A stretch of DNA of 64,000 bases from a virus. The position numbers were made by a program, and so were the translations under genes. The DNA lies in the IMG/VR virus record IMGVR_UViG_3300044959_000131, positions 112,946 through 176,945 of that record, one strand, 5' to 3'. Under the pieces are notes generated by a model, which was given only the letters and a program-made list of their open reading frames with translations, did no database searches and had not been told where the DNA came from. Every line of letters starts with the position of its first letter. Within the stretch, counting starts at the first letter, position 1. Below are positions 1 through 64,000 of this stretch, in pieces.

Positions 1-25
1 GGAAGTAGATAAGAAAACCCTCTTA

Positions 26-304
26 ATGGCATATGACACGCTTCATAGGTATGCTCCAGAATTTACTGCAGATCCGCTTCTCGGTGGAGCTCTCCTAAAG
101 AACATCTCAGAGCTTCCAAACATGAGTCACAAGACCATTGTCGAACTAATTGGTGCGCAGAAGAATATAGCTGATGCCAAGAGCCGATACTTCTCTGAAA
201 TGTCAAAGCTTTCTCCACTTCTCGTCCCAGACAGCGGTCATACAGAAGTAAGATATGAGGGCGGGGTTGAAAAGTCGAGAACGGTTAGACGTCCAGGTGT
301 CTGA
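26..304 (+). CDS. Hypothetical virion/head-module protein, probably 5'-truncated by the window edge
   Basis: Frame is open upstream of the ATG at 26 to the window start; its stop abuts the next ATG (TGATG coupling). Confidence 0.6.
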   Translation: MAYDTLHRYAPEFTADPLLGGALLKNISELPNMSHKTIVELIGAQKNIADAKSRYFSEMSKLSPLLVPDSGHTEVRYEGGVEKSRTVRRPGV

Positions 305-3300
305 TGAAGAAACAAGTTCAATTCAGAGGACATACAGAGTTTGGTGTCTTCTGTCGGTCGCTATTTGGAAGTTCAGGAGCGTTTGAGAAGATTGCTGGAG
401 CTCCTCCTTTTGCTGATTGGCCAACAGGAGAAGAGCTTAGAAAGTACATCTCAAAGATTACCAAAGAGGACCGTAAAAAGTACGTATACGTTCTCGTAAA
501 CGCTCTCGGAGCTGGTGAGTACTTCGGTTGCTTCCCAGCAGGCTCCATTGTTCGTTCTAAGCGAGGAGATATCCCTATTGAGCATGTCGTAGTTGGTGAC
601 GAGGTTCTCACTCACAGAAATAGATGGAGAAGGGTCATTGCAACCAACCGCAAGTTTCATGATCTCGGGTTGGTTCATTTGGATGTCACCGGGGTTCCGC
701 ACTTGGCTCCGGCTATCTCAGCGACCCCGAATCATGAGGTTTTTGTCGTTCCTCGTGACGACTTGTTTCGAGCTCGTAGAGATATTCTCTACAAGCGTGG
801 AGAGATGGATTGGAAATCCTCCTACAATGAATTTGTTTCATCTCTGAATCCAGACTGGATGCCGATTGAGTTCATCCGCCCAGGTGACTTTCTGTTTCAG
901 CCATTTCCGATTGAAACTCGGAATTCAGACTTTGCTCAGAAGTGGGGAGATCATGACTTTGCGTACTTGATGGGACTCTTCGCGGCTGAGGGGTGTCTAG
1001 CAGAGAGGTACGGTCGGGATAGGAACAAGGAACGATCGGAGCTGGTTGAGAGGATTGTTTTCGTCATAGGGGATCATGAAGATCACATCGTCAGGAATGT
1101 ACAGCGCATTGTAGAGAAGCATGGGAGATCTGTGACCGTAAAAAGGACCCCAGAGACCAAATCTATTCGCCTTGAACTTTGTTGGAAGGAGTTGGCTCAA
1201 GCTTGTTTGGAGCACATCGGCTGCCATTCAACCGAGAAGAGCTTGTCTTGGGACATTCTCACAATGCCACATGGGTGGCAGGAGGCTTTTCTAGCTCCAT
1301 ATGTTGAGGGTGATGGACACTTTGTAGAGAACTCAAAGTTTGAGCGGTACAACGGCTCAGTGGTTATATCCACCGCATCTAAGAATCTGGCCTTGGACCT
1401 ACGACTTCTCTACGCTCGTCTCGGGATCGTGGTATCTGTTAACGGACGGCATAATACCAAGGCCACTTGGTACAACGGCAACCCAATTTACACCATTCAC
1501 ATAGGAAAAACGTGGGCCAAAGACTGGAATGGCTCGACTAGGGCGTCAAGCTACATCGATAAGGAACGTGGGTTCATCATTTCACCAGTGAGGAGTGTTT
1601 CGCATGAGAAGTGGTCCGGTGAGGTATTTGACCTGACAGTCGAGGAGGACAGTTCCTATGTTGTGAATGGGATTGTCGTCCACAATTCGAATATCAACGC
1701 GGACTACTTTCCTTGGAATGCTCTTGCGCATGAAGGCGACGACTACGGCTACAAAACGTTCCTGAACGCCCATGCATTTCAGCATCACAAGAACAAGGAC
1801 CCGACTAGGGCTTTCGGAGTCCCAGTTCTCTCGGTGCTGAACCACCCGATGAAGCGTGTCGAGCTCATCGTCAGACTCGACAGAGCAAAGGCAAAGGAAG
1901 AGCAGGCTGACGGCATCATCACTCGTATCGAAGCCGGAGAGTTTCCAGATGTCAGCATGGGCTGCGTCCCCAAGTACGCAAAGATATTGAGGAAGGATGG
2001 ACGTATCGTTCACATCGAGGAGATCCGAGAGGGAGACGAGGTCATATCACATCGAGGACGCGCTCAGAGAGTCGTCAGCACGATGGTCCGCCGTCACAAG
2101 GGAACCATCTTTCACATCAAGCCTTATGGTCACAGAGACGCTCTGATTCTGACCGAGGAGCACCCTCTCTGGATCGTTCGTGCTGAGCAGATGGAGTGCC
2201 GTCCATCTTCGAAATCCATAAATCAGGGTCGGAGACAGCATGTATGCACCCCAGACAGCCATCTCACGAAGAAGGGCTGTTCTGGCTGTTTAACGAGGCC
2301 CTCTTTCAAGTTTGAGTGGGTCCGAGCAGATGAGGTTTCCGAGGGAGACTATCTTGCGATGCCTATTCCGACCTTTGAGGCTGAACGAAAGTTCACAGCC
2401 GTCGAGGCAAGGCTTCTCGGATACTATTTGGCAGAGGGCTACGTCCTAAAGAACAACTCTGGCGAGGCAATCGGGGTCGAGTTCTGCACCGGGCTGAATG
2501 AGATCGAAACCCATGACGAACTTCGTAAGCTCGCCACTCTATCTGGCCTCGCAGATAAAGTCGTCGAGCGAGACATCCCTGAGCGCAATGGAAAATACAT
2601 CGCCATCTGGGATCGGAATCTGGCTGATCTTTGCTCCACTCATTGTGGGAGTGGAGCAAAGACGAAGTTTCTGTCCGCCTCATTGATGGGGGCTGACGAA
2701 GAGACTCTACAGCTCTTCATCGGTGCCTACGCGAACGGAGACGGTGGGTGTTACGAGGGTTCCATCTACTTCTCCACTGCATCGGAGCAACTTGCTGACC
2801 AACTTCGAATCTTATTGGCCCGTCTGCGCTGCATCGCAAGCGTAAACGAGATTGTCCACAAGCCGTCGAAGTTGGTTAATACAGAGACCGTAGAGTTTCA
2901 GGTCCGTGTTGGGAAAGACTCGGCTTGGAGACTTACCGGTTCGAGGTTTTCACCCGGTCGGTCAGAGAAGATCTGTAACAAAAGGTTCTTCTACGATTTC
3001 GAGGGAACGACGTATTTGATGACTCCCATCGAGCGTATCGATGAGGTCGAATACGACGACGATGTCTACAACTTTGGAGTCGAGAACGACGACAGTTATC
3101 TGATCGATGGTTTGGCTGTTCACAACTGTAAAGTTCCTTTTGACATTTGTTCGATATGTGGACAGAAATCCAAGACTAGGCTGGATTACTGCTTCCCACC
3201 TGGGACGCCAATTCTGATGGCCGATGGACAGTTCAAGGCCATCGAGGAAGTTCGAGTTGGTGACGAAGTTATCACCCACACTGGATCTACAAAAAGGGTC

Positions 3301-5328
3301 GTTCGTCTACTACCTAGCACGGCTCACGACGGGCTGATCAAGATTACGGCTTATGGATTTGGAGACATATTAGCTACTCCAAATCACCCATTCATGATTG
3401 GAAGGACAAAGACCGGTGTGAAAGGAGGTCGTAAGGCACAGCTCGACGAGTCGCCGCCAGATTGGGTCGCCGCAGAAGACGTTCAGCAATTCGACACTGT
3501 CTTTCTGCCAATTCCAAAAATTGAGCTCTCCAAGGATTCAAAATACAGCAATGCACGCGTCGGGTGGTTACTCGGGCTCTACCTAGCAGAAGGGTCCCCA
3601 AGCTTCTCTCCTGGTGTCGCGCATCCGAAATCAGTCACGTTGTCAGTCAACGTAAGCGAATCCTTTGAGGACCGCGTCAAGGAAGCCGTAACTTTGATGG
3701 GAGGCGACGCCGCAGACGTTAGCGTCTGCGTATCAGAGGAGCGACACAGCAAGAGTATTCGAATCAACAATAGAGAGATTGCTGAGTGGCTTCTACTGAT
3801 GGGTGGGCGTGGTAGTCACACTAAGACGCTCAATCCTGCAGTTTGGCATCTGGGAGAAGAATTTGCTAGGGGTGTTCTTCTCGGTTGGTGTGATGGAGAT
3901 GGTAGCACTGGTGATAACGTAACAAGGATCGCAACTTCGTCTGAATCCCTTGCGAGGCAGATGCAACTTCTTGCTGCATCTTGTGGGATTCTATCAGGTC
4001 TTAAGCTATACTCTCGTGATACCAATTTCTGCCACCAGGATATTTGGTATCTCACGTTCTCGGGAGATGCCTCGGCGGCTCTTCGTGAGCAACGTCCCCA
4101 GGAAGTTTTTGAGAATCAGTCCAAGCTCTTCTTCTGGAAGAATTACCTCTGCTCTACTGTCAGAAGAGTTGAAGAAGTTCCATACCATGGAGACGTCTTC
4201 AACTTTGAAGTCGAGGATGACCACTCATACGTAGCCGGATGCTTTGCGGTTCATAATTGCCATCACATGATGCCTCCTCCAGAGCTGAGGAGTGTATACG
4301 GACCGAACAAGATTCTCCCCGATGGCCGTCGCATCTACGTCATCAACACGATGCCGAAGTTCTTCGACATCAGTTTTGTATTCATTGGTGCAGACAAGAC
4401 GGCGAAGGTGATGGCCAAGGTGGCATCCGTTGGAAACTCGGTTTGCCTTGGAGAAGTGTGCGCAATACCGAGACCGTCAGCCGTTGTTCACGAGCTCACT
4501 TCATCACCACCTTCTGAAGATGGATTCCGGAAGGTCGCTTCTGCAGATTGTTCTTGCGGATGTGGTGGGCCGTGTGATCCAATGTCAAAGCTTGCCGATG
4601 CGTTTGGTGCCACAAAGGTCGGGGAGATCATCAAGACCGTACCAGCTGGAAACTTTGCCAAGAACATCCTTCCAGCAATTGAGGCTTCAGAACCAGACCT
4701 ACCAAAATCTCTTCTCAATGACCTGGCATCTAGGCACACAATTGGGGAGATTACGGGTCGCGCCGCCTCCCTTGGCATTGTGTTGAAGCCTGTTGAGTTC
4801 CAAAGGATTGTACTTGTAAGGATGGGAAATGGAGAACTGGCAGACGAGCTCGACGACGAGTGCAACGTATTCAGACACGTCCAAGCTGTGGACGACTCAG
4901 TCCAACCAGACCCCCTACTTCCTGAAACTGGTCTCCTTCACCTGCTCCGTCGATTTATCTCAACTCGTTCGGGACTGGGGGAGCCACTCCGGATCCGGTC
5001 TGTTAAAGTTATGCTGGGCGTGAAAAAGCCTCTTCCCACCCGGACGCCGATCGAACATCCTCTACTCGACAAAATCAGTGCCGCCTATAATGGGTATAGG
5101 CGGAACCTTCTGAAGAAACTTTCACAGGTCGAAAACGTGATCTACAACGACCCATCGCTAAGAAAAGAGATCTTGGGGAATCGGTTGTCTAGCTTGTTCA
5201 CAAAGACGGCCAACTCCCAAATCTTGTCTCACGATTCGTTGTCGTACATGATGGGCGCGTACTTCACGGATAGAGGCCTGTTGCTCAATACTGGCATTAC
5301 TGATGTAGTGTCAGGTTTAATGGCCTAG
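304..5328 (+). CDS. Putative prohead (capsid maturation) protease precursor with three inteins; spliced product about 544 aa
   Basis: Removing the three inteins gives ...AFQHH...VSMG-CKVPFDICSICGQKSKTRLDY-CHH...FFDISFVFIGAD, which resembles HK97/assemblin-fold protease motifs with a Zn-ribbon insert; lies upstream of scaffold and MCP genes. Confidence 0.7.
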   Translation: MKKQVQFRGHTEFGVFCRSLFGSSGAFEKIAGAPPFADWPTGEELRKYISKITKEDRKKYVYVLVNALGAGEYFGCFPAGSIVRSKRGDIPIEHVVVGDEVLTHRNRWRRVIATNRKFHDLGLVHLDVTGVPHLAPAISATPNHEVFVVPRDDLFRARRDILYKRGEMDWKSSYNEFVSSLNPDWMPIEFIRPGDFLFQPFPIETRNSDFAQKWGDHDFAYLMGLFAAEGCLAERYGRDRNKERSELVERIVFVIGDHEDHIVRNVQRIVEKHGRSVTVKRTPETKSIRLELCWKELAQACLEHIGCHSTEKSLSWDILTMPHGWQEAFLAPYVEGDGHFVENSKFERYNGSVVISTASKNLALDLRLLYARLGIVVSVNGRHNTKATWYNGNPIYTIHIGKTWAKDWNGSTRASSYIDKERGFIISPVRSVSHEKWSGEVFDLTVEEDSSYVVNGIVVHNSNINADYFPWNALAHEGDDYGYKTFLNAHAFQHHKNKDPTRAFGVPVLSVLNHPMKRVELIVRLDRAKAKEEQADGIITRIEAGEFPDVSMGCVPKYAKILRKDGRIVHIEEIREGDEVISHRGRAQRVVSTMVRRHKGTIFHIKPYGHRDALILTEEHPLWIVRAEQMECRPSSKSINQGRRQHVCTPDSHLTKKGCSGCLTRPSFKFEWVRADEVSEGDYLAMPIPTFEAERKFTAVEARLLGYYLAEGYVLKNNSGEAIGVEFCTGLNEIETHDELRKLATLSGLADKVVERDIPERNGKYIAIWDRNLADLCSTHCGSGAKTKFLSASLMGADEETLQLFIGAYANGDGGCYEGSIYFSTASEQLADQLRILLARLRCIASVNEIVHKPSKLVNTETVEFQVRVGKDSAWRLTGSRFSPGRSEKICNKRFFYDFEGTTYLMTPIERIDEVEYDDDVYNFGVENDDSYLIDGLAVHNCKVPFDICSICGQKSKTRLDYCFPPGTPILMADGQFKAIEEVRVGDEVITHTGSTKRVVRLLPSTAHDGLIKITAYGFGDILATPNHPFMIGRTKTGVKGGRKAQLDESPPDWVAAEDVQQFDTVFLPIPKIELSKDSKYSNARVGWLLGLYLAEGSPSFSPGVAHPKSVTLSVNVSESFEDRVKEAVTLMGGDAADVSVCVSEERHSKSIRINNREIAEWLLLMGGRGSHTKTLNPAVWHLGEEFARGVLLGWCDGDGSTGDNVTRIATSSESLARQMQLLAASCGILSGLKLYSRDTNFCHQDIWYLTFSGDASAALREQRPQEVFENQSKLFFWKNYLCSTVRRVEEVPYHGDVFNFEVEDDHSYVAGCFAVHNCHHMMPPPELRSVYGPNKILPDGRRIYVINTMPKFFDISFVFIGADKTAKVMAKVASVGNSVCLGEVCAIPRPSAVVHELTSSPPSEDGFRKVASADCSCGCGGPCDPMSKLADAFGATKVGEIIKTVPAGNFAKNILPAIEASEPDLPKSLLNDLASRHTIGEITGRAASLGIVLKPVEFQRIVLVRMGNGELADELDDECNVFRHVQAVDDSVQPDPLLPETGLLHLLRRFISTRSGLGEPLRIRSVKVMLGVKKPLPTRTPIEHPLLDKISAAYNGYRRNLLKKLSQVENVIYNDPSLRKEILGNRLSSLFTKTANSQILSHDSLSYMMGAYFTDRGLLLNTGITDVVSGLMA
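529..1686 (+). mobile_element. Intein 1 with LAGLIDADG homing endonuclease (386 aa)
   Basis: Starts CFPAGS, ends YVVNGIVVHN followed by Ser; endonuclease motifs LMGLFAAEG and FLAPYVEGDG. Confidence 0.93.
1963..3126 (+). mobile_element. Intein 2 with LAGLIDADG homing endonuclease (388 aa)
   Basis: Starts CVPKYA, ends YLIDGLAVHN followed by Cys; motifs LLGYYLAEG and FIGAYANGDG. Confidence 0.93.
3190..4257 (+). mobile_element. Intein 3 with LAGLIDADG homing endonuclease (356 aa)
   Basis: Starts CFPPGT, ends YVAGCFAVHN followed by Cys; motifs LLGLYLAEG and VLLGWCDGDG. Confidence 0.93.
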
Positions 5329-5390
5329 AGGTCCTAACCTCGAAGATGGCAATCGACTCATAACAACCACAACACGGAGAACTAGAAACA

Positions 5391-6059
5391 ATGGATCCAA
5401 GACTTGCAGAAATCTACGGAACCAACGAGGACATCAGCGACACTGAGAAGCTAGCCGCTGCCAAGCTGGCAGAGGAGCTCGCGGACGATGACGAGATCGA
5501 CCTCGACGGAATGTCCGATGAGGAAATCGAAGCCCTCGCTAGAGAAGTCCTAGAGGGTGACGACAGCGACGATGACGACGAGTACGATGATGCCGCTGAG
5601 AAGGTCGCCGAGGCCGACTACCTTGGGCGTGTAATGGCACACGCCTACGTACAGGAACTAAAGAGCATCGAAAAGGCGGCTGCTCCGGAGCCGTCGGCGG
5701 CGACGGCGCTCGCGAAAAGGTCAAGGCTGAGAGAATACTACGGCAAGGGCAAGATGCAGCTCGAGCGGGCATTGAAGGCCATTAAGTCCCATCCGAAGAC
5801 CACAGCAGGAGTCGCCACTGGTCTAGCTGGTCTCGGTGCTGGTGCGTACCTGCTTAGCAGAAAGAAGGGGAAGCGTAAGCACGCCTCGGCCACTCCGGCG
5901 CTCGATGCACTCGCCGAGCAGAGGGCACTTGAGATTCTAGAGGAAAATGGAATCGACGTAAACGATGAGAGCGATTCGAAGTACGATGTTCTCGCTCAGG
6001 CCGTTGAGTTACGTGCTCGGGAGATGCTCGAAGACGCAGGATACGAGTTCGAGGACTAA
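5391..6059 (+). CDS. Acidic scaffold-like/internal head protein with a basic, Gly/Ala-rich central insert
   Basis: SD GGAG; D/E-rich blocks; EKLA, AKLA, EKVA and RKHA motifs; position between protease and MCP. Confidence 0.55.
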   Translation: MDPRLAEIYGTNEDISDTEKLAAAKLAEELADDDEIDLDGMSDEEIEALAREVLEGDDSDDDDEYDDAAEKVAEADYLGRVMAHAYVQELKSIEKAAAPEPSAATALAKRSRLREYYGKGKMQLERALKAIKSHPKTTAGVATGLAGLGAGAYLLSRKKGKRKHASATPALDALAEQRALEILEENGIDVNDESDSKYDVLAQAVELRAREMLEDAGYEFED

Positions 6060-6074
6060 TACCAGTTCTGACGG

Positions 6075-6121
6075 TTGGGGATTCCTGGGAATTGGTATTT
6101 CTCAATCCCAGGAATCCCCAA
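6075..6121. repeat. Perfect 16-bp inverted repeat (intergenic hairpin)
   Basis: TTGGGGATTCCTGGGA at 6075-6090 and TCCCAGGAATCCCCAA at 6106-6121. Confidence 0.9.
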
Positions 6122-6139
6122 TCTGAGAGGTCAACGACA

Positions 6140-6400
6140 ATGCCCAAGTGGCATATCAGTTTGGGTACTGTCTTGGGCTTCTCAGATGAGCTTCAGAAGA
6201 TTGCGATGTCATTTAAACCGACATCTTTTGGAGACGTGAGGAAGGAAGTGTCGTACGCGGGAACAGCACTAGCGAGGCGAAAGCCAAGCTATGCAAAGGT
6301 CAATAAACAGCAGACACTACCGGCATCGTCATCAGAGCTCACTGAGAGCGCAAAGACTGTTCAACCACCCCCTGCGACGATGCCCGGGGGAGATTTGTAG
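6140..6400 (+). CDS. Small putative internal head protein (FSDELQKIA motif)
   Basis: SD GAGAGG precedes ATG 6140; the 6092 ATG of the ORF track lies inside the hairpin. Confidence 0.55.
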   Translation: MPKWHISLGTVLGFSDELQKIAMSFKPTSFGDVRKEVSYAGTALARRKPSYAKVNKQQTLPASSSELTESAKTVQPPPATMPGGDL

Positions 6401-6406
6401 GAGACC

Positions 6407-7414
6407 ATGATGCACACCAAGCTCGCCGGTCACATTCCCCTGCACGAGATGATTGCAAACACCATCAATAGTGCTCGCAACAAGCTCGCTGCCGAAGGTG
6501 CGGAGTCAAAGGAAGAGGCCAAGAAGGTTCTTCCATTCATGAAGAAGAAGGAAGAGAAGAAGGAAGAGAAGGAGAAGGCGTCATCTGCCTTCGACTTCTC
6601 TGACCCAGATGAACTTTTGAAGCTAGCATCTGTTCTTTATGAGCTCGGAGACAAGCTTGCTGACTCGAAATACGTCGGCGGCGAGAAGAGTCAAGGTGGA
6701 GAAGTTCTTCCAACCGCCTCTGCTGTCCCAGGAAAGCAGCAATACACGAAGGACTCTTCAAAGTCTCACAACATTCCAGCCAGCACTCCTGAGAAGTCAA
6801 CGTCTGACAATCCAGGAGCAGCGACCGCAACTGAGACGGATGACAGGCCAGGTAAGCTTCTAAGGTACCTACGAGCCAAATACCCAAATAAGGGTGTGTT
6901 GAGAACGTCTCCAGAAGCTGGTCAGGAGAAAAAGTCTTCAGCTCTAGAATACATCCTCGGTAAGGTAGCTACGTTCGGCGCTCAAGAAAAGAGCATGGGT
7001 GGGGAGACGCTGGACAGCGCCTCAGAGCAGGGTCCAAAGCCTCCTTCTGACTCGAAGGGTGGAAACGATGCTCGGAGCCACATCCGATCGAACAAAGCCG
7101 CCATCGATATGAAGAAGGTGGAAGGCAAAAACCCACAAAAGAGGATGTTATCTGAAGTACTGACGGAGCCAGCCCAATCGAAGGCTCATGACTCAAAGGT
7201 TCACGAGAATCTGCGCAATGCCTCCAAAGGGGGCGTGAAGATCGCAGTAGCAAAGGCCTTCCTTCAGAAGATTGCTGCGGATGAGTGCCATCCGCAGCAT
7301 GAGAAGTTGAAGGAAGCGTTGAAGAAGCGTCTGGAGAAGAAGAGCATGGGTGGTCTTGGAATGGGAGCACCAATGCCGACCACTCCTCCTGCTCCGATGC
7401 CAATGGCTCGGTAA
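6407..7414 (+). CDS. Low-complexity scaffold/internal head protein
   Basis: SD GGAG; K/E/S-rich; many K-x-A motifs; head operon position. Confidence 0.6.
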   Translation: MMHTKLAGHIPLHEMIANTINSARNKLAAEGAESKEEAKKVLPFMKKKEEKKEEKEKASSAFDFSDPDELLKLASVLYELGDKLADSKYVGGEKSQGGEVLPTASAVPGKQQYTKDSSKSHNIPASTPEKSTSDNPGAATATETDDRPGKLLRYLRAKYPNKGVLRTSPEAGQEKKSSALEYILGKVATFGAQEKSMGGETLDSASEQGPKPPSDSKGGNDARSHIRSNKAAIDMKKVEGKNPQKRMLSEVLTEPAQSKAHDSKVHENLRNASKGGVKIAVAKAFLQKIAADECHPQHEKLKEALKKRLEKKSMGGLGMGAPMPTTPPAPMPMAR

Positions 7415-7432
7415 AGAAGAAGGGAGACCGCC

Positions 7433-7807
7433 ATGGGTAAAATCGGAAAAGTTCAGATTGGACAGATGATGAAAGTCGCTGCCCACTCCATCCGGCTCCT
7501 TTCGGAGGAGAACCAGCGTCTCAGAGAGAAGGTCGCTCAATTCGAGCACCGGGCACGTGTCGAGAAGGTGGCCTCGCTCATGGAGGAGAAGGGCCTTCAG
7601 CCCGAGCTCTCCTTCGAAGAGAAGGTCGCAGTACTTTCTCAGAAGGACAACCTGGATGTCATCGAAGAGGCCGTAAATCTCTCGGCGCCACAGTTCAAAC
7701 TTGCCTCCGTCGATGAGGGAGGAAGAGTGACTGTGGAGGGTGGATCGGAAATGGACAGCTCTGCTGCGGAGAACAACTTCGCAGCAGCGCTCGCAGGACT
7801 GGACTGA
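7433..7807 (+). CDS. Coiled-coil scaffolding-type protein
   Basis: SD GGAG; helical pattern; five K-[VL]-A motifs in 124 aa. Confidence 0.55.
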   Translation: MGKIGKVQIGQMMKVAAHSIRLLSEENQRLREKVAQFEHRARVEKVASLMEEKGLQPELSFEEKVAVLSQKDNLDVIEEAVNLSAPQFKLASVDEGGRVTVEGGSEMDSSAAENNFAAALAGLD

Positions 7808-7852
7808 CCCATCTCACAGGTCTAAACATCAACTTTGAAGGAGATTTGAAAC

Positions 7853-8347
7853 ATGTCAGCACCACTTTTTCAACTTGTGACGGAGCTTCAAACCCTCACA
7901 CGCCGCGATTTTCCTGCGGCTGATGAGACTTCTCTAAACCCACTAAGTGCTCGTCCTCTCGTCGATGGAGAGTGGCTCGAACTTGATTCGAACTACAAGC
8001 TTGCTCGTGGAGGCGACAACAACGCTGCAACGCCGGACGAAGGTTTGTCAATGAACACCTTCGTCGTCCATACAGAGCGTGGCAGATATGACGTACAGGC
8101 AATCAGAAAGGTCAACGTTCTGATGCTTGGAATGTACGAAGCTGAAACTCAGGTTGTGGACACGACTGGACTAGCTCTTGGGGATGCCTTGACCGTTCAA
8201 GACATCTTGATTGGAGGTGTCGTTCGTCGTGGTCTGAAGAAGGCCGGAGCAACTCCGGGTCGTGTAGTTGTAGGATACGTCTCGAAGCTTTACCCCTCGG
8301 GTCCGGCCAAGGTTCGTTTTGTCCACATGGCGAACACCAAGTACTAA
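7853..8347 (+). CDS. Putative capsid decoration/cement protein
   Basis: Strong SD GAAGGAG; beta-rich 164 aa protein immediately upstream of the MCP. Confidence 0.5.
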   Translation: MSAPLFQLVTELQTLTRRDFPAADETSLNPLSARPLVDGEWLELDSNYKLARGGDNNAATPDEGLSMNTFVVHTERGRYDVQAIRKVNVLMLGMYEAETQVVDTTGLALGDALTVQDILIGGVVRRGLKKAGATPGRVVVGYVSKLYPSGPAKVRFVHMANTKY

Positions 8348-8389
8348 TAAATCCAGGTGACCATTTAACAAAGTTCAGGAGAAATCAAC

Positions 8390-9508
8390 ATGAGCGCTGT
8401 TCCAGCAAGAGTCCTCAACGACCTGTTCTTCGAAAAGGTCGCCACCACAGATGGCAAGGAGAAGATTGCCGAGTTCGGTGGAACATACATCCGAGACCGC
8501 CTGCGTGAGGTATCATTCGCACGCAAGATCCTTCCTCCTCAGCCGGTTCAACGGACTGAGTGTCAGAGGTCTGTGAACCACGACACCTTGGTCAAGATCG
8601 TCGACATCGAGCCAAACTCGAAGGCCGTCGCCTTGACATTCCGTGGCCAACCGACTGCTCGCTTCATCCGTGCTCCTCGTTTCGAGATTCCGTTCTTCAC
8701 GATCTCGTCCGAGAAGTTCGAGAAGACGGAGCAGGAACTTCTGGCTTACGAGATGCCCATCACCAAGATCATCGAGGAGAACTCGGTGAAGGACATCCAA
8801 GAGATCGAGGACCGTCAATTCCTCATCTACGTCGAGGCGGCTGTTCAGGCTATGCAACTCGATGCCAATGGTGGGGTCCCGGCGCCATTCAATGTCTCAA
8901 ACCTTGGAACAACTGTCGCTTCTTCAGTGGTCAAGGGTGACGGTGCAATTGCAGCCGGTGCAAACAACTTCGTCTCATACCCCATCCTGAAGCCGGACCT
9001 CATCAAGCTGAAGAAGCTACTGCACCGCCGCAAGCTGCGTGCAGAGAGGATGATCATCACCGAGCCTGACTACGATGACATCTCGGCCTGGACCATCCAG
9101 GACGTTGGCATGACCATCGCTGGTGAGACCTCGGTCGAGGGATGGAAGGCGTCGACAGTGGTCGGGTTGAAGATCATCCGCACCATCAAGACCGACATCC
9201 TTCGTGAGGGCAACGTGTACTGCTTCACGGCGCCGGAGTTCTTGGGCCGGTTCTACGTTCTGAACCAGACCAAGTTCTACATCGACAAGATTGCGAACCT
9301 CATCACCTGGCAGTCGTGGGAGGACATCGCAATTGGCATCGGTAACATCGCGTCCGTTGTCAAGCTTGAGCTCTACGGAGGATCGGTCACGCCAGGAGCG
9401 ACCGACCCAGGCTACACCTCCAAGCTGCCTGTCGATGAGAGCGACCTCGGTGCAGTGAACAACAGAGCTGATGCAGGACTAACGGTACCAGCAGTAGACC
9501 AGTTCTGA
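8390..9508 (+). CDS. Major capsid protein (HK97-like fold, inferred)
   Basis: 372 aa; IRDRLREVSFARKILPP N-terminal segment, FEIPFFTISS, FYVLNQTKFYIDK and WEDIAIGIGN resemble large-phage MCPs; biased codon usage; followed by a terminator. Confidence 0.75.
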   Translation: MSAVPARVLNDLFFEKVATTDGKEKIAEFGGTYIRDRLREVSFARKILPPQPVQRTECQRSVNHDTLVKIVDIEPNSKAVALTFRGQPTARFIRAPRFEIPFFTISSEKFEKTEQELLAYEMPITKIIEENSVKDIQEIEDRQFLIYVEAAVQAMQLDANGGVPAPFNVSNLGTTVASSVVKGDGAIAAGANNFVSYPILKPDLIKLKKLLHRRKLRAERMIITEPDYDDISAWTIQDVGMTIAGETSVEGWKASTVVGLKIIRTIKTDILREGNVYCFTAPEFLGRFYVLNQTKFYIDKIANLITWQSWEDIAIGIGNIASVVKLELYGGSVTPGATDPGYTSKLPVDESDLGAVNNRADAGLTVPAVDQF

Positions 9509-9532
9509 AATCGATAGTATGGTCTAACATTG

Positions 9533-9562
9533 GGGAGGGAGAGAAACCTCCCTCCCTTTCTT
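9533..9562 (+). terminator. Intrinsic terminator after MCP
   Basis: GGGAGGGAG-agaaac-CTCCCTCCC followed by TTTCTT. Confidence 0.7.
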
Positions 9563-9601
9563 GACTAAACCTGTCTGAAACAACAAGAGGAGACCTTACA
9601 A

Positions 9602-9961
9602 ATGTCAGTCGAGAAGATTGCATCGTATCTTGATGTCGACCCTGAAGACCTTGAGATCATGGCACAGGAAGTTCTTGAGAAGGTCTCGAGTTCTGGACTC
9701 GGTCGCTATGCAGAGCTATTGGCGGGTGGAAAGAAAATGACCTTTTTGGCCCGCTCGAAAACGCCGGAGATGCTGACAGACACCCGTCCAGGTAACGTCC
9801 TTAGAGCCTTGCTACCTGGAAATCGTGTGACTCTAAAAGCTAAGCGTGAGGCACTCAAGTCTTTGGCAGCAAGACTTGGAACTGGTGGAGCTGTTGCTGC
9901 GGGCGCATACGGATTGAAGAAGCTTCGCGACAGGTACAAGAAGTCCAAGTCCAAGAGGTAA
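9602..9961 (+). CDS. Small basic putative internal head protein
   Basis: SD GAGGAG; EKIAS and EKVS motifs; Gly/Ala hydrophobic segment followed by a basic tail. Confidence 0.6.
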   Translation: MSVEKIASYLDVDPEDLEIMAQEVLEKVSSSGLGRYAELLAGGKKMTFLARSKTPEMLTDTRPGNVLRALLPGNRVTLKAKREALKSLAARLGTGGAVAAGAYGLKKLRDRYKKSKSKR

Positions 9962-9969
9962 TTATTGAC

Positions 9970-10434
9970 ATGTACTATGAGATCACTCGCGGCCTACGAG
10001 TCGGTAAGAGTCTCACTCCCGCACAGCGTACTTCATCACTATTCGCTGAGGAGCCTGTAGTACTTGGTCGGGTTTTGAGGCGTGGAGCCGGTCCAATCCG
10101 TATCAGTCCAGAAGATTTCGAGCGCAACAAGGTTCAGCTCCTACGACTTGAACGAGCCGGGTCAATAATCATCAAACCTCCACAAGACAAACCACAGGAC
10201 AAAGACGTCTCGATCACAGAATCTGTTGGTTTGGAGTCTCCAAAAATCACACAGGCTGATAATTCTTCTACAGGTACAGAACCTACAGCTGATGAGACAA
10301 TGAAGGCCACTGAAATACAACAGACCGAGTCCATCATCTCTGAAGAGCCACCTGCTACGACTGCTGTGGAAGACACCAAACCTGATACTACGTCGGTAGA
10401 CGAACAGCCTCGAAAGAAGAAGCGGAAGGAATGA
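9970..10434 (+). CDS. Hypothetical protein (folded N-terminus, T/E/S-rich tail)
   Basis: Co-oriented ORF filling the operon, coupled to the next gene. Confidence 0.6.
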   Translation: MYYEITRGLRVGKSLTPAQRTSSLFAEEPVVLGRVLRRGAGPIRISPEDFERNKVQLLRLERAGSIIIKPPQDKPQDKDVSITESVGLESPKITQADNSSTGTEPTADETMKATEIQQTESIISEEPPATTAVEDTKPDTTSVDEQPRKKKRKE

Positions 10435-10796
10435 TGATGAAGGTTTTCAATCTCACCGACCAAATAGTGGACTACCGTGGGAAGGTGATTCCGCCATACG
10501 GGTCGGAAGAGTACGACATCACATTCATCCCGGACCGCGACAGAGCATTGGAGAAGAACGGCATCCTCTCATTTGGCGCCCTTCCAAAATGGTGGAGAAA
10601 GCCAGAACAGCATTCGCCTGTTAATACTGAACCATCGAACCAGATGGAAGTCAGTAAGGAAATACACAGTTCGACACAAGAGACAAACGAGGAAGTAAAA
10701 GAAGCTAGACTCGAAGTTATTGACGAAGTGAAGGTCGTGGAAAAGTCGTCAATTTCAAACGATGAAAAGAGCGCCTACAAAAAGAAGCGATTCTAA
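10431..10796 (+). CDS. Hypothetical protein
   Basis: ATGA overlap with the previous gene. Confidence 0.6.
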   Translation: MMMKVFNLTDQIVDYRGKVIPPYGSEEYDITFIPDRDRALEKNGILSFGALPKWWRKPEQHSPVNTEPSNQMEVSKEIHSSTQETNEEVKEARLEVIDEVKVVEKSSISNDEKSAYKKKRF

Positions 10797-10809
10797 CGAG
10801 AGATAGTCC

Positions 10810-11304
10810 ATGGCTGTCGATGTCAACGCATCCAATCTTCCGAATGCGGACCTCGAACTGAATGCCATGGTTGCCCAGGTTCGGGCGTTTCTCAGAGACT
10901 ACGCCGAGCTCAACCGTCTCATCGCTGGAGTCGAGAACTCAAACAGACAGATTGTGTGGGCCATCTTTGACGCTCTAGACGATTTCAACACGACTCCACC
11001 GTTCACGTTCTTCGGAATTTCGAACTTCCCATCCAAGAGTCTTCTCGTACGTGGAACGGTTATCAGTCTCCTTGAGTCTGTCGGCCTCTTACAAACTAGA
11101 AATCACCTCTCGTTCTCTGATGGTGGTCTACAGGTCGGCGTCAGCGATAAGACACCATTCATCCAGTCCTGGATTCAGCTCTTCAGGAACTCATACGAAG
11201 AGAAGAAGCTGCGGTTGAAGGTGGCCTACAATATTGAATCGGCTTGGGGTGGTGGGATTCACTCAGAGTACCGGTTCGTCAACAACTTCTACGGTGAGTG
11301 GTGA
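10810..11304 (+). CDS. Putative head-tail adaptor/neck protein
   Basis: 164 aa helical protein (AIFDALDDFNTTPP...FSDGGLQVGV) placed after the MCP as in large myoviruses. Confidence 0.55.
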   Translation: MAVDVNASNLPNADLELNAMVAQVRAFLRDYAELNRLIAGVENSNRQIVWAIFDALDDFNTTPPFTFFGISNFPSKSLLVRGTVISLLESVGLLQTRNHLSFSDGGLQVGVSDKTPFIQSWIQLFRNSYEEKKLRLKVAYNIESAWGGGIHSEYRFVNNFYGEW

Positions 11305-11307
11305 TAC

Positions 11308-11454
11308 ATGGCTGTTGCACTCAAAGTTCGCTCCTTTAAGAGCTACAACGACCTCACGTCCTTCGCTGCTGACCCCGCAAATAACGTCAATACGATCGTA
11401 TCGATTCAGCACGACGCGGTGAGTGGAGAATGGGTTCTGTTCTTCCTGAGCTAG
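11308..11454 (+). CDS. 48-aa hypothetical protein missing from the ORF track (MAVALKVRSF...WVLFFLS)
   Basis: ATG 11308 to TAG 11454 fills the intergenic gap. Confidence 0.5.
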   Translation: MAVALKVRSFKSYNDLTSFAADPANNVNTIVSIQHDAVSGEWVLFFLS

Positions 11455-11492
11455 TTCCGACACACAACATCTTCAGTTACTATTGGTGATGG

Positions 11493-12269
11493 ATGACCTA
11501 CTATCTTTCAAAGAATGCCTCTGTTAGTAAGCCTATGTCAGAGGCAGCGAAGCGAGTTGCTGAGTGGGTCAAGAAGAATCCACATCAGATTGCTGGTGCT
11601 GGTATTGGAGCAGCTCTCGCGGCACTTGGGACATATATCGTAAGTAGACCTGGTAAATCCGGCCGATCGATTGACCAAGGCGAGTCGAGCAAGCTCAAGC
11701 GACCAAAGAAGGACGAGACATTTGCCGAAGGTCTTGCTCGCATTTTTCACAATACGAGAACAGAAATAGCAGATCTTGCTGCTAAGCATCCAGTGTCTAT
11801 GGCTCTCGCGTCTGTTCCAACCGGAGCGGCCCTTGGACGCGCTATTGCAACTAAGCTCAAAACTGGGTCTGCCATGTACAAGCTCGCATCTCCAGAAATC
11901 ATTGAACTTGTCAAGGAGTGGGGACGTGAGAGAGCAAGAAGGGAAACCTATACGCTGAACAGGATGTACGAGGCCACCGAGAAGTTGGCATTTGGAACGG
12001 ACATCGGTCATGCCATCGGTTCCCTCGGGAGGCACATTATTAGGACACCATCTGCTACAAGGGCCATTATCGGTGCAGGGATAGGAGCCGCAAAACACTA
12101 CTTGGTCGGTAATAATCAGGGTACGGCATCGCTTTTGGGTGATATGGCCCTTGGAGCAGGGGCTGGTCTAGGAGCACCACACGCCATAGGCTTGTTGAGT
12201 CGTATGAAGGGTGAAGGTTTTGGTGGCGCGATTGGCGAAGGTGTCCGTCGTGGTCTCGCTGGAAAGTAA
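11493..12269 (+). CDS. Glycine-zipper-rich putative internal/ejection protein
   Basis: Several GAGIGAA-type hydrophobic segments; YKLAS and EKLA motifs. Confidence 0.55.
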   Translation: MTYYLSKNASVSKPMSEAAKRVAEWVKKNPHQIAGAGIGAALAALGTYIVSRPGKSGRSIDQGESSKLKRPKKDETFAEGLARIFHNTRTEIADLAAKHPVSMALASVPTGAALGRAIATKLKTGSAMYKLASPEIIELVKEWGRERARRETYTLNRMYEATEKLAFGTDIGHAIGSLGRHIIRTPSATRAIIGAGIGAAKHYLVGNNQGTASLLGDMALGAGAGLGAPHAIGLLSRMKGEGFGGAIGEGVRRGLAGK

Positions 12270-12296
12270 TGAGCTCGCGCTACCTGTGGATTATCA

Positions 12297-14057
12297 ATGT
12301 CCAGGCGCCTGCCGATCGATGCACACCTCATCGGTTACTGGGGCTTCGACGAGGCCCTGGAGACAGATACTGCAATCGATGGAACAGGCAACTCACTCGA
12401 TCTGACAGTCAACGCTTCGAGTGGTACAGCTCCAGGTCGCGTTGGAAACTCTAGACTGTTTGATGGCGCATCATCGTATGCGTCAATCTCCAGCGCACTA
12501 CTCAGGTTGACTGGTGACCTGACGTTGATGGTATGGGCAAAGCTCAATTCCTACAACCCGTCAGGTACACAGCTTCGAGCACTCATATCATGTGGCGGTC
12601 CAACGACGGGTGATAATCTACTGTACGGTGTTGCAGTAACTCTCTCTGGGCAACTGACATACCGTCACACATCAGCGTCCGGAGAAGTCGTCGTCTCAAC
12701 GCCTCCGGGCACCATCAGGACGAATCAGTTCTATTTCATTGTGATTCGTCGAATCGCAAATGGACCGAACCAAGACATCGAAATCTACGTCGACAACGTT
12801 CTGAAGTCGACGACGGTTACTGTTGGTGGCTCACCGTCGTCGATGCCAGTTCCTCCACCGTTGCCAAATCCTTCGGCCATCTTCAGCGTTGGTCGTTCAC
12901 AGAGAGAACCAGATTTCGCATTTTGGCATGGGGCTGTCGACGAACTCTCCGTCCATGACGTTGCCCGCCCATACCATGCATACCTGATCGAGGCATACTA
13001 TCGAGCATCTATTCGATCAGAGACTACTAAGCTGACAACTACGAACACAGTCGTCGCTGTGTCTAGTTACGACATGGGAGCTGGAGTCAGGTGGTGGTGT
13101 ATCGAGAGAGACCAAGACCTCTACGTAGTCAAAGAGTCTCCATTCGGAAACTTTGGACCAGAGACCAGGCTCACGACGGTCGGTGGAGGCAACTCATCTC
13201 TCACTGGGTCTCCAGAGCTCATTTATGACGCTGCCAACGACACACTCTACGTATTCTTTGTATCTGGGAACCGAATCTACAAGCTGACGGCAAATTCGAC
13301 CGACGATCCGGCCACCGTCAACATGCCGTATACGGCAGACACCGGTAGCATCATCAAATCAGTCGATAATATCGATGGAGGTCGGTTAGGAGACTCGTCT
13401 ACTGGACAGAGAACTCCATTGGAGTCAGACTTTATCTACGTCAACAGGACTCCAATCAAACTCAGCCTAGCCGAGGCTGGAAACCTAGGAGACTCGAGCA
13501 CAGGAGGTTCCTATTCTTCAGTTGTTCAGGGGACTCCGAACGCACCGAATATCGAAATCATGACCTTGCCGACATATGGTCTTGGTCTGGTGATTGGTCC
13601 AAGAGACTCCGAGACCGGCGGCTATATGGCGTACCGTCTCGAAGGCGGAGTAGCAACAGCTCTCCCAAGTCCAATTCTGTTGCCCGATCATTCCAATAGG
13701 TACTTTGTCCCTTTGTCATCTCGACCGTACGGAATGGCCTATTACGCAGAGGCCCTAACCGTAGAAGGGAGACCGAGCGGAGTTTTCACCCCAGTCATCG
13801 TCGATTTTTTCAACGAGACCTTCGAATCTCCAACTGGAGTCATTCAGTACGGTCGAAACGGCTCTGGAACGGATAACGGAAGCCTTGGCGACTCGTCAAT
13901 TGGTGCTCGAGATATTCTCGTATCTGACTTCTCGTACGTAAACCGAGCTCCCCTCAAACTATCGACCCAAGACCCGAGCGTGGATCTTCTTGGCGATTCT
14001 TCGACCGGTCAAACGGCGATTGTGAATCAGGGCTCCATCACCGTGGTGGCACAATGA
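12297..14057 (+). CDS. Virion protein with N-terminal LamG/ConA-like domain and LGDSSTG repeats
   Basis: LIGYWGFDE...LTLMVWAK...IYVDN...FWHGAVDELSVHD is a LamG-like pattern; four LGDSS[TI]G motifs. Confidence 0.7.
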   Translation: MSRRLPIDAHLIGYWGFDEALETDTAIDGTGNSLDLTVNASSGTAPGRVGNSRLFDGASSYASISSALLRLTGDLTLMVWAKLNSYNPSGTQLRALISCGGPTTGDNLLYGVAVTLSGQLTYRHTSASGEVVVSTPPGTIRTNQFYFIVIRRIANGPNQDIEIYVDNVLKSTTVTVGGSPSSMPVPPPLPNPSAIFSVGRSQREPDFAFWHGAVDELSVHDVARPYHAYLIEAYYRASIRSETTKLTTTNTVVAVSSYDMGAGVRWWCIERDQDLYVVKESPFGNFGPETRLTTVGGGNSSLTGSPELIYDAANDTLYVFFVSGNRIYKLTANSTDDPATVNMPYTADTGSIIKSVDNIDGGRLGDSSTGQRTPLESDFIYVNRTPIKLSLAEAGNLGDSSTGGSYSSVVQGTPNAPNIEIMTLPTYGLGLVIGPRDSETGGYMAYRLEGGVATALPSPILLPDHSNRYFVPLSSRPYGMAYYAEALTVEGRPSGVFTPVIVDFFNETFESPTGVIQYGRNGSGTDNGSLGDSSIGARDILVSDFSYVNRAPLKLSTQDPSVDLLGDSSTGQTAIVNQGSITVVAQ

Positions 14058-14644
14058 ATCCATACAGAGTCGAACTTCTATCAGAAGAAGAGACCGAGAG
14101 ATTTCTGAAGATGATGGAAGGTCTTACCATATTTGGTAAGCATGTTCCGGATAAGCACCGTCGCATGCTGACAGCGGATGGATTCGAGCTCAAGGGTCAG
14201 TTCGAGCTCATCGCTCGTAATGTTGACTCTGGAGAAGTCGAGTGGCATCACAGCCAAGATAATCTCGTCACAGACCTCGGACGACACGCCTTCTGGGTCT
14301 CTGGATTCACAAACAACGCCATCGGTTTTCTCCCATCCAAAGAGACACCAGTACCGACAAGGCTGTCAATTTCTACGGACGCTTCGCAGAGCTTCTTGTC
14401 AGGAAGCCTGGGAAGTGGGTCGGTCACTCCGTCGACATATACAAAACAGTTTTCCACGACGTTCGGCGCTCCGACCGCGAACAGAACACTTGGCACGATT
14501 TACATCGCTGCACCAGGTACTCACGATCCCAACCTTGGGGCTTGGAGCATCAGGGCGTATGCTCTTCTGACGCCTCCAAAAACTCAAACGACGACCCAGA
14601 CACTTGAGGTCGTCTACAAAATTTCGATGAACCCGATCTACTGA
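14054..14644 (+). CDS. Putative tail/baseplate-associated structural protein
   Basis: QDNLVTDLGR...KTQTTTQTLEVVYKI resembles phage fibre-attachment domains; ATGA coupling. Confidence 0.45.
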   Translation: MNPYRVELLSEEETERFLKMMEGLTIFGKHVPDKHRRMLTADGFELKGQFELIARNVDSGEVEWHHSQDNLVTDLGRHAFWVSGFTNNAIGFLPSKETPVPTRLSISTDASQSFLSGSLGSGSVTPSTYTKQFSTTFGAPTANRTLGTIYIAAPGTHDPNLGAWSIRAYALLTPPKTQTTTQTLEVVYKISMNPIY

Positions 14645-14655
14645 GGGATTCTCTC

Positions 14656-17600
14656 ATGGCAATCAAAGACGTCATCGGCATTTTGACACTCAGAACACAG
14701 AATGGAGATGTTCTGCAAGATAGCAATCTCTCTTTTCGGATGCCTGCACTTTACAGGACCATCTATCGATGGAACAACAACTACGCTGGCGATGAGCCGT
14801 ATATTTATACGCAGCCATTCAAACAAGCCTATCTTCTTGAAGATGACGACATCACAGTCGGGCATGGTACTTTCGCTGGAACGAACTACCCCGTCTTCTT
14901 CACCAGCTCGATGTCGGCGTCTCAGATGACGACCTACGATCATCCACGATTCCGGAACACAAGGACTCTCGGAACCGTCCCGGCATCAGACATTCCAAGA
15001 GTCATCGGTTCCGTATCTGCGGCAAGTCGATATCCAGGTCAGGTAGGTGGGTGGGGAGCAGGAGATGAGACATTGTCAATCGTCGACATTCCAATCGATT
15101 ACACACAGATTGGCAATGTCTATATTCACCCTGCCTACCAAACAACAGATACCGTTTCTACAACTCTTGGTGCTAACTACGTCACCTACACGAACGGACA
15201 ATTTTGGGATGGAATCGCGGTTAGACCAGGCGGCTTCAACCTGGTCCGTATTGAAACGGGTGCGGACGCCGGTTTCTACTTCATTCAGCACAATGACCGG
15301 ACGAATAACAGGCTCTACCTTCGTTGTTTAGACGGTCGTAAGTTTTCCGCTCTCGCGACTGCATCCGGTCTGACGATGACTGCTTGCAGCGGACGTCGTG
15401 CCTGGTTCAACGAAACCAACATCATTCCTCTCTCGGTTGGAACGGTAGAAGCGGGTGGCAGATTCAATCCTCGAAAGGACGATGTAAACAATCGAAATAG
15501 TTTCATCCTGCGTGTGACCTTCGACAAAACAGGCTCGACTGAAGCGGCCGCAGGTACGGAACAGCAGGGGAGCTATTTTATCTCTCTCAGGCCATTTACT
15601 CACGGAAGTGGTAGTCTTCTAGATACACAGGCCAACAGAGATGAAGGGGGACCATCCAACAATTACCTTGTCGGGTTTAATCAAAACGATCCGAATCCAC
15701 AGTGGTTTACTCACTTTACCGGAGGGGTAAATGGCATAGACATCGACTGGGACAACCAGAGGGTTTGGTTCGGTTATACGGACGCTTCCAATCAATCAAG
15801 CATCGCCTTCTGGAGATACAAGACTTGCGAAGGTTTCCGTCATATCGCGTGCTATTTGGGGAACGCTAAGCAAGCGAACTTCGTAAACCCGCCAATCGTT
15901 CTTGGTCCGGGAGATGTCATTACGAATGTCGAGATGGGTAGCCGAACGGGTTCGGCCAAGAACTGGTGCTACATCACCATCTACCATGCGTCTGGTGGAA
16001 ACGCAGGCGTCGTCATCATCAAAGAGGGCCTGACGACTCTTCAGTATAGGGTTGCTGATGGCGTTCCGGCTTCGAAGCTAGCCGGTTCGGTAGTCGACAA
16101 AAGCCGAGCCCGTGAGTTCTCCAACATCACGACCACCGCCTCGACTAATGTCATTGTCGACAACGAAGGAGCTACGTTCACAGCAGCCGATATAGGAAGA
16201 GTCATCAAAATACACAGTGGTATCGACGCCGGTACTTACAAGATTGCAACCATCGTAAATTCAAACACAGTAACAGTCCAGACTCTGTCTGGCGGTACAG
16301 TGTCATTCAACGGCAGTTCTGGTGCGATGGCCGAAATCGGTGATCGTCTGTATCTGTTCTTCAACGATAACACGACCGGCGCCGGTAAGATTAACTACAT
16401 GGAGTCGATGGCTCCTGGGACGTTCTTGACCAGAACTGTCTCGATGACTAACGGTGCCAACATCAATACAAGAACAGCTGGTGGTGCTGGACTTCGCTAC
16501 GGACAGAAGAACTTGTGCTCAATCGATCGCGCGACAGGAGACGTGTACTGGCTCTCAAACGACGTACAACAACAAATCAACAAGTACGACGTCGCATCGA
16601 ACACACACTCGTTCTTGACGATTTCAGATATCCAAGCTCCGGCTGGAGGTAGCCCTGCAAATCCTGCTACGCCGACCATCTTCACAGCAATTCACGTCAA
16701 CACCAAGTTTGACCACATCTGGGTCGGTACGGATCAAGGACACGTTCGTCTTCTCAAGTCAAATTTTTCAGGAGCTACCGCAAAACGGTACTTCGGTAAC
16801 GATGCGACGACATACGAAAATCCAGTCGGTTTCAAACGAAGTGCTGGGTGGGAGACGTCAGGCGTCAACAACTACGTTCGCTCATATTGGGAACATGCCG
16901 ATGGAAGAATGAGTGCTGGTCTTTCAGCTCCAAACTCAGGTTTGTTTGACAAAGCTTGGTACTCACAAGAAGCAGATAACTGGTTTTTCAAAGGCGACTT
17001 CAGGGGTAATAGCACCAACGAAGTTCCAGCCGAGGTACATGATCCGTACGGTAATTTCTTGTATATCACACCACCCTTTATTAGCGGAGTTGGATCTCCA
17101 CGAGTAATGCTTGGGCAATACGAAGTTCAATACCAGTGGGACAACGCAAACTCGAAATGGATTCCTCGCGAAGTCATTCAAAAAGGCCTTCCAAACAAAT
17201 CTGTCTCAGATACTACAAATCCAGGCTGCCTAACGAGACCGATTCACTCAACCTTCGAGGATGTAGTTTTTGGAGTGAAGCTCCGTTTCAACCGTCAAGG
17301 AGGAGCAACTCCACCAAACAACGAGTTTCTTGGCAGGGCCGGACAAAGCAGAACAACGACATCTGACGGTTCAACAACAGCCTCGTCGGCTACGTTCGGA
17401 GGATCTGGATTCGTCATCGGCGACGTTGGAAAACTTCTCAGGATCGAGACTGGGGCAGATGCTGGTGTGTATCGAATCAGCGGATACACCTCATCCACCT
17501 CTGTAACACTTGTAAACCTCGATGGTTCTGCTTTTTCGGCGACGGCGTCTGCTTCTGGTCTGACTTATACCGTATGGGATCTCGGTACGCCCGGTTCGAA

Positions 17601-19947
17601 CGCAGGACCAGAGGACGTGACAATCCTACTTGCTGATGGGATCAGTAAGGACAATACACAAGACATTTCGGGCCTCACGTACGATGCGTTTGGATTCAAG
17701 AGCCGGTCTTACGAGGAGCAAGAAGGTCGTAAGTTCTGCGTCGAGACGCCCTTCCCAGTAGAAGGAACTACACAGGCACCAAAGGTCTACTTCGAGAAGT
17801 ATCCTCGTACTTCCAATCAGTACGAACCAGCGGTAAGCCACCACCGCGCTTTGCCCAGTACTGAGTACCCCAGTGGAGGTCACGTACTCGACTTCATGGT
17901 CGATAAGTTCCTCGACGGGACCGGTGCCAAGGCAACAATGGATTCTGGGGCCGACTGGTATAACTCATCCCCAAATACGACGCTCGGCTGGTCACTGATG
18001 GTCGATTTTGGGAAAGACATAGAGGTTGGTTTCGTACAAATCAGGTGGCGTGGAAGCGGTTCGGCTCCGTTTTCCATTACAAACTACACCTCTACATACC
18101 ATGGTTTGATTGCGAACCTCTACAAGGCAAACAATGCGGGAGGTTCTCCGTCCAACTCAAGCGTCGTCAGAACGAGCGGTTCGAATCTGGCAACAACGTC
18201 TGGATCGACGACTGTCTCCTTGACCTCAGGAGATTTCTTAGGTCCTCTGACCTCTGGACCGTTCACAAATGGTTCGATGGTCGCAGGGCAGAAGACGTTC
18301 TCTGCGCCACCTGGAACATTCTTTCAAAGTGACTTCATGAAAGTTCTGAAAGTCACAGCCGGGGCCGGCTCGGACATCGGTTCGTACAGAATCATTGGTG
18401 TGTCTTTGGACGGTTCTACAGTGACGATTCGGAACCTAGACCAGACTGATAAGCTCTGGGGAACGAGCGCTTCTGGCGTAACCTATGAAGTGCGAGATGC
18501 CGTTCGAGAAGAAGACTTGTTGAACGTTTCGGGTGCTCGGCTTTGTGTCGAGAGGCTTCTCACACCGACATCGGCACAGGTCCGTACGGCCCCATCGTTT
18601 ACAACCTCGAACGCCACGTGGTCAGCCGTCATCCCAACATGGGAGCATGTGAAGAGGCTCTCCTACAGCACCGAGGCCGAGCCTCCTGACGTCAAAAACA
18701 ATGGTACTTGGTCCTCGAATTACGGTCGAAACGATTACAGCCAACCGCGAGATTCGAAATCGTACATGGATCTCACGGACCTGCCACCATCAAGAAGAAC
18801 AGGTCGTTGGTGGAAATTTACTGCCATGCCAAGGTTTAATAGCCAACTTTTAGGCGGTTTATTATTCCACCTATGCTCATTCGAGTTCTATGACACAGCT
18901 GGAAACAAGTTGGGAACGAGCAGGTACGCTATGACAGACCAGGCTCGTACAAATCCCGACTTCTTCTACAGCTACCTGAGCAGAGTAGATTTTATTCAAG
19001 CCGCTCACGACGCTGCCGGTGGACCTTCCGCCGGTGTGAACGGGAACGGGAACCTTGGTGGAGTAAACGGAGATACCTTCACAACAGTAGGATCTCTTCC
19101 ATTCAGAGGATTCGGTGTCAAACGCCCACTATTCACCGACGGCGTTGCGACATCTCCAAATACGTTCTCGTCCGCTACGGCAAATTGGGTCAGCGCGGAT
19201 GTCGGTAGAATGATTCACATCTTGTCCGGCCCAAATGCCGGATACTACCGAATCGCGACGCTAGTATCATCGACAGCTGTTACGGTAACACGAATGTCTG
19301 GTGCACCAGTTTCGTTCACGAACGAATCAAACATCTCCTTCAGCGTGTACGAGGGCATCAATGCCGGGGGTGTGTACCCTGACAAGCTCTACTTCCCTGC
19401 TGATGGGAGGGAGTTCACCATCGCTTCAATCAGCGACGACATGCAGACAATCACGATCGCCGAAACGTTTCAGAAACCACGAACGGGCGTTCAGTGGGAG
19501 ATAAGGAGACCAGCTTACAATACTGCCTCTACGACGACAGATCCGTCCAAGACAGCTCGCCTTACGCTTCCTCAGTCGACGTATCCTGTGCAGAGCGGCG
19601 ATATCTGCCATGACAGCACTGGTCATCACCGATTCTTCTCCGAAGACATCGGTCAGGGATGGAGCCGTTCGACCGGATCGACTCCTGGAGGTTCAACATT
19701 TGTTGGTGGTAGTACCGAACCTGTTTTCCATCCAGACTCAGCAGGAAGGCTTCTGTACATTGATACTGGGCCGAATGTCGGAGTCTATGAGATTGCCTCT
19801 GTCATAGACCAATACACCGTCACGCTGGTGAATCATTACACAGGCGGTTCGGTCTCCTTAACACCAGATGCTGGACCGATCACTTTTCGAGTATATGGAG
19901 AGAGGCGATTCCGAATTACCAGATACGTAACTGGATTGAGGGCATGA
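14656..19947 (+). CDS. 1763-aa virion structural/fibre protein with six repeated small beta modules
   Basis: G/S/T-rich; recurring motif D[IV]Gxxl.I.[TS]G.[DN]AG.Y.I. Confidence 0.7.
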   Translation: MAIKDVIGILTLRTQNGDVLQDSNLSFRMPALYRTIYRWNNNYAGDEPYIYTQPFKQAYLLEDDDITVGHGTFAGTNYPVFFTSSMSASQMTTYDHPRFRNTRTLGTVPASDIPRVIGSVSAASRYPGQVGGWGAGDETLSIVDIPIDYTQIGNVYIHPAYQTTDTVSTTLGANYVTYTNGQFWDGIAVRPGGFNLVRIETGADAGFYFIQHNDRTNNRLYLRCLDGRKFSALATASGLTMTACSGRRAWFNETNIIPLSVGTVEAGGRFNPRKDDVNNRNSFILRVTFDKTGSTEAAAGTEQQGSYFISLRPFTHGSGSLLDTQANRDEGGPSNNYLVGFNQNDPNPQWFTHFTGGVNGIDIDWDNQRVWFGYTDASNQSSIAFWRYKTCEGFRHIACYLGNAKQANFVNPPIVLGPGDVITNVEMGSRTGSAKNWCYITIYHASGGNAGVVIIKEGLTTLQYRVADGVPASKLAGSVVDKSRAREFSNITTTASTNVIVDNEGATFTAADIGRVIKIHSGIDAGTYKIATIVNSNTVTVQTLSGGTVSFNGSSGAMAEIGDRLYLFFNDNTTGAGKINYMESMAPGTFLTRTVSMTNGANINTRTAGGAGLRYGQKNLCSIDRATGDVYWLSNDVQQQINKYDVASNTHSFLTISDIQAPAGGSPANPATPTIFTAIHVNTKFDHIWVGTDQGHVRLLKSNFSGATAKRYFGNDATTYENPVGFKRSAGWETSGVNNYVRSYWEHADGRMSAGLSAPNSGLFDKAWYSQEADNWFFKGDFRGNSTNEVPAEVHDPYGNFLYITPPFISGVGSPRVMLGQYEVQYQWDNANSKWIPREVIQKGLPNKSVSDTTNPGCLTRPIHSTFEDVVFGVKLRFNRQGGATPPNNEFLGRAGQSRTTTSDGSTTASSATFGGSGFVIGDVGKLLRIETGADAGVYRISGYTSSTSVTLVNLDGSAFSATASASGLTYTVWDLGTPGSNAGPEDVTILLADGISKDNTQDISGLTYDAFGFKSRSYEEQEGRKFCVETPFPVEGTTQAPKVYFEKYPRTSNQYEPAVSHHRALPSTEYPSGGHVLDFMVDKFLDGTGAKATMDSGADWYNSSPNTTLGWSLMVDFGKDIEVGFVQIRWRGSGSAPFSITNYTSTYHGLIANLYKANNAGGSPSNSSVVRTSGSNLATTSGSTTVSLTSGDFLGPLTSGPFTNGSMVAGQKTFSAPPGTFFQSDFMKVLKVTAGAGSDIGSYRIIGVSLDGSTVTIRNLDQTDKLWGTSASGVTYEVRDAVREEDLLNVSGARLCVERLLTPTSAQVRTAPSFTTSNATWSAVIPTWEHVKRLSYSTEAEPPDVKNNGTWSSNYGRNDYSQPRDSKSYMDLTDLPPSRRTGRWWKFTAMPRFNSQLLGGLLFHLCSFEFYDTAGNKLGTSRYAMTDQARTNPDFFYSYLSRVDFIQAAHDAAGGPSAGVNGNGNLGGVNGDTFTTVGSLPFRGFGVKRPLFTDGVATSPNTFSSATANWVSADVGRMIHILSGPNAGYYRIATLVSSTAVTVTRMSGAPVSFTNESNISFSVYEGINAGGVYPDKLYFPADGREFTIASISDDMQTITIAETFQKPRTGVQWEIRRPAYNTASTTTDPSKTARLTLPQSTYPVQSGDICHDSTGHHRFFSEDIGQGWSRSTGSTPGGSTFVGGSTEPVFHPDSAGRLLYIDTGPNVGVYEIASVIDQYTVTLVNHYTGGSVSLTPDAGPITFRVYGERRFRITRYVTGLRA

Positions 19948-19950
19948 TTC

Positions 19951-21762
19951 GTGACTGTCTCTGCTATCAGTGGCATCACAATCGAGGGGCAGCCTCAGCA
20001 GCTCTCGAGCTTCATCCGATCCGGGGTCGTATATGTGATGTGGCACACGCCAATCACGAACACCCTGAAGCGTCTGAGCTGGAAGCCGCATGACGCCCCG
20101 AACTTCGCGGAAGTCAGTCCTCAACTCGGAGGCCTGTTCAACAACCTATCGGCTCTATACGATCCTGCCACTGATCACGTAGTCGTCATATGGGACGATG
20201 GAACCTCCATCGACGGTAATCGAGATGGGTATTTGTACTCAGCTCGATTCAATCCAACGACTGGTGCCCTAGTATCCGGTCCTGTATCCCTCTTCCCAGG
20301 CTCAAATCCACGATTGGCGTATCGGCAGGGACAGGTCGGTGACTGGCTTCTCTACTACAGGACGGCACGCAATGGCGGCGTCTATGGAAGAGTCAGCAAG
20401 AATGGAGGTCTGACCTGGGAATCTGGTTACCCATTGCTCAACAACAAGGTCGCCGATACGAAATCCATAGAAGTCGTTTCGTTCTCATCCCAGAATGCGT
20501 CTATTGCTCAGATTGGAACGGAGACACGAAAGCTGAAAGAGGTATTCACTCTTATTCGAACAAGACCTCTCACAAGCATCGTCAAGCATCCAACGCTTCC
20601 TAATCAGTTTTTCCTTGGCGAGCCGTCGAAGTTAAATGACTTGACTCTGACGGACAACCTTAGAGGAGCACTCGTTCTATCAACAGACAACACGAAGCTC
20701 TACCATCTCGATGGGATCCAGCAAGGAACATCCGATGGAATTGGCGCCGTCTCGAAGATGATCGTCACTGGTATCGTCCCGTCCATTGTTGCCTCTGCTG
20801 GTCCAACAGGGAATGGTGACGATGTCAATGAGTATACTCTTACGCCGAGCGCAGGAACGCTGAATGTAGACCTTCCAGGAACATCATGTGCTGTCTCTCT
20901 CGGCGTTTCCGCTTCATATGGATATGTTGCCCAGTACGCAGACAACTCCTCAACGGCGGGTCAGTTTGTTGTCGTTAACCTTTCCACAGGAGCAACTGCA
21001 ACTGCTCTCACTGGCATTCAAGGAGTCAGGGCTATTGCAGTAGCGAACTTCCTATCTCCAGCTCTTATCTTCGTCGCTACGACAGAGGCTGGGGTTGAGA
21101 GACTTCGTGTCTACCAAGAGAATGCTCTTTCTCCAACGCTACTCCTGAATACGAAGCTCAACTCCAGGGCCAACGCCCTTACCGTGGTTATAGATCCAGC
21201 GAACCCAAGTGGCGCACTGATCTACGCTTCACTTACAGACAGGTTCAACATCTACAAATACACGAACCCTTCGAAGCCTCTCATTTTACTCGACACAATT
21301 ACTCTTCCAGGCGGCGGGACCTTCTTTCAGTCTCAAATTGCTTCAAACGGAAACATCGTCGTCGCTTGCGGAAACGCAGGCGTGATGGTGATGGATCCAG
21401 ACGGAAAAATCCTTGCCCAAGTTACGCTTTCCGGAAAGGTCGTCGAGCAGTGGAGGCCTCAAACAGCTTACGCATTGAACGCCCTTGTGCGTCCAAGGGA
21501 CGTTCATCAGTTTTCAAGAAGCCGGTACTACTTCAAGGTCACAACCGCAGGAACTTCTGGAAAGTCTGAACCTCTCTGGGCGGCTAGTGGAACCGTATCT
21601 GACAACACAGTTGCTTGGCAGGCTGTTGGTGTAATGGACGGATATGCCACAGGCCTCGCCATCGATGAAGACACAAAGAGGATATACGCTGTTGGAACCG
21701 CCGGAGGACCATTGGGCACAGACGGCAGAGTGTGGTTGATTACAGCCAGTGGGTTACTCTGA
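19951..21762 (+). CDS. Beta-propeller-like virion protein with C-terminal carbohydrate-binding-like module
   Basis: Repeated short beta strands; WRPQTAYALNALVRP...YFKVTTAGTSGKSEPLW...TVSDNTVAW motif; GTG start. Confidence 0.6.
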   Translation: MTVSAISGITIEGQPQQLSSFIRSGVVYVMWHTPITNTLKRLSWKPHDAPNFAEVSPQLGGLFNNLSALYDPATDHVVVIWDDGTSIDGNRDGYLYSARFNPTTGALVSGPVSLFPGSNPRLAYRQGQVGDWLLYYRTARNGGVYGRVSKNGGLTWESGYPLLNNKVADTKSIEVVSFSSQNASIAQIGTETRKLKEVFTLIRTRPLTSIVKHPTLPNQFFLGEPSKLNDLTLTDNLRGALVLSTDNTKLYHLDGIQQGTSDGIGAVSKMIVTGIVPSIVASAGPTGNGDDVNEYTLTPSAGTLNVDLPGTSCAVSLGVSASYGYVAQYADNSSTAGQFVVVNLSTGATATALTGIQGVRAIAVANFLSPALIFVATTEAGVERLRVYQENALSPTLLLNTKLNSRANALTVVIDPANPSGALIYASLTDRFNIYKYTNPSKPLILLDTITLPGGGTFFQSQIASNGNIVVACGNAGVMVMDPDGKILAQVTLSGKVVEQWRPQTAYALNALVRPRDVHQFSRSRYYFKVTTAGTSGKSEPLWAASGTVSDNTVAWQAVGVMDGYATGLAIDEDTKRIYAVGTAGGPLGTDGRVWLITASGLL

Positions 21763-21911
21763 TGGCCGATCTATTCGTAACCATAGTATCTATTGTTCCG
21801 AAACCATCGACCTTCACAGTCGACAAGCCGAAGGACGATAAGGGAAATAGTCTCAGCAACGGGACATTTACCGGTCTGCAACAGGGCCAGCTTCAGACGC
21901 CCGGTAAGTGA
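21762..21911 (+). CDS. 49-aa hypothetical protein missing from the ORF track (MADLFVTIVS...TPGK)
   Basis: TGATG coupling to the upstream stop; ends just before the next SD. Confidence 0.5.
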   Translation: MADLFVTIVSIVPKPSTFTVDKPKDDKGNSLSNGTFTGLQQGQLQTPGK

Positions 21912-21923
21912 AAGGAGAGTGCC

Positions 21924-23231
21924 ATGCCATTCCCAGTCACAGCAAGGTACTTCCTGAACTTCAGAAACTCAGATACTGGACTGACTCCGACGTTCATTTT
22001 TTTCAAGCAGGCAGTCGCTCCGTTCAACGACGTGCCACCTCCGACGGTTTTCGAGCGTAGCAACGGCATGTACTGGTTCGACTGGACATGGATGACGCCG
22101 ACGGACGTAGACATCATCTTCGAGGTCGATGGTGGCCCATCAATCCCAACGGAAGAGGTCCGTTACATCAAAGGCGTCATCAGTCCAAGAGACAGATTCC
22201 TAGATGAGCCAATTTCTCAAGTCGTCACAGACGTCTGGACAGACAGTGCATCGTACGCTGCCGGACAAAAGGGAAAGAGAGTCGATGATATCGGATCGTC
22301 AAGCGACACGAGTTCTACTCCATCTCTGTTTGGTAAGGCGCTTCTCTATAAAGAGAACATTCGCGGCGACGCTCCAGGACTGTCCGACGGAAACAGCATC
22401 AAGCAGGTCTACACTCGCATTGGAGCTCCTGTCTCGTCGGACATCTCAACAGACATAGCGAATGTTCAATCAACAGCCAATACGATAAACACCAAACTTG
22501 GCACACCAGCAGGCCCGTCCGTCTCTGCCGATATAGCCAACGTAAAGTCTGACACGGCTGCCATCAAACTGAAAACTGATAACCTTCCAACAGACCCGGC
22601 CAGTCAGTCCGCGACTAATACGAGCATCACGAACGCTGTAGCGAGTATCAAAGGAGCGGATTCGAGAGACTTGACTCAGATTGCAGGAGCTGGAGCGTTC
22701 ATTCCTGGAGTCGACAACCTGCATCAGATCAAGAGCTCGATTTCGCCACCGAGTGCCATTGCCGGGGCCGTATTCGACGAGTTGTTGGCAGGTCACACGA
22801 TCCCAGGAAGCGCTGGAGAGAAGCTAGCTTCGACGGCATCATCAGCTGACGTTTTGTCCGCTCAGGCCTCTATCAAAGGCGCAGGTGATATAGACAACAC
22901 TCAGACCTACAACCGCCTCGGCGCTCCTTCTGGGGCTTCGATTTCCGATGACATTGCATCCATCAAGAGCGACACCTCATCTATTAGCACTGGTACAGCC
23001 TCCATCGCAGCCAAACTGACGAGGGCTCTCGGTCTAATGCACGAAAACTCTGTCCTCGACAATACCGTATTCGACGGCAACAATAACCTGACGAGTGCAC
23101 GTCTTAGAATCTACGATTCGAAGGCGAATGCGCTTATCGCCGGAGCGACTGGTCTTCTTCACACGTACACCATTTCGGCATCATACGTTGGTGAGAACGT
23201 TCAGACGTACACAGTCGTACTTGAACCATGA
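21924..23231 (+). CDS. Virion structural protein with three internal helical repeats
   Basis: SD AAGGAG; repeats of R/K-[IL]G[AT]P.....IS.DIA.[VI][QK]S. Confidence 0.6.
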   Translation: MPFPVTARYFLNFRNSDTGLTPTFIFFKQAVAPFNDVPPPTVFERSNGMYWFDWTWMTPTDVDIIFEVDGGPSIPTEEVRYIKGVISPRDRFLDEPISQVVTDVWTDSASYAAGQKGKRVDDIGSSSDTSSTPSLFGKALLYKENIRGDAPGLSDGNSIKQVYTRIGAPVSSDISTDIANVQSTANTINTKLGTPAGPSVSADIANVKSDTAAIKLKTDNLPTDPASQSATNTSITNAVASIKGADSRDLTQIAGAGAFIPGVDNLHQIKSSISPPSAIAGAVFDELLAGHTIPGSAGEKLASTASSADVLSAQASIKGAGDIDNTQTYNRLGAPSGASISDDIASIKSDTSSISTGTASIAAKLTRALGLMHENSVLDNTVFDGNNNLTSARLRIYDSKANALIAGATGLLHTYTISASYVGENVQTYTVVLEP

Positions 23232-24136
23232 TATCAATCACCAAGCTAGTAGTCAGGTCTTTTACGCTCGACTACTTGGACATCTTCTGGGAGATTTCTC
23301 CATTGGCTGGCCCGACCGTCGAGGGCCAGCCTCACGAAATATTCGATTATGATTTCTACGTACTAAGAGCTGAGGCTCCAGCAGGTCCGTACCAGCAGAT
23401 TGGAGGACCTTTCAGAGATACGTACTCATTTCGAGATTTGAGGATCAATCTTCTCCATAAGTGGAGATCTCTGCACTACAAAATCAAGATTGTTCACAGA
23501 CCGACTGGAGAGACCACAGAGTCCAATCCAGCCAGTAGCAACGATCCGGAGCCAGATCTCATTGCAGAAGAAATTAATCGTCTTGAAGACATCCTCTTCC
23601 GTGAGTTCATTGGCCGCAAATGTTGGCTTTTCCCAGTCCGTACATTCGGACCTCTTTGTACGTGCGTAGACCCTGTCTTGAAGAGGAGAGCCCGGTCGAA
23701 TCACGCGCTCTGCTTTGGAACAGGATGGCTTGGAGGATACCACAATCCGGTCGAGTGTTATGTTCAGTTCGACCCATCCGCGAAGCAGACGATGCCTAAT
23801 TCTCTTCAAGAACAACAACCTAGCAATACCTCGGCGAGACTCATCTCCTTCCCACCTGTCTCTCCACGAGACATACTCGTCGAGTCAGAAAACAGGCGGT
23901 GGCGTGTCGTTTCCGTCACTACGACTCAGAGGTTGAGGTCGTCTCTTCATCAAGAGCTTACTCTGCACGAGATTCCACGTGGAGACATTGAGTACGAATT
24001 ACCGGTGAAGGTGGACGTCAAAGGGCTGGTGCCGTCGGCGGAACGAAACTTCACCAATCCCCATAATGTGGAGCGAGACGGTGACTATCAGGACATTTTC
24101 GCTTTCTTCGGTCACGCTCGAGGCACTCAGCGATGA
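23228..24136 (+). CDS. Putative head-closure/neck protein with Cys/His cluster
   Basis: CTCVD...HALCFGTGWLGGY; located just upstream of tail completion and sheath genes. Confidence 0.5.
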   Translation: MISITKLVVRSFTLDYLDIFWEISPLAGPTVEGQPHEIFDYDFYVLRAEAPAGPYQQIGGPFRDTYSFRDLRINLLHKWRSLHYKIKIVHRPTGETTESNPASSNDPEPDLIAEEINRLEDILFREFIGRKCWLFPVRTFGPLCTCVDPVLKRRARSNHALCFGTGWLGGYHNPVECYVQFDPSAKQTMPNSLQEQQPSNTSARLISFPPVSPRDILVESENRRWRVVSVTTTQRLRSSLHQELTLHEIPRGDIEYELPVKVDVKGLVPSAERNFTNPHNVERDGDYQDIFAFFGHARGTQR

Positions 24137-24428
24137 GCTGATGAAAATTGCTGCTGCCCAAGAAGCCAAAGAAACCCAACAAAGCCGGAGAGACCGACTA
24201 AAGAAGTATTTGAAATCTACAGCGCTCATCAGTGCCGGTGCTGGTGTTGGATACGGCGCTGGAATGATTGCCGAGAAAGCATTCGAGAAGCTATTCGGTC
24301 CGAAGTGGAACTCACTACCATTGTCTTCAAAATTACGAATTCTTGGAGCTGCGGCAGGTGCGGCCTCTGTTGGTGCATTGGCTGCCCGTGAATGGCTCGC
24401 TCACGAACGTAGCGAGGCGCTAAAATGA
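24081..24428 (+). CDS. Small glycine-zipper putative internal head protein (LSDELMKIA motif)
   Basis: Likely GTG start at 24081 in the frame of the 24066 ORF; two Gly/Ala hydrophobic segments. Confidence 0.5.
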   Translation: MTIRTFSLSSVTLEALSDELMKIAAAQEAKETQQSRRDRLKKYLKSTALISAGAGVGYGAGMIAEKAFEKLFGPKWNSLPLSSKLRILGAAAGAASVGALAAREWLAHERSEALK

Positions 24429-25228
24429 GCATCAAGGTCCCATCAGGACTTCCGCAACCTCAAGGGCCAGGTGAAGACCCCCTCCTACATTACACGAAGG
24501 TATTCGTCAGGTTCCTTCAAGCTGTATTCGCTACATTCGAGAAGGGTGCCTATCGATGGGTGGATGACGAGGCCACCTCTGACATCATCATCACGGACCA
24601 AGCCACCATCGCAAGAGAAGTCGTCGAGAAGAGACCGGCAATCATTCTAACCAGAGGACCGGCCTCTTTCGGCAACATCTCGATGAATCAGTTTGCAGGA
24701 CCAGGTCCTCTCCCCCGAACAAGGGGGGCCGATTTGAAGTACCCAAACCTAGATCCTGAAACAGGCACCAAACGGTACACGGACCTCGTTGCCTGCACGA
24801 TGACCTACAACTGTCTTTCGAAAGAAGGTCTCGAAGCCCAGAGAATCGCTTGGATTTCCATGATGGCGACGAGACGCCTGAAGTCCTCTCTCATGAACTC
24901 CGGTATACACCGGGTGGGTGAGGAGATGCAGGTTGGGTCAGAGTCGTCTCCTGGAGCCATCGTCCAGCCAGAGTCTGACAACGAAATCACAATGGTCTCG
25001 GTCTCGGTTCCGTTCTACTTCCAGGACTTCTGGTCCATTGGACCCAAAGATAAATTGCTTCTCAAACACATCGACCTGGCCTTAACGTCATCCCTAAACT
25101 ACCCGGCTCCAGGAGCCGTGACGATTCGTGAACCAGGGATGAACGGTAAAGTTCTCACGTACGACAAGACACTTTCACTCGTACAGCGGGTCCGTACTCA
25201 AGTTGGCACTCCGAAGCCAAGGAAGTAG
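24425..25228 (+). CDS. Putative tail completion/terminator protein
   Basis: KRPAIILTRG...LVACTMTYNCLSKEGLEAQRIA pattern; directly precedes the sheath gene. Confidence 0.55.
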   Translation: MSIKVPSGLPQPQGPGEDPLLHYTKVFVRFLQAVFATFEKGAYRWVDDEATSDIIITDQATIAREVVEKRPAIILTRGPASFGNISMNQFAGPGPLPRTRGADLKYPNLDPETGTKRYTDLVACTMTYNCLSKEGLEAQRIAWISMMATRRLKSSLMNSGIHRVGEEMQVGSESSPGAIVQPESDNEITMVSVSVPFYFQDFWSIGPKDKLLLKHIDLALTSSLNYPAPGAVTIREPGMNGKVLTYDKTLSLVQRVRTQVGTPKPRK

Positions 25229-25253
25229 ATGAAAAGGTAAAAGGAGCGCAAAG

Positions 25254-28200
25254 ATGGCAGAGCTTCTCAGACCAGGCGTAGAGGTCATTCAAACCCTTCG
25301 CAATCAGTCACCGACCTTCATCAGGCCGACATTGGTTCCGTGCATCGTCGGTCCTGCGTTCGAAATCATCAATGTCCTGAACACCGACGGAACTATCAAC
25401 TCCAAGGCGAAGTACGGTGCATATTCTCAAATCGGGAAGACCATCACCCAGAGTGCCTTTCCAGATCATCGCGGTAACATCGATGAGCTTGATATCATCG
25501 AGAGCTCCATTCGACCCTTCATCCTCGCTGGTGGGAGCCTGTCTGAGCTCCTGATGAATCCTGGAGAGTCTTTCCTTGCGACGAGTCATGTATCGTCGAA
25601 GCCAGCTATTCTAACTACTAATTTCAGCGGCCCGGCTGGCCTACCAATCGTTGGTACGGTTCTCGTTATCAGCCTCGACAATCCAGTCCCTGCTGATACT
25701 AGCCGAGACATCACCATCACTTTCAAGGGAACCGGTCCAACCCTCACAGCGGCTCAGTGTGCCGAGCAAATCAACGAAGCTGTTGGACAGGAAATTGCTT
25801 CCGTTGTCGGAAGCGCGCCGAACGATAAGGTTCTATTGACAACCCCTCGTGCTGGTGCGAAGAGCTCTATTACGATTCGTGCCGGAGCATCTGCAAATGG
25901 AATTCTCGGCATTGGTGACTCGGGCGAGGAGCGTGTCGTTGGTTCCGGATACAGAGCTCAAGACGACAATGACAACGATACAACTTCTCCATGGATTGAA
26001 TTCTACCGTGGAGCCTACTTCCTGAACGGTGCTGAGCCACCAGCGTTCCCATCAAAGGCTGGTCTCATAAATGTCGAGACAGGTGTGTTCTCTGTTGGCA
26101 AAGCAGCCGCCATTACCTTCGGCGAATCCGGAACGATTCCGTTGAAGGTTGGCGACTTGATGTTCGGAGACGGCGTCAAGGTCAAGAATGCGGAAGTGAT
26201 GAAGGTAGAGTCGGACCGGTTCCGACTCGGCACTGTCAACACGACACTCTCGACAGCCGACTCCAATGGTCGGTACATCACGAAGGTATACGACCCTGTC
26301 GAAGTCGAAACCCTTTTTGATGACAACCCATTCTCTCCTCAGTATGTCTGGTTCAAGGCGGCAAATCTTTTCCCTTCTGAACTATCTCCCGTAGCTGCGT
26401 CAGTTACTGGAACTAACACCGGCTCGGCGGCAACCAAAGCAGAAGTCAAATCTTCAGCTGCCATCACTGTCCCAGTATCGCTTGCTGGACTTAAGATTCA
26501 CTATGTATCGACTATCAATGGAGTCGATACAGAAGGGGAATTCACATTCACAGGCGGTCCTTTCGGTACAGTTAACGCTATCGCCTCGGCCATCGGGACA
26601 AATATTCCGGGAGTAAGTGCAGTGGAAGGTTCCGGTCCCGACTCTGGAAAGCTTGTTCTCGAGAGCATTCTGACTGGTCGCAACCAGGCCATCAGAATCA
26701 AGGCTGACGGAACCGCAAACGCCGCTTTGAATTTTAGTACTACATCTGACACGGTTGGGACTGGAAAAGATGTAGAGTTTGCAGGTCTGAATGGGAAAAC
26801 ATTGTCGTTCACCCTTGACAAGAACCCTCACGTCTATTCAGTCACATTCTCTTCAGACAGCCTCGACATCGCCGTTGACGAAATCAATTCCGTTGTAGGT
26901 GCTAACGTTGCATCGAAGGCAGGTGCCGGTCTTGACCGCCTCAAGCTGACGTCCACGTTGAAGGGCGCAGCATCTGAGGTAAGAGTCTACCATAGTCCGG
27001 CAGCAGATGCAGATACCGTATTTGGCCTTTCGACGTTGCCTGCTGCTGGTTCCGGCCGTCCGTATCCAGATGCCTATCTCGACGGCGTAAACAACTTGGT
27101 CATTGGCTCACAGATCCTGCGTGACCAGGTTACAGGCTATCCGCTGGACTTCGCGACGAACTCCGGTGACCTCTACATCCAGTTCAAGGGCCTCAGAAAG
27201 GATGTCTCGCCAGCTGCCAAAGTCGCCGGGGTTCTCAGAATCCCAGACCAGGCAACTCTCGCATCTGTTCTCGACCCTCTAACTGAAGAGAACCCACTTG
27301 GTTTGGCTCTCTTCATGTGCCTCATCAATGCCCCTGGCCTGGAGGTCAAAGGACTGGGGGTCGATGAAATCAGTGCGTCGGCTCCTGAAGGAACAGAGGC
27401 CGCATATGCTCGTGCAGCAGGGTTCCTCGAGTCAGAGGAAGTCTACGCAATCGCTCCCCTGACACATAACGAAGTCGTCCACGGTATCTGGTCAACACAC
27501 GTCGTGGCGATGTCCGCCCCTGAACAAGGGGGAGAGCGCATCGTCTTCATCAACAAGAAGATGCCTGTCGAGGCCAATCCTATCGTGGCGGCCTCTGGTA
27601 CGAAGGCTAACAGCACCGCGACGAACAACCAGATGCTGCTTGATGTGAATCCAGCAGCAGGATTGGTGGCAGCAGGAATCAACCCTGCCCTCCCAATTCC
27701 CGTCTCAGCTGGCGTCTTCATGGAGTTCGAGGTCAATGGAGAGTTCCGCAGGTACAATGTGTCCAGCGTTTCAGGCTCGCTGGTCAACCTGAACGTAACG
27801 TTCACCGGTTCCCAGAATACGGACGGCTTCTACACCACAACGGCACTTACCGAGACAGTAGTGAATGCCTCGTGGTCGTTGAAGGTCCGTGGAAAGAGCC
27901 TGATTATTCCTGGCTCAAACCCGCCTCGACTCGATTACAGCCTGGTAGCAGAGACGGTCGCGCAGGCAAACTCCGGTATCAAGAACCGTCGCCTGTACTC
28001 CGTCTTCCCGGACACCATCAAGACGACCATTGGTGGTGTCGAGAAGAGATTGCCGGGCTACTACGCATGCGCAGCCATCGCTGGCATGTGCGCAGGACAG
28101 CCTCCTCAACAGGGCTTCACCAACTTCCCAATCGTTGGACTGACAGGCGTAGTTGGTACAGAGAAGTTCTCCAAGAAGCAGCTAAACAACATGGCAGGAG

Positions 28201-28571
28201 GCGGAACCTACATCCTCATCCAGGATGTCCAAGGAGGTCCCGTTTCGAGCCGCCATCAAGTCTCGACTGACCTCACCAGCATCGAGACTCGTGAGCTTTC
28301 CATCACGAAGGTCGTCGACTTCACAGCAAAGTTCCTACGATCTTCGATCAAGAAGTTCATTGGCGTTCAGACCATCAATGAGCAATTCCTGGACACCGTT
28401 GGAACCACCATTCAGGGAATCCTGAACTTCTTGGTCGAGACCGGCGTGTTGAATGGTGCTGAGCTCAATAACATCCTCCAGGACGAGGAGAACCCGGATA
28501 CAGTACTGGTGGATATCACGCTCGATGTCCCGTACCCGGCCAACTACATCAGGCTGACACTGGTGGTGTAA
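25254..28571 (+). CDS. Contractile tail sheath protein (1105 aa, with insertion domains)
   Basis: N-terminal LRPGVEV; C-terminal RELSITKVVDF...LNNILQDEENPDTVLVDITLDVPYPANYIRLTLVV typical of sheath domain I. Confidence 0.85.
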   Translation: MAELLRPGVEVIQTLRNQSPTFIRPTLVPCIVGPAFEIINVLNTDGTINSKAKYGAYSQIGKTITQSAFPDHRGNIDELDIIESSIRPFILAGGSLSELLMNPGESFLATSHVSSKPAILTTNFSGPAGLPIVGTVLVISLDNPVPADTSRDITITFKGTGPTLTAAQCAEQINEAVGQEIASVVGSAPNDKVLLTTPRAGAKSSITIRAGASANGILGIGDSGEERVVGSGYRAQDDNDNDTTSPWIEFYRGAYFLNGAEPPAFPSKAGLINVETGVFSVGKAAAITFGESGTIPLKVGDLMFGDGVKVKNAEVMKVESDRFRLGTVNTTLSTADSNGRYITKVYDPVEVETLFDDNPFSPQYVWFKAANLFPSELSPVAASVTGTNTGSAATKAEVKSSAAITVPVSLAGLKIHYVSTINGVDTEGEFTFTGGPFGTVNAIASAIGTNIPGVSAVEGSGPDSGKLVLESILTGRNQAIRIKADGTANAALNFSTTSDTVGTGKDVEFAGLNGKTLSFTLDKNPHVYSVTFSSDSLDIAVDEINSVVGANVASKAGAGLDRLKLTSTLKGAASEVRVYHSPAADADTVFGLSTLPAAGSGRPYPDAYLDGVNNLVIGSQILRDQVTGYPLDFATNSGDLYIQFKGLRKDVSPAAKVAGVLRIPDQATLASVLDPLTEENPLGLALFMCLINAPGLEVKGLGVDEISASAPEGTEAAYARAAGFLESEEVYAIAPLTHNEVVHGIWSTHVVAMSAPEQGGERIVFINKKMPVEANPIVAASGTKANSTATNNQMLLDVNPAAGLVAAGINPALPIPVSAGVFMEFEVNGEFRRYNVSSVSGSLVNLNVTFTGSQNTDGFYTTTALTETVVNASWSLKVRGKSLIIPGSNPPRLDYSLVAETVAQANSGIKNRRLYSVFPDTIKTTIGGVEKRLPGYYACAAIAGMCAGQPPQQGFTNFPIVGLTGVVGTEKFSKKQLNNMAGGGTYILIQDVQGGPVSSRHQVSTDLTSIETRELSITKVVDFTAKFLRSSIKKFIGVQTINEQFLDTVGTTIQGILNFLVETGVLNGAELNNILQDEENPDTVLVDITLDVPYPANYIRLTLVV

Positions 28572-28601
28572 ACCGATCGAAAGAACTGAGGAGAACGAAT
28601 C

Positions 28602-28988
28602 ATGGCACTCTCTGCAAATATAATGGCGTACCTGAAGCACCTCGCCGCTGCTGGCGACATGATTTCCAAGGCTCTCATCGAAGGCAGCAGCGACCTGAGA
28701 CTCTCGGCTGGTGCCGAGGCGGCGGACGTAATCAAGGTGACTGGTCAGGTTACTGACAAGGCCAGTCAGGTCGTAGTCAAGTCAATTCCGGTTTCGGGGG
28801 AGGGAACAATGACGGATGGAGGGGCTGGAACCGTCGTCGCTGGCTCTGGGAGCAAAGAGGTCTGGGTCCAGCCGGACGCTACTGGAAAGTTCGAGTTGAA
28901 CGTTCTCAACACTGCTGCTGAGAACAACCTCATCATGGCCACGACGAGCAGCGGAGACGTATCGATGCTCGTTCTCACCTTCTCATGA
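28602..28988 (+). CDS. Small beta-rich virion protein between sheath and tube
   Basis: SD GAGGAG; 128 aa. Confidence 0.55.
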   Translation: MALSANIMAYLKHLAAAGDMISKALIEGSSDLRLSAGAEAADVIKVTGQVTDKASQVVVKSIPVSGEGTMTDGGAGTVVAGSGSKEVWVQPDATGKFELNVLNTAAENNLIMATTSSGDVSMLVLTFS

Positions 28989-29028
28989 TGACGGTGTAGA
29001 CTCGTATCGAACCTCTTGGAGGTCTTGA

Positions 29029-29763
29029 ATGGCAACCATCACAAATTGGCAGCCATACACTCAGAAGGTCGATAACTCGGCTCTCAGGGAGGGCCGGTTC
29101 GCTTCTGGTGCGTTTACGATGGTCGCGGCAGGACCCCCACGTCTTGCGGCCATCGGAGGTGTCGCAGCCGCAGGCGTCGATCTCTCACAGGGCTCAAAGA
29201 ACTGGGCAGTGCCGATCGGCGTCGTCCAGAACTTCAACCTGTCCCACAACAGGGCTTTCGCTCGGTTCTGGGAACTCGGATCTGAGAGGTCCTATTTCAT
29301 CTCCGGCAGAACGGTGGCCCAGGCAGCGTTCGGTCGAGTACTCTATCACGGACCATCTCTCTTGCGGGTTCTGTACTCGTTCTACTCCGACCTGCTCCCT
29401 CCGACACTGGTTCCAGCATTCCCGGCGAATGTACTGGACCAGAGCATCCCAGGTAACGTCGCCAACCAGCACGACGTCAAGATTCCTCCCGGGTTCGAGA
29501 ACATTTATCTGAACCTGGCTTCGGACCTCTTCTCACAGCCGTGCGGGCTCCTCGTTTACATGAAGGACTCGAACGAGAACACGCTCGCTGCGGTCTACCT
29601 TGAAGAGACGTACGTTCCGTCGCACACCATCGCAACGGACGCACAGGGCGTCGTCATTCAGGAGCAGGTGGCACTTCAGCCTGAGCGCGTTGTGCCGGTC
29701 GCCGTAGCCGTTCCTCAGTCTGTTAAGCTGAACTCCATCCTTTCAGAGAGTAGCGCAGCCTAG
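29029..29763 (+). CDS. Tail tube protein
   Basis: IGVVQNFNLSHNRAFARFWELGSERSYFISGRT motif; follows the sheath; followed by a terminator. Confidence 0.7.
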   Translation: MATITNWQPYTQKVDNSALREGRFASGAFTMVAAGPPRLAAIGGVAAAGVDLSQGSKNWAVPIGVVQNFNLSHNRAFARFWELGSERSYFISGRTVAQAAFGRVLYHGPSLLRVLYSFYSDLLPPTLVPAFPANVLDQSIPGNVANQHDVKIPPGFENIYLNLASDLFSQPCGLLVYMKDSNENTLAAVYLEETYVPSHTIATDAQGVVIQEQVALQPERVVPVAVAVPQSVKLNSILSESSAA

Positions 29764-29793
29764 ATCTCGCTCCTTAGAGGTTGAGGGCTAATA

Positions 29794-29825
29794 AAAAGGG
29801 GAACTCCGTGCGGAGTTCCCCTTTT
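29794..29825. terminator. Bidirectional intrinsic terminator
   Basis: AAAAGGGGAACTCC-gtgc-GGAGTTCCCCTTTT between convergent genes. Confidence 0.9.
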
Positions 29826-29844
29826 ATCTTACTTCGCAGCTCTC

Positions 29845-30051
29845 TCAGGCAGCTCGTGTAACCTTAACTGCCTGGAGACCTTTTGGGCCTTGCTCTACCT
29901 CGTACCGAACACGCTCTCCCTCGTCTAGGGTTCGAAATCCGTTCATTATGATGGCGGTGTGATGGACGAATATGTCCTTACCGCCCTCATCCGGAGTGAT
30001 GAACCCAAAGCCCTTTTTGTCGTTGAACCACTTTACTGTGCCTGTTGCCAT
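29845..30051 (-). CDS. csp: Cold-shock protein (CspA family, 68 aa)
   Basis: [20 protein letters not shown]...DIFVHHTAI contains RNP1 and RNP2; SD AGAGG before ATG 30051. Confidence 0.95.
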
Positions 30052-30177
30052 CTTTTTTGTCCTCTTGCTGCTAAGTTCCGAAGAACTCAAGCTTATCCTC
30101 TCCTTTCTCAAAAGGTGTGCAAAGAAAAAGGGCCAGCTCTTTCGAGCCAGCCCTTCGTCTTCATGACTTGGAGCCGA

Positions 30178-30594
30178 TTACGACTGGGAAACAGCAGTCT
30201 GCGGGATGAATGGCACCGGGGCTGGAATTGCAGTCTGAACTACCTGCTCGGTCCCTTCGACCTTGCCGTTTCTCTTCTTCCTTTCCGACTTGGCCTCCGC
30301 CGTCTTGTCCTCGACCGTCGTATTGGCCTTGTCCCAGGCCTCCTCCAACTTGCCCGCCACCTTCTGGATGAGACCATCGAGGTAATTCAGCCCACCCGCC
30401 GACCGAATGGACACAAGCTCACGGAGCTGGGCCAGGAGATCTGCGGGCAGGGCCTGAACAGCAAACCCCGGGCTACCGCTTGTCGAGCGACGAGTGTACT
30501 TTCTCTTCACCCTCGGCTCGGTTGCTGCGTTCTCAACGGTATTTACATTGTTACGCCTCTTAATCTTGCTGCGGTCGTAAACTCCACGTGGCAT
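30178..30594 (-). CDS. Hypothetical protein with basic N-terminal motifs
   Basis: PRGVYDRSKIKRR and KRKYTRR; SD upstream; hairpin downstream at about 30125-30160. Confidence 0.6.
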   Translation of the reverse strand: MPRGVYDRSKIKRRNNVNTVENAATEPRVKRKYTRRSTSGSPGFAVQALPADLLAQLRELVSIRSAGGLNYLDGLIQKVAGKLEEAWDKANTTVEDKTAEAKSERKKRNGKVEGTEQVVQTAIPAPVPFIPQTAVSQS

Positions 30595-30695
30595 TTCTGT
30601 TCTCTCTTTCTTTCGTTGTGGTTCTCTTCACGGCGCAAAATCGCCGTGAAGAAAGAATACGCAGTTAAACAACAAATGCAAGTAGAAAAGCTGTC

Positions 30696-30887
30696 TCACA
30701 GTCTCTTTTCCTCCTCCACTTCTTTGGCCGGTAGCTTTCCGAGGTAAGAATCGAGTATCGTTGAGACGAGAGTGCTCATGGATACTGACTTTCCTGTTTG
30801 CTCCTTGTACTCTGTGCGGAGCTGCTCCAGTCTTTTCTTAGTCTCTCTGGAAACTTTTACTTCAAGTCGGTAGTTAAGGGCTGGCAT
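30696..30887 (-). CDS. Ribbon-helix-helix-like DNA-binding protein
   Basis: RLEVKVS strand followed by two helices (SMSTLVSTILDSYL). Confidence 0.55.
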   Translation of the reverse strand: MPALNYRLEVKVSRETKKRLEQLRTEYKEQTGKSVSMSTLVSTILDSYLGKLPAKEVEEEKRL

Positions 30888-30906
30888 CGTTCGTTCCTAG
30901 TTTCTT

Positions 30907-31260
30907 ATGACGAAGAATTCTTCTGATTCTGCCTCACAGAACGCAGAGAAGGTCGATAGAGAGCTGACGGTCGATAGGCTCGTAAGTGGCGATAGACCTT
31001 CGATATTTTTCCTCGGAATGGTTGGGGCGCACGCAATCCGGAAGGACCGAATGGCAGTATTCATGGTAGATGTCCTGGGTAGGGTTCACCTCATGCCACC
31101 ATCTTCCATCCAAGTCATTCACAAACCAAGGGTCACGGAAGAAGAGCTGGACGCTTTTACGGAGGATGAGGCGATTCAGATTCTCGTACAGCAGGGAGAT
31201 TCTGAAGAAGAGATTCTGAGGTACCTCGCCCGGCGTGGCGCTCAGCACAAGGAGGGGTAA
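30907..31260 (+). CDS. Hypothetical protein
   Basis: 117 aa ORF coupled to the next gene. Confidence 0.55.
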   Translation: MTKNSSDSASQNAEKVDRELTVDRLVSGDRPSIFFLGMVGAHAIRKDRMAVFMVDVLGRVHLMPPSSIQVIHKPRVTEEELDAFTEDEAIQILVQQGDSEEEILRYLARRGAQHKEG

Positions 31261-31497
31261 ATGTCATTGTCCATATGCGATTACGAGCCCTGCGCCAATA
31301 TGCAGGCGGCTCTCCAAAAGCTCGTAATCATTCCAGAAGGGGCCTCATCTTTTCATCTTGTTGTGATATCCAAAGGACGTCCGCTCCGGACATTCTATGT
31401 GCCCATCCTCTACTGTCCATTTTGTGGTACGAGGATAGAGGAGGAATGGGTGGAAGATTTCATACTCAAGACCTCAAAAAAAGCCAAGGCTAGTTGA
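31261..31497 (+). CDS. Small Zn-binding hypothetical protein
   Basis: C-x4-C and CPFCG; SD AAGGAGG. Confidence 0.55.
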   Translation: MSLSICDYEPCANMQAALQKLVIIPEGASSFHLVVISKGRPLRTFYVPILYCPFCGTRIEEEWVEDFILKTSKKAKAS

Positions 31498-31505
31498 GGG
31501 CTTAG

Positions 31506-32327
31506 ATGCCAATCCCGGTCCCAATTCCAGGTGGCCCGCTACCTATTACGGACGCCGATACAGCACGAGCTGAGAGCTTTGTAGCGGTGCTTGCCCAGAT
31601 TCTGAAGCACGGAACAACTGGCGCAACCCTCAACACACCAAATTCAACCGTCCCAGATGGGACTAGTCCTACGGCATTGAAAGCCGTAGAGATGTCAAGT
31701 GCGAAAGAGCAGCTCTTTTTCCGTCAACAGGCGCTGGCAATCGTAAAGAGTCTCATTGCATTTGCTAGTTCATCCGTCATCGGAATCACGAGACTTTCTA
31801 CGGACCCAGCAGTTCCAACTGTCCCGACGGCTCTTAACTCGGAAGAAGTAACGACGGTACCATCTCCAAACAAGGTCCCAAGAGCTCGATCCGACGGCAC
31901 ACTCGACCCGGGGTGGATTACTGGAGTACCTGGCCCTGGGCCATCCATCATTCAAACGTTCACTGGGACGTGCTCTGCGAGTGACGCTGTTGGGGACCTG
32001 ATGTACGTGAGCGGCGGCTCATATGCCGTATCGAAAGTCGACATCACCGACTACTCGAAGATGCCCTCCGTTGGTTGCATCATCTCCAAGCCCAGCGCAA
32101 CATCATGCGTCGTTCAGACCGCTGGAATCGTGAGTGGGGTCTATACAGGTCTGACGCCCGGAAAGATCTACTTCGCCGGTACAGACGGTCGTCCATCTGT
32201 AAATGCACCAATTCCTGGTCCGACGCAAACCTTCTTTCACCAGGCTATTGGAATTGCGCTGGATACAAACGTACTTCTCATTGCTGCAAACCCAAATCTT
32301 ACTCGAGTGAGAGGAGCCAATGTATGA
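31506..32327 (+). CDS. Virion decoration/fibre protein with C-terminal DUF2190-like domain
   Basis: C-terminal GDLMYVSG...GLTPGKIYF...QAIGIALD is similar to the C-terminus of 32836-34320. Confidence 0.5.
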   Translation: MPIPVPIPGGPLPITDADTARAESFVAVLAQILKHGTTGATLNTPNSTVPDGTSPTALKAVEMSSAKEQLFFRQQALAIVKSLIAFASSSVIGITRLSTDPAVPTVPTALNSEEVTTVPSPNKVPRARSDGTLDPGWITGVPGPGPSIIQTFTGTCSASDAVGDLMYVSGGSYAVSKVDITDYSKMPSVGCIISKPSATSCVVQTAGIVSGVYTGLTPGKIYFAGTDGRPSVNAPIPGPTQTFFHQAIGIALDTNVLLIAANPNLTRVRGANV

Positions 32328-32782
32328 AGACCGAATCCAAGAAGAGTGGTCTTGGTCGTCAGAGAAAGAACTCAGCTCCACCGGTCAAAGAGGTCCAAAC
32401 GGACCCAGTACCTCTGAGACTCGACGAGGTGACTCTTCTGAAGATGGAGAAACTTCAAGCCATTATGAGGGCCGCGGAAAGTGAGAGGATCATGACGTTG
32501 GCGTCGAAGAAGGCGCTCCTGTCGAAGATTGACCCAAACAATCAGATCGAGGCCTTGGACAGAAAGATTCTTTCACTGACACAAGAAAAGGAGGCGGCAG
32601 AGGCAGAGTACCGTCTCATCATTCGCCAAGTCGAAGAGAAGTTCGGTATCGACATCAAGGAATATGCGTACGACGACAAGACCGGGACTCTGAACTACAT
32701 CGGTAAGGCGTCGGAATCCGAGATGAAGTCCTTGTCTAGCATGGAGAGCAAGGAACTTCCCATTGAGGCTGTCAAAACCTAG
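32324..32782 (+). CDS. Coiled-coil protein (possible fibre chaperone)
   Basis: SD GAGGAG and ATGA coupling at 32324; heptad-rich. Confidence 0.5.
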   Translation: MKTESKKSGLGRQRKNSAPPVKEVQTDPVPLRLDEVTLLKMEKLQAIMRAAESERIMTLASKKALLSKIDPNNQIEALDRKILSLTQEKEAAEAEYRLIIRQVEEKFGIDIKEYAYDDKTGTLNYIGKASESEMKSLSSMESKELPIEAVKT

Positions 32783-32835
32783 GATCTGATAAGTAATTCA
32801 AGAGATCCAACTCTCCTTCTTGAGGAGGTTCATCC

Positions 32836-34320
32836 GTGGCCCTTCGCAGATTCCTGTTCCAGTCAACAGAAGGATACGCTGACTCAGCGGCTTTGACGGA
32901 CGAGACCCAGCTCGCCAAAATCACACTGAGCGGTATTGCCGGGGTTGCCGTAGACGCCGGGAATCAAAAGATCGTACAGCTGGCGACACCTACCGCCGAT
33001 ACAGACGCTGCAAACAAGAGCTACGTCGACTCTGTCGCGGCTGGTCTCGATTGGAAGGCATCTGTCAAGTACGCAACGGCTGCCCCTCTCCCTTCATACA
33101 CGGCGGCCGGTTCAGGAGTTGGCAAAACACTCACCGGCACGGCAAACGGTGCCTTGATCGTAGACGGTGTTGCCGTCTCCGTTTCGGATCGTATCCTGGT
33201 GAAAGACGAAGGAGGCGGTACCAGCGTACACAACGGTATCTACGTTGTGACAGCGACAGGTGATGCGTCGAACCCATACGTCCTCACGAGAGCGACCGAC
33301 TTCGACGGAACTCCCGGAGGAGAAGTGAGTTCAGGAAATGCGGTGTTCGTAGAGGGAGGAGCTACGAATGCCGACCAAGGTTACGTTCTCATTACGGACG
33401 ACCCCATCACGGTCGACGTGACCGCACTGACGTTCACCCAATTCACGGGCCTCGGCCAGGTAACGGCTGGTTCTGGTCTTGTAAAGACCGGGAACACAAT
33501 CTCGGTGAAGAAGGGCGACGGGATCGAGCTCGTGTCTAACGGCGCAGCCGTAAATGTCGATCTCGACACGAACTCCGGCCTCGCTCTCAATGGAACATCA
33601 CCAAACAAGAAGTTGGCTTGGAATCCGGACACAACGAGGGGACTCAATAAGGACGCTGCTGGTGCATACATCGCCTTGGCCGCCAACCCGGGTCTTCAGT
33701 TCTCGGGCGGATTACTGGAGGTGAAGGTAAATAGCACCACTGGTGCTTTGAACAAAGACGCCAACGGAATCTACGTGATGACTGACGAGACACCGGACAC
33801 ACTCGATATCACTCCGGCTGGTCTCAAAGTTGTCGGCCTTCCGTCCCTGTTCAAGATCAACGGAGTCAGCGTTGGTGCGACTGTCACAGCACCGAACCTC
33901 GACATCCTCACGAACGGCTCGAACGCGGACGCATTACACGTCCACTCCAGTGGATCCTCGAACGAGGTAGCTCAAACCTGGACAGCTTCAGGTAACATCA
34001 CGAAGGGTGATGGCGTATATATTTCTGGAAACAACACAGTCTCGACAGGGGACAGCACGAACGACACCAAGTCGAGAATCATCGGTGTCGCTGATCAAAA
34101 CATCTCCAACACGGCCAGCGGAACCATCAAGATTCTTGGAGTTGTGACCGGAGTACTTACCGGTGCCACAGCTGGAACGAGATACTTCCTGGGAAGCACT
34201 GGCCAGCCCGTATTGATCAGCGCCCTGCCAGGAGGAAGTAGAACTGTGCAACTTGGAATCGCCAAGAATTCGACGGACCTATTCGTCCAAGTCTTTGACT
34301 ATGGTAAGAAGCCGGTGTAA
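32836..34320 (+). CDS. Head/tail fibre protein
   Basis: DAANKSYVDSVAAGLDWKASV and NGIYVV...LTRATDFD are common phage fibre motifs; DUF2190-like C-terminus; GTG start with SD GAGGAGG. Confidence 0.7.
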   Translation: MALRRFLFQSTEGYADSAALTDETQLAKITLSGIAGVAVDAGNQKIVQLATPTADTDAANKSYVDSVAAGLDWKASVKYATAAPLPSYTAAGSGVGKTLTGTANGALIVDGVAVSVSDRILVKDEGGGTSVHNGIYVVTATGDASNPYVLTRATDFDGTPGGEVSSGNAVFVEGGATNADQGYVLITDDPITVDVTALTFTQFTGLGQVTAGSGLVKTGNTISVKKGDGIELVSNGAAVNVDLDTNSGLALNGTSPNKKLAWNPDTTRGLNKDAAGAYIALAANPGLQFSGGLLEVKVNSTTGALNKDANGIYVMTDETPDTLDITPAGLKVVGLPSLFKINGVSVGATVTAPNLDILTNGSNADALHVHSSGSSNEVAQTWTASGNITKGDGVYISGNNTVSTGDSTNDTKSRIIGVADQNISNTASGTIKILGVVTGVLTGATAGTRYFLGSTGQPVLISALPGGSRTVQLGIAKNSTDLFVQVFDYGKKPV

Positions 34321-34338
34321 TTCTTCGTGGTGTGGTAG

Positions 34339-34869
34339 ATGGCAACGAACCTCGTAAAACCACTCAAAGACAGCACCGAGGGTTACGAGGAGCCAATCGA
34401 TCCAGCAGTCGATGGACTGTCTGCTGGAGGATTCTACCCGCAGAACTCAACAAGTAACGACCAAGCCGCAGGTATTGAACGAGATGGTTCCGGTAATCTC
34501 GTCCTCAAGGATGCGATTACCGGAACCAGAACTCTAGCTCAGCTCTCGGGCGGCTCTGGAATCACAGAAGCAACGCACAAAGCGTTGCTTCAATTGATTC
34601 ACTTCATTGACGAAGGTCCGGCTGAGGGATTTGCGTCTGGGGCTACGAAAACGATATCTGGTGGTCCCGTCTTTCCAACTCAGATTCTCTGGCGCCGTGC
34701 AGATTCGACGAAGTTAGTCGAGCAGAACATCACTTGGACAGGACCGAAGCCAACGACTATCGAATGGAAGATTTACGACACGGACGGGGTAACGGTGCTC
34801 GCGACGGTAACTGATACGATCACCTATTCAGGAGTATTCGAAGTGAGTAGGACGAGAACAATCGTATGA
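34339..34869 (+). CDS. Virion-associated hypothetical protein
   Basis: Beta-rich C-terminus; within the fibre cluster. Confidence 0.55.
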   Translation: MATNLVKPLKDSTEGYEEPIDPAVDGLSAGGFYPQNSTSNDQAAGIERDGSGNLVLKDAITGTRTLAQLSGGSGITEATHKALLQLIHFIDEGPAEGFASGATKTISGGPVFPTQILWRRADSTKLVEQNITWTGPKPTTIEWKIYDTDGVTVLATVTDTITYSGVFEVSRTRTIV

Positions 34870-35213
34870 GCCTCAGTCCGGCATTTATTGCATATGGCGC
34901 CGATGGTGTCGAGAAGGCGACGGATGCGAATCCATTCGTCGTTAAGGTAATTACTCAGCAGAGCGGATCGAAGGCTGGTGTTGTCGTACCGGGGGACTTT
35001 TCTGGAAACCCCAAGAAGGCGACTGTCGTATTCGCAACCCCGTACACGTCGACAAATTACGCCATTACTCTTGCCCCAATTACTAATGGCTCGAAGACGT
35101 TCTCACCAGCCATCGAGAACAAGACAGTCAACGGATTTGTTGTAAACCTCCACTCCAACAACGTGGCCGGTCTCATCGAAATCGGCTGGCACACACTGCT
35201 GAACGGAAGCTAA
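34866..35213 (+). CDS. Small H-type-lectin/gp53-like beta-sandwich protein
   Basis: FSGNPKKATVVFATPYTSTNYAITL...KTVNGFVV...WHT. Confidence 0.55.
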   Translation: MSLSPAFIAYGADGVEKATDANPFVVKVITQQSGSKAGVVVPGDFSGNPKKATVVFATPYTSTNYAITLAPITNGSKTFSPAIENKTVNGFVVNLHSNNVAGLIEIGWHTLLNGS

Positions 35214-35224
35214 AGGAATAACAC

Positions 35225-36586
35225 ATGGCTCTACAACTCGATGGAATCATCCTCGACGAGCTGACGACAGACCCGAGCAGCCCGGTCGAAGGCCAGATGT
35301 GGTTCAACACCACAACGCATCTCTTCAAGGTGTACCGGAACGGCGCCGTTACAAGCTTTACCGACGCCGACACCTTCGCCGCGCACGTATCCAACACGTC
35401 CAATCCGCACTCCACGACGTTGGAGCAAGCGCGGCAGGCTGGCAACACGCTCGCTGGGCCCATCAACATGGGCGGCTTTGCCATCACCAACGTCGCCGCT
35501 GGCAGTGGGCCGACTGACGTGGCACAGCGCCAGTGGGTTGTTGACCAAATCAACCAGAAGATTGCCGGGTTGGATTGGCAGGAGTCGGTACTGAATCGAC
35601 TCTCGACTCCGCCGGGGACACCAGCACAGGGCGACCGCTACCTCATCATCGCGACGGCGACGGGCGCTTGGACTGGACAGGAGAACAAGATTACGGAGTG
35701 GAATGGCTCCGCTTGGGTCTTCTACACACCAAACGAGGGGTGGGTTACCCGCGTCGAAGCTGAAAACCTTCTCTACTCCTTCGACGGCAGCTCGTGGGGC
35801 AATCTCGGAAGCGCAGTTTCGCACAGCGCACTTCTCAACCTCACCAACGACGACCACCCACAGTACCTGCCGCGCTCTGGCGTGAGGCCAATGACTGGCG
35901 CCCTCGACATGGGCGGCAACAACATCTCCAATGCAGGCACCATCAACGGTGTCTCCATCACTTCCCACGGCTCTCGCCACAACCCCGGCGGGCCGGACGC
36001 CGTTGCCACGGCGACGGCTGTCGGCATTACAGACAACACAAACTCAGAGGGTACGGCGACGTCGCTTGCCCGCAGCGACCACCAGCACGCGCACGGCAAC
36101 CGTGGCGGCGGGACGCTTCACGCTTTGACTTCTCAAGCTGGTGCAGGCTTCTACCCGCAGTCGGCCTTCAACAAGACGACGAATCCGACTGTCAACGACG
36201 ACGGCACGGCGGGGTGGGTTCCGGGCTCTCGGTGGATTAACACCGCCAACAACTCGGAGTGGGTGTGCATCAGCAACGCCACCGGCGCGGCGGTGTGGCA
36301 AAACACGCTCGCAATCAGCGTTGCACTTCCTCACAAGGCCGGTCGGGTGTTGGCGGCAAGCTTTTCTGGCAACCCGAAGAAAGCCACCGTGACTTTCTCC
36401 ACGCCATTTGCTGACGCTGACTACGCCGTGACGTTGACACCTGTCGTCACGGTGAATGGTGCGGGCTACTCTCCGAAGGTGGAGTCACAGGTGGCTGGAA
36501 GCTTCGTCATCAACATGGGCGCCAACAGCATCAGCAGCCTCGTCCACGTCAACTGGGTGGCCATCAAGTCCGGCGAGTCGGCGTAA
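35225..36586 (+). CDS. Fibre protein with DUF2793-like domain and C-terminal lectin-like domain
   Basis: WQESV...PPGTPAQGDRYLI...AWTGQENKITEWNGSAWVFYTPNEGW matches the DUF2793 pattern. Confidence 0.7.
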   Translation: MALQLDGIILDELTTDPSSPVEGQMWFNTTTHLFKVYRNGAVTSFTDADTFAAHVSNTSNPHSTTLEQARQAGNTLAGPINMGGFAITNVAAGSGPTDVAQRQWVVDQINQKIAGLDWQESVLNRLSTPPGTPAQGDRYLIIATATGAWTGQENKITEWNGSAWVFYTPNEGWVTRVEAENLLYSFDGSSWGNLGSAVSHSALLNLTNDDHPQYLPRSGVRPMTGALDMGGNNISNAGTINGVSITSHGSRHNPGGPDAVATATAVGITDNTNSEGTATSLARSDHQHAHGNRGGGTLHALTSQAGAGFYPQSAFNKTTNPTVNDDGTAGWVPGSRWINTANNSEWVCISNATGAAVWQNTLAISVALPHKAGRVLAASFSGNPKKATVTFSTPFADADYAVTLTPVVTVNGAGYSPKVESQVAGSFVINMGANSISSLVHVNWVAIKSGESA

Positions 36587-36598
36587 GGAGGTTGGAGA

Positions 36599-38725
36599 GT
36601 GTCCCTTCGGACGGAAAGCGTTGTCTTCGACGTTCTCACGTCGGACCCGACTTCCCCCGTCGAGGGGCAAGTCTGGTTCAACTCAACGGACAAACTGCTG
36701 AAGATGTACCACGACGGGGCGATTCGCCCCGTGACGACGCTGTGGCCGAGCCGTTTCTCCCCTGCGGCCACAGTCCGCGTCCACCCCACGGACCCGAGCG
36801 CAGATTTCCAGACGATTCAGGCGGCCATCGACGCAACAGGGCCGCAGCCTGTCGTCATCAGCGTTGCGCCCGGAACCTACGCCGAGACGCTGACGATTAC
36901 AGGGCCGCGTCAGGTCAAAATCATTGGTGAGCGTGCATCCGTCCGTGGTGGTGGGCCGATAGGCAATCAAGTTTCGATTTCACTCGGAAGTACGTCTCTG
37001 ACAGACCTTGCTTTGGTGACGCTGGTCGCACCGACGTCCTTCGTTCCAAGGGTGGAGTTTGAAAACATCTCCTTCTCCATCCAAAACACCGCTCCTTCTG
37101 CGGCGCAAATCCACGTCTTTCGGCTCGTGGACAACACTGTCGCCGGGTCTCTGACTTGTGCTCTCACCCTCAAGAACTGCAACATCGGTATTTCGGAGAA
37201 CGGCAATTCTTCAAGCCAAGTCGCCTGCATCAAAAGCGTCCAGTCCACACGTGTTGCCTTCTACGCCTACCTGTCAGACGTGAATGTCCTCATTCAGGGT
37301 ACGGCAACAAACTGCACCGTGTGGGAGCTGAATTCGACTGCTTCCAGAGAAGACCGGCTTCATCTTTATGGCAGCAACCAGTTCAGCATCAGCTCTTCAG
37401 CCAGCACGAAGTCGGTATTCGTTTGCAGCGGGTTCGGAGAGCCCGCCATTTTGAATTGGGGTGTAAACGTATTCAGCCACGGCAATAGCTCCGTCCCGTA
37501 CATTACGATTGGCGGCGTCGGACGCATTTTCAACTACGGCGTCTTCTCCCGCCTCGACTCACTCCAACAGAATCCGCTGTACGACGTTGCTGACAACCCA
37601 ACGGCGCTCGCACGTGCGCCTGCGCTGACGGAAAGCTTCTACCGGACGAGCGGCTCAATCCGCATGTACAAGGCAGCCCTGCGTCCGATTGCTGGCTCTC
37701 CGGGTGCAGACCTCGCTGACGGTGACATCTGGTACGACTCGACGCTTGGCAAGTTCCGCGCACGCGAGAATGGAGTGACAGTCGATGTGCGTGGAGGCGG
37801 AAGCGGCACTCCCGGAGGCAGCAACGGGCAGGTCCAATACAACAACGCTGGCAACTTCGGAGGTGCTGGCAAACTCGCAATCGATGCGGGTGGCTACCCG
37901 ATTCTCGGAGAGGCGAGCACCTCGACGCCTGCTTCACCGTCGGCGGGCTCGACACTCTTCTCCCGCCTGCGTGCAGGGCGTCGGATGGCCGGGCAGGTTG
38001 GGCCGTCTGGAGTGGACTACGCCTTCCAGCCCTTCTTGGCGGCGAACAAGGTGAGTCTGTGGACCGCCAACGGCAACGGCACCACGGTCAGCCTTGTAGG
38101 CTTCAACAACACGGTGACTGGAACAGCCACCGCACGCAACGTGGCGACGACGGATTTCGCATCGTCGCTTCGTCGCGTGGCGTTTGTCAGCGCAACGACA
38201 GCAGGCTCATCCGCAGGTACTCGCCACAACGCCCTTCAGTTCTGGAGAGGAAACGCGGCTGGGCGTGGTGGTTTTCTCTACGTCGCCCGGTTTGTCGTTG
38301 ATACCGTCGTCACCGATATGCGGTGGTTCGTCGGGCTGTCCGGCTCGGCTGCCGTCATCGGAAACGTCAACCCGTCGACTCTCACTAACATCCTCGGATT
38401 CGGCATCGACTCCGGCCAGACGACGGTGCGCTTCTTCAACAACGACGGCACGGGCGCGGCCACGGCAACGGACTTGGGGGCCAGCTTTCCGGCGACGACG
38501 GCCAACGTCGTTTACGAGGCCCGGCTCTTCTGCGCGCCAAACGGTGCAGAGGTTTTCTACTCGCTGGAGCGCCTTGACTCGGCAGCACTCGTCGAAGGCA
38601 GCGTCACGACGGACATCCCTGCCAACACGACGCTCTTGTCTCCGCAGATTTGGGTGAACAACGGTACGACGGCTGCGGCTGTCGCACTGGCCGTCGTCAG
38701 CCAGTACATCGAGACGGACTACTAG
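36599..38725 (+). CDS. Tailspike/receptor-binding protein with pectin-lyase-like beta-helix and C-terminal lectin-like domain
   Basis: DFQTIQAAIDA...ISVAPGTYAETLTI is the N-terminal motif of pectinesterase-like beta-helices; GTG start with SD AAGGAGG. Confidence 0.65.
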   Translation: MSLRTESVVFDVLTSDPTSPVEGQVWFNSTDKLLKMYHDGAIRPVTTLWPSRFSPAATVRVHPTDPSADFQTIQAAIDATGPQPVVISVAPGTYAETLTITGPRQVKIIGERASVRGGGPIGNQVSISLGSTSLTDLALVTLVAPTSFVPRVEFENISFSIQNTAPSAAQIHVFRLVDNTVAGSLTCALTLKNCNIGISENGNSSSQVACIKSVQSTRVAFYAYLSDVNVLIQGTATNCTVWELNSTASREDRLHLYGSNQFSISSSASTKSVFVCSGFGEPAILNWGVNVFSHGNSSVPYITIGGVGRIFNYGVFSRLDSLQQNPLYDVADNPTALARAPALTESFYRTSGSIRMYKAALRPIAGSPGADLADGDIWYDSTLGKFRARENGVTVDVRGGGSGTPGGSNGQVQYNNAGNFGGAGKLAIDAGGYPILGEASTSTPASPSAGSTLFSRLRAGRRMAGQVGPSGVDYAFQPFLAANKVSLWTANGNGTTVSLVGFNNTVTGTATARNVATTDFASSLRRVAFVSATTAGSSAGTRHNALQFWRGNAAGRGGFLYVARFVVDTVVTDMRWFVGLSGSAAVIGNVNPSTLTNILGFGIDSGQTTVRFFNNDGTGAATATDLGASFPATTANVVYEARLFCAPNGAEVFYSLERLDSAALVEGSVTTDIPANTTLLSPQIWVNNGTTAAAVALAVVSQYIETDY

Positions 38726-38736
38726 GAGATTCGTGA

Positions 38737-39720
38737 ATGAGCACCACGTTTCAATTCACCATCGACGCGGACGGCACCTTCCCCAACCGCAAGGTGGCGC
38801 TCGACAGATTCGAGAAGGAGATTCGCGACAGCACAATTACGGTGGCGTTGGATTCCGTCAAGGTGTCCAATGGAAACTGCATCGTCACCTTCAAGGCGGA
38901 CCTCTCGCCAGCCGAGGTGCTGACGCTGGAGCAGCTCGTCTTCTCGCACTCCGGCGAGCCACTCATTCCCGACATTCAGGCGGTGCAAATCTACACGCAG
39001 ACGGGGACGCCTCAGCCTGTTGCAATGGACGGCAAGCCCTTCGTGCTGCCCAACATCTTCCCCGGAGAGGTGCTGCTCAACTTCACAGGAAGCAGCGACA
39101 GTTTGTCGCCACCGAAGAGGTTTGATGGGCCGCTTTTCGCTCTCCAGCAAACTGGCATTGGTACCGCATCGATGGACCTCGACTTCCTCGACGGAGTTTT
39201 CCTCGCTGGAGGCCACGTCGACTGGACAGGCGGTAGCTGGGGCTCGTACGTATGCATGGGGCTGATTGCGCCAGCCTCGACGGTGAAGGAGCCTGCCACA
39301 CCGGGACACGGCAACTGCAATCTCGTCCCCACCGGACTCGGTTTCAACCTCATCGTCCCTGCGGCTGGCAACGGCTCGAAGGACATCGACGTGGCGGTAC
39401 CAGTCCCAGCCTACGACGACGAGACGAATGTCCAGAATGGCTACTGGAACTACTCCGAGCCTTGGCTGGGAAAGGGCACTGTCTCTCCGAGTCCCGGCAA
39501 CGGGAAGTACAACCTCTTCGACGTGCCATTGGAGCTGGCGCACTTCGCAAAACTTCACCTCCGCCTCGACAAAGGGTCGCGAGACTTGATGGCTCCATCC
39601 ATCAAGCCCAAGTGGATTCTTCCCGAGTGGAAGATGCGCGTGACCATCTACAACAACAGTGGTACAGGCACTCTCAGCGTCAGCTGGGATTTGCTGATTG
39701 CCAGAAGGAAATCAGTATGA
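38737..39720 (+). CDS. Virion-associated hypothetical protein
   Basis: SD GGAG; within the fibre cluster. Confidence 0.55.
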   Translation: MSTTFQFTIDADGTFPNRKVALDRFEKEIRDSTITVALDSVKVSNGNCIVTFKADLSPAEVLTLEQLVFSHSGEPLIPDIQAVQIYTQTGTPQPVAMDGKPFVLPNIFPGEVLLNFTGSSDSLSPPKRFDGPLFALQQTGIGTASMDLDFLDGVFLAGGHVDWTGGSWGSYVCMGLIAPASTVKEPATPGHGNCNLVPTGLGFNLIVPAAGNGSKDIDVAVPVPAYDDETNVQNGYWNYSEPWLGKGTVSPSPGNGKYNLFDVPLELAHFAKLHLRLDKGSRDLMAPSIKPKWILPEWKMRVTIYNNSGTGTLSVSWDLLIARRKSV

Positions 39721-40028
39721 GCTGGCTCGTTGGAAAGACAGGCTACTCATTGATTGATGTCTGGTCCCTGGTCCATTTCTGTTTCTGGGTCTTTATCGGC
39801 TCATGTTTCTGGGCCAAGAGAGTTCGAGTCCTCGTTTCACTTTGCATCTGTCTCGGAGTGGCAGCCGGGTGGGAAATTTTTGAGAGGTTCGCAGAGAAGA
39901 AATGGCCAGATACCTGGCTGAACCCGGAGAGCTGGTGGAACTCGTGGATCAGTGACCTGTCGACGGTTCTGCTGGGTGTATTCATGATATGGATTCTTCT
40001 CAATCGGTTTGGAAAGAAGACGTCATGA
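39717..40028 (+). CDS. Small membrane protein (VanZ/DUF2238-like H...WE..E...D motif)
   Basis: ATGA coupling at 39717; three hydrophobic segments; HF, WEIFE and ES..NS..D. Confidence 0.55.
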   Translation: MSWLVGKTGYSLIDVWSLVHFCFWVFIGSCFWAKRVRVLVSLCICLGVAAGWEIFERFAEKKWPDTWLNPESWWNSWISDLSTVLLGVFMIWILLNRFGKKTS

Positions 40029-40573
40029 GCAACGTCGTCAGCATTGGGTTCAGCACACCGAAGAGCTTCAACCCTGTTTCGTGGATTATTCGGAAACTGA
40101 CGAAGTCCAGAGCCAGCCACACTTGGTTTTTGTACTACGACGCAGACTTCGAGATGTGGATGGTCATGGAAGCCCATGAACTCGGCTTCCGTCTCATTCC
40201 GTTCGAGAGGTTCCGCAATAGAAATGAAGTGGTCGCCATCTTTACGACCAAAACGTCGCTGTCGGACGGGTTAAAGTGGGCCGCCAAGTGGCTCGGAACT
40301 GCCTACGACTTCGGTGGATTGATTGGCATGGCGTGGGTCGTCCTCGGCCGCATTTTGAAGAGACGTTGGCGGAATCCGCTACAGAACTCTCACGCCATGT
40401 TCTGCTCAGAGATGGCTCTCACTGTTCTTCAACTCAGCGGAGTCGGGTGGTCAAAGCTAGCTGAGCCACACGAGACATCTCCTCAGGACCTGCTCGATAT
40501 GTTCGAGGATGCGGCAGAGTATGACGGAGATGCAATCATTGTAGACCCGCCTGGAAAGGACTCTGACAGCTAA
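40025..40573 (+). CDS. Permuted papain-like NlpC/P60 enzyme (YiiX/YaeF type)
   Basis: His motif SHTW near the N-terminus, AYDFGGL, and Cys motif FCSEM near the C-terminus (permuted order). Confidence 0.75.
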   Translation: MSNVVSIGFSTPKSFNPVSWIIRKLTKSRASHTWFLYYDADFEMWMVMEAHELGFRLIPFERFRNRNEVVAIFTTKTSLSDGLKWAAKWLGTAYDFGGLIGMAWVVLGRILKRRWRNPLQNSHAMFCSEMALTVLQLSGVGWSKLAEPHETSPQDLLDMFEDAAEYDGDAIIVDPPGKDSDS

Positions 40574-40580
40574 GCGTAGT

Positions 40581-40601
40581 GCGACCCCCTACGGGGGTCG
40601 C
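40581..40601. terminator. Hairpin between convergent gene blocks
   Basis: GCGACCCC-ctacg-GGGGTCGC. Confidence 0.75.
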
Positions 40602-40608
40602 TGGAACG

Positions 40609-41067
40609 CTAGGACTTGATAAGATTGTCACCAATCTTTTCGGAGAGCTTGTACGTCAATTTTACTTCCGAGCTCCCCCCTTCTTCCGATGATTCGTTCC
40701 TCCTTTCTTGTGATTGAGGCTGCTTGTTTGCTGGCAGCCTCGGTTTGTGAACCGTACGGCTCAGATTCGACTGTCGAATCTGAGCCGACCTGTACTTTAT
40801 TTGCGCCTCGATCTTCTCCGCTTGCGCTCTGAGCTCACGCGCCTCAAGCTCAAGCGCTTCTACCTTTACCCTCCTTTCTCTGTTTTCGAATTCCTGTTTC
40901 ATGAGGAGCCGTCCACGGTCCAGCTCCTCGTCTGACATGTCCGTCTGACGGTCGAGGATCTCCGCCTCAAGACCAGCTTTCTTGGCCTTGATGGACAACA
41001 ACCGGCTAACGTCCTTCATGATCTGGATAAAAACCTCGACCAACTCACCTGGAATAGCGATTTTCAC
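40609..41067 (-). CDS. Coiled-coil hypothetical protein
   Basis: GTG start with SD GGAGAGGGG. Confidence 0.6.
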   Translation of the reverse strand: MKIAIPGELVEVFIQIMKDVSRLLSIKAKKAGLEAEILDRQTDMSDEELDRGRLLMKQEFENRERRVKVEALELEARELRAQAEKIEAQIKYRSAQIRQSNLSRTVHKPRLPANKQPQSQERRNESSEEGGSSEVKLTYKLSEKIGDNLIKS

Positions 41068-41186
41068 GTACTTCCCCTCTCCTTGAGAGCTAGCTAATAA
41101 GTAAAAAAATGAGGATGATCTGTGGGTATCATCCTCAAACTACTTATGCCGAACCACCGGAATCTTTTTCTCAGCACTAAAGTGAC

Positions 41187-41215
41187 TTGCAATCTCCTCA
41201 ATCTGTCCGTATCAT
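41187..41215 (+). promoter_or_regulatory. Sigma70-type promoter driving a candidate sRNA
   Basis: TTGCAA-17 nt-TATCAT. Confidence 0.6.
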
Positions 41216-41221
41216 GTAGAC

Positions 41222-41293
41222 AGACCTCGATTGGAGTTTCCCCCTCCGCTCCGATTGAGGCAGGACCCCGGCTCTGGCCGGGGTCCTTTTTTA
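41222..41293 (+). ncRNA. Candidate sRNA of about 70 nt with anti-SD loop
   Basis: 12-bp stem 41225-41236/41249-41260 with loop TTTCCCCCTCCG, then an 11-bp terminator stem 41262-41287 and a T-run; no ORF. Confidence 0.6.
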
Positions 41294-41301
41294 TTTCTCA
41301 G

Positions 41302-41541
41302 CTACGCCGTGCCAGGCGGCTGAGGGAACTGAGGAGGCGGTAGCTCCGCGCGCTTCCTACTGTCGCGGAGATATTTTAGGCGGAGTTGCCTGTTCTCTTC
41401 TTCCAACTCGTAAATCCGGTCCTCGTACTCTTGTTTGATTCTTTCACCGCGATCAGTCATCTTCTTCGCGATGAGGTAGATGCCCCAAGCGAAGAGAGCC
41501 ACCTTCAATCCACACAGCCCATATAGGAATAGAACGATCAT
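41302..41541 (-). CDS. Small membrane-anchored coiled-coil protein
   Basis: N-terminal TM segment; SD AAGGAG; GGCATAAG motif upstream. Confidence 0.65.
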   Translation of the reverse strand: MIVLFLYGLCGLKVALFAWGIYLIAKKMTDRGERIKQEYEDRIYELEEENRQLRLKYLRDSRKRAELPPPQFPQPPGTA

Positions 41542-41896
41542 GTCTCTCTCCTTTCTATGTTTCTATGTGCTTATGCCGAAGAATGGAGAGATTTCCTGAA
41601 GAGGCTGCCGACCGATTCAACATCAGCTCTCTGAGCTAAAAGGAAATGGGAGGTTCGTCAGGCGCAAGAACGTCCCCCCATTTCCACCAGTTCGTGCTAG
41701 CTCTCGTCCTGCCATTGATGGCTCGATCTTTTGCACCCCATCTGCCGGGGGAGGGGAGGTGAGAAACAGATAGGGTGCTCCCAAGAGCCTAAACAATGGC
41801 AAAGTACGATGCGGAGGAGGATGAACTTGGCCAAAGCTCCTCCTCAAGATCTTTATACCGTCATGTCGACGGTATTTTCTTCCACGAAATAACTCG

Positions 41897-42286
41897 TCAG
41901 ACGTCTTTTATCTCACGATGAGGATACAAAAACATCGACATGGATTCGCCCGGGCCGATATTTTCGAACCCCATTCTCTCTAGCCTCTTCGAGAATCTCT
42001 TCGAGATGACGTTCTCAAGGAGAATCGGCAGGCTCGGATACTTCGCTCTGATTCTCTTGACGAGATTCGTGAAAGTCCCTTTCGATTTTTGTGTGGCTTC
42101 GACGTTCGCAATGTCCAGTACTGGAAGGAAGCGAACGCCGTTGATGGTTCTCATTGATATCCTGACGTACAGCAGCGAGAAACCTGGCTCTCTGAGAAAA
42201 GCCCTTGCTGGGACCCAATGTGCTTTAGGGTCCTCGTAACGAGGTAGCTCCTCAGCGAGAAATTCGTCCAGCGTCTTCGCTGCCAT
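41897..42286 (-). CDS. GNAT-like acetyltransferase-fold protein
   Basis: LDIANVE..QKSKGTF...ILLENV...RLERMGF pattern. Confidence 0.45.
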   Translation of the reverse strand: MAAKTLDEFLAEELPRYEDPKAHWVPARAFLREPGFSLLYVRISMRTINGVRFLPVLDIANVEATQKSKGTFTNLVKRIRAKYPSLPILLENVISKRFSKRLERMGFENIGPGESMSMFLYPHREIKDV

Positions 42287-42509
42287 TCTTACTACGACGA
42301 GATTGGTATACCTCTCCCTTTATAGTCTCACCGCCTTCGATTTCAACCTCGAAGTAGTAATGAATGACTTCAGCCGGAGTGAGCTTGACTGCTCCAGCTC
42401 CTGGGAACATACGCCTAAGAGCGTCTGCTGCGTTTTCAGCAGATACTGACTCTTTGACATCCTTATCACCTTTCGAGTACTCGATCTTGAACTTCCGCTG
42501 TGCGGCCAT
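42252..42509 (-). CDS. Hypothetical protein
   Basis: Likely start MAAQRK at 42509 with SD. Confidence 0.5.
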   Translation of the reverse strand: MAAQRKFKIEYSKGDKDVKESVSAENAADALRRMFPGAGAVKLTPAEVIHYYFEVEIEGGETIKGEVYQSRRSKNGSEDAGRISR

Positions 42510-42738
42510 TTTTATGAGCCCTTCTTGTAGAGTGTGGGAGTAGTATCTCCTCCAGAACACAGATGTGCGTTGAGAGCCAGTGATCCTGAGCGCCGAGTTC
42601 GATAAGGCATCGCTTCACGCTCTCTGAACGCTCAGATTCTGGGATACAAGCGTAAGACTGATACGCTTTTCTTATCCTCTCCATCTCACGATGCAGGTAA
42701 TCGACCGCTCTCTTTGACCTTGAGATCGACATTGCCAC
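42466..42738 (-). CDS. Hypothetical protein
   Basis: SD GGAGAG; co-oriented with neighbours. Confidence 0.45.
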   Translation of the reverse strand: MAMSISRSKRAVDYLHREMERIRKAYQSYACIPESERSESVKRCLIELGAQDHWLSTHICVLEEILLPHSTRRAHKNGRTAEVQDRVLER

Positions 42739-43504
42739 TCTCCTCCATTTTCATGGATTTCTCGCTGAGGTCACGAGCAACGTCTTCTCGCCAATCACGA
42801 ATGGTAGTGACGCTACGATCTTCTGGGAACACGATGCCCACTGTCTTTTCTGCTGTCTCTACAAACTTATGAAACTCACCGTCGTTCCACGGAGGGCTCC
42901 ACGCCGTGGACTTGGCGATGAAGATTGCAGTCACCTTGACCTTCTCGTCCCACGGCACTTTGTCCGCTCTGAGTTGTGAGACCCTCTTTGAAACCCTGCT
43001 ACCGGACCACGGATTCGGTTCTACTGATGGATCCTTCCACACAGGATAGAAGTGACGGTATTGAAGTTTCTTCAGCTTAGACAGCAGCACATAGGCCCAC
43101 GAACCTGCATCTGCGATACCGCTCTTCGACAACTTGTAGGTGATTGATAGAGCGTTATATCCGAGGTCGTGATGGGCGTCGAAATTCCACAGCTCGTCTG
43201 CAACATCATCGAGGTCGCCGAGTGAGTGGAAGAAGGGCAGTGCTCTGACGTGTGAGTCTGCGACATAGGCAGCAACACACTCCGAGAAGTCCCAGTTCTG
43301 GACGGCTTTTTGCCAGAATTCACTAGCCTTAGGCTCATGCAAGTCTGGATGAGTGATGCCCCTGATGTCTTCCCCAGAGAGAAACGCCCTGCAGACCCAG
43401 ACGTCCTCTTGGAACAGTTTGTTCTCGGCGTGATGCCAGTCCCACTCCAGACGTTCCTCTTGGAAGAAGTCCCAATCAACTGACAGCCAGATCCTCTTCA
43501 GCAT
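42686..43504 (-). CDS. UPF0489/ureohydrolase-like metal-binding protein
   Basis: LSVDWDFF, DSH and NFDAHHDLGY motifs; SD GAAGGAGG before ATG 43504. Confidence 0.6.
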   Translation of the reverse strand: MLKRIWLSVDWDFFQEERLEWDWHHAENKLFQEDVWVCRAFLSGEDIRGITHPDLHEPKASEFWQKAVQNWDFSECVAAYVADSHVRALPFFHSLGDLDDVADELWNFDAHHDLGYNALSITYKLSKSGIADAGSWAYVLLSKLKKLQYRHFYPVWKDPSVEPNPWSGSRVSKRVSQLRADKVPWDEKVKVTAIFIAKSTAWSPPWNDGEFHKFVETAEKTVGIVFPEDRSVTTIRDWREDVARDLSEKSMKMEESGNVDLKVKESGRLPAS

Positions 43505-43890
43505 TGGGCCTCCTTCGGCATCCAAAACAACTCCGACTCATTCTCCACACATTTCAGACAGATGATGACGAAGTCTTTGTCCTTCTCATCTTCGAGTGTT
43601 CGCTTCGAGCTCGGAGACAACCATGTCCGTTGCTTACAGAGTTCGCACACCCCATCTGGTGTGGAGTCGGACACCGACTTTGGAAGCGATGCAGGGGTCG
43701 TCAGAAGTGGAACGCCAGATCGTTTGTTGACTTTCTCAAGAATACGAGTGAGCACCTTCTTCAACTCGCTGTTCTGCTCGGCTCGATATTCCAATGCTCT
43801 GTCGAATGGATCTGGAACTGGTTCATGAGTGCTGACTACCGAACACACTGGACATGCGCTCCAATCAGTTTCACCGTGTGGACAGTTCAT
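43498..43890 (-). CDS. Hypothetical protein with three Cys clusters
   Basis: CPH..CPVC, CELC and CLKC; SD GGAG. Confidence 0.55.
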   Translation of the reverse strand: MNCPHGETDWSACPVCSVVSTHEPVPDPFDRALEYRAEQNSELKKVLTRILEKVNKRSGVPLLTTPASLPKSVSDSTPDGVCELCKQRTWLSPSSKRTLEDEKDKDFVIICLKCVENESELFWMPKEAQC

Positions 43891-43914
43891 TGTGCTTTCT
43901 CCATGTCTTCAACG

Positions 43915-44075
43915 TTGAGTGAAAAAAAGCTTTCACTGGAAACGTGTTTTCACCGCCTTTCGCAGACCTAAGTGATTCACCGATGGCGATGAAATTACCA
44001 GTTTACTGGTCTTTCCGGAACCTCAACGGTTCTCGTTTTGATGTTGATTCAGAGTGAAAGAGAAGGTTGTTCTCT
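43915..44075 (-). ncRNA. Candidate structured leader RNA or sRNA
   Basis: Lies downstream of GGGATAAG (44084-44091); several stems including G-U pairs on the minus strand; alternative AGTGAAA/TTTCACT pairings. Confidence 0.35.
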
Positions 44076-44114
44076 CTGTTCTTCTTATCCCGAGAAAGCG
44101 ACCGCTCTGAAGGC

Positions 44115-44143
44115 TAAAAAAGCCCTCCCTTTCGGAGAGGGCC
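44115..44143 (-). terminator. Intrinsic terminator
   Basis: GCCCTC...GAGGGC stem followed by TTTTTTAGC on the minus strand. Confidence 0.7.
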
Positions 44144-44150
44144 TTTCCTA

Positions 44151-44291
44151 CTACGCGGCGGCCTTCTTCCCCCGGACCAGCTCGGCGGTCTTCTCGACCG
44201 CCGCCGTCGTCGCCATGGCGACGACGGTCGCTCCGGCCACCTTGCCGGCGAACTTCAGTGCGTTGATGAGATGCGGGACGATCTTGTTCAT
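44151..44291 (-). CDS. 46-aa peptide MNKIVPHLINALKFAGKVAGATVVAMATTAAVEKTAELVRGKKAAA
   Basis: Own promoter motif (44343), SD AAAGG and terminator; below the ORF-track cutoff. Confidence 0.7.
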   Translation of the reverse strand: MNKIVPHLINALKFAGKVAGATVVAMATTAAVEKTAELVRGKKAAA

Positions 44292-44369
44292 GTTGCGCCT
44301 TTCTTTCTGCCCACGAGGGGCCTTTTACGAAGAGCGAAATGCCTTATCCAATGGTTTTACCAAGAATTG

Positions 44370-44822
44370 CTATTTGTAAGAGAGGTTGATCCAGGCTTTT
44401 AAGGCCAGTGCCTCCCATGCACGTACAAGAGTCTGCTCCAGAGCGTTATAGTTCTCGAAGAAATCACTTGGGCTGAGGTTGTATATCTTCAGATTGGTCC
44501 AAGCTGAGACCACTTTTGCTGGGAACTCGGCAATGATGCTCATCTCAAGGTGGTAACGGTCAGACTCGGCCACTGAATGCCCGCCCGGAAGTCCTGCGCG
44601 GTCGAACAAATCTACGACGATCTGGTCTTTTTCATTCTGGTCTTTTTCTTTCTCAGTGATGGGCCGTTCCGTCTTGATCCTCTTGTAGAAGAGTCCGAGA
44701 TGGAAGTTGTCATCTATCCTCGGCTGCCACTTGAATCCGAGCTCCGTCATTCTCGATTTTATAGTGTCGAATTTCACTGTTTTCACTGTCCCCTCTCTTC
44801 GGCTGCCAATTTTCTTTTTCAT
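44370..44822 (-). CDS. Hypothetical protein, tandem paralog B
   Basis: Aligns with 44822-45202 (KFD.IKSRMT.LGF...GLFYK...LPGG..V.E.DRY..E..I..EFP...LVRAWEALA). Confidence 0.75.
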   Translation of the reverse strand: MKKKIGSRREGTVKTVKFDTIKSRMTELGFKWQPRIDDNFHLGLFYKRIKTERPITEKEKDQNEKDQIVVDLFDRAGLPGGHSVAESDRYHLEMSIIAEFPAKVVSAWTNLKIYNLSPSDFFENYNALEQTLVRAWEALALKAWINLSYK

Positions 44823-45202
44823 CAGGCCAGTGCCTCCCATGCACGTACAAGAGCTTGCTCTAGAATATCGTAGTTCTCGAAGAAGTCACTCGGGCTGAAG
44901 CTGTACGCTTTCAGCTTGGCCCAAGCTGAAATCGCTTTTGATGGGAAGGCGATGTCCACTGGAAACTCGCCAGTGATGTTCACCTCGAATTTGTAGCGGT
45001 CCTCCTCGGACACGGCATTCCCGCCCGGAATGCTTGCGTGGTCGAATACTTCCACGACGAGCTGAGCCTTCCCGTTGGCGGTGCATGGACGCTTCGTCTG
45101 GACACTCTTGTAGAAGAGTCCGACAAAGAAGGTCCCAGTTTTGTGTTCCTGCAACTTGAAACCAAGGTCCGTCATTCTCGACTTTATCTTGTCGAATTTC
45201 AT
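44822..45202 (-). CDS. Hypothetical protein, tandem paralog A
   Basis: SD GGAGG; 30-nt identical 3' segment at 44402-44431 and 44824-44853. Confidence 0.75.
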   Translation of the reverse strand: MKFDKIKSRMTDLGFKLQEHKTGTFFVGLFYKSVQTKRPCTANGKAQLVVEVFDHASIPGGNAVSEEDRYKFEVNITGEFPVDIAFPSKAISAWAKLKAYSFSPSDFFENYDILEQALVRAWEALA

Positions 45203-45242
45203 TGCCTCCTAGCTCCGTTTGAGAAATCACTGTCGAGTCTAT

Positions 45243-46586
45243 CTACCACTCATCGAGAGCCGCCAATCTACCGATGGCTCCAGCCTGGCGCTCCATCTTC
45301 TCGAGTCGTCTTCTTGTCTTTTTGGCTGCGTACCTCCATACACCGGGCGATACTGCGAACCCACCGCGCTTGTTCTCGTCAAGCCACTTCCCGATCACGT
45401 CGCAAAGGAACAGGCCCAAACGGTATTCACCGAGAAGTTTGCGCTCGACGACGTTTGGTGCTGTTGCCCACACCGGAGATCCGGTACAGACGACCTGCCA
45501 CAGGCGGACGTACGGAATCGGGAAAGGACGCCGACTGAGCCTCATTGGCGCACGGGCCATTGCAAGCCAGAGCCACTCACCACGTGCATATCCAGGCTCC
45601 GCCGCTGGAGGAGCAGGTTGAAGCCAGTGGCGTTTTATTCGAGGTTGCCGAGTGGGAGGAGATTGTGGCGTCTCCACCAGTGTTTGACCAACAGCCGTCT
45701 CCTGTTCGGTCGTCGATTGATCGACATCAACTGGCTGTTGGGCTGACAGATTTGGATATACTCTCACAATAGATGATTGCCCCTTACCTGCCCTCCGTAT
45801 ATACGAAATCCATTCTTCGTGTCCGTCTGCCCTCCATTCTGCACGCCTGTGACGTCCCCTCACGTGGTTCGCTGCACGAGCGCGTCGCAGTGCATTACGT
45901 GTAGGGTGAATGCCGTTTTCGTCTACAGCGACTCCGCATATGATACGCCTTCCGGCCTTCGAGAGATAAACACGAGTCTTTGCAGTATGCAGAGACCAAC
46001 CGAAACGTCGACTCGCGACGTCTTCCAGTACCCGAACAACATCGGTCCACCGTCTTTCGTCACGCAGAGAAACAGCCAGATCGTCGGCGTAGCGCGTGTA
46101 AATGTATTCGAGGCCACGGGGACCAAGTAACGCATCGAGTTTTCGAACTACCTCCGCGTCATACCTCGCACCGACCAGATTGGCCGCGCTCGGAGATGTC
46201 GGAAGTCCCTGAGCCGTAACAGGCTGCTTGTGCCATGATGCTTGGTACGTGACAGCGTCTGCTATCTCCCGTGCATTGTCTGGTGTTTGACCAGAACGAA
46301 CCAACGCACGTAGCACCTGTTCTCTGGTGACGCTGTCAAACCAGGATTTCAGGTCGCACGTCACCGTAGCCGTCCATGGTCCGACATGTTGTAGAGCGGC
46401 GGTGACTGGAGAGCGGCTTTCTACGAATCCGTGGGATACATCAGCGACGCCAAGACGTTGTGCAAGGCGTCTCTCGGAATACATCAGAACCTTAAGAAAC
46501 AGAGATCGAAGATATTCGGCTTCATCTGGATCAGGTGCAACGACACGTCGCAGCTTGACGCCTTTCCTGATTTCTAATTCTTTCAT
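45243..46586 (-). CDS. Retron-type reverse transcriptase with C-terminal extension
   Basis: HGF...AALQH, DLKSWFDSV, QGLPTSPSAANL, YTRYADDLAVS and KTRV...ICGVAV; SD GAGGGAGG before ATG 46586. Confidence 0.88.
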   Translation of the reverse strand: MKELEIRKGVKLRRVVAPDPDEAEYLRSLFLKVLMYSERRLAQRLGVADVSHGFVESRSPVTAALQHVGPWTATVTCDLKSWFDSVTREQVLRALVRSGQTPDNAREIADAVTYQASWHKQPVTAQGLPTSPSAANLVGARYDAEVVRKLDALLGPRGLEYIYTRYADDLAVSLRDERRWTDVVRVLEDVASRRFGWSLHTAKTRVYLSKAGRRIICGVAVDENGIHPTRNALRRARAANHVRGRHRRAEWRADGHEEWISYIRRAGKGQSSIVRVYPNLSAQQPVDVDQSTTEQETAVGQTLVETPQSPPTRQPRIKRHWLQPAPPAAEPGYARGEWLWLAMARAPMRLSRRPFPIPYVRLWQVVCTGSPVWATAPNVVERKLLGEYRLGLFLCDVIGKWLDENKRGGFAVSPGVWRYAAKKTRRRLEKMERQAGAIGRLAALDEW

Positions 46587-46643
46587 CCCAGACCTCCCTC
46601 CCCGGCCCGGGCCCGTAGCAGGCCCAGGCCGGGGAGTTTGAAA

Positions 46644-46799
46644 CGCACCACGAAGCGGGGTTGCGCCGGAGTGAGAGACTTGTCCGAGAGTCATCTCTCT
46701 CTCACGTAGGCCTCAACCCCGCGCCTACCCGTCGTGGAGATCTTCAACGGGTGCCCCGACGTTCATCGCCGGGCCCTCCGATCTCCAAGAGCTGGTGCG
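46644..46799 (-). ncRNA. Retron msr-msd RNA (predicted)
   Basis: a1/a2 arms CGCACCA (46799-46793) and TGGTGCG (46650-46644); unpaired G at 46792 right after the 5' arm; two msr-like stem-loops; long msd-like hairpin 46655-46722. Confidence 0.7.
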
Positions 46800-46812
46800 G
46801 GTTGTGAAGGGA

Positions 46813-47313
46813 CTAGAGAGACGAGAGTTGATCGATTGCGGCCTTGCCTCTCACGTGTCGAGAGTATGAGGCCTGCTGCCGCTCGATCTCCTTGACGGAC
46901 CTCTCCAGCCCAACGGTCCTGTTGTGGAGCCACACCTCCACCTCGTTCCAGCCGATTATCCAGCTGGCGATGTCGCGGGGGCTTCGCCACAACCTCAGCC
47001 ACTCGTCGGCCACGCTGTGTGGAGACGAGTGGCGTACGTGCTTCTGGTACCTCGTCCACAGGACGTCGCAGTAGCCGTCGTTGGCCACCGACAGGATCAG
47101 CGCCCTTTGATGGACGTTGTATCCAACGTCCTCTCGCTTCCCTTGGACGTGGACCCAGAGGACTTCCCCGCCCGCCCTCCACGGGCTTTGAGGGGGGCGG
47201 ATGTGCAGACGCGGATTGGTCCGAAGTTTCCGTCTCAGCACTTCGGCCGCGTCCGCAGCTCTCTTGACTACGGCCGTCACCTGCTCGATGACGGCCTCGT
47301 CGAGCTTCGACAT
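46813..47313 (-). CDS. Hypothetical protein directly upstream of the retron RNA (candidate effector)
   Basis: SD AAGGAGG overlaps the upstream stop; Trp-rich 166 aa. Confidence 0.65.
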   Translation of the reverse strand: MSKLDEAVIEQVTAVVKRAADAAEVLRRKLRTNPRLHIRPPQSPWRAGGEVLWVHVQGKREDVGYNVHQRALILSVANDGYCDVLWTRYQKHVRHSSPHSVADEWLRLWRSPRDIASWIIGWNEVEVWLHNRTVGLERSVKEIERQQASYSRHVRGKAAIDQLSSL

Positions 47314-47317
47314 CGAT

Positions 47318-49114
47318 TCACCTCCTTTCTTCTCGATTCACCTCTACGATTCGCGCCCACGGTGGAACGTAGGACCTGTAGCGTCCACCGACGAGCGCGA
47401 CGATCACGGGGATGTGCGGTGGCTCTTCTGGCCATATACCATCGCCGTCAGTGACGACGACGATGACGTCCGCACGCCACCCACGCCGAGGCTCACAAGC
47501 GCGGGCGATTCCCCAGCGGAGGTCTGTGCCCCCGCCACCGCTGTAGAGACCGAGGCGGGACACGTCGCGCGCCGAAGTCACACGCGCATCACCATGGACG
47601 GTTGTATCCACGGAGATCACGCGCACGCCTTCGGATCCACCGCCCACAACGGAGCGGCAGATGGCTGCGACGACGCTCGCCACCTCGCGGCCCGTGTTGC
47701 TCATCGAGCCAGATGTGTCCAGCACGATGGAGACACGAGCCGATGTACGGACACCGCCCGGCACGAGACGGCCAGAGGCGATGGACGGTGCCCATCGTGG
47801 TCTGGAGTAGCTCGGGGATTCTTCGCCCCGGCGGTTCGTCAGCTCGACGCCGAGGTAGGCTCTCAATCGGCGCTCCCACCGATTTGCCTCGGCCGAGCTC
47901 GCCCGCTGACCTTCCTCCCACTGGTCGACCCAAACGAGCCAACCGCCAGGCAGATGACCCCGGCCTTTGGACCCTTTTGGGCCTTTCCCCTTCTCGGCCT
48001 CGCGCACCGCTTTGGCGACCTCCTTGCGGATCTGCTCGGCCTCCGCCTCGGTTCGGCCTTTCTCGGCGTCTTCCGGGCGTTCCCACGGGGCGGGTTTCCC
48101 CGTACAAGCGGACCCCCCCGCGCAGCACCGCTCGCGGGGGGAAGAGGAGACAGGACTACCGGGACCCGAGTGCTGCTCAGACGCAGAGTCACCGTGGTCA
48201 TGCGGGGATCCATTCGATGAGTCTGCGCTGGCCCCAGACGAGGCAGGGTACGAAGACCCCACGCCGCCATGGGATTCGTCCCCGGCGGAGCCGGTCGACC
48301 CATGGCCATCGAGTGTCGTGGCTGGGGTAGCTCCGGAGGGGGCGGTGGGGTCCCCACCCGTAGGACCCTCCGATCTTCCTCCGGTGCCCGGTGTCAACTG
48401 CCCACCGGCGCCTGGTGACTGCCCACCAGACGAACCTTCGCCACCAGGCTCAGGAGACGCGCCTCCTGACCCTGAACCAGCCCCATTCCCACTGGATGGC
48501 GTGGCCACACCGTCCAGTGAGGAGTCCTGTCCCCTCCTCCCGCCGTGAGAGAGAGGACGCTGCAACTGCAGGGCCTTGTAGTACTTCTCGGCCAACAGGC
48601 CGTTTGGGGCCCCGCAGTCGCGTGGGAGAATCGAGCGCACGCACTTGCACTCCGCTGGCCCAGGGCAATTGAGCGGCCATGGGCCGAGTGCAATCTGGCG
48701 CTCGATCGGGACGAGTGCAGCGATTGCCCTGGAGAGGTAGGGCCACCGCTGCACTGCCGCAGCGCGGGCAAGAGACAACGGGGACATACCGAGTCGCTTC
48801 GCCTCTTCCACGACCGATGGTCCCCGCCTCCAACAACCATCTGGTAACAGCTGCGCCAGCTGGTCGTCGTCGTTGATCTCGGCGTCCGCTGCGAGATTCC
48901 ACATTGTCGGAATCGCGCTCAGACGCCGACAACGCGCCGCATGGGCACGAACGACGTGCCCGACTTCATGAGCAAGGACGGCGGCGGCCTCTTCCACCGT
49001 CCATTGCGAGAGCGCCTCGAGCGACCAGTAGAGGCACCAGGCCTCACTGGTCGCAAGTGTCCATGATGTTCCCCCTTCGGGTCCGCGACGAACGGGGATC
49101 GACGACGCGCTCAC
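47318..49114 (-). CDS. DUF2201-type metallopeptidase-like plus vWA domain protein
   Basis: VLAHEVGH (HExxH), WNLAADAEIND, long G/S/P linker, MIDAS VLDTSGSMS...GGGGTD...VVVTDG; GTG start overlaps the ATPase stop. Confidence 0.85.
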   Translation of the reverse strand: MSASSIPVRRGPEGGTSWTLATSEAWCLYWSLEALSQWTVEEAAAVLAHEVGHVVRAHAARCRRLSAIPTMWNLAADAEINDDDQLAQLLPDGCWRRGPSVVEEAKRLGMSPLSLARAAAVQRWPYLSRAIAALVPIERQIALGPWPLNCPGPAECKCVRSILPRDCGAPNGLLAEKYYKALQLQRPLSHGGRRGQDSSLDGVATPSSGNGAGSGSGGASPEPGGEGSSGGQSPGAGGQLTPGTGGRSEGPTGGDPTAPSGATPATTLDGHGSTGSAGDESHGGVGSSYPASSGASADSSNGSPHDHGDSASEQHSGPGSPVSSSPRERCCAGGSACTGKPAPWERPEDAEKGRTEAEAEQIRKEVAKAVREAEKGKGPKGSKGRGHLPGGWLVWVDQWEEGQRASSAEANRWERRLRAYLGVELTNRRGEESPSYSRPRWAPSIASGRLVPGGVRTSARVSIVLDTSGSMSNTGREVASVVAAICRSVVGGGSEGVRVISVDTTVHGDARVTSARDVSRLGLYSGGGGTDLRWGIARACEPRRGWRADVIVVVTDGDGIWPEEPPHIPVIVALVGGRYRSYVPPWARIVEVNREERR

Positions 49115-50253
49115 CGCTTGTCACCTCCAGTCGCGACTTCTAGGAGGTCGGCGTAGCGGGCCGCCGCCGTCTCAACTTCGGCTGGCATGGGCTTATTACG
49201 CCAGACGGGGTCGGCGGACCTCGCCCTCGCCAGTGTTCTTGCCGCGCCGAGCGAGAGGTCCGCATCGACGCGGGCGATGTACTGCCAGGCGGCAGCCCAT
49301 CTCGATTCTCGCTGTGGGTGATCGGCGCACGCCGCAGCGGCGACGGCCTCACACGCAGCCTGAGCCGCGTCGAGGCGCGTCGGCACAGGCGCGTTGAGAG
49401 GATCGAGAAGGACCCGCTCTGGATCTGGCAGGTCCGAGGCCTGGACCCACGCCAGAAACTCTTCGGCTGCGCCCTCTCCGACGCAGCCCGCAATGGCGGT
49501 GCACGCCGCCATCACGTTCCCACCCGCCGCGGCAAGGAGGCGGGAGGCGTTATCCCACGACCTCGGTGAGGGCCAGGCCTGGCCCTGCTTCGTGGGATCC
49601 TTCGGAAGGACGAGAAGGGGTGGCTTCGAGCCCGGAGCGCCCCCATCCTTCCGGTGGCTGTCCGTGGCGGTCTGCGCCGCCAGGACATATCCCGCGACCA
49701 GCGCCCGCGCTGCGGCGAGCGCAGGCGTCTGCGGTCGGCCCCAACCGCTCTTGGCCCCCTCGGCCCACGCCATGGGGTCCACTTTCCACTGAAAGTGGGC
49801 CCAGCGGTTGGCCGATGAGGGCCCCAGCTCGCCGCAATCCTCGCCCCAATCGGGGGGATTGGCGGCCGCCAAGACGCGGAGACCCTTGAGGTTCAGTCCG
49901 GCAAACCGCTTGGACTGAACCAGGCAGAGAATCTCCGCTCTGGCACCGGAAGGCCAGGCGGTTAGTTCATCCAGGAACAGCCATGCCGGCAGCCCCTGGG
50001 AAAGCGCCTGGTGGAGTTCGAGTGCCCACTCAGGCGCCAGCTTCTTTGCCCGTCCGGCCGACAGGTCCGGGATAATGATCCCGGCCCAGTCCGCCCTCCG
50101 GGCGTCCTCGGCGGAAAGCGTTACGAGCGTTGCTCCCGCCTCTTCGGCAGCCGCCTCCACACAGGCGGTCTTGCCGACCCCCGGTGGTCCCCAGAGGAGC
50201 ACCGGGACATCCGCCTCTACAGCGAGGCGGACGGTCAGTGGTAATGAGTTCAT
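49111..50253 (-). CDS. MoxR-type AAA+ ATPase
   Basis: Walker A GPPGVGKT, Walker B LFLDE, AANPP, SANRW and SPRSW; SD AAGGGAGG before ATG 50253. Confidence 0.88.
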   Translation of the reverse strand: MNSLPLTVRLAVEADVPVLLWGPPGVGKTACVEAAAEEAGATLVTLSAEDARRADWAGIIIPDLSAGRAKKLAPEWALELHQALSQGLPAWLFLDELTAWPSGARAEILCLVQSKRFAGLNLKGLRVLAAANPPDWGEDCGELGPSSANRWAHFQWKVDPMAWAEGAKSGWGRPQTPALAAARALVAGYVLAAQTATDSHRKDGGAPGSKPPLLVLPKDPTKQGQAWPSPRSWDNASRLLAAAGGNVMAACTAIAGCVGEGAAEEFLAWVQASDLPDPERVLLDPLNAPVPTRLDAAQAACEAVAAAACADHPQRESRWAAAWQYIARVDADLSLGAARTLARARSADPVWRNKPMPAEVETAAARYADLLEVATGGDKR

Positions 50254-50287
50254 ATCCTCCCTTCTAAGTGGATGTCCGACCAATATT

Positions 50288-50295
50288 CTTATGCC
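50288..50295 (-). promoter_or_regulatory. Phage promoter-like motif GGCATAAG heading the ATPase-vWA-retron operon
   Basis: Same motif recurs intergenically upstream of many minus-strand units. Confidence 0.6.
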
Positions 50296-50599
50296 GATGA
50301 ATGCCCCGTTTTCTGTGGATGGCGCTGCGTTGAACATGGAACCATTCGGTCATCCATGCTCAATGTCCGTTTTTCATGGTCATCTACGGGGTTCATCTAC
50401 GTCCATTAGTAGACAAATGGCCGTAGGACAGTCTGAGGGCTCACGTATCCCATCCCTGAGTGGCCCTCCAATGGGTTCGCTCGTTCGTATTCTAATGGCC
50501 GTAGGCCCCTTCTGAACCCACGAGAATTCCTCACGTGACAGGAGTTCGGCGCCACGAGGGAAATGACGGGTTCATGGTCTCCCAGGTAGACCAGATTCA

Positions 50600-50820
50600 A
50601 CCCCTGAATCCCCTCTGAAACCCCCCCCTCATCCCTACCCCCATCATTATTCCCATCCCCACCACCATCCCATCCCCCATACTCCCCATCTCTTCACCAT
50701 CCCATCCCTCCCCTCACCACTGTCCCTCATGTCCCTCACCCCCACTCACTCACCCCCCTCACCACTCACCACTGTGTTCCCCACACCACTTCCTCACGCC
50801 AGCCCCCTCCCCTGGCCTGG
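50600..50820 (-). other. Extremely G-rich (minus strand) non-coding tract with G-quadruplex potential
   Basis: Plus strand is almost free of G and has many CCC+ runs; no ORF of 60 aa or more. Confidence 0.6.
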
Positions 50821-50896
50821 TTCAGATGCTGGGTTCCAATGAGGGCTAACAAAGAGAGGACCCAACTGGACCCCTCCTTGCGCCCCGACATCCGGT

Positions 50897-51202
50897 TCAA
50901 GCCTTGACGCCGGACTGTTGAGTGAGGGTGTGGATGACCCGAGCGAGCTGGTTTTTCATAGCGTCGCTCAGGGTCCTGATCTGGGCACGGTAGATCTCGA
51001 TCTCCAACAGCACGAGACCGAGGGACTCCTCCCTCCCCTCCTTGACGCCCCTGGCAAACTCCTGGATCTGCTTCTCCAGCTGCCGGGCCCTCTCGAGGAC
51101 CCAGCCGTCGATGAGTGGATTATCGGCGGCGACAATGAGGTCCTGAGACGCTCCGAGGAGCTCGTCAGCGACCTGGTTCATGACCATACGAAGTTCATCC
51201 AT
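50897..51202 (-). CDS. Helical hypothetical protein
   Basis: SD GGGGAGG before MDEL at 51202. Confidence 0.6.
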   Translation of the reverse strand: MDELRMVMNQVADELLGASQDLIVAADNPLIDGWVLERARQLEKQIQEFARGVKEGREESLGLVLLEIEIYRAQIRTLSDAMKNQLARVIHTLTQQSGVKA

Positions 51203-51247
51203 GGTTTTACCTCCCCTGGATTGCAGTGAATTTCCCATCTGGGAGGA

Positions 51248-51679
51248 TCAGCGCTCCTCTTCAGGGCCAGAGGCCCTGTGGAGGAGTTTGGTGATGGTCT
51301 CGATGTCATCGAGACCATCCCTGAGAATCTCGATGACATCGAGGAGATACCCGCTCCCCTCGTGGAGGACATCAATTTCATCACCCTGGACTTGAGAGGC
51401 CGAGACTTGGATCTGGACTGTGGCCTCGTCCTTCAATTCCTCAAGATGGCGGAGCCTCTCCTCTGCCATCCAGAGAATGTTCTGAATCCGGTCTACAGCC
51501 TCTTCCTTCGAGATGCCGCCCTCCATGAGGGCGATTAGGGCGCTTCGAGCCTTCTGGAGCTGATGCTCTCGAATGCCCATCGCCACATCCTTTGCAGTAT
51601 CCCTCAGATACTGCAACCTGTCGACCAAGTACCTTCGAGCTGCTCGTACAACGATTTCTGCGCCGTCAATCTTTTCCAT
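51248..51679 (-). CDS. Helical hypothetical protein
   Basis: SD GGAGG before MEKID; GGGATAAG upstream. Confidence 0.6.
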   Translation of the reverse strand: MEKIDGAEIVVRAARRYLVDRLQYLRDTAKDVAMGIREHQLQKARSALIALMEGGISKEEAVDRIQNILWMAEERLRHLEELKDEATVQIQVSASQVQGDEIDVLHEGSGYLLDVIEILRDGLDDIETITKLLHRASGPEEER

Positions 51680-51830
51680 GCGTGCGCCTCCAGGTGAATT
51701 AATGAAAGATGAAGGTTCTGACTCCATCCTTCTTATCCCCACGAGGCGCAGTCAGATTGAAATGGGAATGAAAGCTAAGAAGTAAGAAGAAGAGGCCCAG
51801 TCTGGACCTCTTCGATGCGAGAACCGGTTC

Positions 51831-52016
51831 TCACCGGTTCTCGCCGTCGCCCTCGTCCTCCTCCTTGCGCATCTCGCGCATCCGGGACCTCCGAGCCCGG
51901 ATGGAGGCCTCGAGAGCTTCGATGCTCGACTCGAAGTCATCCTGGAGTTTCCTGAGCTCACCCCAACGTCCGATGATTTCCTCAACTTCGGGAATGACAT
52001 TCTTGTTGTTCTTCAT
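51831..52016 (-). CDS. Small coiled-coil protein
   Basis: SD GGAGG; promoter motif at 52066; downstream hairpin. Confidence 0.6.
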   Translation of the reverse strand: MKNNKNVIPEVEEIIGRWGELRKLQDDFESSIEALEASIRARRSRMREMRKEEDEGDGENR

Positions 52017-52180
52017 ATTTGCGCCTCCATTGAAGAGAGGGTTTATTCCCCCTCTTGCTATGTGGCTTATCCCAAGTATGGGCGCATATTTTCCAGATGA
52101 GGGTCTTACTCGCCTTTACTCGCTAATCGGTAGGGCTATGAAGAAACGACTAGCCAAGGTTTAGAGGGCCACAGTGGTTA

Positions 52181-52360
52181 CCTTGTCTTGGGGGTATTTT
52201 TGATTTGTGGCCTTGTTGTGGAGAGACAACTCGTCGATGACCTTGCCTTGGGGTACTTGTAATGCCCCTGTCTTGGAGGGCATACCGGAGGGCTAAAAAG
52301 AAGGTTCCGTAGACCCCCCCCACTACCACTGGCTCAATTTTTTCTTGGGGTATTTTGAAG
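52181..52360. repeat. Short direct repeats CTTGGGG(G)TAYTT in non-coding DNA
   Basis: Copies near 52187, 52247 and 52344; related segment near 52967-52992. Confidence 0.5.
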
Positions 52361-52443
52361 GGGGGGGGTCCTCTCTATGGAATATATTGCCAGGAGGGAT
52401 AAAAAGATCCGGGGATTTTTAACACTCCCCGGAGCCGTTTGGT

Positions 52444-52626
52444 TCAGTTCTTCTTGGAGCGCACCCTTTCGATGGCGCTCCAGACGGAGATGCCGAACCT
52501 ACCGCCTAGGAACATACCGATGAGTCCGCCAACCCAGGACGGGTATCCGGATTCCTCGAACCTCAAGCCGAGTACTATCCCAACCACGATGGCTGGGATT
52601 ACGATGAACGAGAGCTCCTTGTCCAA
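52444..52626 (-). CDS. Small two-TM membrane protein
   Basis: SD AAGGAGG; two hydrophobic segments with glycine zipper. Confidence 0.6.
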   Translation of the reverse strand: MDKELSFIVIPAIVVGIVLGLRFEESGYPSWVGGLIGMFLGGRFGISVWSAIERVRSKKN

Positions 52627-52724
52627 TGGCCCTCCTCCTTTCGAATCTCACCCACTAGGGGCGACAGATTTGTGAACTGAGAAGTAAGAAAAGCCCCCGT
52701 GGGGGCTTGGCGGATCGAGGACCC

Positions 52725-52871
52725 TCACTTCGCGAGCAGGTCCTCGATCCGACGGCCGATCTCGTAGCCGACCCGGTAGCCGATCTTCCTCCCAGCCTTG
52801 TAGCTGGCGAGGCAGATCTTCTTCAGGGTACGGATATACAGACCGACCGCGTCCCTGATGATCTCCTTCAT
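52725..52871 (-). CDS. 48-aa cationic amphipathic peptide MKEIIRDAVGLYIRTLKK...IEDLLAK
   Basis: GGGATAAG at 52900, SD AAGGAGG and terminator AAGCCCCC-GGGGGCTT; below the ORF cutoff. Confidence 0.7.
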   Translation of the reverse strand: MKEIIRDAVGLYIRTLKKICLASYKAGRKIGYRVGYEIGRRIEDLLAK

Positions 52872-53011
52872 AGTATTATTTCACCTCCTTTCCAGAGTCC
52901 TTATCCCAAGAAGGAAGTCATTTTTTAACCGGTCGAGAGGGATGTCCAAGAGGTGGGTATGGAGGTGGCTCAAAAAATTCCTGGGTATTCTGTGAATCGG
53001 CTCTGAAAACT

Positions 53012-53124
53012 AAAGAGAGAGGAGATGGCCCATGGCTAGGGTTCTCCTCTCTCGGGTCGCATTGGGTCGTATGGTTTGGAGGAAAGGAGAAACTGCGACC
53101 CACCGGGCTACTTCTTCCCGGCTA
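53012..53124 (-). ncRNA. Candidate sRNA with exposed anti-SD sequence
   Basis: GGTACAAG motif at 53130; stems 53103-53107/53117-53121, 53054-53061/53094-53101 (loop contains CTCCTTTCCTCC) and 53015-53025/53043-53053. Confidence 0.5.
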
Positions 53125-53164
53125 CTATTCTTGTACCTAGGAACAGGACATTTTTGCTTTGAAG

Positions 53165-53380
53165 GCTAAATGAGAGAGGAGCCATACGGGGCTCCTTTCT
53201 CTGGTCCCATGAGCCGGAGCTCAGGACCTGCCATAGGTGGGCACCCGCAGGTGCTCCACGTGGCAACCCAGAAACAAGTTGGTAATTAATTACCCAACCG
53301 TTTCCGTTCCCTCTTCTGTCTGATTTCATCACCCCAGGTCATGGGGGTGGGTCAAGGAGGTACTGCTCTCCCTGACCATA
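53165..53380 (-). ncRNA. Candidate structured ncRNA of about 210 nt
   Basis: GGAATAAG at 53384; six consecutive hairpins ending in a terminator; no SD-led ORF. Confidence 0.5.
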
Positions 53381-53546
53381 ACTCTTATTCCGAATTCACG
53401 CCTCTTTTTGAAAAGGAAGACAGAGTCTTAGAGCTAACAACAGGGGCAGGGAGATTCCTGCCCAATGACTTATCACGAAAAACCGAAGGAGTTTTCAGTT
53501 GAGGGGGCTGAGAGGTAAAGAAGGGGGGCCGAAGCCCCCGAGCGGT

Positions 53547-53960
53547 TTACACCTCGCTGTACTGCTGCGAGGTGGTCGCCTTCACGTCCTTGAAGAAGCC
53601 CTTTCCCTGCAGGGCCTTCTCCAGGGACTTTGCGACCTTCCGGTCGAACTCCCTCTCCTGCTCTTCCCGAGCCCGCTTCGCGCGGGCGGCGAGGCCCTCG
53701 CGGGCCACCTGGAGAATCTCTTCCCCTTCCACACGCACGCCATCGATTTCGATGGTAGATGTGATATTGCCGTCCCGGTCCAAAAACCCGGGGCCTCTCA
53801 ACAATTTCTTCTTGGCCTCATAGATGAGGCTAGGGATCGCCGGGATGATGAGCGTGGCAAGCCCCAGTGCGATAGTCAGGACGTCAATAGTGGTGGTGGA
53901 TTTCGTCAGCTTCTCAAGCTTCTTGATCTTCTTGTTGATCTTCTTGAGTTTATTGGTCAT
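53547..53960 (-). CDS. Membrane-anchored Lys-rich protein
   Basis: SD GGAGG; TM segment IDVLTIALGLATLIIPAIPSLIY. Confidence 0.65.
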   Translation of the reverse strand: MTNKLKKINKKIKKLEKLTKSTTTIDVLTIALGLATLIIPAIPSLIYEAKKKLLRGPGFLDRDGNITSTIEIDGVRVEGEEILQVAREGLAARAKRAREEQEREFDRKVAKSLEKALQGKGFFKDVKATTSQQYSEV

Positions 53961-54109
53961 ATGTCTGTCCTCCCATGATGGGAATTGAACGGAGCGAAAT
54001 GCTACCGTTCTCTACTGCTATTCTCCTTGTACCAAGAAATAGCTCCTTTTTGCTCTTAGGGCTAAAAAGAGGGGGTCTCATGACCACCCTCCCCCGAAGG
54101 TCATCTTCA

Positions 54110-54487
54110 TCAGCGGCAGAACTTGTCGCTGAAGATGACCTTCGTAACCCGGTCCGCAACCCTGCAGACCCGGGCTTTCCCGATGGGAAGCCCGGCGTCC
54201 TTCAGAGCCTGCATGACCGGGAATGGGACGAGGACGATGTCGATGCCCTCGTCCCGCTCCAGCTCAGCGAGAGCGGCCTTCACCGCCTCGCTGAGCCGGA
54301 ACTCAAGCTGGATGTCGGTGGTGCCCTTGATGCCGGGCACTGTCACTTCCACCGACTCCAGCATGAGCTCCTTCGCGCGCTCCGGGGAGCACGCTGGAAG
54401 CGTCTCCCCGGAGTCGAACGTGAACGGGTGCGGGCTGCTGAAATTCGCAACCCGCACGCCACTCTTGAGCTCGATGACAGGAACCAT
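54110..54487 (-). CDS. Hypothetical protein
   Basis: SD AAGGAGG before MVPVIEL; GGCATAAG at 54512; terminator downstream. Confidence 0.7.
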   Translation of the reverse strand: MVPVIELKSGVRVANFSSPHPFTFDSGETLPACSPERAKELMLESVEVTVPGIKGTTDIQLEFRLSEAVKAALAELERDEGIDIVLVPFPVMQALKDAGLPIGKARVCRVADRVTKVIFSDKFCR

Positions 54488-54602
54488 TCTATCACCTCCT
54501 TTCTTGGGATTCTTATGCCCATTAAAAGGATGCTTCTGCATGTCCCGGAGAGCTAAAAAGAAGAGCTAAGAAAACGGACCCAAACTTCGGGTCCGTCGGT
54601 GG

Positions 54603-55223
54603 TCAGCGGGACGGGGGCCTCACCCGGATGAAGCCCCACCACGCCTCTGGCTCCCGCCACGACAGCTCGGCCAGCCGCTCGTCATCGACTCCCGAGTCGA
54701 TGAACACAGCGAACCAGGACCTGCCCTCCTCGTCGAGGATGTCGAGGGCCGCGCTCAACTTCTCGCGGCCCTCATCAGCCTCCTTCAGAAGGAGGTCGAG
54801 GCTGTGCAGGTCATCGCGCGTGAGCAGCCATCGGCGCGCCATGGCCGTCGCGTGGCTTTCCCGCGCGGCCACCGCTCGCCGCACCTGCTCGAGCTCGTGG
54901 GCGAGCTCGTCGGCGAGGAAGCAGGCGTGCTCGACGAGCGCCGACCGCGTCTTCGCGGGCCGACTGTCCCACTCGTCAAGTGCCTCTGCCCAAGGACCCT
55001 CACCGGGGTCGAGTGAGAACAGCTCGTCGAGCGGGACGTCGGCGAAACGGGCGATGAGGGCGCGCGCGGTGGCGCGCTGCAAGGCCGTGCCCGCCGCTGC
55101 CTCGCGCACCTGGGTCTGAAGCCATGGCGCCGCGTTCCATTTCACCAGGTCTTCATTGAGACCCTTCGGAACTGGCACCTTGAGAGACTTGAACTTGAGA
55201 GACTTGAAATTGATCTTGTCCAT
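54603..55223 (-). CDS. Hypothetical helical protein with GC-rich body
   Basis: SD GGAGGAGGGG; terminator ACGGACCC/GGGTCCGT at 54574-54596. Confidence 0.7.
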   Translation of the reverse strand: MDKINFKSLKFKSLKVPVPKGLNEDLVKWNAAPWLQTQVREAAAGTALQRATARALIARFADVPLDELFSLDPGEGPWAEALDEWDSRPAKTRSALVEHACFLADELAHELEQVRRAVAARESHATAMARRWLLTRDDLHSLDLLLKEADEGREKLSAALDILDEEGRSWFAVFIDSGVDDERLAELSWREPEAWWGFIRVRPPSR

Positions 55224-55460
55224 AGTAGTCCCCTCCTCCTAGGGGGTTTGGAGAGGCGTTATGCCTCTCGCTTTAATTCCTTCTACCGAAAAAGTGTCAA
55301 ATTTTGCATTTTAGGGCAAAATGAGCACCTTAATGGGTTCCTAGAGGAGGAGAAACGCCTCAGAAAGAGGTCTGACAGCGAAAAAAGAGGCCTGGTGGAG
55401 GGTCTTCCCAGAGCCACTCAACCCGTGGAACGACGTATTTTGTCCCTTGGAGAGGCCCTC

Positions 55461-55664
55461 ATGAATGGAACTCTGGTCGTCACAATCAAAAAATGCGCTC
55501 GATGCCTTGAGACACACCCGGATTTGACGTTCTCCAGGCTTGATAACCCCATGATTGTAGAGTTCGACATCGATGGGTTGGAGGGAAAAAGGGTGTTTCA
55601 TTACTGGGCGATGTGCCCAATCAAGCAGGAACCGGTTCTTCTTGAGGTCTCCGACGCCGCCTGA
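55461..55664 (+). CDS. Small Zn-binding protein (CARC...H...WAMCP)
   Basis: SD GGAGAGG before ATG 55461. Confidence 0.55.
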   Translation: MNGTLVVTIKKCARCLETHPDLTFSRLDNPMIVEFDIDGLEGKRVFHYWAMCPIKQEPVLLEVSDAA

Positions 55665-55723
55665 CACCTAAAAAGAGGGCCTACCGTGTGGTTGGAGGCC
55701 CATTTTGGACGGATCTGCTCGAT

Positions 55724-56221
55724 TCAGACCTTCCATGGGACGCCTTTGGAGTGCTTCTGAATGACGTCGTCCCAATATCTTGTGTATTCATTCAACAGTT
55801 TTTCGTCTTTCAGGCCCCCCTGAACGCAGAAAATGTTCTCGCTTGGGTCGAGCGGGAACATTCTTGGCCCATTTTTATCAATACAGACCGGAAGAATGCC
55901 AGGGACCAAGGTTAAACCGTACTTCTTGGCCACCTCTTTGACCGTGTTGAGGTCGCCAATTGGGATTGCGAGAATCACCCAGAGCATAACTCTCCTGGGG
56001 AATTCGCTCACCATGAGCTCGAACAGGGCATTTCGCTCCGTATCTGGCTCGTACATCGTGTACTCGACCTCGGTCGCGAATGGGTGAAACCCAGGCCTGT
56101 CGATCTCGGAGAGGATGAACGCCTGATGGGGGTTCTTCTTCGGCATCGACCGAAGCTCATCCTCTGAGATATGGTCATGAGTGGTGCAACTTTCGTGGTT
56201 GGACCGCGCTCTCGATGTCAT
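55724..56221 (-). CDS. Hypothetical protein
   Basis: SD GGAGG; promoter-like motif at 56269. Confidence 0.6.
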   Translation of the reverse strand: MTSRARSNHESCTTHDHISEDELRSMPKKNPHQAFILSEIDRPGFHPFATEVEYTMYEPDTERNALFELMVSEFPRRVMLWVILAIPIGDLNTVKEVAKKYGLTLVPGILPVCIDKNGPRMFPLDPSENIFCVQGGLKDEKLLNEYTRYWDDVIQKHSKGVPWKV

Positions 56222-56329
56222 CTGTACCTCCTACCCATGATGGGCAAACGATGTTTGACTACTACCTTCTTATCACCTCAAGCAAATAGGACTTTCCACC
56301 TCCTCAAAGATGTGTTTTGATTACTCTTC

Positions 56330-56860
56330 ATGGACATACTCATGCTTAAAAGCTTTGGTTCGGAGCTCGAAAAGATCGCTGTCTCGGAGAGCTACTTCCT
56401 GGCAAAGGCGATGAATGCAATCAGACGCACTCCATCAGCCAAAGTCCCTGCGAAATTTGCATTGGCAATCATGACTGCATCTCGCAAGGGCTTCAAAAAC
56501 GCAAAACAGAGTCTTCTAATGAACTTCACAAAGTGGAAGCAAGGCAAGCCGCTTCCAACATACGATGTTGTGTACAAGAAAAGTATCCCACACACTGCGT
56601 CTAAATCAGTAGCTCACAAAGCTGCTCCACCGCCCAAAGCTGCTCCACCGCCCAAAGCTGTTGCCTCGCACGATTCTGCCTCTTCACAAGTCAGTCATCA
56701 TACCTCCCCAGCAAGTAATGTGTCCACGGATACCGGCAACAAGAAGATGTCACCGATGACAAAGGCACTGATTGCTACAGGAGTTCTAGGACTGCCTGCC
56801 GTAGCCTACGGTGTCCATCGATACAATGAGAGGGTTCGAAAGAAGATGCTTGAGGATTAA
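56330..56860 (+). CDS. Basic putative internal head protein (FGSELEKIA motif, C-terminal hydrophobic segment)
   Basis: Isolated plus-strand gene; 18-nt tandem repeat encoding KAAPPP twice. Confidence 0.6.
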   Translation: MDILMLKSFGSELEKIAVSESYFLAKAMNAIRRTPSAKVPAKFALAIMTASRKGFKNAKQSLLMNFTKWKQGKPLPTYDVVYKKSIPHTASKSVAHKAAPPPKAAPPPKAVASHDSASSQVSHHTSPASNVSTDTGNKKMSPMTKALIATGVLGLPAVAYGVHRYNERVRKKMLED

Positions 56861-56955
56861 GGCTCTAAGTCTATGACTTACAATTTGGTATGAACTTGGA
56901 AACCGTGTGTATGTTCTTGGCCAGATTCTTTAGATGCTGCACAACAGCTTTTCTA

Positions 56956-57459
56956 TTATTTTTGGCGGTTTTTTCGAGAAGTCGAGCATTGCATCTTCCT
57001 CAATTTTAGGACCTTCCGAGAGCCTGCGTATGCCTTCGGATCGTACTTCTTGAACCGTCTCATAAGCTCCTTGTTGAGTCGGATCCAGGTCTCTGGACTG
57101 ATGAGAAGCTCGATGTCCCTATCCGAGCTCATGTAACGGCGTTGGACACCGATCCAAAGTCCTGGCGTCTCCCAAACGCCATCTTTGGAGAAGACAGGGC
57201 CAACTCTAAAGTCGAGCTTTGTACCCGAACCATCGACGAGTTGAATTTCTGCACACCTTAGGCCCTCTGGAAATGAGTCTCCCCAAGGGCCTTTCAGGTT
57301 ATCTGGTAATTCATCATATATCTTTCTGTACTTCGGCTCGTACTTCTTCCAGGACTCGAGTTCCAGAATCTTGAGTTCCTCGGCTTTCTTTCTTGCCTCC
57401 TCCCATTTCTTCTGATTGAGACTAACTTTGGACATCTCCTTTTTGAGATCCCTTGTCAT
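56956..57459 (-). CDS. Hypothetical protein
   Basis: SD GGAG; member of a co-oriented block. Confidence 0.6.
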   Translation of the reverse strand: MTRDLKKEMSKVSLNQKKWEEARKKAEELKILELESWKKYEPKYRKIYDELPDNLKGPWGDSFPEGLRCAEIQLVDGSGTKLDFRVGPVFSKDGVWETPGLWIGVQRRYMSSDRDIELLISPETWIRLNKELMRRFKKYDPKAYAGSRKVLKLRKMQCSTSRKNRQK

Positions 57460-57847
57460 GATTATTCTCCGGATTGGCTTCTTTCATTGACAGTTCGTAG
57501 GACGCACTGGCCTGCTTGATAGCGTCTTCAATGGCTGCTAGTGCTCCACGAACCTTCTCCCAATCAGCCCGAGTAAGCATCCGCACTGATCCAAAGCACG
57601 GGTAGCCGTTGACCGACATCCTATTGATGCTATTCGCCATTTCCTCGTAGAAGACGACGACATCGTCGTCCTTCATCTTCTGGATTGTCTTTTCGTCGAT
57701 GATTGCCAGCGGCAAGAAGATTTCTTTCAGACTTCTCATCTCACTTTCGCGGATGTAGGTCGAGAGGAAGTACTTGTTTGCGAGTATCCCCTGGGCAAGC
57801 GTCACGACTTCGCTGTCCGGTAGATACCGTACGACCTTCTTCTCCAT
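57422..57847 (-). CDS. Hypothetical protein
   Basis: SD GGAGAG; GYPCF motif. Confidence 0.6.
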   Translation of the reverse strand: MEKKVVRYLPDSEVVTLAQGILANKYFLSTYIRESEMRSLKEIFLPLAIIDEKTIQKMKDDDVVVFYEEMANSINRMSVNGYPCFGSVRMLTRADWEKVRGALAAIEDAIKQASASYELSMKEANPENNHDKGSQKGDVQS

Positions 57848-57868
57848 CTTTGTCTCTCCATTCGAAAA

Positions 57869-58555
57869 TCAGATGTCCATTGAACGACGGATGGGCCGCC
57901 AGTAGACCTGCATCAGCCGCTTTTCTTCCTCCCTCTGCTCTCGTTCCTTTCGGCGCTGCTCTTCGAGAGCCTTCCTAGCCGCCATCTTTTGAGCCCTCTC
58001 CTCTTCCCTTCTTTTCTTCTTTTCGAGCTCTAGTTCCTTCTTGAGGGCCTTGGCTTTGGCGGCTTCCTCTTTCTTCTTCTTGAGAAGTTCTCGCCGTCTA
58101 CGCTTTTTCTCGGCTCTTTCTTGGGCTTTGTACTTTTCTCTGAGCCTCCTCTCCATCTCCAGCATCTTTTGTCGCTTCTTGCGCTCCCTCTCGATGAATT
58201 TCGGATCCTTGCGCTTTCTATCCTCCTCCTCTTTTCTGAGTCGCCAGTTGTAGAGGTTCGCCAGACGGTAGATTGTGTCTACACCACCCTTCAGAAGCTC
58301 CAGCATCGAATCATCCGCGTCTTTGAGTTTGAGCTTCTGAAGGATCGTATGCAGTTCAGTCTGAGGTCGTTCCTCCCTCCGAGACTCCAGCAATGGGATG
58401 CCTGGGTCGACGTTCCTCTCTAATTCTCGTAGCCCCTCTACCAATATCCTGTGCGGTCCAGTTACAGAGGGATAGATGACGATTCTATGAACAGGGTCGT
58501 CTCGTCTGACCCTCCAACGTCCATAGGGTCTTTTCTTACGTGATTGTCCTGTCAT
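57869..58555 (-). CDS. K/E/R-rich coiled-coil protein
   Basis: Long charged helical C-terminus. Confidence 0.55.
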   Translation of the reverse strand: MTGQSRKKRPYGRWRVRRDDPVHRIVIYPSVTGPHRILVEGLRELERNVDPGIPLLESRREERPQTELHTILQKLKLKDADDSMLELLKGGVDTIYRLANLYNWRLRKEEEDRKRKDPKFIERERKKRQKMLEMERRLREKYKAQERAEKKRRRRELLKKKKEEAAKAKALKKELELEKKKRREEERAQKMAARKALEEQRRKEREQREEEKRLMQVYWRPIRRSMDI

Positions 58556-58916
58556 TTGGTGCTAGTCCTGGAAGTGTGTCTCCGTCCAGCCTCCTGTAGA
58601 TGTGGAAGCAGTTCGGATGAGCGTTCACGTACTCACCCGGAATGTCCTCTCTTGGAAGAATTTGAATGGCCAATTTGTCCTTGCCCATGAAGAGCGTCTT
58701 CACCGATCTGATGTCGTCCCAGCTCGGCAGTTTGTTCTGGAACGAGAGGCTTACGTGATGCCAGATGGATTTGTCGGGATACGTCTCGACGCTCACCATC
58801 ACCTTTAACCCACTCCTGTGTGAGAAGCTGGCAATTTCGTGACCGTTGAAAAACATCGACTGGTTCTTCGTCCATCCAATCGGCAACACGCGCGGAAGAA
58901 CATCATTGAGTGTCAT
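58536..58916 (-). CDS. DUF7694-like phage protein
   Basis: WHHVSLS..KLPSWDDI..VK..F...AIQILP...EYVNAHPNCFHI. Confidence 0.55.
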   Translation of the reverse strand: MTLNDVLPRVLPIGWTKNQSMFFNGHEIASFSHRSGLKVMVSVETYPDKSIWHHVSLSFQNKLPSWDDIRSVKTLFMGKDKLAIQILPREDIPGEYVNAHPNCFHIYRRLDGDTLPGLAPNDRTIT

Positions 58917-59004
58917 GTCAACCTGTTTGGGAGAGAAAAACAGAAAAGCCAAGAGTTCAACGACTGAACCCTTGGCTTTTCTGTGTGGTAGATGTGCGGC
59001 CAGT

Positions 59005-59256
59005 CTAGAGAGGTCCGCCAGGAGTCTCACGACCTTCACCAACTCGATTCGCCGAGCTGATGGGGTTGTATGTCGCGTCGTTCGGAGTAAGACTCTGGAA
59101 CTGCGAAGCCGGTACGTTGTCCTTCGGGCTCACGAACTCTTTGCCCTTTCGAAGGTGCTTTGGGCCGAAGAGCTTCTTGTACTGCTTCGGAGTGAAAGCA
59201 GTGCTTCCAATCTTTGTCAGCTCATCCAGAAAAGCCCTGATTGTTTCAGGCTTCAT
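59005..59256 (-). CDS. Small basic protein with AFLDELTKI motif
   Basis: N-terminal motif shared with putative internal head proteins. Confidence 0.5.
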   Translation of the reverse strand: MKPETIRAFLDELTKIGSTAFTPKQYKKLFGPKHLRKGKEFVSPKDNVPASQFQSLTPNDATYNPISSANRVGEGRETPGGPL

Positions 59257-59272
59257 ACAGCTCCAGAGTACC

Positions 59273-59833
59273 TCAATTAACGAACCCTTTGTTCTTGTCT
59301 TCTTCTTTTGGCGGCTTCACCGATAGTACACGACTGTTTGTAATCCCATCGGCCATGCCGACGAGAGTGTCGGTTGTCGAACTCAGTATTTCGTGGGCTT
59401 TTTCCCTTGCCTCCCACGGCTTCAGATCGCTGGCCGCCAGGTTGAGAAGGGATGAGATGGTGTCCGCAACGATGCTCAAGCTTGCATCTGTGAGAGCGAA
59501 CACCACTTCCTTTTCGAGCCTCGCTTTGATGGCGCTCCAGACAACGATATTTTGCGCCCGTAGGAATGCCATAAGACAGTCTCTCCCGCAGGCCCCTTTT
59601 GGGTACCTGAGGCTAGCATCAGACTCCTTTATGGCTTCGATGAGAGCCTCCAGCTGTTTCTCATCCAACTCTCCACGTTCTGCCTTCGACAGAAGTTCGT
59701 TGAACTTCTTAACCGACTCCTCGATGATAGGCTTACGATTTTCCGGCGATTCGAAGAGGCATAACGTCTCAAGGTACTTGTCGTGAGTTTCTTTGAACTC
59801 ATCGATGAGTTCCAAACGACGGCTCTTGCTCAT
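59273..59833 (-). CDS. Helical hypothetical protein
   Basis: SD GGAGG. Confidence 0.6.
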   Translation of the reverse strand: MSKSRRLELIDEFKETHDKYLETLCLFESPENRKPIIEESVKKFNELLSKAERGELDEKQLEALIEAIKESDASLRYPKGACGRDCLMAFLRAQNIVVWSAIKARLEKEVVFALTDASLSIVADTISSLLNLAASDLKPWEAREKAHEILSSTTDTLVGMADGITNSRVLSVKPPKEEDKNKGFVN

Positions 59834-59954
59834 TCAGTCCTCCGCTCATCAGAACACAGTATACACGAAAATGGTTTGGTAGAAAGAATCTGTCGTGGTT
59901 GAGTGGGATCGTGGCCCACCAACGATAGCCGAGTCCATGAGACTACCGGGCCTA

Positions 59955-60707
59955 TTACGAGGCCCTATCTTCTCTGATGAGACCGAAGAATCGTCCTGTC
60001 AGAAATTGCCCACTATTTCCGTTGTCTTCGAGCACTTTCTTTTTGCCCCATCCAATGATGTCGCCCTTGCCACGTTCGGTTCTGGTGAAGTGCTCTCGGA
60101 TGAAGCGGCTGTAGTTCAGCTTCGTTTCCATGGCACACATCAGTACTTCCTCGGCATCGACGTCGTTCGACAGGTCTGTCGGTATGTCAGATTTGTTATT
60201 CGTTCCTTCCTTGACCCAAGCCTCGCAGACCTGCACGTAGGCGATGGCGTCCGTCTTCTTACAAAGTACTTTCACGAAGGACGCGATGATGTCCTTGGCG
60301 CTCATGCCGGTCACTCTTTTGAACGCTTCGACGATGGCCTCATCGATGCGGAAGTCGTCAAGGCCGAGTGACTTGACCGACTTCCGCACGACGTTCATGT
60401 CATGTTCAATGGCCGTTGGGTCATTGAACATGTACTTGATCATGTGCTGAAGCGTCTTCGCGTCGTTCCAGTCCGAAGAAATCACCAATATGATGAATTC
60501 ACCCGGAGCCTCGTCCATCTTTTCTGGACGCTTCATTGTGGATATATCAAGCACATTCCCCCGCAACCATGGATCGAGCTCCATCTTCCTCGTGAGAACG
60601 AAAAACGTGGGAAGCAAGAACTTGTGTTGAGTGAGGATTTGCTTCCCGAGCTCCATTATCCTGTCCTGAAAGTTTTTCAAATCCTCTACTGTCCATTCGG
60701 TCGCCAT
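59955..60707 (-). CDS. Hypothetical protein
   Basis: 250 aa ORF bounded by a terminator upstream. Confidence 0.6.
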   Translation of the reverse strand: MATEWTVEDLKNFQDRIMELGKQILTQHKFLLPTFFVLTRKMELDPWLRGNVLDISTMKRPEKMDEAPGEFIILVISSDWNDAKTLQHMIKYMFNDPTAIEHDMNVVRKSVKSLGLDDFRIDEAIVEAFKRVTGMSAKDIIASFVKVLCKKTDAIAYVQVCEAWVKEGTNNKSDIPTDLSNDVDAEEVLMCAMETKLNYSRFIREHFTRTERGKGDIIGWGKKKVLEDNGNSGQFLTGRFFGLIREDRAS

Positions 60708-60731
60708 GATTCACCGTTTCTGTAGGCTATA

Positions 60732-60763
60732 AAAGACGCGCCTCACGAATGAGGCGCGTCTTT
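60732..60763. terminator. Intrinsic terminator
   Basis: AAAGACGCGCCTCA-cgaa-TGAGGCGCGTCTTT. Confidence 0.85.
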
Positions 60764-60803
60764 CGTGTCTGTATCCTTATACCTCTGACAATGTATCTTT
60801 CTT

Positions 60804-61100
60804 CTACTTGCTACCAGCAGCCAGAACGGACTCAGTTGATCTGTACGTGGCTACATTCTGGTAGCCATTGCTTTGGATCTTCGTGTCTTGGAGCGTTTGA
60901 TTGAGATTCCTTCTCACGTCCGACAGAGTTTGTAGGCACTCGACCGAAGTAGAATTCGTACGTTCGACCATCTCAAGCGACTTTTTGGCCACTTGAGAGA
61001 GCTCATCCACCTCTTTTCTGAGGTGCACGCACTCCGTGGTTAGGGCCGCTATGAGCGCGCCGAGGAGCAAATACCATATTCGGAGTATCAGGCTCTTCAT
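60804..61100 (-). CDS. Membrane-anchored coiled-coil protein
   Basis: N-terminal TM from MKSL at 61100; start uncertain because it overlaps 61003-61371. Confidence 0.45.
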   Translation of the reverse strand: MKSLILRIWYLLLGALIAALTTECVHLRKEVDELSQVAKKSLEMVERTNSTSVECLQTLSDVRRNLNQTLQDTKIQSNGYQNVATYRSTESVLAAGSK

Positions 61101-61371
61101 CGTAGACAACCACCTTGTAAACCCGTTCGACGTATTCGGCGCAGTCATTCCATCCCTCTCTGTATCGTTCGGCTTCTTGCTTCTGCAATGCCCTCCACTC
61201 TTCTCCCTTGTGAGCAGGGTCCTCTCGAATGCGTTGAAGAACAGCGTTGGCATCTGTCCTACCGCGATAGACGTGGCGGTTTTGTGTTACCCATTCCTGA
61301 GTGATTGGGTTCTTTTTCTGCAGGACAAATAGGACCTGCTCCAGGTCCAGAATTTGATCTCCTTTCGCCAT
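61003..61371 (-). CDS. Hypothetical protein
   Basis: SD AAGGAG. Confidence 0.5.
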   Translation of the reverse strand: MAKGDQILDLEQVLFVLQKKNPITQEWVTQNRHVYRGRTDANAVLQRIREDPAHKGEEWRALQKQEAERYREGWNDCAEYVERVYKVVVYDEEPDTPNMVFAPRRAHSGPNHGVRAPQKRGG

Positions 61372-61490
61372 CTTGCATTTCTCCTTGCATAAAGTCTAAA
61401 AAGAGGTATAGTAACGACCGACTATGTAGTTCCCCGACCTTGGTGAGCCCTCTTCTTGGGTGATGAAGGTCGGGGAACTACAGGGTCACC

Positions 61491-61856
61491 TCACTTTCCC
61501 TTACGTTTACTGACGAATTTGTCCTGCTCTTCCTCCACCTTGTTCTTTGGGAAGAACAGTTTCGTCGATCTAGCCGTCACGAATGCCCCACCACCCTCGA
61601 ACTCTCCTCTCGGATCGTCTTCGAAACAGGCCCAAGTGATTGAGAAACTGTCTTCCGGCCTGAATTTCTTCAGGAACTCTCTGGCGAACTCGACAACCTT
61701 TAGCGGGTTGCCGAACTTCGAGTGTATCCACAGCCGATCACCATTGAGTTCCCACAAAAACTCTGAAGCATCGACCGTGCTAAGACGTGTTTTTACCCAC
61801 TCTTTTTCACTTTGGGTGAGACAATCTATGGTCTCACTGAACTGTATGTAGCCCAC
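61491..61856 (-). CDS. Hypothetical protein
   Basis: GTG start with SD GGAGGAG; GGTATAAG at 61910. Confidence 0.55.
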   Translation of the reverse strand: MGYIQFSETIDCLTQSEKEWVKTRLSTVDASEFLWELNGDRLWIHSKFGNPLKVVEFAREFLKKFRPEDSFSITWACFEDDPRGEFEGGGAFVTARSTKLFFPKNKVEEEQDKFVSKRKGK

Positions 61857-61950
61857 TGCTCCTCCAAAAATCGTAAATCGTGAGGTTACGAGTCTTGCGA
61901 CTCAAAACCCTTATACCTAAGTACACGAATAACTTGACACCTCTCATTTC

Positions 61951-62319
61951 GTGTGCTCATCTAATTTTTTCGTGAGAGACGTACCATACGTCAGTGAAGA
62001 AGCAGCAGGGTTTGCCAGGGAGATAGAGAGGCGTTTTCAGTCTCTACCTGCCATGGCAGGAGTTGTTTTCGTCGGTGTCGATGCTATAGCAGCACCTGGA
62101 GGTAAAAACGTCGGATTTCGCGTTCGTCTTGGTATCTCCAAGAGGCTGACAGAAGACGTGGGGTGGGCGCTCATCCAGCAGGTCTTGAAAGATGAGATTG
62201 CCGCCAAAGTCATCGACATTCAGGCTAGCGTCTTCACAGGGTTTGCTGGAGAGTGCCGTGACAAAGGTTTTGAAGACGCTGATTCGGATAAGAAGAAATC
62301 AGCGTATTACCGCATCTGA
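61951..62319 (+). CDS. Hypothetical protein (start uncertain)
   Basis: First gene of the resumed plus-strand block. Confidence 0.45.
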   Translation: MCSSNFFVRDVPYVSEEAAGFAREIERRFQSLPAMAGVVFVGVDAIAAPGGKNVGFRVRLGISKRLTEDVGWALIQQVLKDEIAAKVIDIQASVFTGFAGECRDKGFEDADSDKKKSAYYRI

Positions 62320-62473
62320 ACTGGCTCGAAGAATGGGAGTTTCGAGGCAGCAGATTTACAACATTGAGAGCGGTAGGCAGGGACACCCCTCCATCAAAAC
62401 ACTTGAGAAATATGCCAAGGCCATAGGGGCCAAGATCGTCGTGGTGGATGACGAACATGGACGAGAACGATAG
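62258..62473 (+). CDS. XRE-family helix-turn-helix protein
   Basis: RITASELARRMGVSRQQIYNIESGRQGHPSIKTLEKYAKAIG; GTG start with SD GGAGAG. Confidence 0.8.
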   Translation: MTKVLKTLIRIRRNQRITASELARRMGVSRQQIYNIESGRQGHPSIKTLEKYAKAIGAKIVVVDDEHGRER

Positions 62474-62792
62474 GAACCCACTCTTCATACCGACTTCAAA
62501 AGAGCCGGTTCGGATGAGGGGATGCCCGAAATGCAAGGCTGAGAATTACACTGGTCGTAACGTTCAAGGAATGGTTACTTGGAGATGCTTGACGTGCGGA
62601 AACGTTTGGCACGGAGGTCTTCCTCAGGAGCCGCAGGAACCGAACGTCCCAGTTCCTCCAACAGACCCAAGAAACCAGCCCGTCATACAATTCTTCAGGG
62701 GCCCGCATGGTGAGGTGAGGGAACTAATACGACCTGTCAACCTGACACAGGAGTTTCGTAAAGGACTTCCAATTCCAGAAGGAGAAGAATGA
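62448..62792 (+). CDS. Zn-ribbon protein
   Basis: CPKC...CLTC. Confidence 0.6.
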   Translation: MTNMDENDRNPLFIPTSKEPVRMRGCPKCKAENYTGRNVQGMVTWRCLTCGNVWHGGLPQEPQEPNVPVPPTDPRNQPVIQFFRGPHGEVRELIRPVNLTQEFRKGLPIPEGEE

Positions 62793-63665
62793 ATGACCGA
62801 AGGTAAATCTGCGATTGTTTTTGGTGAGGAAAAACTCACTCCAGAGCAGGAGGCCGAGTACAGAAAGAAGATTGAGAACGCCAGGAATCGTGGCGTGAAT
62901 GCGCTTAAAGGAAACGACCCAGTACGTGGTGATAGGTCATCAATGCCTGACTTCAAGAGACTTCAGGCATTAAGAGACCAAAAGAATGCTGTATCTGGGT
63001 TGTCTGATGATGGAGGTGTCCAGCCAAGGCCTGCAGGTTCTCCAATCCTCAGTCCTCAAACTGAGCAGCAGCTAAAGGAACTAAAGGAAATTGCTGAGGC
63101 GCAAAAGAACGAACCGATACCTCCAGAGGAGCCGAAATCAGAGAAAAAAGAGGAGAAGAAGGAAGAAAGTCCTTTCGACCTACTGGACTTCGACGATCTA
63201 CGAGCTTCGGAAGCTGAGAGGTTGCTCAACAACAAGAAGCGGCGTGAAGAGATCGAGGCTCGATGCGCTCCAATGTCGTTCGAGGACCTACTTTACAAGA
63301 ACGAAGTCCAACAGCGAGTTCCAATCATACCTGGTAAGTTCGAACCAACGTTCCGCTCACTTACACCTGAAGAAAGCCTATTCGTAAAGCGATACATCGC
63401 ACGAGAGCAGAACATCTCTGACCAGTACCTGCTCGAGAAGTACAATCTTTGTCTCCTCACTTGCTCGCTGGTTGCCATCAACGACAGGATGCTCCCGGAT
63501 CATCGCAATCAAGCCGGGGAGCCAGACGAGAAGCTGTTCGAGGCAAAGCTCAAAATCATCCTTAAGAAGAGTGGGTACATCGTTGCCGACATGGGCATCA
63601 ATTACGTCTGGTTCGACTTGCGAGTGCGCAAGCTCATTACGGCGGACGGACTAAAAAATGGCTAG
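62793..63665 (+). CDS. Putative tail assembly chaperone (gpG-like)
   Basis: Ends in the slippery heptamer A AAA AAT with an overlapping startless -1 frame ORF. Confidence 0.65.
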   Translation: MTEGKSAIVFGEEKLTPEQEAEYRKKIENARNRGVNALKGNDPVRGDRSSMPDFKRLQALRDQKNAVSGLSDDGGVQPRPAGSPILSPQTEQQLKELKEIAEAQKNEPIPPEEPKSEKKEEKKEESPFDLLDFDDLRASEAERLLNNKKRREEIEARCAPMSFEDLLYKNEVQQRVPIIPGKFEPTFRSLTPEESLFVKRYIAREQNISDQYLLEKYNLCLLTCSLVAINDRMLPDHRNQAGEPDEKLFEAKLKIILKKSGYIVADMGINYVWFDLRVRKLITADGLKNG

Positions 63666-64000
63666 AGTCCGCTGAAGGTTGGGCCAAGGCGAACCTGCTC
63701 TATGAATTCGCGAAAGCGTCAGGTCGCCTTCCTCCAGAGGGCTCTATCAGAGAGGCAATCTTCATCGGTGTTTGGCTCAGACACCAGGAGATTGAAGCGA
63801 ACAAGATTCGAGTTATCGCACAAGGGTTCTCGGACTTGATCGCCGGAACAAGTTCAAAGGCAACGGCCGAGGCCTTCAAGGCAGTATTGGAGGTTATGTT
63901 CCCATTCATTGGAAAGGCCAAAGACGACGGAGACAGGCAACTCATTGAGAAGATGCAACAGGAAGTTAGAAAGGGTCCGCTCTTCTTCAGCCCAGTTGTT
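63653..64000 (+). CDS. -1 frameshift extension (gpGT-like), runs off the window
   Basis: Open -1 frame KKWLESAEGWAKANLLYEF...; no ATG/GTG between the stop at 63563-63565 and the slippery site. Confidence 0.6.

Follow-up and report, generated by a model that had tools for sequence, protein, structure and literature searches.

A phage-borne retron-type reverse transcriptase with a MoxR-class ATPase and a zincin-vWA protein: a probable undescribed retron variant

Results

Organization of the locus

The window analysed here is a 64-kb stretch forming the end of a 177-kb IMG/VR genome of an uncultured myovirus. Within it an ATPase gene, a DUF2201 (vWA) gene, ORF166, a structured RNA and a reverse transcriptase (RT) gene all lie on the minus strand; the earlier note on this DNA had likewise put them on one strand. 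The features of the locus are as follows.

50275 to 50297, minus strand: conserved 23-nt block with GGCATAAG, a candidate for a promoter or other regulatory site; L002, a relative, has it unchanged between divergent flanks
49111 to 50253, minus strand: MoxR-class AAA+ ATPase, 380 aa, with a C-terminal helical domain (PF00004, phrog_1297)
47318 to 49114, minus strand: DUF2201 protein, 598 aa, zincin and vWA (DUF2201_N and DUF2201; PF13203, PF09967)
46813 to 47313, minus strand: ORF166, an orphan protein with homologues in three close relatives only
46640 to 46803, minus strand: retron-type ncRNA, called from fold, conservation and covariation
46799 to 46793, minus strand: ncRNA arm a1 (CGCACCA)
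46792, minus strand: invariant G of GCT in the ncRNA, directly 3' of a1, candidate branching G
46786 to 46780 with 46742 to 46736, minus strand: ncRNA stem enclosing a conserved hairpin (46773 to 46755)
46722 to 46655, minus strand: msd-like hairpin of the ncRNA
46650 to 46644, minus strand: ncRNA arm a2
46598 to 46636, minus strand: hairpin of 16 bp, rich in G+C, that separates a2 from the RT start (I2, an inverted repeat with 94% complementarity; kept in L002 and L170)
45243 to 46586, minus strand: retron-type RT, 447 aa, YADD at residues 166-169 (RVT_1)
44822 to 45202, minus strand: d126, a small protein gene after a 40-nt gap from the RT, found in L002 at 72%
44370 to 44822, minus strand: d156, tandem paralogue of d126 (70% nucleotide identity; phmmer 4e-41)
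44123 to 44139, minus strand: terminator-like hairpin with a T-run, from a consensus scan only

For the ATPase the most likely start is 50253, behind GGGAGG, rather than 50337, and for the RT it is 46586 rather than 46694. The start ATG of d156 likely overlaps the d126 stop as TGATG. The tight coupling that had been claimed for the upstream part of the locus was seen at each junction. The ATPase and vWA genes overlap by 4 nt (GTGA at 49114-49111, with GGAGG 9 nt upstream), the vWA stop codon (TGA, 47320-47318) sits between the GGAGG of the next gene and the ORF166 ATG at 47313, and arm a1 of the RNA begins 13 nt after the ORF166 stop. The motif reported ahead of the operon was likewise present, with a copy of GGCATAAG at 50295-50288, 35 nt before the ATPase start. 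The window contains four copies of this motif where 0.94 would be expected. Each of them is on the minus strand, and at least four copies were counted in 2 of 100 shuffles. Terminator-like hairpins at 50874-50857 and 44139-44123, both from the consensus scan, enclose the unit. The second of these is likely the end of the transcription unit, which probably also takes in the two paralogous small genes 3' of the RT.

One further claim, that the elements share a high GC content, did not survive. The GC content of the RT domain is 54% as compared to 62-69% for the ATPase, vWA protein, ORF166 and RNA. At third codon positions (GC3) the RT domain reaches 0.46, lower even than the phage background, as compared to 0.69-0.81 for the upstream genes, a gap which suggests separate origins. 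The same contrast in composition between the RT and the upstream genes is present in L002.

Homologues of ORF166 were found in L002 (63%) and in L170 and L171 (85%), and it was absent from the remaining loci that combine RT, AAA and vWA genes. ORF166 had no match in Pfam, PHROG, PADLOC or NCBIfam, and its Atlas entry was a poor model with no usable neighbours. Downstream, d126 occupies the position of the classical retron effector, just 3' of the RT. No family match was found for d126, and PADLOC returned none for the vWA protein, ORF166, d126 or d156.

The reverse transcriptase is retron-like by sequence

When the RT was compared with PADLOC models, its best matches were all retron RT models at about 90 bits (RT_outgroup at 2.9e-26, types IX, XIII and II-A), with matches to Drt2 and Drt3a being far weaker. 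The NCBIfam retron St85 model has its cutoff at 235 bits, and the RT scored 82; no curated retron model was matched above its threshold. The alignment of the RT family contains the motifs VT(N/A)AxxH and RRI(V/I)(T/C)G(V/I), which we read as the counterparts of the NAxxH and VTG signatures of retrons; the window RT reads AALQH and ICG where its relatives read NAxxH and VTG. Judged by these comparisons the RT is retron-like, yet it belongs to no defined type. Its C-terminal extension of about 165 aa is confined to its own lineage and had no Atlas match.

We rejected a reading of the RT as part of a diversity-generating retroelement (DGR), as there was no TR/VR repeat; a blastn search with 44300-47400 against the whole 177-kb genome returned only the d126/d156 paralogues and hairpins. 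Among GenBank phages there was no DNA match, the RT and the vWA protein had no match at 1e-8, and the RT matches at 1e-3 were of only 23-31% identity. A search of IMG/VR with the single RT sequence returned nothing, and an RT alignment was needed to find relatives.

A structured RNA with covarying ends precedes the reverse transcriptase

The ncRNA folds well below shuffled sequence (z = -3.8 to -5.9). Its 3' part of about 140 nt is near-invariant in three relatives in which ORF166 is just 63-85% identical, and in the L002 RNA one stem is wholly swapped and now reads TTCACTC/GAGTGAA. Using RNAalifold on six other clade members, the a1/a2 closing stem was recovered independently, and 4 of its 6 pairs showed double compensatory changes. 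Five distinct a1/a2 sequence pairs were seen, each complementary and each ahead of the invariant GCT. Single a1/a2 stems of 6-8 bp were no better than shuffled sequence, and support for the stem therefore comes from aligned covariation only. The RNA belongs to a family that occurs only directly ahead of RTs of this clade. The covariance model (R1) matched at RT-upstream sites only in 1.5 Mb searched, and it detected no motif in outer clade members, at loci with DUF2201 alone or around the genome's second AAA gene. Rfam gave nothing at E <= 1 across 44000-51500. Past arm a2, the 3' arm of the I2 hairpin extends into the RT ribosome-binding site.

A covarying closing stem with an adjacent G and a long 3' hairpin is the arrangement of retrons. 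In silico, the RT was found to have such an msr-msd RNA beside it, with a1 and a2 pairing to close it and a conserved G where a1 ends, and the RT and RNA probably make up a working retron-type unit.

The ATPase and the DUF2201 protein are a canonical MoxR-vWA couple

The ATPase carries a Walker A motif (K28) and a Walker B motif (D95/E96). The MoxR label that it had been given was supported by an AF2 model (pLDDT 89), for which NorQ and CbbQ were the top matches in the PDB (probability 1.0, TM by target about 0.6); the fold is NorQ/CbbQ-like and not clamp-loader-like. AAA_5 matches occur in 23 of the 28 members of the ATPase family and AAA_3 matches in 15, and the window ATPase itself passes only PF00004. 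Its PADLOC match to IetA (7e-4) covers the P-loop only, as do its weak NCBIfam matches, which are to RFC.

The DUF2201 protein has an N-terminal zincin domain (H49-E50-x-x-H53, H58), long disordered inserts rich in Gly, Ser and Pro, and a C-terminal vWA domain with a full MIDAS (D466, S468, S470, T530, D556). The DxSxS, T and D of the MIDAS are invariant in the conserved alignment columns, and the vWA fold is backed by PDB structure matches. Together the ATPase and the DUF2201 protein are a canonical MoxR-vWA couple; the solved relatives NorQ-NorD and CbbQ-CbbO remodel client complexes.

Among the phage DUF2201 loci sampled, 78 of 79 were without an RT. The ATPase-vWA pair thus does not depend on a retron and is common in phages as a module in its own right. 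About 150 kb away the same phage has a second AAA gene, with a DUF2997-like gene and no RT.

RTs of this clade recur beside AAA+ modules

The earlier note had named a lack of linkage between RT homologues and MoxR/vWA genes elsewhere as grounds against its proposal, and such linkage was found. An RT with a MoxR-like ATPase and DUF2201 or vWA genes was present in L008, L013, L030, L258, L264, L268, L277 and L299, and an RT with bpMoxR and vWA in L019, L020 and L086. The RT clade splits off with 100% SH-aLRT support. Its members come almost only from viral and metagenomic contigs, and the clade is missing from representative bacterial genomes. An AAA+ gene lies nearby in all 10 members of the inner RT clade, and an AAA+ module adjoins the RT in about 10-12 of 19-20 clade lineages. 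Counted by lineage, AAA+ linkage was observed in 10/19 clade clusters as compared to 5/32 other clusters (Fisher p = 0.003). At 80 bacterial loci with ordinary retron RTs, an AAA+ gene was within 8 kb in 3 and adjacent in 0, and neither vWA nor DUF2997 genes were found.

Three partner modules occur beside the clade RTs: a MoxR-like ATPase with DUF2201, bpMoxR with vWA, and a classic AAA with DUF2997. Both gene orders were seen, the junctions between RT and module are tight at some loci (22 nt in L264, 4-18 nt in L020), and the group of the window shares no flanking gene family with the other groups, AAA+ modules aside. We also observed that c5 recurs among the DUF2997-type loci.

In 8-9 clade lineages there is no AAA+ gene within 8 kb of the RT; among these AAA+-less members, L018 adjoins DnaB with DUF932 and L028 adjoins PolA. 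In L013 a sliding-clamp gene lies directly 3' of the RT. Other members have a gene that is translationally coupled to the RT stop, encoding 166 aa in L003 and L006 and 500 aa in L010 and L011. As far as is known, retron RT clades track one effector type each. Close relatives of the window RT use a quite different AAA module (the classic AAA with DUF2997), and the sister RTs of L008 and L009 have AAA modules that are non-homologous. The dependence between RT and AAA+ module is one-way, as DUF2201 loci are mostly RT-free.

Discussion

Comparison with known systems

Mestre and colleagues reportedly described 13 retron types in 2020, type I being the ATPase-linked one. The locus resembles type I retrons in its RT with retron-like motifs and in its co-oriented accessory genes, which include an ATPase, and it resembles retrons in having, upstream, an RNA that inverted repeats close and that carries a G beside a1 and a long 3' hairpin. 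Unlike type I retrons, in which the ATPase is ABC/SMC/OLD-like and its partner an HNH or TOPRIM nuclease, the window has a MoxR-class AAA+ ATPase with a zincin-vWA partner, and domain and PADLOC searches found no nuclease domain in the locus. The clade also differs from described retrons in being carried by phages and not on bacterial chromosomes. No PADLOC retron accessory model matched, in agreement with the earlier statement that the system could not be placed among described retron types. To our knowledge, the retrons described so far are defence systems of bacteria whose effectors are nucleases, degrade NAD, act on membranes or modify nucleotides.

The couple shares a NorQ/CbbQ-like fold, a complete MIDAS and translationally coupled genes with NorQ-NorD, CbbQ-CbbO, RavA-ViaA and the phage phrog_1297/phrog_1314 pair. 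It differs from MoxR-vWA pairs in that its vWA protein also carries an HExxH domain and in that, at a minority of loci, an RT and a structured RNA are joined to it. IetAS likewise pairs an AAA+ ATPase with a protease, and the classic AAA beside the sister RTs (L003 type) matches IetA at 5.5e-20. However, the protease of IetAS is a serine protease and the protease domain of the window a zincin, and we know of no RT in IetAS. The literature on DUF2201, DUF2997, retrons with MoxR or vWA and phage-encoded RTs yielded nothing relevant except one paper, which describes predicted conflict systems where a MoxR-vWA couple occurs with an RT and is linked to diversity-generating retroelements (Kaur et al. 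2020, PMC7159879). Those systems resemble the window in having the couple together with an RT, but they are found in multicellular bacteria, their RT is DGR-type with TR/VR repeats and their effectors are hypervariable, whereas the window has a retron-type RT, no TR/VR and a phage setting.

Alternative explanations

As the combination recurs in unrelated phage contigs, the locus is probably an undescribed retron variant. Whether it is a retron-type element of phages that has an AAA+ remodelling module as its conserved partner is, in our estimate, an evenly balanced question. A rival explanation, unlikely in our view and still to be taken seriously, is that two independent modules stand side by side, a self-contained retron (perhaps with d126 and d156 as its effectors) and an ordinary phage MoxR-vWA pair, which occupy one hotspot for accessory or early genes and may share a promoter but no mechanism. 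This would fit the absence of an RT beside the pair at 78 of 79 phage loci, the differing base composition of the RT, the switching of partner type between sister RTs and the different genes that are translationally coupled to the RT stop in other clade members; d126 and d156, in the canonical effector position, could then be the true partners. It is harder to reconcile with an AAA+ linkage that recurs in 10-12 lineages with varied orders and unrelated flanks, with the lack of such linkage around the 80 bacterial retron RTs and with the tight gene junctions.

The RT-RNA unit might instead serve phage replication or DNA metabolism, for instance by supplying a primer made of cDNA or a single-stranded DNA with a regulatory function, with the AAA+ proteins as replication-associated remodellers and the shared location being a replication module. 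We consider this improbable. The window block is flanked by ORFans only and not by replication genes, and the RFC matches that hint at such a role for the ATPase are limited to the P-loop of a protein with a NorQ/CbbQ-like fold, although DnaB with DUF932, PolA and the sliding clamp do occur near clade RTs (L018, L028 and L013, respectively) and clade members are hardly found outside viral contigs. We know of no retron with a replication role. Even less probable, and to our minds a distant prospect, is that the RT does not act as retron RTs do and that the RNA is the template for another product (for example a DRT-type cDNA) or a cis-regulatory leader for RT translation. The weakness of the Drt2 and Drt3a matches relative to the retron matches argues against this, as does a closing stem that covaries and is followed by an invariant G. 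Consistent with it are the subthreshold scores of the RT against all curated retron models, the lack of an Rfam match, the extra GC hairpin overlapping the RT ribosome-binding site and single a1/a2 stems that do no better than shuffled ones.

Proposed mechanism

For a retron-type element partnered by an AAA+ module, we infer that the RT (YADD) would copy the upstream RNA, closed by a1/a2 with the invariant G 3' of a1, into an RNA-linked cDNA (msDNA), and that RT and msDNA would assemble into an RT-RNA/DNA particle. A hexamer of the co-transcribed MoxR-type ATPase, with the zincin-vWA protein as adaptor, might then couple physically to this particle, either acting on it or being under its gating control. 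In this scheme the client would bind at the MIDAS face of the vWA domain, the force for remodelling would come from the ATPase, and the HExxH domain would carry out proteolysis as the output. We give roughly equal weight to the AAA+/vWA pair working with the RT-RNA unit and to its not doing so, and remodelling or release of the RT-msDNA complex by the pair, as suggested earlier, would be a purely conjectural step.

The likely biological role would be a phage conflict function, either exclusion of competing phages or counter-defence. A tentative reading, to which we lend somewhat less than even credence, is a phage-specific retron lineage in which a chaperone module of the AAA+ type (either MoxR with zincin-vWA or the classic AAA with DUF2997) may serve as output or regulator and the msDNA particle as its gating client, the whole being used against competing viruses or host defences. 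If true, a retron would for the first time be linked to a machine that remodels and cleaves proteins, a retron clade in phage genomes tied to AAA+ remodelling would add a new effector logic, and the widespread, unexplained phage ATPase/DUF2201 pair would gain its first candidate client. The compact RNA with its conserved ends may also interest users of retrons for making DNA in cells.

Organization of the putative retron/ATPase block

The window is the final 64 kb of the 176,945-bp IMG/VR virus record, which was estimated at 93% completeness by CheckV. Plus-strand genes reached about 40.5 kb and included those for a tail-sheath-like protein and a 1674-aa intein-bearing protein. Two or three Hint/intein modules, with homing endonuclease domains of the LAGLIDADG type, were present in the latter (304-5328). 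From about 40.6 kb on, the minus strand carried small ORFan genes, and the retron/ATPase block was located among them.

Features of the block
50297-50275, minus: conserved 23-nt block containing GGCATAAG
49111-50253, minus: AAA+ ATPase, likely start preceded by GGGAGG
47318-49114, minus: DUF2201_N + DUF2201 (vWA) protein, GTG overlapping the ATPase stop as GTGA
46813-47313, minus: ORF166, orphan protein; the vWA stop falls between its Shine-Dalgarno and ATG
between ORF166 and RT, minus: non-coding stretch, 226 nt
45243-46586, minus: reverse transcriptase (RT)
44822-45202, minus: d126, small gene 3' of the RT, paralogue of d156
44370-44822, minus: d156, small gene 3' of the RT, paralogue of d126

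Terminator-like hairpins were found only outside the ATPase-to-d156 run, at 50874-50857 and 44139-44123. This anatomy agreed with the earlier note, which had described a MoxR AAA+ ATPase, a DUF2201/vWA gene, an ORF and a retron in one operon, but the high GC it attributed to all of them did not extend to the RT. GC was 62-69% (GC3 0.69-0.81) for the ATPase, vWA gene, ORF166 and RNA and 54% (GC3 0.46) for the RT domain, and the relative L002 had the same split between the RT and the upstream genes. The tandem paralogues d126 and d156 (44370-45202) shared 70% nucleotide identity with a TGATG stop/start overlap, and family searches with both returned no match. Lying directly 3' of the RT, they are possible retron effectors.

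The ATPase was modelled with AlphaFold on an alignment of 28 sequences (pLDDT 89), and the model best matched NorQ and CbbQ, which are MoxR-class ATPases. Phage relatives of the ATPase adjoining DUF2201 genes matched AAA_5 in 23 of 28 cases and AAA_3 in 15 of 28. The DUF2201 protein retained H49-E50-x-x-H53 and H58, a complete MIDAS (D466, S468, S470, T530, D556) in addition to a C-terminal vWA fold, and long disordered inserts rich in Gly, Ser and Pro. From the ATPase matches, the conserved HExxH, the MIDAS and the vWA fold, the pair is a MoxR-vWA couple of the canonical kind to which a zincin domain has been added. The zincin-vWA protein matched PHROG 1314, whose label "HNH endonuclease" looks wrong as no HNH domain was found in this protein.

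The best PADLOC matches of the RT were all retron RT models (~90 bits), and the top curated NCBIfam model was retron St85 at 82 bits, below its cutoff of 235. The family alignment contained the motifs HGFxxGRSPVT(N/A)AxxH, QGLPTSP, YTRYADD and RRI(V/I)(T/C)G(V/I). A DGR reading was rejected because the whole phage genome contained no template/variable repeat. No PADLOC retron accessory model matched the block, no close relative was found among GenBank phages, and full-text literature searches turned up no retron associated with MoxR, vWA or DUF2201. The nearest published idea couples MoxR-vWA with the reverse transcriptases of DGRs from multicellular bacteria (PMC7159879) and differs from this block in both RT type and host.

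A conserved RNA upstream of the RT

The RNA upstream of the RT folded far below shuffled sequence (z = -3.8 to -5.9).

Features of the upstream RNA
46799-46793 with 46650-46644, minus: closing stem, CGCACCA with TGGTGCG
immediately 3' of the first closing-stem arm, minus: invariant GCT
46722-46655, minus: 68-nt hairpin
around the conserved CCCGGCG...CGTCGGG hairpin, minus: enclosing stem

The enclosing stem changed from GGAGATC/GATCTCC in the window to TTCACTC/GAGTGAA in L002. The 3' ~140 nt were near-identical in three relatives whose ORF166 proteins were just 63-85% identical. The 5' motif was also present upstream of the RT in L003, L006, L009, L010, L011 and L012. RNAalifold, run on six relatives carrying this motif and excluding the window, recovered the closing stem, in which 4 of 6 pairs carried double compensatory changes, and the arm pairs GGATCG/CGATCC, GGAATG/CATTCC, GGCCCA/TGGGCC and TGAACTG/CGGTTCA were complementary in every case. 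Across 1.5 Mb of fetched loci, the covariance model built for the 5' motif matched these RT-upstream sites and nothing else; short closing stems tested one by one were not significant. There is good in-silico evidence that this is a retron-type RNA. At L008 (6616-6956) the 5' motif occurred three times in tandem upstream of a single RT, with a matching second stem arm beside the RT start for the last copy only.

Linkage of the RT clade to AAA+ modules

The window RT fell in a clade that split off with 100% SH-aLRT support, and among the fetched loci its members scored at least 206 bits against the RT profile versus at most 160 bits for ordinary retron-like RTs. The closest relatives, L002, L170 and L171, had the same block as the window. 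Clade RTs adjoined three kinds of AAA+ module.

AAA+ modules beside clade RTs
MoxR-like ATPase + DUF2201: upstream of the RT in the window, L002, L008 and L013; downstream in L030
bpMoxR + vWA: downstream of the RT in L019; upstream in L020
classic AAA + ~86-aa protein + DUF2997: L003-L006, L009-L012, L014-L017, L024, L026

Metagenome contigs added further module-linked loci (L254, L258, L264, L268, L277, L299), and a non-clade RT (L086) had bpMoxR + vWA immediately upstream. AAA+ modules were the only flanking gene families joining the window's group to other subgroups; one large gene, c5, was recurrent among the DUF2997-type loci. The classic AAA of L003 (339-1535), beside sister RTs, matched the defence ATPase IetA (5.5e-20) and TRIP13 in PADLOC.

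With RTs clustered at 60% identity and a partner counted when it was same-stranded and no more than 5 kb away, an AAA+ partner was present in 10 of 19 clusters of the clade and in 5 of the 32 viral RT clusters outside it (Fisher p = 0.003). Ordinary bacterial retron RTs had an AAA+ gene within 8 kb in 3 of 80 loci, adjacent in none, and a vWA or DUF2997 gene within 8 kb in 0 of 80. The clade was near-absent from the bacterial genomes sampled for these RTs.

Among 79 IMG/VR loci with DUF2201 relatives the ATPase was adjacent in at least 55 and an RT of any kind lay within 8 kb in one. The phage of the window also carried a second, classic AAA of 525 aa with a weak DUF2997-like ORF, ~150 kb away and outside the window (L252 4100-6900, genome 10.1-12.9 kb); no RT and no copy of the RNA motif was found near it. 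Hence the AAA+ modules are common and self-standing, and the partner doing the seeking is the RT-RNA unit.

Coupling or juxtaposition

Guilt-by-association is the standard used in defining retron types, and by it the AAA+ module is a candidate accessory of the retron. The pattern is consistent with a retron-type unit that would depend on, or be co-regulated with, an AAA+ remodelling module, and we give such functional coupling about an even chance. Several observations speak against a tight mechanism: the modules of sister RTs are not homologous, a module is missing from eight to nine lineages, some of which are located near a DnaB, PolA or clamp gene, the RT differs in composition within the window, and lineage-specific genes occupy the classical effector position 3' of the RT, here d126/d156 and at other loci different genes coupled to the RT stop. 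That retron and module are merely juxtaposed is a lesser but real prospect, weighed against the enrichment of AAA+ partners in the clade. A replication-related role seems improbable. Use of the RNA in a non-retron fashion is the least probable reading, given its retron-type features.

Sequences upstream of the ATPase and further GGCATAAG copies

Three further copies of GGCATAAG (41143-41150, 41570-41577 and 54512-54519) were all on the minus strand, and the sequence possibly acts as an early promoter element of the phage. An 11-bp inverted repeat, TTGAGCATGGA ... TCCATGTTCAA (50363-50353 and 50340-50330), preceded the GGCATAAG block; it was operator-like or hairpin-like and was retained in L002 with a few changes. 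An ORF-free tract of ~220 nt occupied the minus strand at 50600-50830, after the upstream terminator-like hairpin and before the leader of the ATPase gene. It consisted almost wholly of G/A/T, was rich in GGG+ runs and had a GC skew of -0.36 on the plus strand.
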